In this document: positions 1 to 64,000 of the stretch, piece by piece
How positions within the stretch are numbered: the first letter of the stretch is position 1
Layout of the letters: each line of letters opens with the position of its first letter
Assembly (NCBI GenBank): GCA_002104945.1
Contig: MCFH01000029.1
Location: 186,001-250,000 of the forward strand
DNA: 64,000 bases
Direction of reading: 5' to 3'
Source of the DNA: Piromyces finnis finn
Lineage: Eukaryota > Fungi > Neocallimastigomycota
Notes under the pieces: generated by a model
The model's database searches: none
Seen by the model: only the letters and a program-made list of their open reading frames with translations
What the model was told of the DNA's origin: nothing
Translations under genes and position numbers: made by a program

Positions 1-59
1 ATTAATCATTGTATTTTTTAAAAAAAAGTTAATGAATAAAGAGCATATCAATAACATAC

Positions 60-233
60 ATCTTGTGCAAATTTAACTTTTCTCATATAAAATTGTCTAA
101 TACGAGTAATTTTATAGTTTGGGTGAACGACTGTTGGTGTTTTTCTTTGGGTTTTTGATAAAACAATATCAATAAAGTCGGTTACTGTTGGAACAACAGT
201 AATCTTTTTGAAATTATAAAAGGATGATGCCAT
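60..233 (-). CDS. NOG1: Nucleolar GTP-binding protein 1, first exon (gene continues off the left edge)
   Basis: ORF 48..233 reads [53 protein letters not shown], the diagnostic Nog1 N-terminus. A GTATGT donor follows the Asp codon at 60. Confidence 0.96.
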
Positions 234-431
234 TTTTAATATTAATTTTTATATGAAATTAAAAAAAAAAATAAATTATTTTATATAAATATATATATAT
301 TATTTGAATAAATTAAAATCTTCGAAAGTAAATTTCTTATATTTAATAATACTATTTTTGAACAAAGATTTTAAATTTTATATTCAAAAATAATATTAGA
401 GTTTCTTTACTTTTAAAGAAAATATTAAAGT

Positions 432-433
<2 letters not shown>

Positions 434-486
<53 letters not shown>
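434..486 (+). repeat. Poly-A homopolymer (~53 nt) in the NOG1/CATSPERG intergenic region
   Basis: Uninterrupted A run read directly from the sequence. Confidence 0.95.
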
Positions 487-490
<4 letters not shown>

Positions 491-648
491 TTAATTATAT
501 TATATTAAAACAAAAATCAAAATATATTTGTTAAAAAAAAAATAATATTACATATATTATAATTGATTTTATAATATATTGTTTAATTAAATGTTCTATA
601 TTTAAAATTATTGAAAAAATAATTTTAAATTTTGATTTTTTGAGAAAT

Positions 649-697
649 TTAACCAATAATATATAAATCTATATATTTCTATAATCTGATTGGTTAA
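649..697. promoter_or_regulatory. Two oppositely oriented CCAAT boxes in a divergent promoter
   Basis: TTAACCAAT at 649-657 and its exact reverse complement ATTGGTTAA at 689-697, between divergent NOG1 (ATG 233, minus) and CATSPERG-like (ATG 1063, plus). A CACGTG E-box lies at ~771. Confidence 0.4.
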
Positions 698-1062
698 TGG
701 TTTCATTCTTTATATGAAGGAAATATGTAAATTATTATGTAAAGAATATATTTATACATACACGTGATAAAAAAGCAGTATATACATATGATTTTAAACT
801 TTGTTATGTAAAATTTTAATTACTAATATTAATATCAAATTAATATAATTTAATTTAATATTATTTGGTCTACAGTAGAAATTGAAAAAAAAATATATTA
901 ACATATTAACTCAGAAATGTTTTAATGAAAATTAATTTATATTAAAAGAATTAATATTACTTATAATAATATTTTTGGTTTAACATAAAATTTATAAATT
1001 GATTAAATATTGTTATAAGAGAATTAAAAGAATTATTAAAAACAAATACAAAAAAAATTAAA

Positions 1063-4000
1063 ATGAAAGTTACTAAATTAAAGCATAAATTATATATATA
1101 TGTAATAATACTAATATCAGTATGTTTTTGCTTAAAATCTAGTTACAAATGGTATATACTACATAAAACCATCATATATTATAATTAATTAATACTAATA
1201 TATTATATTTAATAGGGAAGGTGATATAATAAATTATCGTCAAGACATTGAGAATATAAAGCAAAATGAAGAATCTTTAAAATACGCAGAACTATCGGAT
1301 TCAAAAATATATTATTTAAGAATTAGAATTATAAATAAAAGTGTAAAGTATTAAGGAAATCCTTACTACATTTTTATACTCGTAATATAAATTATAATAC
1401 CCTTTCGCTCATTTAAAATTTTAATAAATAAATTATAAAGACAGGAAAGATATGTAAATTATGCAATAAACAATTAATGCGTGCAGGAGGAAAGCCAAAT
1501 GTAGTTAATAATTTAAAAAAACCAGATACTCTAAATGGTTTAATGACTTTTGGAAACGTAATTAGAGGAAAATATGAATGGTATTATCCTTTTATCACAA
1601 ATGAAATTGGGATTGATTTTTTAATTATTGAATCAAATGACTTATTACCATATGATCTAGTCAGAGAAGGTGTTGAATCACATTATTTGGCATTAGTTGT
1701 ATATTGGGATATTTATAAAACATTGCGTGTAATCATTTCACTATAATTTATTTAATTATTATTTTAATAATCTAATTATTTTAATATATATCTATATATC
1801 ATATTTAGCTTGTTCAAAAATATGATATTAGTAATTCAGTAATTCAACTAAAAGATTTAGATGTATTACATGTTGATGATATTGAATTCTTTATCAATCA
1901 CAGTTATTCACCATTTGCCTTTGGTATATTAAAAAATTATAAAACGCCTACTGCTTTAATATTATCATTAAATAGAAAAACTCTAGAAGTGGTGGAATTT
2001 GAAAACGAATCTTTAACTCAAGCAACAGAAGGTTTTTTTCTAATAATTCTATACTTACAATTATTTCATAATATTGACATGCTTATTATATATACATTTA
2101 TATAAAAAAAGGGAAGCTTAATGATTACAAATTATTATCTGGGATCTTCGATTCCACTAAAATTATTCTTAATACAACTAATGGACTTTTAATTGGAAAT
2201 TGGAAAGAAGTATAATTACTTAATATATAAATTATTATATATAAATCATATAATTAAATTATAAATTATTTAAATTGAAATTTCCAGAAAAATAATAATA
2301 GTACATTAGCAAATAATTCAGATATATCAGATATTTCATGGGTAAAAGCAAATATAAAAGATATTAAAAAAGTAGAATTTGACACCCAAGAACCACATTT
2401 GGATAAAGACTATTGTAATGTTACATTTATTTTCGATAAAAATCAAAGAATATATGTATTATATGGAGAATTTATTGAACCAGAAGAATTATTAGTAAAA
2501 TAATAATATATATATATTATAAAAAATATAAAATTATTTTTTTCTAATGTAATACCATAAAATAATTAATTATAATATAATAGGATAATAAGAAAAAACC
2601 ACTATATTTATTTTTAAATATTCCACGCGAAAAAATAGATTTAATAAGTGGAACATTAAGTAAAGAGTTTTGTAATAGATATCTATTTTTAATATTTAAT
2701 TATATTAATAATGCTTATGAAATATATGATTATGATTTGATAGTATGTATTTAAATAAATATTAAAAATATAAAGTCTTCTGCTAATACAAAAATAAAAC
2801 ATATATAATATAGAGTTTTGAATGGAGCTTTGTTTTTAGACTTAATAGTATAAATACTAATAAAGAATTACCATATGTTGTAATCAATGATGATTTATCT
2901 GGGAATTTTAAGTTGAAACTTTCAGGAATGACTTTTCAACACACTACTTCAAATGAATTATATCTATATGGTAATGCATTAATTGTAAGGTATATAAAAA
3001 TATAGAAATCAGATTTTAAATATGTAAATATACTTTTTAATATAATAAATAATAAATGTAAAATGATATCTAAGTAATACAAAATCTTTATATCATATAT
3101 TAGTTCAAATGGGGGTTATTCATTTAGTTGCATCGATATATTTAATGAAAAAGAAGATGGAATAATTGATAAATTCAAAACTAATGATGGATCTTATTCA
3201 TTTTCAACAACAATGAATGATGTAACATACAATATTTTAATATTTTAATTTAATTATTCTACATATTTATAAAATATATATACTTTTAATTACTAATAAT
3301 AAAAGGTTTGGTTTGGTAACATAAACTATGGTAGAAGTGTAAAAATTTTAAGTAGAAAGGATTCGGAATATAAAAACTACAGTCATTATTCAGTTAGTCC
3401 GATATATATTGAAAATTCTAAACTAAAAATTATTGAAATTTTTTATAATTCAACAATAAATTTCAAAATTAAAGATATTGATATTCACAACGAGTTGAAT
3501 AAATATGCATTAAAAAATGAGGTAAAATTGCATATAATGTTAAATTATAATCTATAAATTATATAAGCATTATTAAATTTTAAATTCACTTATTCAAAAA
3601 TTGAAATATAAAGTTAATATGTCCATACAAATATATTTCTGTCAATTCTACCAAAGAACCGGAAGTAGTTAGAGTGTAAATATAGTTTTTTTTTTAATAT
3701 TCTGAAATAACTATTATAATACTAATTATATACATAGTATTTTAGAAAATAAGCATTCACAACTTCCACATCACATCTATCTTGAAAAGCATCAATTTTA
3801 TAATTTTACGCTTTCCGTATATTTAGAAGATAATTACAATATTGAAAATTCAAATTTAATGTTTAGTTTAAATAATTTTAATAATATACAATTAAATGTT
3901 AATAAGATTACTGATCGTATTAATAGAAAAATTAATTATGATGTAAAGAAAAATTACTTTATTAAAATATAAGTTAAATAATTTATAATACATTAATAAA

Positions 4001-5156
4001 TTATAATATACATTTTTTTAACAAGGTTTCAATATACGATAAAGGAAACTTGAATTCTCAATATGAACCTGGAAAGAACTTGGAATTGAGTAATCTAATA
4101 ACAACATTTAATGGTTTAAATTATAAGTGCTTAATAAAAGATGATTCAAACAGTTATTCAACTGATATTGAAGTAATTGAATTTTACATTTAATTAGAAT
4201 TTATTATTTAATTATATATTATAATATCTAATTTATTATTTTATTATGCTAATTTTAAAATTTAGAAAGATTTACCTAATTTAGTTATATATTCAGGCTG
4301 TTCACCATTTCAAAATATATCAACGGTTTTTGGACAACAATATTTTAACAATTGCCCTCATAAAAATAATATTCCTTGTGTATTTTTCGAAGATAGTAAT
4401 TTCAATCTATATAATAAAATATCACAATAAATTACTTTATTTAATAAATAATTAATATATATCTTTTTTATTTTATTTTATTTTATTTTTAGCAATTGAT
4501 CCAATATTTCAAATAACAGATCTTGTTACCAATTACACAACAAATTTTACAGGATTCTATACAATAGAAGCAATTGCCGGTGGAACAAAATTAGATAATA
4601 TTAAAGATTTTTCATACAATACTAAACGCATTGTTAATCCTCGTTCAAACGCTAAAAATCTAAAATTAATATGGTCACCTTCTGATGCATATGATAATCC
4701 ATCAATGATGTCTCTTGAAAGAAATCAAATAAGGTATATAAATTTATTATATAATTTAAAAATAATGAAATTTTAGATTATTAATATAGAATATATTAAT
4801 AATTAAATTTTTTTATTTAAATTATTATCATTAGTTTTATATGTGCGAAAGGAAGTCCATGCAAAAAAGTTTTTCCAACAAAATTTTTTGGATCAACAAT
4901 ATATTACATAAAATTTAGAATGTCAACAAATCAAGTTAATCAATATAATTCATATTGTAAATTTGATATTGATTTTATTATTCAATTGTATGGAATACCA
5001 TTAGATTTTACAACTTCTACATATATTCTAGTAATTGGTTTAGGAATATTTATACTGTTTACTATTATTTTAGGACTATATATGGTTCATCAACAGTTTA
5101 AATCTCTCAGAGTCTCTGATAGTTACTCTTTAACTGAAAAATTTAAAGGTGATTAA
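1063..5156 (+). CDS. CATSPERG: Cation channel sperm-associated auxiliary subunit gamma (CatSper-gamma) homologue; multi-exon type I membrane protein of roughly 1000 aa
   Basis: Hand splicing at GT-AG sites gives a signal peptide (MKVTKLKHKLYIYVIILISVCFCLKSS) and N-terminal IYYLRIRIINKS...MRAGGKPNV...KYEWYYPF...IESN. C-terminal exons read VIYSGCSP...QYFNNCPHKNNIPCVFFEDTIDPIFQITDLVTNYTTNFTGFYTIEAIAGGTKLDNIKDFS...LKLIW...ISFICAKGSPC...YYIKFRMSTNQVNQYNSYCKFDIDFIIQLYGIPL, then one TM helix and a short tail. These align collinearly with remembered human CATSPERG (HYFDC...[50 protein letters not shown]...SLIW...IEWLCLENAPC...STYCNYQLTFLLHIHGLPL). Confidence 0.88.
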
Positions 5157-5252
5157 AATAAACTAGTTTATGACGACTATAAACATTTTTAAAAATATAT
5201 ACCCAGTTAGTATTAATAACTAAATAAACATATCATATTAATGTATTAATAT
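5120..5252 (+). repeat. Copy 1 of a ~133-bp direct repeat (last ~12 codons, stop and 3' flank of CATSPERG)
   Basis: TAGTTACTCTTTAACTGAAAAATTTAAAGGTGATTAAAATAAACTAGTTTATGACG...ATGTATTAATAT recurs at 7420-7553 with 6 substitutions and 1 indel by my count. Confidence 0.95.
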
Positions 5253-5255
5253 GAA

Positions 5256-5286
<31 letters not shown>

Positions 5287-5643
5287 TAATAATAATAATT
5301 GTGAATATTTATGGACACATAATTTCATTCATTTATATCATATATTTATGAATACACGTGATTAATATATAAAAGCATAAACATGTATTAAAAGTGTTGT
5401 AAACGTAATGTCGACGTGTTGTAGAGATAGTTATTTTTTATTTATTTTATTTTATTTGCATGGTCACATGATCTTACATCTTACTATAATAACTGTAATA
5501 TTTAACAATGTAACTTTTTCTCTTTGTTAACCTTATTAATAAAATTATTTATTAATTAAATTTATTTCACAGATTAATAGTCTCAAACCTCAAACTCTAA
5601 TCAATAATAAAATTTCATAAGAAAAATTTCAAAACAAAATTTT

Positions 5644-6537
5644 GTGGTGTTTAATATGTACCAACAATTAATTTTACCCAAAAACCAACGTCTTCATGGA
5701 AAGTCCAACTTTGACACTTGGAGTCTTTTAATCAAGGCAGCCGCTTTTAGACAGGGTCTAACTAACTACCTTGAACAAGACATTGTTGGAACCATCAAAG
5801 ACAACAGCTTTGAGATAAACCTTAGTCTCAAAGATGACTACAATATGGCTATTAAGAGGATTATTGTCGACGCCGCCTACTACCATCCTAACAGTTGCCT
5901 CGCGTCCATTTATAAAGCCCTCACTAAAACTACGGGAGAGGACATTATTACAAGCAGCAACATTGATAATAATGTTGTAGCCGCCAATAAATTGGCAAAC
6001 TCATCAATTTATAAGGCCGAGATAGTATCAGCAGTTGAAAGGCTAAATGCTGGTGTATGCCTTATGATCATTCAAAATGTGGATGAGAAAATCCTCAGAG
6101 AGATTGGTTGTAATATTAACAGTTACCAAGTATTCAAAAAGTTGTATACAAAATATGGTAATGCTAATGCAGACATCGAATACAGGCAAAAGAAGTTAAG
6201 AAGATTACATACTGAAGATGATGAAGTTGATGATCCAATGAACGTTGATTTTGTTAGCCGAGAAAACAAATCAACAAAGAATAAAAATTACGGTAATAAA
6301 AGAAATATAAACAGAAGCCACCGTACCTACTGTCATATTTGCTGTGAACATGGACACTCCACTAAAATGTGTAAATATAATCAAAAGACCAAGATAGAAA
6401 GAGAACAAAAAAGAAACAATAATAATAAGGCCTATAATCAAAACAAATCCAAAAGAAATTCACAAGGGAAGCAAGTTCACAAGAAAAAACAACAACAAAA
6501 GAAATACAGCCAAGAAGTAAATTTCGATGAAAACTAG
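5644..6537 (+). CDS. Copia-type Gag protein with CCHC zinc knuckle
   Basis: N-terminal LHGKSNFDTWSLLIKAA (Copia gag N-terminal motif), a PMNVD motif, and CHICCEHGHSTKMC = CX2CX4HX4C followed by a basic K/N-rich tail. Confidence 0.88.
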   Translation: MVFNMYQQLILPKNQRLHGKSNFDTWSLLIKAAAFRQGLTNYLEQDIVGTIKDNSFEINLSLKDDYNMAIKRIIVDAAYYHPNSCLASIYKALTKTTGEDIITSSNIDNNVVAANKLANSSIYKAEIVSAVERLNAGVCLMIIQNVDEKILREIGCNINSYQVFKKLYTKYGNANADIEYRQKKLRRLHTEDDEVDDPMNVDFVSRENKSTKNKNYGNKRNINRSHRTYCHICCEHGHSTKMCKYNQKTKIEREQKRNNNNKAYNQNKSKRNSQGKQVHKKKQQQKKYSQEVNFDEN

Positions 6538-6555
6538 GACGATAATAAAACTACT

Positions 6556-7419
6556 ATGGACAAGGACCCAGAAAATGAAAATTTAAAATTTTATGACAAA
6601 AAAGAAGAAAAAACTAAGATAAAGACTAATAGGAATTCTCAAGAAGAAGATAATGTTAAACACTCAAATTTAAAGGACAAAATGAAACTCGTTAATGATT
6701 CAAAAAGTAATTCTAAAAATAATTCTGAAAACATTGATAATGACACCGCAAATTTCAAAAACAAAAATAATAATTTAAATTCAAAATTTAACAAAAATAA
6801 ATTCACCGAAGAGATTTTAAAAGTTTTGGAAGAAATTGTAAATAACAATTGCAATTTCGAAAATAGAAATATAGAAATTTTAAATAATATTAAATAATAT
6901 TAATAATAATGACATTTACCTACATCCTGAAACACCTTGTCCTGATAATGGTAACTCTGGTAATTATTTTACTGAAAATAATAAACATCACAATATCAAA
7001 AATCTTGTTAATTTTATTAACAATAATATTGAAAATTCTATTACCAAAAATATTTATAATACCACGTTTTCTGGTGATAATAATCTTGATAATTCCAAAA
7101 TTGATCATAGTGAAGAAATTTTTATTAATAAAAATTTTTCAAAAAATTGATTCAAATATTCAAAAGAAAAATGAAAACATTTTATTGGATGATGTCTCAA
7201 ATAATCCACGTCATAATTCTAGCAGAAATTCTAACGTTACACGGGATAATTCTACCTGCTCAGGTAGTATGAATATTAATGATAATTTAAATTTAAATTC
7301 AAAAATTTCCGTCAAAAATAAGGTATTGATTTTTACCTAACCTATTCTTCTATGTTAAATATTGACAGTCTTAAAATTATTATTGCTATTGCTGCTAAAT
7401 TTAAGTATCAACATGATAT
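6556..7419 (+). pseudogene. Frameshifted remnant of Copia pol (N-rich inter-domain linker plus RT N-terminal fragment)
   Basis: ORF 6556..6897 is in frame with gag after the TAG. The N-rich frame resumes at ~6901 (NNNDIYLHPETPCPDNG...) after a shift. The RT motif with an in-frame TAA lies at ~7310-7420. Confidence 0.7.
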
Positions 7420-7715
<296 letters not shown>

Positions 7716-8893
7716 CAAAAATAATAATAAATAAATCTAATCCTTTATAATCTATTAATTTATTATATTTTTGTGTTACTTTACTTTTTATTCTTTTTCT
7801 AATAAATACATTGTATTTGCTATTTGCCTCCATTTTATCTAATGATTCAAATTTTGTTATAGATATAGAAAAATATATATTCCAATCAAATAATTTTTTT
7901 GTGTAAATAATTTTAAAAAGACTATTTAATTATAAAAAATAATAAAGTTTTTATTATAAAAAGAAGATTTTTTAAAAATATCAAAATTAGAAAGACTCTT
8001 TATTAATAATATCATATACATCCTATTTTATTATAATTAAAAGTAGAGTTTTATAAAAATAAATCTTTAAAAACAAAAATTATTTTTTGTATGAAGATGT
8101 TTTAATAAACTTTTATTATTATAATGTTAATATATAATGAATATTATATATACTATAATAGAAGTAATTATTTAATAATATTATTAATATATTAGTTTAT
8201 CTTCATAATTCCAAAGTTGTTTTTGAGTGTTATATTAATATTCAAATTTTGATTAATTATAGAATATTTTAATATATATAGTTGGTTTTCTTTAGTTTTT
8301 TTTTTTTCTAAAAAGCTTGATATCAATTTATTTTAAAGTATATTGATTAATATGATCCTATTATTACTTATTATAATTTAATCCAAATAATTAATTAAAT
8401 GATTTAATATAAATATTTCAAAAAATTATATTAATATAGTTTTTAATTATGCTAATAATCTATTAGTATTGAAAAATTTTTTTTTTTTGTTTTAATGATA
8501 TACTTTTTTATATATTTTCCTTTTTTTTTTTTATTAATCTTTTACACTAGAGTATTGTAGGATTTTATTTTATTATTTGATATTATTTTAAATTTAATTT
8601 AAAACGTTAAAATTATTTTTTAAATTAATAATTAATAATATATATTATGATATAATTTCACTAAAAAAAGTATGTAAAGAAAATGTTTAATTTATTATTG
8701 AAAGTCGGGAATAACTGGAATATTCACATATTCATAATTTGCTATAAATAAAAAAGAATTGTAGTTATTTAAAATATCATTAATAGATTTTGAATAAAAT
8801 TATTATTAATTAAATATTTTATATATTTTTGTTAAGATTACAGCATAGAAAAGAAAATAATTATTATATTATTTGTTGAAATTTAATAATTAT

Positions 8894-8925
<32 letters not shown>

Positions 8926-9051
8926 GAAATATATATATATATATAAAAATTCATCAAAACTGAAGAGATTCTTAAACCTTATAACATTGCAATTTTAAAA
9001 TGTTTCCTTTCATTTTATTAATGATTAAAAAAAATAGTTTAGATAAATAAG

Positions 9052-9087
<36 letters not shown>

Positions 9088-9537
9088 AATAAGAATTTTT
9101 TTTATTTATATGAATGGAGTTTGTTAGAGAATATTTAGGAATATAAAGTAATTTTAATATATGTTATTAAAAAGAGAATTTTATCGATATAAAATAAAAT
9201 TATTTATTAATAATAATAAAAAAAGATCAAATTTTAAAAATAAAACCTTTTACTTTATTATAAGTATAATTAACTAACTAACTAACTAACAAACAATAAA
9301 TGAACAAAAAATAAATAAAAAATGAATTAATATTAATAAATATTTTCTATAAAATATTAAATTAATTATATTATATTTTTTATTTATATATTGTAATAGA
9401 AAATTTATAAATTTAGTTCAAGAGGATTTCTATAATTTTATTTTATTTAGATTTAAATTCAAATTCAAATATATAATAATAACAGACGTTTTCTCAGTCT
9501 CAGAATTTAATAAATAACAGTATTTTTTTTATAAAAC

Positions 9538-11378
9538 ATGACTTCTTCGACTTCTAGTTCGAAGGCAATAACACCATCCATTGCAACACCTTCAAATTCA
9601 AATACAAAAAGTAACATAATTTCTTCATCAAAAATTACTGTAGAAAATGTTAATATGAATATGAAAAATTTTTCTAAAAGTAATGGAATTGAAAATAATG
9701 ATTCAAATCAAAATTCTAATTCTAATAATAATAACAATAATAACAATAATAATCACAATATAAAATTAGAAAGCCAAGTTTCTGATAATAATATATCAAA
9801 AATTAAAGAAAATAATAATAACAGTAATAGTCAAACTGGCCTTAGTGGAAACAATACTTCTAATTCTAATAATAATACTAATAATGGAAGTATGAATTCA
9901 TCAATTAATAATTTAAATATTAAAAATGAAAATTCTAATATTAAAAGCGAAAACAGAACTATAGAAAATAATTCAAACAATAATCAAAGTAATATGGATA
10001 ATGGAAATAATAACAATAACAGTAGCAATAATAATGATTCAATAAATAACACCTCATTAAATAATAACAATAATAGTGATGGTAATAATAAAAATAATAA
10101 CAATAACGATAATAATAATGGTATTAACAATAATGAAAATATTAATAATAATGGTAACGGTAATAATAATCAAATACAAAGTATGCCATCAACTCCATCT
10201 ATGACACTACCACCACCATTAAAACCGTCACAAAATAATTTCTCAAACTCTAATCAAGGTATGAGCAGAAGAATGTTACCTCCTCAACAATCTCAATCTC
10301 AACAAAAACCAATACATCATTCTCGTCATAGTCAACCGTCTCCAATTCAACCACCTCAACATACTCCAATTCAACCACATCCTAATAGTAATATAACACC
10401 AATAACACCTCAAAATCAACAAGGTTCATATTTAGGAAACCAGCTTATTCAGTCAAAATATCAATTATCATCACAACAAATTAACAGTTTGAACTTACCA
10501 CTATTAAATGTACCTGTGCCTAACTCAAAATACCTGTCTTTAAAGCATAATAAGTTTGATACAATAAAAAAGGAAATTAATATTTTAGAGGATGTTTATA
10601 ATGAATATATTGATTTAAGAGATCAAATAAATAAATTTTTGTCTGATAAAGTAGAATTACAAAAGAGTTATATTCATTTTTTTGAATTATGTTATCAACT
10701 TAATTTTGAAATTAAAAAACAGAATGATATTATAAGTAATTATCAAAATCTAATTAACAAGATTCGTTCAAAGGTTCCTCAGTCTGAGAATCAATTTATT
10801 CAACAATGTATAGAACAAATTAATAATATTAAGAAAGAGGTAGTTATTTTTAATTATCATTCTAATTTTGAAAATTATTTAGTATGCTAATTTTTTCGAA
10901 ATAATTTTTATATTGGAATGTATGAAAATCTTTAGCCATTACCACCCATGTCAAACCAAGTAAAAATGCAACCAATAATGCCGGCAAAATCAAATCAAAA
11001 TCAATCATTACGTGATATAATGGTAATTATATATTATTATTTATAATTATATATGTATGAAATAAATAAAAAATATAATATGATTAATATAATTTTATAT
11101 TAATGAATACTTTGAATATTATTTTAAAGTCTTCTTCGAGTTCAGCAAATTCATTAAGTTCATTTCAATATGAAAAGCCTCATGGTAAGACTCGTGGTAG
11201 ACCTAAATCTAAACCAGATAAATTAAAAGAAGGTTAGTATATAAATATATATAAGTTTAAACAATTTAATGTTTATTTAATATTTTATATTAACAATAAT
11301 AAAATAATTATAAATGAATAAAATAATTCATTTATATTTATAGGAAATAAACGTATAAAGTTTGAAGATGTAAGTAAC

Positions 11379-11409
<31 letters not shown>

Positions 11410-11660
11410 AATAAATAATAATAATCCCTATAATTTCCATAATTAATTATTTATTATTAAATAATATCATAAATATAAATATATAATGAATGGATTAGCA
11501 GAATATACCGTCTCATTCATCAATAACACAAAGTCCATGTACTAATATGTCAGCAATAATACCACAACAAAATCAACAAATGATGCAAGGCCAAGCTTCA
11601 AACCAATTCCAACAAATACAAATGAATAATGGAAATAATAATTCTCAATTTAATAATTTT

Positions 11661-11711
<51 letters not shown>

Positions 11712-14008
11712 AATAATATGAATAATAACTTGATACAGAATCGATTACAAAATAATTGTAATATGATGTTTAATAATAATAACAACAATAATAACAATAT
11801 GAATAATAGTATGGGAAATAATATGAATAATATTAATAATAATATGAATATAAATAACATAAACAACAACAATAATAATAGTAGTGACAACAACAGCAAT
11901 AATAATAACGCAAATAATATGAACAACATGAATAATAATATGAATATGAATAATATGAATAATAATATGAATATGAATAATATGAATAATAATATGAGTA
12001 TGAATAATAACATGAATATGAATAACAATATGAATATGAATAACAACAATATGAATAACAATATGAACAACAATATGAATAATAATATGAATATTAATAA
12101 CATGAATAGCATGAATTGTATGAATAATATGAACATGAATAATAATATTAATAATATAAACAACAATAACATGAGTAATAATAATACTAATACTAATAAC
12201 AACAACAACAATAATAATAATAATAATAACCATAATAATCATCATCTTCATAATAATAACAACAATAACAATAATAATAACAATAACAACAACAATAATA
12301 ATAATAACAATAATAATAATAATAATAACAGTAACAACAACATGAATCAATTTATATATCAAACTCAAAATTCTAATATGAATCCCAATATGAATCCAAA
12401 TATAAATCCAAATATGAATCTAAATATGAATTCAAATAATATGAACTATAACCAGTCACCACCACAAAATCAAATAATGAATAATAGGATGATAGAAAAA
12501 TCTCAATTACCAAAAAGTGCTCATTTAATAGCTACTATACAAAACAGTATGTATAATATATTCTATATTTTATATTTTAATAATTAATATAATATATAAT
12601 AGCATATTTTTTATTAATTACTATATAAAAATTTGACAAAGAAACTGAAGGTATTGTTTGCTCTATTGCCACTAATGATCCTTATATTTATACTGGTGGA
12701 AGGGTAAAATATAATTTTAAAAATATTTTCATACTTATATGATATGGTATAATTATTAATAATTTTTTTTTTTTTATATTGATAATAGGGATATATCAAA
12801 ACATGGGATATCAATAAAATCAAAGATAAGAGTGGTGTTATTGAACCATTGTATAATTTAGAATGCTTAGATGGATATATTCGAGCATGTAAAGTAACAC
12901 CTGATTCACGTAATTTAATTGTTGCAGGAGAATCAGAGTATATTGTTATATGTGATATTACTAAACCTCAACCAACAATTCAAACTCGTCTTACGTTACC
13001 AGAATCGGAAGCTTCTACATATGCATTATCAACAAGTGTAGATTCAAGATATTTATTTAGTTGTTCAAGTAATAATTGTATATATGTTTGGGATATACAT
13101 ACTTCGAAACTTATAAAGTATGTAAACACAGTGAATATATTTTTCTATAAAAAATCTTTTTATTTTATTTTAATTAAACATATTATTATATATTATTATA
13201 TATGTAATATATTAATTTCTATATAAAAGGACTTTGAAGGGTCATACCGATTGTGTAACATGTTGCTCAATGACCCCAGATGGTAAATTAGTTACTGGTA
13301 GTTTAGATAAAACTGTTCGTCTATGGGAGGTTGGACCAGAAAAAGAAATGACAAAAATTGAATTCCCAGATCAAATCTTTTCTTTAGATATTTCTCCAAC
13401 AGTACCATATTTATCTGTCGGGTAATTTAAGATTATATATTATATATATTAAATATATCAATAAAAAATTCAGATTTAAATGTTTATTCTCCTTTTTTAT
13501 TATAATATTAATAAGCTAAATAATATATATTTGTAATTTAATTAATTTTTCTAATCAATATATTTAATCAATAGTTTACAAAATAGCATAGTTGATATTC
13601 GTTATTTAATGGAATGTAAAAATGAATCTGAACATAAAGGTCATGATAATTGTGTATTAAGTTTAAAATATGCTCCATCTGGTAATTGGTTTATTACTAC
13701 AGGAAAAGATTGCCAATGGATTATATGGAAAGGTCCAGAAGGTGGTATTTTACTAAAGGTAGGTTAAATATTATTATTATAAAACTATTTTATTTTGATA
13801 AATATCAATACCAATATATATATAAAACAAAATAAAACAAAAAAACAAACAAATAAAAAACATGACAATTGACAATATATTATTATTTTTAATTTAATAG
13901 CAAAAAGAAAATGCCTCACTTTTATGTTGTGATATCTCTAATTGTGGAAAATACTTTTTAACAGGATCAGGAGATGGAACAGCAAATATTTATGAAATTG
14001 AGTATTAA
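9538..14008 (+). CDS. TLE: Groucho/TLE-type transcriptional corepressor (TLE_N/Q coiled-coil, AT-hook-like motif, N/M-rich region, C-terminal WD40 propeller); multi-exon
   Basis: DTIKKEINILEDVY...LSDKVELQKSYIHFFELCYQLNFEIKKQ matches TLE DRIKEEFQFL...[29 protein letters not shown]. WD40 exons (PKSAHLI...EGIVCSI...YIYTGGRGYIKTWDI...DGYIRACKV...TYALS...KGHTDCVTC...LVTGSLDKTVRLW...QIFSL...HDNCVLSLKYAPSGNWFITTGKD...LLCCDISNCGKYFLTGSGDGTANIYEIEY*) follow TLE collinearly to the last residue. Confidence 0.9.
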
Positions 14009-14565
14009 ATGATCTTAGAAAAATTATGTTGGATATAAAATATGATTGTTAATTTATTTATTAATTAATTTTTCTTTTTGTTTTTCCTTATTTTTTAAAA
14101 TCATAGTTAATATTTTTTTTTAATTATTTATTATTATTTTTTTTTAATACAGAATATATATATATATATATTTATCAAATTGTTTATTTTATTCTTTTTT
14201 ATGTGTTATATCAGATTTATTATATTACTTTTAATTTTATAAAAAAATATAAGAAATGTAAAATTATTATTTAAAGAAATAAATTTAATAACTAAAAATT
14301 AATAAAATTTTTATATTTGTTTAATTTATTAATTACTATGAAATAAGCAATTAATAAATATCTAAAATTGATAAATATTATGTTTTAAAGTAAACTTTGA
14401 ATATAAAATAAATGATTAAATATAATATAATATAATAAAATAAATAAAATAGAATAAAAATAAATAATAATTATTATTATAAGAATCTTATTTTTATTTT
14501 ATTTATTTAATTCATATATAAATTAATGATTAAATTTTTAATGATTATTGACTACGATTAAAGAA

Positions 14566-17565
14566 TTAGTGCCTATAACTACGTGAATATCTTTCTCTGC
14601 TTCTACTTCTGTCTTTATTTTTGTTTCTTTCTCTTTCTCTATCCCTATCTCTTCCTTTTCTTCTATCTTTGTCTCTTATATCTCTACTTCTACTTCTATT
14701 TTTGCTTCTGCTTCTGCTTCTGCTTCTGCTTCTACTTCTACTTCTGCTTCTGCTTCTATTTCTACTTATAGAGCGCCTTTCACTTAAATGCTTATATGAA
14801 CGTCTACTATCTCTTATTCTACTTCTACTTCTACTTCTACTTCTACTTCTACTTCTACTCCTTGACAAAGATTTTCTGTTTTTATCTTTTTCATTTTCAA
14901 TTTTTTTATCATCTTTAGAATTCTTTATATTTTTTTCTTCATCACTTTTTTTACTTATTGTCTTATTGTTGATTTCATTTTTATCCTTTTCTTTATTTTC
15001 TTTTTTTAAATCATTTTCTTTTCTTTTATATTCTTCTTTAATTTCTTTTTTTACCTTTTCATCATCTCTCTTTTTTTCATATTCATCTTTTTCTTTTCTA
15101 TTTCTTGATCTTGATCTACTTCTTGATGGACTATTATAACGTCTATTACGCTCTGTAGAATGGTTAGAATGTCTTTCTCTATTTTTATATTCCTTCTCAC
15201 TGTTTTTTCTTTTTTTGCTATTATTTTTATGATAATCAGATTCATAGTCTGATTCTGAACTTGAATATGAATCTGAACTAGAACCTGTGCTGCTCTCAGA
15301 ATCATAAGAGTCATAAGAATCATATGAATCATAAGAATCATAAGAATCATAGGAACTTGATGAACCAGTAGAAGAATCATAAGAATCATAAGATGAACTT
15401 GAACTTGAGTCAGAATCAGAATCAGAATCTTCTAATTCACGTTTTTGCTGCATAATTAATTTAGGTGCATTTTTAAGATGCTCACGTAATTCATCAGTTA
15501 AACCACCTAAACCAATACTAGTAAAGTAATTGATAGCGAAACGGGTATCTTTTGGATTATCTTTAGGGAAAAGACCATCAAACACACCTCTTGTAACTGT
15601 ACCAGCTGGTGTATTAACTTCAATTACCATGGTTTCATCTTTAAGTCGTTCATTTAATTTCTTTAAACCTAAAGCTTCACTTAATTCTTGGAATAAAATT
15701 TTGATGAAGATACGAGAACTAGAAGTAGTACTACTTTCAGTTAATCGAATTAATGCAAAAACATTCCATGATATCGCATCTGATGCTAATAAATGTGCGA
15801 AGAATTTTGCAATATTTCTAAGATTATTTGTTTCAAAACGATGTATTGTCTTATAATGAGTTTCAAATGATTCCATAAATTTTTCTTGCCATACTTTATT
15901 AATTTTACAAAATCTTTCTCCAAGAAGACCATACATATTAATATAAGTTTTTTCTTGACTACAACATTCAATTATCATTTCACAGAGTTCATTTTCTTGA
16001 CCCTCTTTTATGTCTAATTTCATTAATTTATGAGCACATTCTTCGAAATTAATACTTGACATAATAATTAAGTAAATAGCACGTCTTAAATTAATTGTAT
16101 CTTGATTAGTTCTATCTTGTATTTCCAATTTTTCTTGTGCTTTTTGTAATTCATCTTTAGAATCAGAATCAGATTCAGAATCAGAACTTGATTCATCAGA
16201 ACTTGATTCTGAACCAGAACTTGATTCTGTGTCTGAATCATCACCTGAATCGGAATCAGAATCACCAAGAATTTCTTTTTTAATATCATTATATTTTTCT
16301 TCATTTTCAAGGAAGTCTTTATCAAATTGGAATACATTAAGCATTTCACTTGTTTCTAAGTCATCATTTAATGATAAATAATGTGTAATTTGATCATCCT
16401 CTTCTACTAAATCTAATTCTGAAACAATTGTTGGATTATCTTTATACTTTTCTCTTCTGACTTGGAATAAAACTTCAACCATATATTGAGTTCTTTTATC
16501 AATTTGACCTTCATGAAGAATAGATCTAAATCTTTCAAAAATAGCATTATTAGCTTTTGCACTAACTTCTGCAAGTAAAGCACCACATTCTCTTATAAAT
16601 CCAATTGCAACTTCAACTGAATCATTTGTTGGACGTTCTAATAAAAGTGTTAAAATTTGTAAAGCTATAATTTCGTGAGCAACTCTTTGATTAACTAAAT
16701 GAGCAATAAAATGTGTTGATGATAGACATGCTTGCTTATTGTTTCTACGATAAGCTCTTTTAAATTGAACAATTAAACGAGTTAATAAAAGTTCACCAAT
16801 TTGTGGAAATTTTGTATTAATTACTGCAATCATTGCTGCATAAACGTTTGTAAATGTAGATGATGCTACTTGAGCCTTCATTACGCTACGACAGAGTAAA
16901 CCTCTTCCACGAATTAAATTTTCGCTCAAAAGTTCAGGTATTATATTTTTAATATTTGAAGTATTTACCTTATTAATTAAACCATTAATACTTTTTTTTA
17001 ATGCTTCCCAGCTCATACGTTGATATTCCTCGCTATTCTTATCTTCAATTTGTTCTTGCATTAATCTTAATCTTCCTGGTGGAATATACATTCCACCAGT
17101 TCTTCCTTGCTTTATTGCAATATTTGTTGCTGTTTCTTTATTTTTATCTGGTTTAATATCTATTTGTTTACGAAGTTGATTTTCTCTTTCACGCTTTCTT
17201 TCTGGATCGATATCTATAATCCTTGGAATGTCATTTCTATGTGGTTCTTCCAAAGATTTTGATCTTGAACGATTTCTATAACTATGTCTTTTGTGCTTTT
17301 GAGATGGTGATGGTGATCTTGAATGATGTCTAGAATTGTATTTTCTATGCTTTGGTGATAATGGTTTTGAATCTGAATCTGAATTACTTTCTGTATCATG
17401 ACGTCTTTTTAATTTTTTTGTTTTATTATTATTTGAAGAACTTGCTGAAGAAACAGAGACAGATCTTGATCTTGAATTAGAATCTGTTCTTGTACTTGAA
17501 GTTGATCTTGAAGATGATCTCGATCTTGAACTTGATATAGATCTTGACCTTGATCGTGAACTCAT
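14566..17565 (-). CDS. CWC22: Pre-mRNA splicing factor Cwc22 (MIF4G + MA3 domains, RS-rich termini); single exon
   Basis: [79 protein letters not shown] are canonical Cwc22 motifs. Confidence 0.98.
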
Positions 17566-18056
17566 TTTTTTTTTTTTTTTATTAATATTTATTTTTATTT
17601 GAAATAATTTTATATATTTTTTAAAAACTTATATATTCTATTAAATCAGATAAAAAACTAAATAAAAAAATTTTTTATTTCAAATTTTTATAGTTATATA
17701 TTAAATATAAATTTATATTCTTTATTCCTAAATTAATATAATAAATTTTTTATACAAAATAATAAAATAAAATAAAAGATAATGAAAAAAACAAAACAAA
17801 ACAAATATTATATTTTATATATATTATGTAAATATTATATATAGTTTTTTCTTTTTTCCTTTTTTTTTTATTATTAATAGATATAATGATCTAATATTAC
17901 TTTTATTTTTATTTTAATATTTAATTATTAATTCTAGATAGTATACATTTTTTAAAAAAAAACACTAATATTATACAAATATTAAAACTATTTATATAAA
18001 TAAACTCTATATTTTCTTTTACTAAGTACATTGTAGGAGGTATAAGTGTTGTATTA

Positions 18057-21000
18057 TTACAATTGTTTCTCTTTTTCTACATCAATTTTTTTCTTTCTTA
18101 ATATGATATCTACTAAGTTTCGAACTTTAAAGTATTTTAAATAGTCATTATTGAATACAGTATAATAATCACCAAAATATTTTGAGTAATCCTCTGAATT
18201 TATTAAAAGAGAATATGTTGATTTCATTTTGTTCATTAGTTTTTTATTTATGGTATCACTAGATACATTTATTACTGTTTCAGGATTATTTTTTTCAAGC
18301 AACAATTCATTTGATGAATTATTATTACTATTTTTAACAAATTCTTTATCAATTATGTTGTTATTTTTTGATAAAGGATATATTTTTTGTTGTAAATTTT
18401 CTTTAATTTTTAGATTGGTATACATAAATTTAATAGCCCCCATTTTATAAATTCCATCAAAATAATGAATGTCTTCTGTTATTTGAGAATCAGGGGGCCA
18501 GTTATTTAATCCAATTAAATGACCAATTATAATTGGTATACCAAGACATTGTAATGATAAAACTCTAAATTTTAAATTCCATATTGATGGAATTACATAA
18601 GGGATGTTAAATGTATTTGGGATAAGAAAAGTATATGCAGAACTAAGTAATAGACAAATACATATAAAAACTGTTGTCCATAAAAACGCATATTCTTTCA
18701 TTAAATATACCATTTGAACATTTGAGTATTCTAATTTTTTATTGGAATAAAACATTCTGAAATAAATATATGCTTTCTTCAACAGCGATTTATTTTTAAT
18801 ATAATTTTTTCTTTTTTGACTCCACGATACATAAAGAAGAACAAATAATCTACCAAATATTAATTGTAAAATAATTGATACACAAAGTAATGCAAATAAA
18901 AATTCAGGGATTACTTTTGGGTGATGAAGAACAGTTGAATCTGGTATACCATAACCTTTAATAAAATAATATAAAAAGAAAACAAATAGAGATAATGTAA
19001 ATTGTAGAATAATGATTATTAAAGTATAAAATGCTGCCTTTCGATTACTTTTTACTACATTTTTTAATTCTTCATACCAAATTTCATATTTTGTATTTTT
19101 ATTAACAGATGTTAAAAGACTTAGTGGGAAAGTGAACGTATAACGTTCCATGATCCATATTTGAAAAGTTATTGCAAGTGTAACAAATATTAAGTCTAAG
19201 GTAGCATTTCTAATTATATGAGTATATACATATCTTTTTCTGACTTCTTTATAAATATTAATAACTTTTTGTATTTCTTGGGAGTACATTTCGGATGAAT
19301 ATTCATCATCATCATTTAGTGGATTTCTCTTTAGATATTCTGGATAATCAATAGGTACCATACCCATTGTTTTGAATAAATTAATAACATATAATTGTTT
19401 TTGATATAATAAGTCACGTAAAAGGATTCTAATATATTCCTCAGAATTTTGGATATTGGCTAACCCTTCAATCCATGATGTAATCATTCTTCCTTCACTT
19501 TGAGCAGGTGCAGGATATCCTAACAAACCTGTTACTGTAGCAGCAATATCTAAGTTATTCCATGTATTTTGTGGGAAAAAATCTTTTCCTTTAAATGAGC
19601 CGAAATTTGAATTTTTTTTGTATACCATTATTGGTACCTCCATATTTTGTTTATGTGTACCTCCATGACCTCCTGCATCAACTTGACCATGATCTGATAT
19701 AATAATAACAATAGTATTTTCATCAACAATGTTTAAAATTTCTTTTACATGATTTGCTTTATCTGTACATGCTTTGTAATATGTATTATTTTTATTATAT
19801 TTACGTGTTACTCCGTATGCATGACCTTGAATATCTATATCAGAAAAATGTGTTAAAAAAAGATCAAATTCAATTGCTCCAGTTAATGCTTGTTTTGTTA
19901 TCTTCATACGTTCAAGGTCAGCATAATATGCATTAGTATTACTACCAAGAGGTCCAAATGATGGTGCTACACCGCCATCACCAACTAATTGAGAAAGTTG
20001 ACTTTTAACTAATGCAGGAAATGTTGTAGATCCAGTAATACCACAAAATGTACCATTTTCAGAAATAACTCTCCCGAATATTGAATCAAAAGTAGTTTCT
20101 GGTGCTAGAATATTATTTAAGAGTCCGTGTATTTCCGGTGGAGAACCAGTCATAATTGATAACCAATTTGGTAACGACATAGATGGTAATGAACATTTAA
20201 TCTTATAATATTTAGCATCTTTCATAATGTTTTTATTTGAAATTATTTCTTTAAATTCTGGATGTTCTAGAAATTTGTCGTATCGAAGTCCATCTAATAG
20301 TACAATTTCAACTTTGTTTTTTTTATTGAAAAATTTATTAAACTTTTGTTTATATAAATTTTGAATACGGTTTCTTTCTGCTGTCATACCTCTAGAAACT
20401 GTTTTTGGAAAAAATTCTCCTTGAGTATTCATAATTTTAATAAATTCTAATAAAAAATTACTTAATAAAATAACAACTAGAATAATTACTATAATACTGA
20501 AAAGTTTATGACCTTTGTCAACTCTTTCTTTCATTTGCTTTCTTGCTGATTGAATTTCCAATGTATTATCAATATCCTTAATTATATCAGTCAAAATTTT
20601 TTTTTCTGATTCTGGAGTATTAGATGTATTATTTATCATAATCTTCTTATTATCATTGTCATCATCATCATCATCATCATTGTCATTATCCTCATTATTT
20701 TTTTTAACATTATTGTTATTTTCTTTATCATCATCATCACTTTTTATTTTATTTATAATCGTTTGTTTAACTTTTTTTACATGACTTTTATATTTATTTC
20801 CATTTGAATTATTTATATGATTATTTGTACTAATATCTTCTATTTTTAAAGAAAATGTTCTTGATATTAGATCTAGTATTGGATAACGTACATAATAACC
20901 AAACCGTTTTCTTGATGTTATTACTTTATTGGTTAAATATAATAATGGTATCTATAATTTAATATAAAATAATATTTTATGATTAATTGAAATGAAGGAA

Positions 21001-21916
21001 TTAACAATTCACATAGAATTATATATATTACATGTTAATATAAAAAACCAACTATATATATAGAAATGTAAAATGCCGATTTAACTTACTAAAATAAATA
21101 AATTTATGATTGATAAAGATAATTGAATAATTAAACGATCCCCAGATGGTTTTGATAATAGCATAAAATGAATACTTAAATTAATAATATATAATGTTAT
21201 TTCAATAATTAATGATTTTACTTTTTGTTTTTGAATCTCGGATAAAAACATGATTCCAACAACTACTGAAAAGATTAATGTTGTAATATATAAGATTTTT
21301 AATATATAATTCATTCCAGGATCTCTTAAAAAAGTTTTCCATGTTAAGAAAATATTATTTGAAGATTTTTCAGTGTTTATTACATTTGTATTTTTGTTAT
21401 AAGTATAAATAATTTTTCTATCAAAATATCCTATATATGAATTTTCATCCTTGACATTATATTGTGGAAACAATAGTTTAATTCCATCACCTTCACTATC
21501 ACTCAATATATTGTAATTTTGAATAAAGAATGGAAAAAAAATTATATGAACTATAATCTTTAATAAATAAATTGAATACATTGTTAATATTTATTTGTCA
21601 AAATTATATATTCATTATAAAATAAATTAAGTAAAATTACATAAATGATAATGAGGATCGACAGTATTGTTAGTAAAGTTTTTGATGGCTTATAAATAGG
21701 GTTTTGTCTTTTTTTATAAGTTTTAGTTTTTTCTATACTTTCTTCATCTGATATATAATTATTATCTAAATTACTAATAGTTTCCTGAATCTTATTATAT
21801 AATTCTTTTTCTTCTCCATCTTTTGTATTTAAAAATTGTAATTGAACTGCGTTTTCTGGATTTATAATTTTTTCTGGAAGTAATGACGATGCTTGATAAG
21901 ACCGAAGTATAGTCAT
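18057..21916 (-). CDS. Multi-pass membrane protein of the alkaline phosphatase/phosphodiesterase superfamily (GPI ethanolamine-phosphate-transferase-like); 3 exons
   Basis: Metal/active-site motifs VLLDGLRYD, PSMSLPNW..MTG...HG, HFSDIDIQGH, SDHGQVDAGGHGG, plus C-terminal TM helices. The open frame extends upstream of the listed ORF to an AG acceptor at 20951 and joins in frame to ORFs 21081..21581 and 21584..21916 via GT-AG introns. Confidence 0.8.
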
Positions 21917-22983
21917 ATTATTTAATTAAGAAATTTTTATTTTTATATTTATTAAATTCACCTTTTAATAATTGGTTAATTTATTAATCGAAAAAAAAAA
22001 GAAAACTAAAGGATTGATATAATGAAATATAGTTTATGTTATTTTTATTGATATGTTTATATATTTTATTAATATAAATTTGTACAAACATTTAAATTAT
22101 TAACTTGTATAAATATATTTTCCTTTTTTTTTAAACTTTTAATAATTAAACCGAAAAAAAAAAAACTTTTTTTTTTTATTTTGAATTAGATTTAATAATA
22201 TTGATGTAAGATAATTCTTTTTTTTTTTTTTTTTTTTTATTATATAAATATAAATATATTATAAAAAAACCATTTATGTCTTTTTTTTTTTAAAAACTGA
22301 TTTTTTTATTTTAAAAAATTTTATTTGAAAATTTTATGTGTTATAAAAATTTACTGCATTCATTTTAATCTGAGTATTTTTTGAAATGAATATTATTTTT
22401 TAATTATTTCCTTTATGTTATTGTTACGCTTAATCATAATTGAAAAAAAAAAAAGATTAATTTTTTTTTTTTACTTTTTTGTTATTAATTAAAATTATAA
22501 ATACATTAATTAATATATTATATTTGTTATTTTTATTATTGAACCTTGTTATATCAATAATATTAAATAAGATTTTTAATTATTTTTTTTTTTTTTTTAT
22601 TAATTTCATATAAAATCGAAAAAATAAATATTTTTATTTTTGTTAAAAATAGGAAATTATAAATATTTTTATTAATGTTTATATTTTAAAAAAAAAGTTT
22701 GAAATATACAATTGATAAAAAAGGAATTATTTTTATAACATCATTATTTTATTATATTATTAAAAACAAGATATGATGATAAATTAAAATGAATATTGTT
22801 TTTTAGTAGTGGTATTTAAATAAATTAAAAAAGATATACATTATATTTAAACCAAAATACGCTGAATTAAATATCCTTTGTTATTAAAGTGTATTTATAT
22901 CAATTACATTTTATGATTGATTATTATTTTATATTTCTTGTATAAAGTTTAAAGAAAAAAGAATTATATAAATATAAATTTTG

Positions 22984-26420
<3,437 letters not shown>

Positions 26421-27892
26421 ATTTTTAGAATTAAATCAGCAGTAGTATTATTTTCATACTTTTGTCTTTATAATATTTTGTTTTTATTTATATAATTCAA
26501 AAATTAAACTATCCATTAAAATTAAAATTTACCTCTAGTATTACAAGTACTATATTAATTAATTTAAATGTAATACAAGGAAAAATAAATAAATGAAATA
26601 TAATTAATAAATTAAATAATTATTAATAAATAATAATAGGAATAAAGTTATACGACAATATAAAACATAAATTTCTTATTTATATATATATAAATATATA
26701 AATTTCTAAACTTTATTCCTTTTTTAAATCAAAGTTTTTAAAATAATAAGAAAAAATATAATTAAATAAAGGAAAGTTAAAAAAAAAATAAATAATAATT
26801 AAAATAAATCAATTGTTAAATAAATATTATTAATTATTTTTAATTTCAAAACTTATACTTTTGAAATAATATATTTTTAAAAAAACTTTTAATTAGTTAT
26901 GATAATAATTTAAAGTTCATATACATATATCAAATATTTATTTTTATAATATTTGATAAAAATTTTATTAAAAATGTTTAAAAATAATATTATATATGGA
27001 AAGGTGTAAAAAAGAGATTTTATATAAAATCTTTTAAAATGTGAAAACACTGTCATTACATTTTTGTATATTATTTTATTAAATAACACAATAAAATAAA
27101 AAAGATATTAAAGAAAAGTTTCCTTTTCTATATAAACTAATAAAAAAAAGATTAATCTTATATAATAAAGTTTCATAAACTTTAAAAAGTTTAAGTATTT
27201 ATATATAAAAAACGTTTTTTCCTTTTTTCCTCGAAAATTTAAAATAATTAATTTGATAATATTAAAAGACAAAAGAAAATTTTAAATTTTTTTATTTTAA
27301 TTTGTATTTTGGAATTTGACAATATATTAACTGTAAATATATTGGCATAAAAATGAAAATCGTTAAAATATTTAAAGAATATAATAATTATTGAATTGAA
27401 TAATATTTCTTATAATATTGATAGTATTATACTAAAGCAAAAATTATAATATAAGCTGAATAATCCAAAATTTTCATTATAAAGATTTTATTAATTAAAA
27501 TCAAATAGGAACTTAAAAACAATTTTTCTAGAAAAAAAAATAAACATATAAACAATTACATTGTATATATAAACATTGATATATATTAACAATTTAAAAA
27601 TCAGTTATTTTCATTTATATCTGGAATATAAATTGTGGAAATAATTTCATATTATAATTACGAAAAAACAAAACAATACTAAATATTGACACAATGCTAT
27701 CGTTTTAAGGGATTCATTTTTATAAAGATTTCTATCGTATATTTTATTCAAATAAAAATTATAATAAATATTTGAATATACATATTTTTCTTCCTTTTTT
27801 TTTTCTTTTTCTGTTTTTGAGTTATATAAATTCTCAAAAAATTAATTAAAATCAATAATAACATAAAAACCTTTAAAATATATTTATTGAAA

Positions 27893-58029: not shown

Positions 58030-58525
58030 TTAATGTTGTGAAAATTTCTGTTTAAAACGTGAAGAAAAACGTTGATTAAGTAATGAAGATGATAAAGAAG
58101 AAGCAAGAGAAGAAGAATATTCTTTATACGAATTTGAATTTCCGCTTTTTCTTAAACCGCCATTAAATGAACTTTCTGGTGATATACTGGTATTTTTAAT
58201 TCGTAGATACCGTTCATCACTGATACTTAAAATGGATGTAATCAATGGAATATCTGTAACATCAAGTCTATTACAAATTAAATTAATTATTTTATAATTA
58301 TTTATATATTAATAAATGGTATAACTAATTGTTTTAATATTAAATATTTACCCAATTTCAGTACATGACTTAATTAAATCTGTATCCAAGATTTCTTTTT
58401 TATCTTTTAAAAATGATGCTACTAAAATACTTTCATAACATAAATCTTTTAATTGATCTTCAATATACATTGTACACTTTAATAAAAATATAATTAAATA
58501 AAATTAAAAAATATTAATCTTTATA

Positions 58526-58559
<34 letters not shown>

Positions 58560-60287
58560 TTTTGGACAATAATGTACATAAAATATATAATAGTTAGACA
58601 GATCAACTTACAGTTTCTGCAGGTAAGCCACTATTATATAAATCTAAATATATTATAAAACATATTTTTTAAATAAGTAAAAAAAAATTTAAAGAGAATT
58701 TTAATAAATGTATATGATTATTTAATGAAGTGGAAAATACCTTTTAACTCGGTTAACATTTTCATAACAAAATTTGATGGTTGAGGTCGATCAATTCTAA
58801 ATTTTAAAGGTGAAAGGTCTGATGATGAATTAGACGTCGAAGTAATAGTTGGAACATATACTTGAGCATGATGACGTCTAGAATAGGATGAGGAAAGTAA
58901 ATTTGATTCATAGGGAGAATAGGAACTATGATATTCTTGTGTTCTTCTTACATTTAGTGAAGAACGATTACTTTTAATATTAATAGGAATCCCTGTATTG
59001 ATATTAAGAGCTGAACAATTATTTTCATGAGAAGTTTTACTTTCATCATAGCTATTACTATTACTTCTATAATTTGAACCTAAAAACCGACCATTAGTAT
59101 TTGTATTAATACCATTAATTCGTTGATAACTACGGTTTTCACTACTCTTAATATGCTTACTATTAATTTCAATACTTGGTATATTATTTATTATATTACT
59201 TCTTTGGCTACTATTTTTTGTCGAGCTACTTGGTTTACTATCATTATCTAAATGATATTTTCTTAACTCTTCCTTTTCAATATCATCAATACTATTTTCA
59301 TTTCCTATCTCTACGGCGGAATCATCTAAAATGCATTCAATTATATGACATTGATAATTATCAACATCAGCAATAATACATGTAGAATGATTAATAGGTT
59401 TACTGAAATAGGAATATCGTATGGAGGCTTCAAGATCTCTTTTTATTCTCTCGATATTAAATCGTGAACATCCCATCAAAGCAAAATCTGATTGATAACC
59501 ATTACTACAATAATCAGCAAGTAAGGAACGACCAAATGATCTATATTGTAACTGATCATTTGGTGTTATTCCATTAGATGATTTTGCGTTGTGTTGATTT
59601 ATTGAAGGGGAAGAAGATAACAACGAATTATGACCTTTGTCATAATAACTCATTGGGGAAACTGATAATGATGGAGATGATGAAGATTGCGAAAAAGATG
59701 GAGAAAATGAATGAACAGGTGAAGACGCAGGTGATGGATTGATTTGACTATTTTGTGAATTAAGTTTTGGTATATATTGTAAATGATTATTTATTTGAAA
59801 TTCTTGTACCACTGGAGATACTAAATGAATATCATTTGCTGATAAATGTTTCATTCTATTTGTATATGAAGAATCATAAGGCTGTGAAAAAGAATTTGTA
59901 GAATCATTTAAAGATAAAATATATGATTTTTTATTTTGATTTGAATTTATTGGTATATTTACAGATTCTGATGAATGTTGTGGTATAGGTATTGAAGTAG
60001 GATTGTATCTAAGATATTCATCAGCAAAACAATCAGGAACTGTACGGGTAATTAAAGTTCTAAAATATGTAGAATAGAATTAAATTAGTGTTGTTATTTA
60101 TTGATAATTTAATAATAACTACTAAAAGTAAGCATTATATCACAAAAATGAAATATAAATACTATTATTATTATCATTATTATTATTATTATTATTATTA
60201 CTAATAATACAAAAAATTAAATTATAATAAACAATATAAGCAAATAATAAAAATTTATTCTTAAAAACACTCTTGAATGAAAAATAT

Positions 60288-60359
<72 letters not shown>

Positions 60360-62881
60360 TAAATAGTATTTGAAATATATATCAATTATAAATACTTTGG
60401 AATTGGAACTGAAACTAATTCTTTTGTTAAATTTTTTTTAGCTTCATTTTCTGCTAATTTTGATAAATTAACATCTGAAGATAGAATAATTTTTTCTGTT
60501 AGCATTGAATGTTTTACAGTATTATTGGTATTTTGGTAATCTATAGATGTTGTTAATCCAATATTATTTGTCTGTTCAGATGGATCGGTATCATTATTCA
60601 CTATTTTTTCATCATCTTCTTTTATTTTAACGTTATTATTCATAATGTCTTCCATTGGAACATTATTCACATTATCACTTATATTAACATTCATACTTAA
60701 AGTACTATTTCTATTACTCTTACAAATAGCATCTGGTTCTGTAAACATTTTAATTTTCGTATCTGCTTGATCTGCTTGATTTAAAGATAATGCTGAATTA
60801 GAAAATGTTGATAATAAACTATCACTGCGAATAGAACTGCAATAGCTTTCCTGTCTATTTAAGTTTTGAATATATTCTATATGCTCATGAAGTTCACTAC
60901 AACGAATAAAATAAGTTAAAATATACAATATTTTTTGAACTAAGTGTTTATCTTGATTGCCTATAATAATAGTTCTGGATATTTTTTTTGTACCTAAATT
61001 GCCATATAAATTACTTAATTGATCTAAATATGGATTTAATTGCTTATAATTTTTAGTTTTATTTTTTGATTCATCATACATTGATGAGGCAACAGTCGTA
61101 ACCCATGAGATATGATAAGCAAAAACAGAAGTTAAAACTTTTGATAAAAAGAAACCTGTTTTTTTAATATCTAATTTATTAATCAATCGACAAAATTCTG
61201 ATACTAATATATTACAACATTGTTTTTTCTCTCCTGGGAAAGTCATCATTGTTAACCATAAAGGCTTCTGAATTCTTGGGGAACAATATAATTCACATAT
61301 TGCATTTTGAAATTTTTCAACAGCTGCTAAAAATTCTGTATTTTTTTGAATTGCATATGGTGGTAGCATTGGCATTTGAGGATCTTCAATATCATCTTGG
61401 CTAGATTTATTCTATAAAGTTTTCAAATAATTATTATTTATATTAATAACAATTAAAATTGATATATATTTTATTTTTTTTATTTATTTCTATTTTTATT
61501 TTTGAATATGAAATTAATATAATAAAAATATTATTATAATACAAAAGTCTTTTGAAAATTTATATTTCAATATCATTTATATTTTACTTACGTTATCATT
61601 TGATTTTGTTGAGCTTTTTCGATACGTCGAGCATATTGTATCAACTAATGTTTCATATAAGATCTGAATATGATTTTCTAAAATAATAAAATGAGTAAAG
61701 AAAAATTCACGAAATACTGGTTCTAAATCAGTATCAATTACTACACCAATAGCATATAATATTCTTCTTCTTTTAGATCTCCTTATTGCCTGAGTATTAT
61801 TTTGGAAATCTGCTTCTGATGATATTGAATCAATAGATTTATCTGTATTTGATGAGGTAGCTGATTTTAAATTTTCCATAGTAAAACTTGTAGTAAATCG
61901 TTTAGCACGACGTTGAGATAAATTAATTGTGCTGGATGACTTTCCTGAATTAAATGATGCAGAAGGAGAAGAAGGTTGAGAAGATAAATTATTATTTGAT
62001 ATAGATATTTCATGTTGTTGTTGGTTACTGTTTACAGATAAATCAGCATTATAATAATTCTTTCCTATAATTGGAGGATTAAATTCATAATCTTTTTGTT
62101 GAAGGTATCTTAATGATCCATATGACATAGAATACTCAGACGCTGACTTATTTAATGTTGAATCATTTTTTATTAACGATACTTCCTCATCAAAAGCACT
62201 TATACTAAATAATTTTGTCCATACAATCTGTGGTTGAGGTATTTTTAATAAATGAACCTTTGTTATAACACCTTTATATGCAATTGGTGCTGTTCCGAAC
62301 ATTATCTCACCTAATAATTCAAAATTATGATTACTCTGTGATATAGTTGTCATTTAACAAAATATTACTAAACATAGATAAAATTAATTAAAAAACATTA
62401 ATATATTCTATTAAAAAAAACTTACTCTTTTTTTATAAACAGGTGTATGTTCCCCATTAAAATCATTTGAAGTCCAACTCTGAGAATGTTTACTATTACC
62501 ATAATGTGAATATCGTCTTGGAGTTTTATGGATTAAAGAAAGTGAGCCGGGTTTTGAATAAGAATGTTTATCAGAAGAAGATAATGAAGAGGAAGAAGAA
62601 GAAGTTTTCGAATGTGAAGATTTATAAGGAATCTTCGTATCAAATAATGGTAATTTTAATTTGTCACCAGTGTCTTGAAAAACAATTACACGTATTTTAT
62701 CCACTGAAAAGGAGTGTGGACTATTAACATTAAAAAATATTAATACATATATTATATATATCTAATATATATTTATAAATTTATAAATTATTAATATTAT
62801 TAATATTATGAATTACCTGGTTTTATTATTATTGTTTTTGCCATTAGCTGACTGATTAAAACTGAAAAAACGACTAAACAT
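58030..62881 (-). CDS. FNIP: Folliculin-interacting protein (FNIP1/2; Lst4 orthologue); multi-exon
   Basis: IRVIVFQD...LFD, LLGEIMFG..PIAYKG..TKVH (FNIP_N); FFFTHF..LENH, LYCSPRIQKPLWLTM, FLSKVLTSV...HISWVTTV, L.NLYGNLG, LYILTYFIRCSELHE (FNIP_M); SLLADYC...DFALMG, CIIADVDN, PSNFV..ML (FNIP_C). ATG at 62881 reads MFSRFFS. Confidence 0.92.
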
Positions 62882-63240
62882 TTTTATATATGTATATTTC
62901 TATTAATTTAATAATTAATGATATTATTGTCTCTATATATATGTACATATATATTATTCCAGTTTGTAGTATTTTCTTTATATATTTATAAAAACTTTAA
63001 GATTATTTATCTAAATGGTATATTTAAGTTTAATATATTTATATCTACAATAGCAATATGATAAAAAAAATATTTATCTCATAATAAATGCTTTTATTTA
63101 CTTATTACTTGTTTTAATTGTAAATAAATAATAATATATTCTATTATTTAATGAATAATTTACAATATATGAATATTTTTTGATAGTAATATTTTTGCTT
63201 TTTTTTGTTTTGTTTTATATATACATATATATATATGGAG

Positions 63241-63275
<35 letters not shown>

Positions 63276-64000
63276 AGAAGAAGAAGAAGGAAAAAGTAAA
63301 AAGGGGGGAAAGATATTAAAAACTATAAAATATTAGTGTAAAATAATAAGCATTAAAAAAGCAAAAAAGTTACACTATTATTCTATTATTATATTGATAA
63401 ATATATAAACAATACACTATTTTTTTTTAACTTATTATCAAATGCATATATATATTACTTTATTTTAAACAATTAACACAAAATGGTATTGAATATAACT
63501 TTCAATAATTCTTTAATAATTAAAATGTTATTCATTTTAATTTGAATATAATTACATTTAAATTATAAACTATATATTATATAAATAGAAATAAATATAT
63601 TTAATAAACTAAGATAATAATGTATTGAATTGTAGTTAAATTTTAAGTACTTTAATTTTTTGTTTTTGTTTTATACTTATTATTTTATAATTGGAATAAA
63701 AATATTCATATAATTAATTGTTGTTATTATGATGAAAAACTTTATAAATTTGTGATTTAATTTATTATTATCTAACATATAATAATAATTATTGTTTCAT
63801 TATTTTTATCATAACTGGAATTTATTTTTATGAATTTTTAATATCTTCACTAAAAGTTGAAATAACGAATTTCTCTAATAATTGTCAAAATTAATTTTTA
63901 AAGTATCATTAAATTGATACATTTCATTAATAATTATTTTAATTATTTACTATTAATTAAAAGCCTCTATTGAAAAAATAAATATCTTTTATTAAATTTT

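Follow-up and report, generated by a model that had tools for sequence, protein, structure and literature searches.

A spliced, full-length CATSPERG homologue from Piromyces finnis, an anaerobic gut fungus

Identification of a CATSPERG orthologue

A stretch of 64,000 nucleotides of the P. finnis genome (the window; contig MCFH01000029.1, positions 186,001 to 250,000, forward strand) carries a gene whose 935-residue product we consider likely to be the P. finnis orthologue of CATSPERG, inherited vertically and holding a place, which we infer, in the canopy of a zoospore CatSper complex. CATSPERG is an auxiliary subunit, gamma, of CatSper, the Ca2+ channel of sperm flagella. A preliminary description of the window had proposed that an anaerobic gut fungus carries a CATSPERG homologue of full length, and this is borne out by matches in sequence, in profiles and in structure. 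The observation is correct, albeit not new, because the gene is already listed in public annotation and in a 2026 paper: our gene model equals GenBank ORX47838.1 residue for residue, UniProt names that entry 'CATSPERG C-terminal domain-containing protein', and the paper (PMC13358043) places the accession in its CATSPERG orthogroup. The earlier suggestion that the gene was hidden is therefore overstated. The accompanying view that it was uncharacterised in Neocallimastigomycota stands for experimental work, as the searchable literature contained no experimental characterisation of P. finnis CATSPERG. Our analysis confirms the gene and describes its domains cleanly, but it is not a discovery. 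The features of the gene are summarized in Table 1.

Table 1. Coordinates in the window of the P. finnis CATSPERG coding span, its exons and the domains they encode.
Feature	Positions	Strand	Support
Whole coding span, ATG to TAA, 935 aa	1063..5156	+	model, RNA contigs, ORX47838.1
Exon 1, aa 1-30: start codon and hydrophobic, signal-peptide-like stretch (aa ~6-25)	1063..1151	+	
Exon 2, aa 30-72: N-terminal domain	1216..1342	+	model, orthologous cDNAs
Exon 3, aa 73-168: N-terminal domain	1441..1728	+	model, orthologous cDNAs
Exon 4, aa 169-243: beta-propeller region begins ~aa 176	1809..2031	+	
Exon 5, aa 243-275: beta-propeller	2112..2209	+	model, orthologous cDNAs
Exon 6, aa 276-344: beta-propeller	2288..2494	+	3' junction: loose RNA-contig ends
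Exon 7, aa 345-397: beta-propeller	2584..2742	+	model, RNA contigs
Exon 8, aa 398-456: beta-propeller	2814..2989	+	model, RNA contigs
Exon 9, aa 456-495: beta-propeller	3104..3221	+	model, RNA contigs
Exon 10, aa 496-567: beta-propeller end	3306..3521	+	model, RNA contigs, hhalign
Exon 11, aa 568-588: linker with conserved Cys570	3614..3675	+	model, RNA contigs
Exon 12, aa 588-656: Ig-like domain, first half	3738..3942	+	model, RNA contigs, Pfam, hhalign
Exon 13, aa 657-705: Ig-like domain, second half	4026..4172	+	model, RNA contigs, Pfam
Exon 14, aa 706-749: CATSPERG C-terminal domain start (GC.P ... C ... PC)	4266..4395	+	
Exon 15, aa 749-829: CATSPERG_C domain (P.F.I.DLVT ... GG ... LIW)	4493..4733	+	
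Exon 16, aa 829-935 and stop: CATSPERG_C end (C..GSPC, YC, G.PLDF), TM helix, 24-aa cytoplasmic tail	4835..5156	+	
Single TM helix, aa ~887-911, within exon 16	5007..5081	+	hydropathy, AlphaFold, mouse CATSPERG2 alignment

Assignment to the gamma family by sequence

The Pfam model CATSPERG_C (PF22846) matches aa 731-907 at 93.3 bits (E 2.4e-26) compared to a cut-off of 27.6, as a CATSPERG homologue was expected to do, and exon 15 alone and exon 16 alone each exceed the threshold of this model. Exon 16 scores 42 bits with CATSPERG_C, as against 15.7 with CATSPERD-E_C and 11.6 with CATSPERB_C. When the PDB was searched with phmmer, the sole matches were chains 7eeb_F and 9ubw_F, both mouse CATSPERG2 (E 1.6e-20), and the animal proteins matched in sequence searches are named 'auxiliary subunit gamma'. 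Every C-terminal motif that had been listed as shared with CATSPERG is present and aligned with the family consensus (GC.P, PC, P.F.I.DLVT, GG, LIW, C..GSPC, YC, G.PL and the TM helix), and the columns that hold residues C717, C735, C743, C832, C838 and C870 hardly vary among fungi, protists and animals. The W and GLP.D of the C-terminal domain are kept as well.

Profile comparison with turtle CATSPERG using hhalign gave segments that were all collinear. The C-domain segment aligned with E 5e-27, the Ig-like segment aligned with turtle residues 761-892 (probability 98.3%, E 1.5e-14), and the beta-propeller (aa 200-590) aligned with turtle residues 266-666 with E 4e-7, or 2e-9 when the N-terminal domain (NTD) was added. 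The Pfam model CATSPERG_Ig-like (PF22851) scored 22.5 bits, under its cut-off of 27, and the animal-trained Pfam models of the CATSPERG beta-propeller (PF15064) and NTD (PF22840) found no match on the P. finnis protein. A global profile alignment does match the N-terminal motifs noted previously (YYL.I, G.KP.V, WY.P) to turtle CATSPERG; aa 1-200 alone displayed no significant similarity to turtle CATSPERG by hhalign (E 0.035-0.19). The Pfam scores, the PDB sequence search and the Foldseek ranking described below place the P. finnis protein nearer gamma than beta, delta or epsilon.

Predicted fold and topology

The AlphaFold model of the protein (pLDDT 78, pTM 0.70) was compared with known structures, including the CatSpermasome. 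In this comparison, which the preliminary description had suggested, the best Foldseek match was 7eeb_F, the gamma chain of the CatSpermasome (E 5e-40, TM 0.63/0.57); 3 other CatSpermasome chains ranked next, separated from whatever followed by over 9 orders of magnitude. VIA-align superposed 676 residues of the model on 7eeb_F with a Z of 28.5 (model 57-891 versus chain 69-1062). This alignment begins by pairing model residue 57 with chain residue 69, and the Ig-like region lies within it. The propeller of the model (aa ~176-560) superposes on 7eeb_F and also on WD40 propellers. Since a second CatSpermasome chain, 9ubw_E, reached a Z of 27.4, near the gamma score, fold alone cannot split gamma from its canopy paralogues. 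CATSPERB, CATSPERD and CATSPERE (7EEB / 9UBW) have the same overall build, with a beta-propeller, an Ig-like domain, a stem and a TM, and account for structural matches 2 to 5, while sequence models, namely the exon 16 scores and the gamma-only phmmer result, set them clearly apart. Sequence, rather than fold alone, separates gamma from its paralogous partners.

Hydropathy of the protein peaks only at aa 6-28 and aa 885-915, and the AlphaFold model is helical over aa 6-21 and aa 887-920. These agree with one another and with the type I membrane protein originally proposed. The TM helix aligns with the TM of mouse CATSPERG2. P. finnis CATSPERG is a glycoprotein-like membrane protein of type I, having a signal-peptide-like N-terminus, a large ectodomain, one TM and a short tail. 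The domains run from an N-terminal beta-rich domain through the beta-propeller (~176-560) and the Ig-like domain (~596-695) to a C-terminal, cysteine-knotted stem (~731-885), after which come the TM helix and tail, a layout collinear with that of mouse CATSPERG in the CatSpermasome structure.

The best structural match, over the 676 residues mentioned above, is mouse CATSPERG2 (chain F of 7EEB and of 9UBW). Its domains follow one another as in the fungal protein, its topology is likewise type I, and it shares C-terminal motifs, six cysteines and an aligned TM. It differs in length (1145 aa versus 935 aa) and is only ~14-16% identical overall.

Possible function in the zoospore

P. finnis is an obligate anaerobe whose zoospores are uni- or polyflagellate, and zoospore motility and chemotaxis control the colonisation of plant fibre by gut fungi. 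CatSper is more complex than any other known ion channel, and gamma, for which no knockout has been reported, is an obligate canopy subunit in the mouse, the only system studied (PMC13484710). By extension, P. finnis CATSPERG would sit in the zoospore flagellar membrane as one of the canopy's four large single-pass subunits (beta, gamma, delta, epsilon). These subunits would roof the tetrameric CatSper1-4 pore and would be required for its assembly and stability, and Ca2+ entering via the channel may alter the waveform of the flagellum while zoospores steer or undergo chemotaxis.

A zoospore CatSper complex in P. finnis is plausible. PMC13358043 describes fungal homologues of CATSPER1-4, B, D/E, T, EFCAB9 and TMEM249. 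Allomyces is reported to express CATSPERB/G/D during its sexual stage (bioRxiv 10.1101/230292). We lean slightly toward the broader view that a working and almost complete CatSper-type channel persists in anaerobic gut fungi, comprising pore subunits 1-4, a beta/gamma/delta-epsilon canopy and cytosolic sensors, and that zoospores in the rumen use it to steer toward cues given off by plants. If this is true, Piromyces or Neocallimastix would provide a culturable non-animal system for CatSper physiology, and a conserved CatSper set would be a molecular handle on the motility and chemotaxis of gut-fungus zoospores. Non-animal orthologues show that the extracellular canopy is ancient, and could help to tell its core role in assembly from sperm-specific additions. 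The primary survey of CatSper beyond animals is reportedly that of Cai, Wang and Clapham in 2014 (MBE).

It is also conceivable, albeit unlikely, that the protein is a CATSPERG-family ectodomain protein acting without a CatSper pore, for example as an adhesion or receptor glycoprotein of the flagellum or cell surface, such that its name would reflect ancestry only. Its combination of beta-propeller, Ig-like domain, stalk and TM does resemble integrin-alpha and sortilin-type receptors, at lower score, and CATSPERG_C proteins are found in flagellates as distant as Tritrichomonas and Cyanophora. The obligate canopy role of mouse gamma argues against this possibility. So does the pattern of conservation: the stem/C-terminal domain and TM, the part that contacts the channel in the mouse, are the most conserved part of the protein among anaerobic-fungus orthologues (dN/dS 0.09-0.16).

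Orthologues, selection and inheritance

Orthologues of P. finnis CATSPERG are known from Piromyces sp. E2, Neocallimastix lanati, N. californiae and Pecoramyces, and also turn up in metatranscriptomes; besides ORX47838.1 itself, the accessions from anaerobic fungi include OUM69238.1, KAG4107671.1 and ORY66853.1. Among the anaerobic-fungus orthologues dN/dS is ~0.16 overall and falls to 0.09-0.14 within the C-domain, and 15/15 cysteines are kept, in agreement with the purifying selection that had been surmised from the intact frames and cysteines. A metagenome scan with exact P. finnis peptides returned no match; separately, a 4-row alignment yielded search patterns, a 16-row one being too diverse for them. 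Against a representative library, exon 16 found nothing above 42% identity, and absence from that library is not evidence, as anaerobic-fungus orthologues exist.

Proteins of the same family and architecture are present in Cladochytrium, Sorochytrium, Catenaria (ORZ33193.1), Paraphysoderma and Allomyces, which together with P. finnis form one fungal clade. The Cladochytrium protein (KAI8808239.1) aligns over aa 303-921 (E 5e-66), and its own AlphaFold model likewise best matches 7eeb_F. In the tree the anaerobic fungi form a clade within the fungal clade (support 89/94), adjoining the chytrids; compared to other zoosporic fungi the branch that bears them is long, at 2.0 changes per site, and their composition is extreme and AT-driven.

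These relationships bear on whether the gene could have been acquired horizontally from an animal host or another gut eukaryote. Gut fungi do inhabit the herbivore gut and have undergone extensive horizontal gene transfer, as cited in PMC13358043. Nevertheless, the nearest full-length relatives are chytrids and blastoclads, with Cladochytrium scoring 215 bits versus 68 for turtle CATSPERG; the anaerobic fungi fall inside the fungal clade; and the gene has the native composition of ~24% GC and 15 short introns of fungal type. Transfer, already disfavoured, is rejected here as highly improbable. Instead, the gene was passed down vertically within the zoosporic fungi.

Gene structure and expression

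The gene model built on the window comprises 16 exons on the plus strand between positions 1063 and 5156. All 15 introns are GT..AG and measure 62-114 nt, in line with the short GT-AG introns of the preliminary description; its size estimate of ~1000 aa was too high, the product being 935 aa. Checking the model against RNA-seq gave contig support for introns 6-14. The exact junctions of introns 7-13 were seen in assembled P. finnis RNA contigs (4 runs, 3 studies), and those of introns 6 and 14 were matched by loose ends of RNA contigs (4 runs), while introns 1-5 and 15 are supported by the identical public model and by collinear orthologous cDNAs. At 15/15 junctions the alignment with three orthologous cDNAs, each of full length, runs collinear and without gaps.

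The reading of the gene as a pseudogene or a relic in decay, or as a mere product of joining open frames by hand, has nothing in its favor except that the sequence is very AT-rich and calls for caution over stop-free stretches, and is refuted by spliced transcripts with junctions exactly as modelled, the identity of the model with an independent public annotation, the intact full-length orthologous cDNAs, a dN/dS of 0.16 and the confident AlphaFold model. Transcripts were found in 4 culture RNA runs as well as in metatranscriptomes, and the CATSPERG gene of P. finnis is expressed and correctly spliced.

Gene structure and transcripts

GC content is ~18% across the window, and three-frame translation of the CATSPERG gene yielded 16 stop-free pieces separated by 15 introns, all GT..AG and 62-114 nt long, which leave a spliced frame of 2,808 nt (935 codons). 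The resulting model agrees exactly with the public protein ORX47838.1 (935 aa). As RNA evidence we used Logan contigs of the same organism from four runs in three studies, aligned over 2543-4440. These contigs omit exactly 2743-2813, 2990-3103, 3222-3305, 3522-3613, 3676-3737, 3943-4025 and 4173-4265, and their overhangs match the 3' end of exon 6 and the 5' end of exon 15. At the ambiguous donors of introns 8 and 11, the RNA joints decide for the model, and one contig of 2,943 nt has the length of a complete CDS plus short UTRs. Introns 1-5 and 15 are based on the identical public model and on orthologous full-length cDNAs (L005, L006 and L007), which are collinear with the model and show no gap at any junction. 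Taken together, these findings substantiate the multi-intron GT-AG gene proposed in the preliminary description, with RNA joints matching the predicted exons throughout the aligned region.

Features in the window
Feature	Position	Strand	Basis or remark
61-aa ORF	48-233	-	upstream of CATSPERG, opposite direction
Poly(A), unbroken, ~57 nt	430-486		intergenic, between the 61-aa ORF and the CATSPERG start
CATSPERG gene	1063-5156	+	16 exons
297-aa ORF	5644-6537	+	directly 3' of CATSPERG
Groucho/TLE N-terminal domain protein	9538-10890	+	Pfam
MA3-domain protein	14566-17565	-	Pfam
859-aa ORF	18057-20639	-	Pfam Phosphodiest/Metalloenzyme domains
Sel1/TPR repeat protein	38264-40606	-	Pfam
Folliculin-interacting protein (FNIP_M, FNIP_C)	58718-61375	-	Pfam

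The product begins with a basic, then hydrophobic, signal-like segment, and carries one strongly hydrophobic stretch near its C-terminus (aa ~887-911, with 24 residues beyond it), together with 14 N-x-S/T sequons and 15 cysteines. Its earlier description as a ~1000-aa type I membrane protein was correct as to topology and too large as to size.

Relative to the window, the transcript from one run (X2) has G in place of A at 2918 (synonymous K) and at 3456 (I>V), and a T>C change (F to S) in the exon 6 loose end before 2584. These differences look like strain variation under one species label.

Assignment to the CATSPERG family

Searched singly, exons 15 and 16 matched Pfam CATSPERG_C (30.8 and 42.3 bits, respectively; cut-off 27.6) and exon 12 gave a sub-threshold CATSPERG_Ig-like match; mouse CATSPERG2 chains from CatSpermasome structures (7eeb_F and 9ubw_F) were the sole matches of single-exon sequence searches of the PDB. 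The whole protein (P0081) reached 93.3 bits for CATSPERG_C (E 2.4e-26) and 22.5 bits for CATSPERG_Ig-like, below the cut-off of 27. With phmmer against the PDB, CATSPERG2 was again the sole match (E 1.6e-20), aligned from the Ig-like domain to the TM helix. Since the Pfam CATSPERG beta-propeller and NTD models found no match in P0081, we built a profile from the P. finnis protein and non-animal homologues and aligned it by segment with turtle CATSPERG. Significant matches, every one collinear, were obtained for the C-terminal domain (E 5e-27), the Ig-like domain (E 1.5e-14), aa 200-590 against beta-propeller residues 266-666 (E 4e-7) and aa 30-590 (E 2e-9); searched by itself, the segment aa 1-200 had no significant profile match. 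The CATSPERG homology first noticed by motif comparison is borne out by the HMM search, and is confirmed for the protein as a whole, its N-terminal domain being a putative match.

The preliminary description had also proposed comparison with the CatSpermasome structure. The best Foldseek match of an AlphaFold2 model of P0081 (pLDDT 78, pTM 0.70) was the gamma chain 7eeb_F (E 5e-40, TM 0.63/0.57), followed by three further large CatSpermasome chains (E 1e-26 to 1e-19), with unrelated propeller proteins no better than E 1e-10. VIA-align placed model residues 57-891 on residues 69-1062 of 7eeb_F with a Z of 28.5 over 676 aligned residues, compared with 27.4 for another CatSpermasome chain and at most 19.7 (~295 residues) for generic WD40 propellers. 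A Cladochytrium homologue displayed the same pattern of structural matches. Taken together, the sequence and structure matches indicate that P0081, as modelled, carries the complete architecture of a canopy subunit, its gamma identity being set by sequence and not by fold.

Orthologues, selection and phylogeny

L001, a mostly spliced transcript from a metagenome scan (small alignment), is 77% identical to P. finnis in exon 16. Using its 537-aa ORF as query, we recovered P. finnis ORX47838.1 (UniProt name 'CATSPERG C-terminal domain-containing protein'), Piromyces sp. E2 OUM69238.1, Neocallimastix lanati KAG4107671.1, a split model in N. californiae (ORY66853.1 + ORY66854.1), a partial model in Pecoramyces, and metatranscriptome proteins. 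L001 retains an intron (510-588) at the site of P. finnis intron 7, with exons 8-16 spliced; its sequence is also present, fully spliced, in L005.

Compared with three full-length cDNAs, P. finnis CATSPERG has an overall dN/dS of 0.16, with the smallest values (0.07-0.15) in the Ig-like and C-terminal domains and the largest (0.15-0.28) over the N-terminal 200 aa, and 15/15 cysteines are kept, in agreement with the purifying selection suggested earlier.

In a maximum-likelihood tree the anaerobic-fungus sequences form a clade (support 100/100) within a fungal clade (89/94), adjoining Cladochytrium and other chytrids, with Blastocladiomycota as the sister group. Transfer of the gene from an animal host is disfavoured, since this tree follows the species tree. 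CATSPERG_C also occurs in more distant proteins from Pigoraptor, Chromosphaera, Cyanophora and Tritrichomonas. Those of the glaucophyte Cyanophora paradoxa (P0042) and the parabasalid Tritrichomonas foetus (P0030) are full-length, with CATSPERG_C and weak Ig-like matches.

Prior reports and proposed function

The gene had been regarded as hidden; it is in fact annotated in GenBank, and UniProt names its product from the CATSPERG domain. PMC13358043 (Sci Rep, May 2026) has a supplementary sheet, 'homologs_in_fungi_accesions', whose CATSPERG column holds ORX47838 together with KAG4107671, ORY66853, ORY40518, ORX85720, OUM69238 and proteins from blastoclads and Gonapodya. For Allomyces, a set of CatSper genes that includes B, G and D had been reported before (bioRxiv 10.1101/230292). 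Because it is already annotated and listed in the literature, the novelty of the gene is low. Our literature search found no paper discussing or testing CatSper function in anaerobic fungi.

The results above document the architecture, topology, expression and selective constraint of P. finnis CATSPERG. In mouse, a heterotetramer of beta, gamma, delta and epsilon makes up an extracellular canopy straight over the CatSper1-4 pore, gamma touches beta and epsilon and adds inter-dimer contacts, and the pore is destabilised when canopy subunits are lost; a knockout of Catsperg has yet to be reported (PMC13484710). By analogy, P. finnis CATSPERG may serve as a canopy subunit in a flagellar Ca2+ channel of zoospores, making a CatSper role in zoospores a reasonable hypothesis. 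Fungal homologues are reported for the CATSPER1-4, beta, epsilon, TMEM249, EFCAB9, C2CD6 and ARMH2 orthogroups, and CatSper components are not universally retained among flagellated fungi (PMC13358043).

Neighbouring features

The 297-aa ORF had no Pfam match. Its C..C....H....C zinc-knuckle motif and lysine/asparagine-rich tail give it a gag-like appearance, and it is probably part of a retroelement. The 61-aa ORF appears to be exon 1 of a conserved gene, and presumably resembles the N-terminus of the nucleolar GTP-binding protein NOG1. The 859-aa ORF matches P. finnis BCR36DRAFT_84894 (995 aa) at 100% identity, its next-best matches being from other Neocallimastigomycota.
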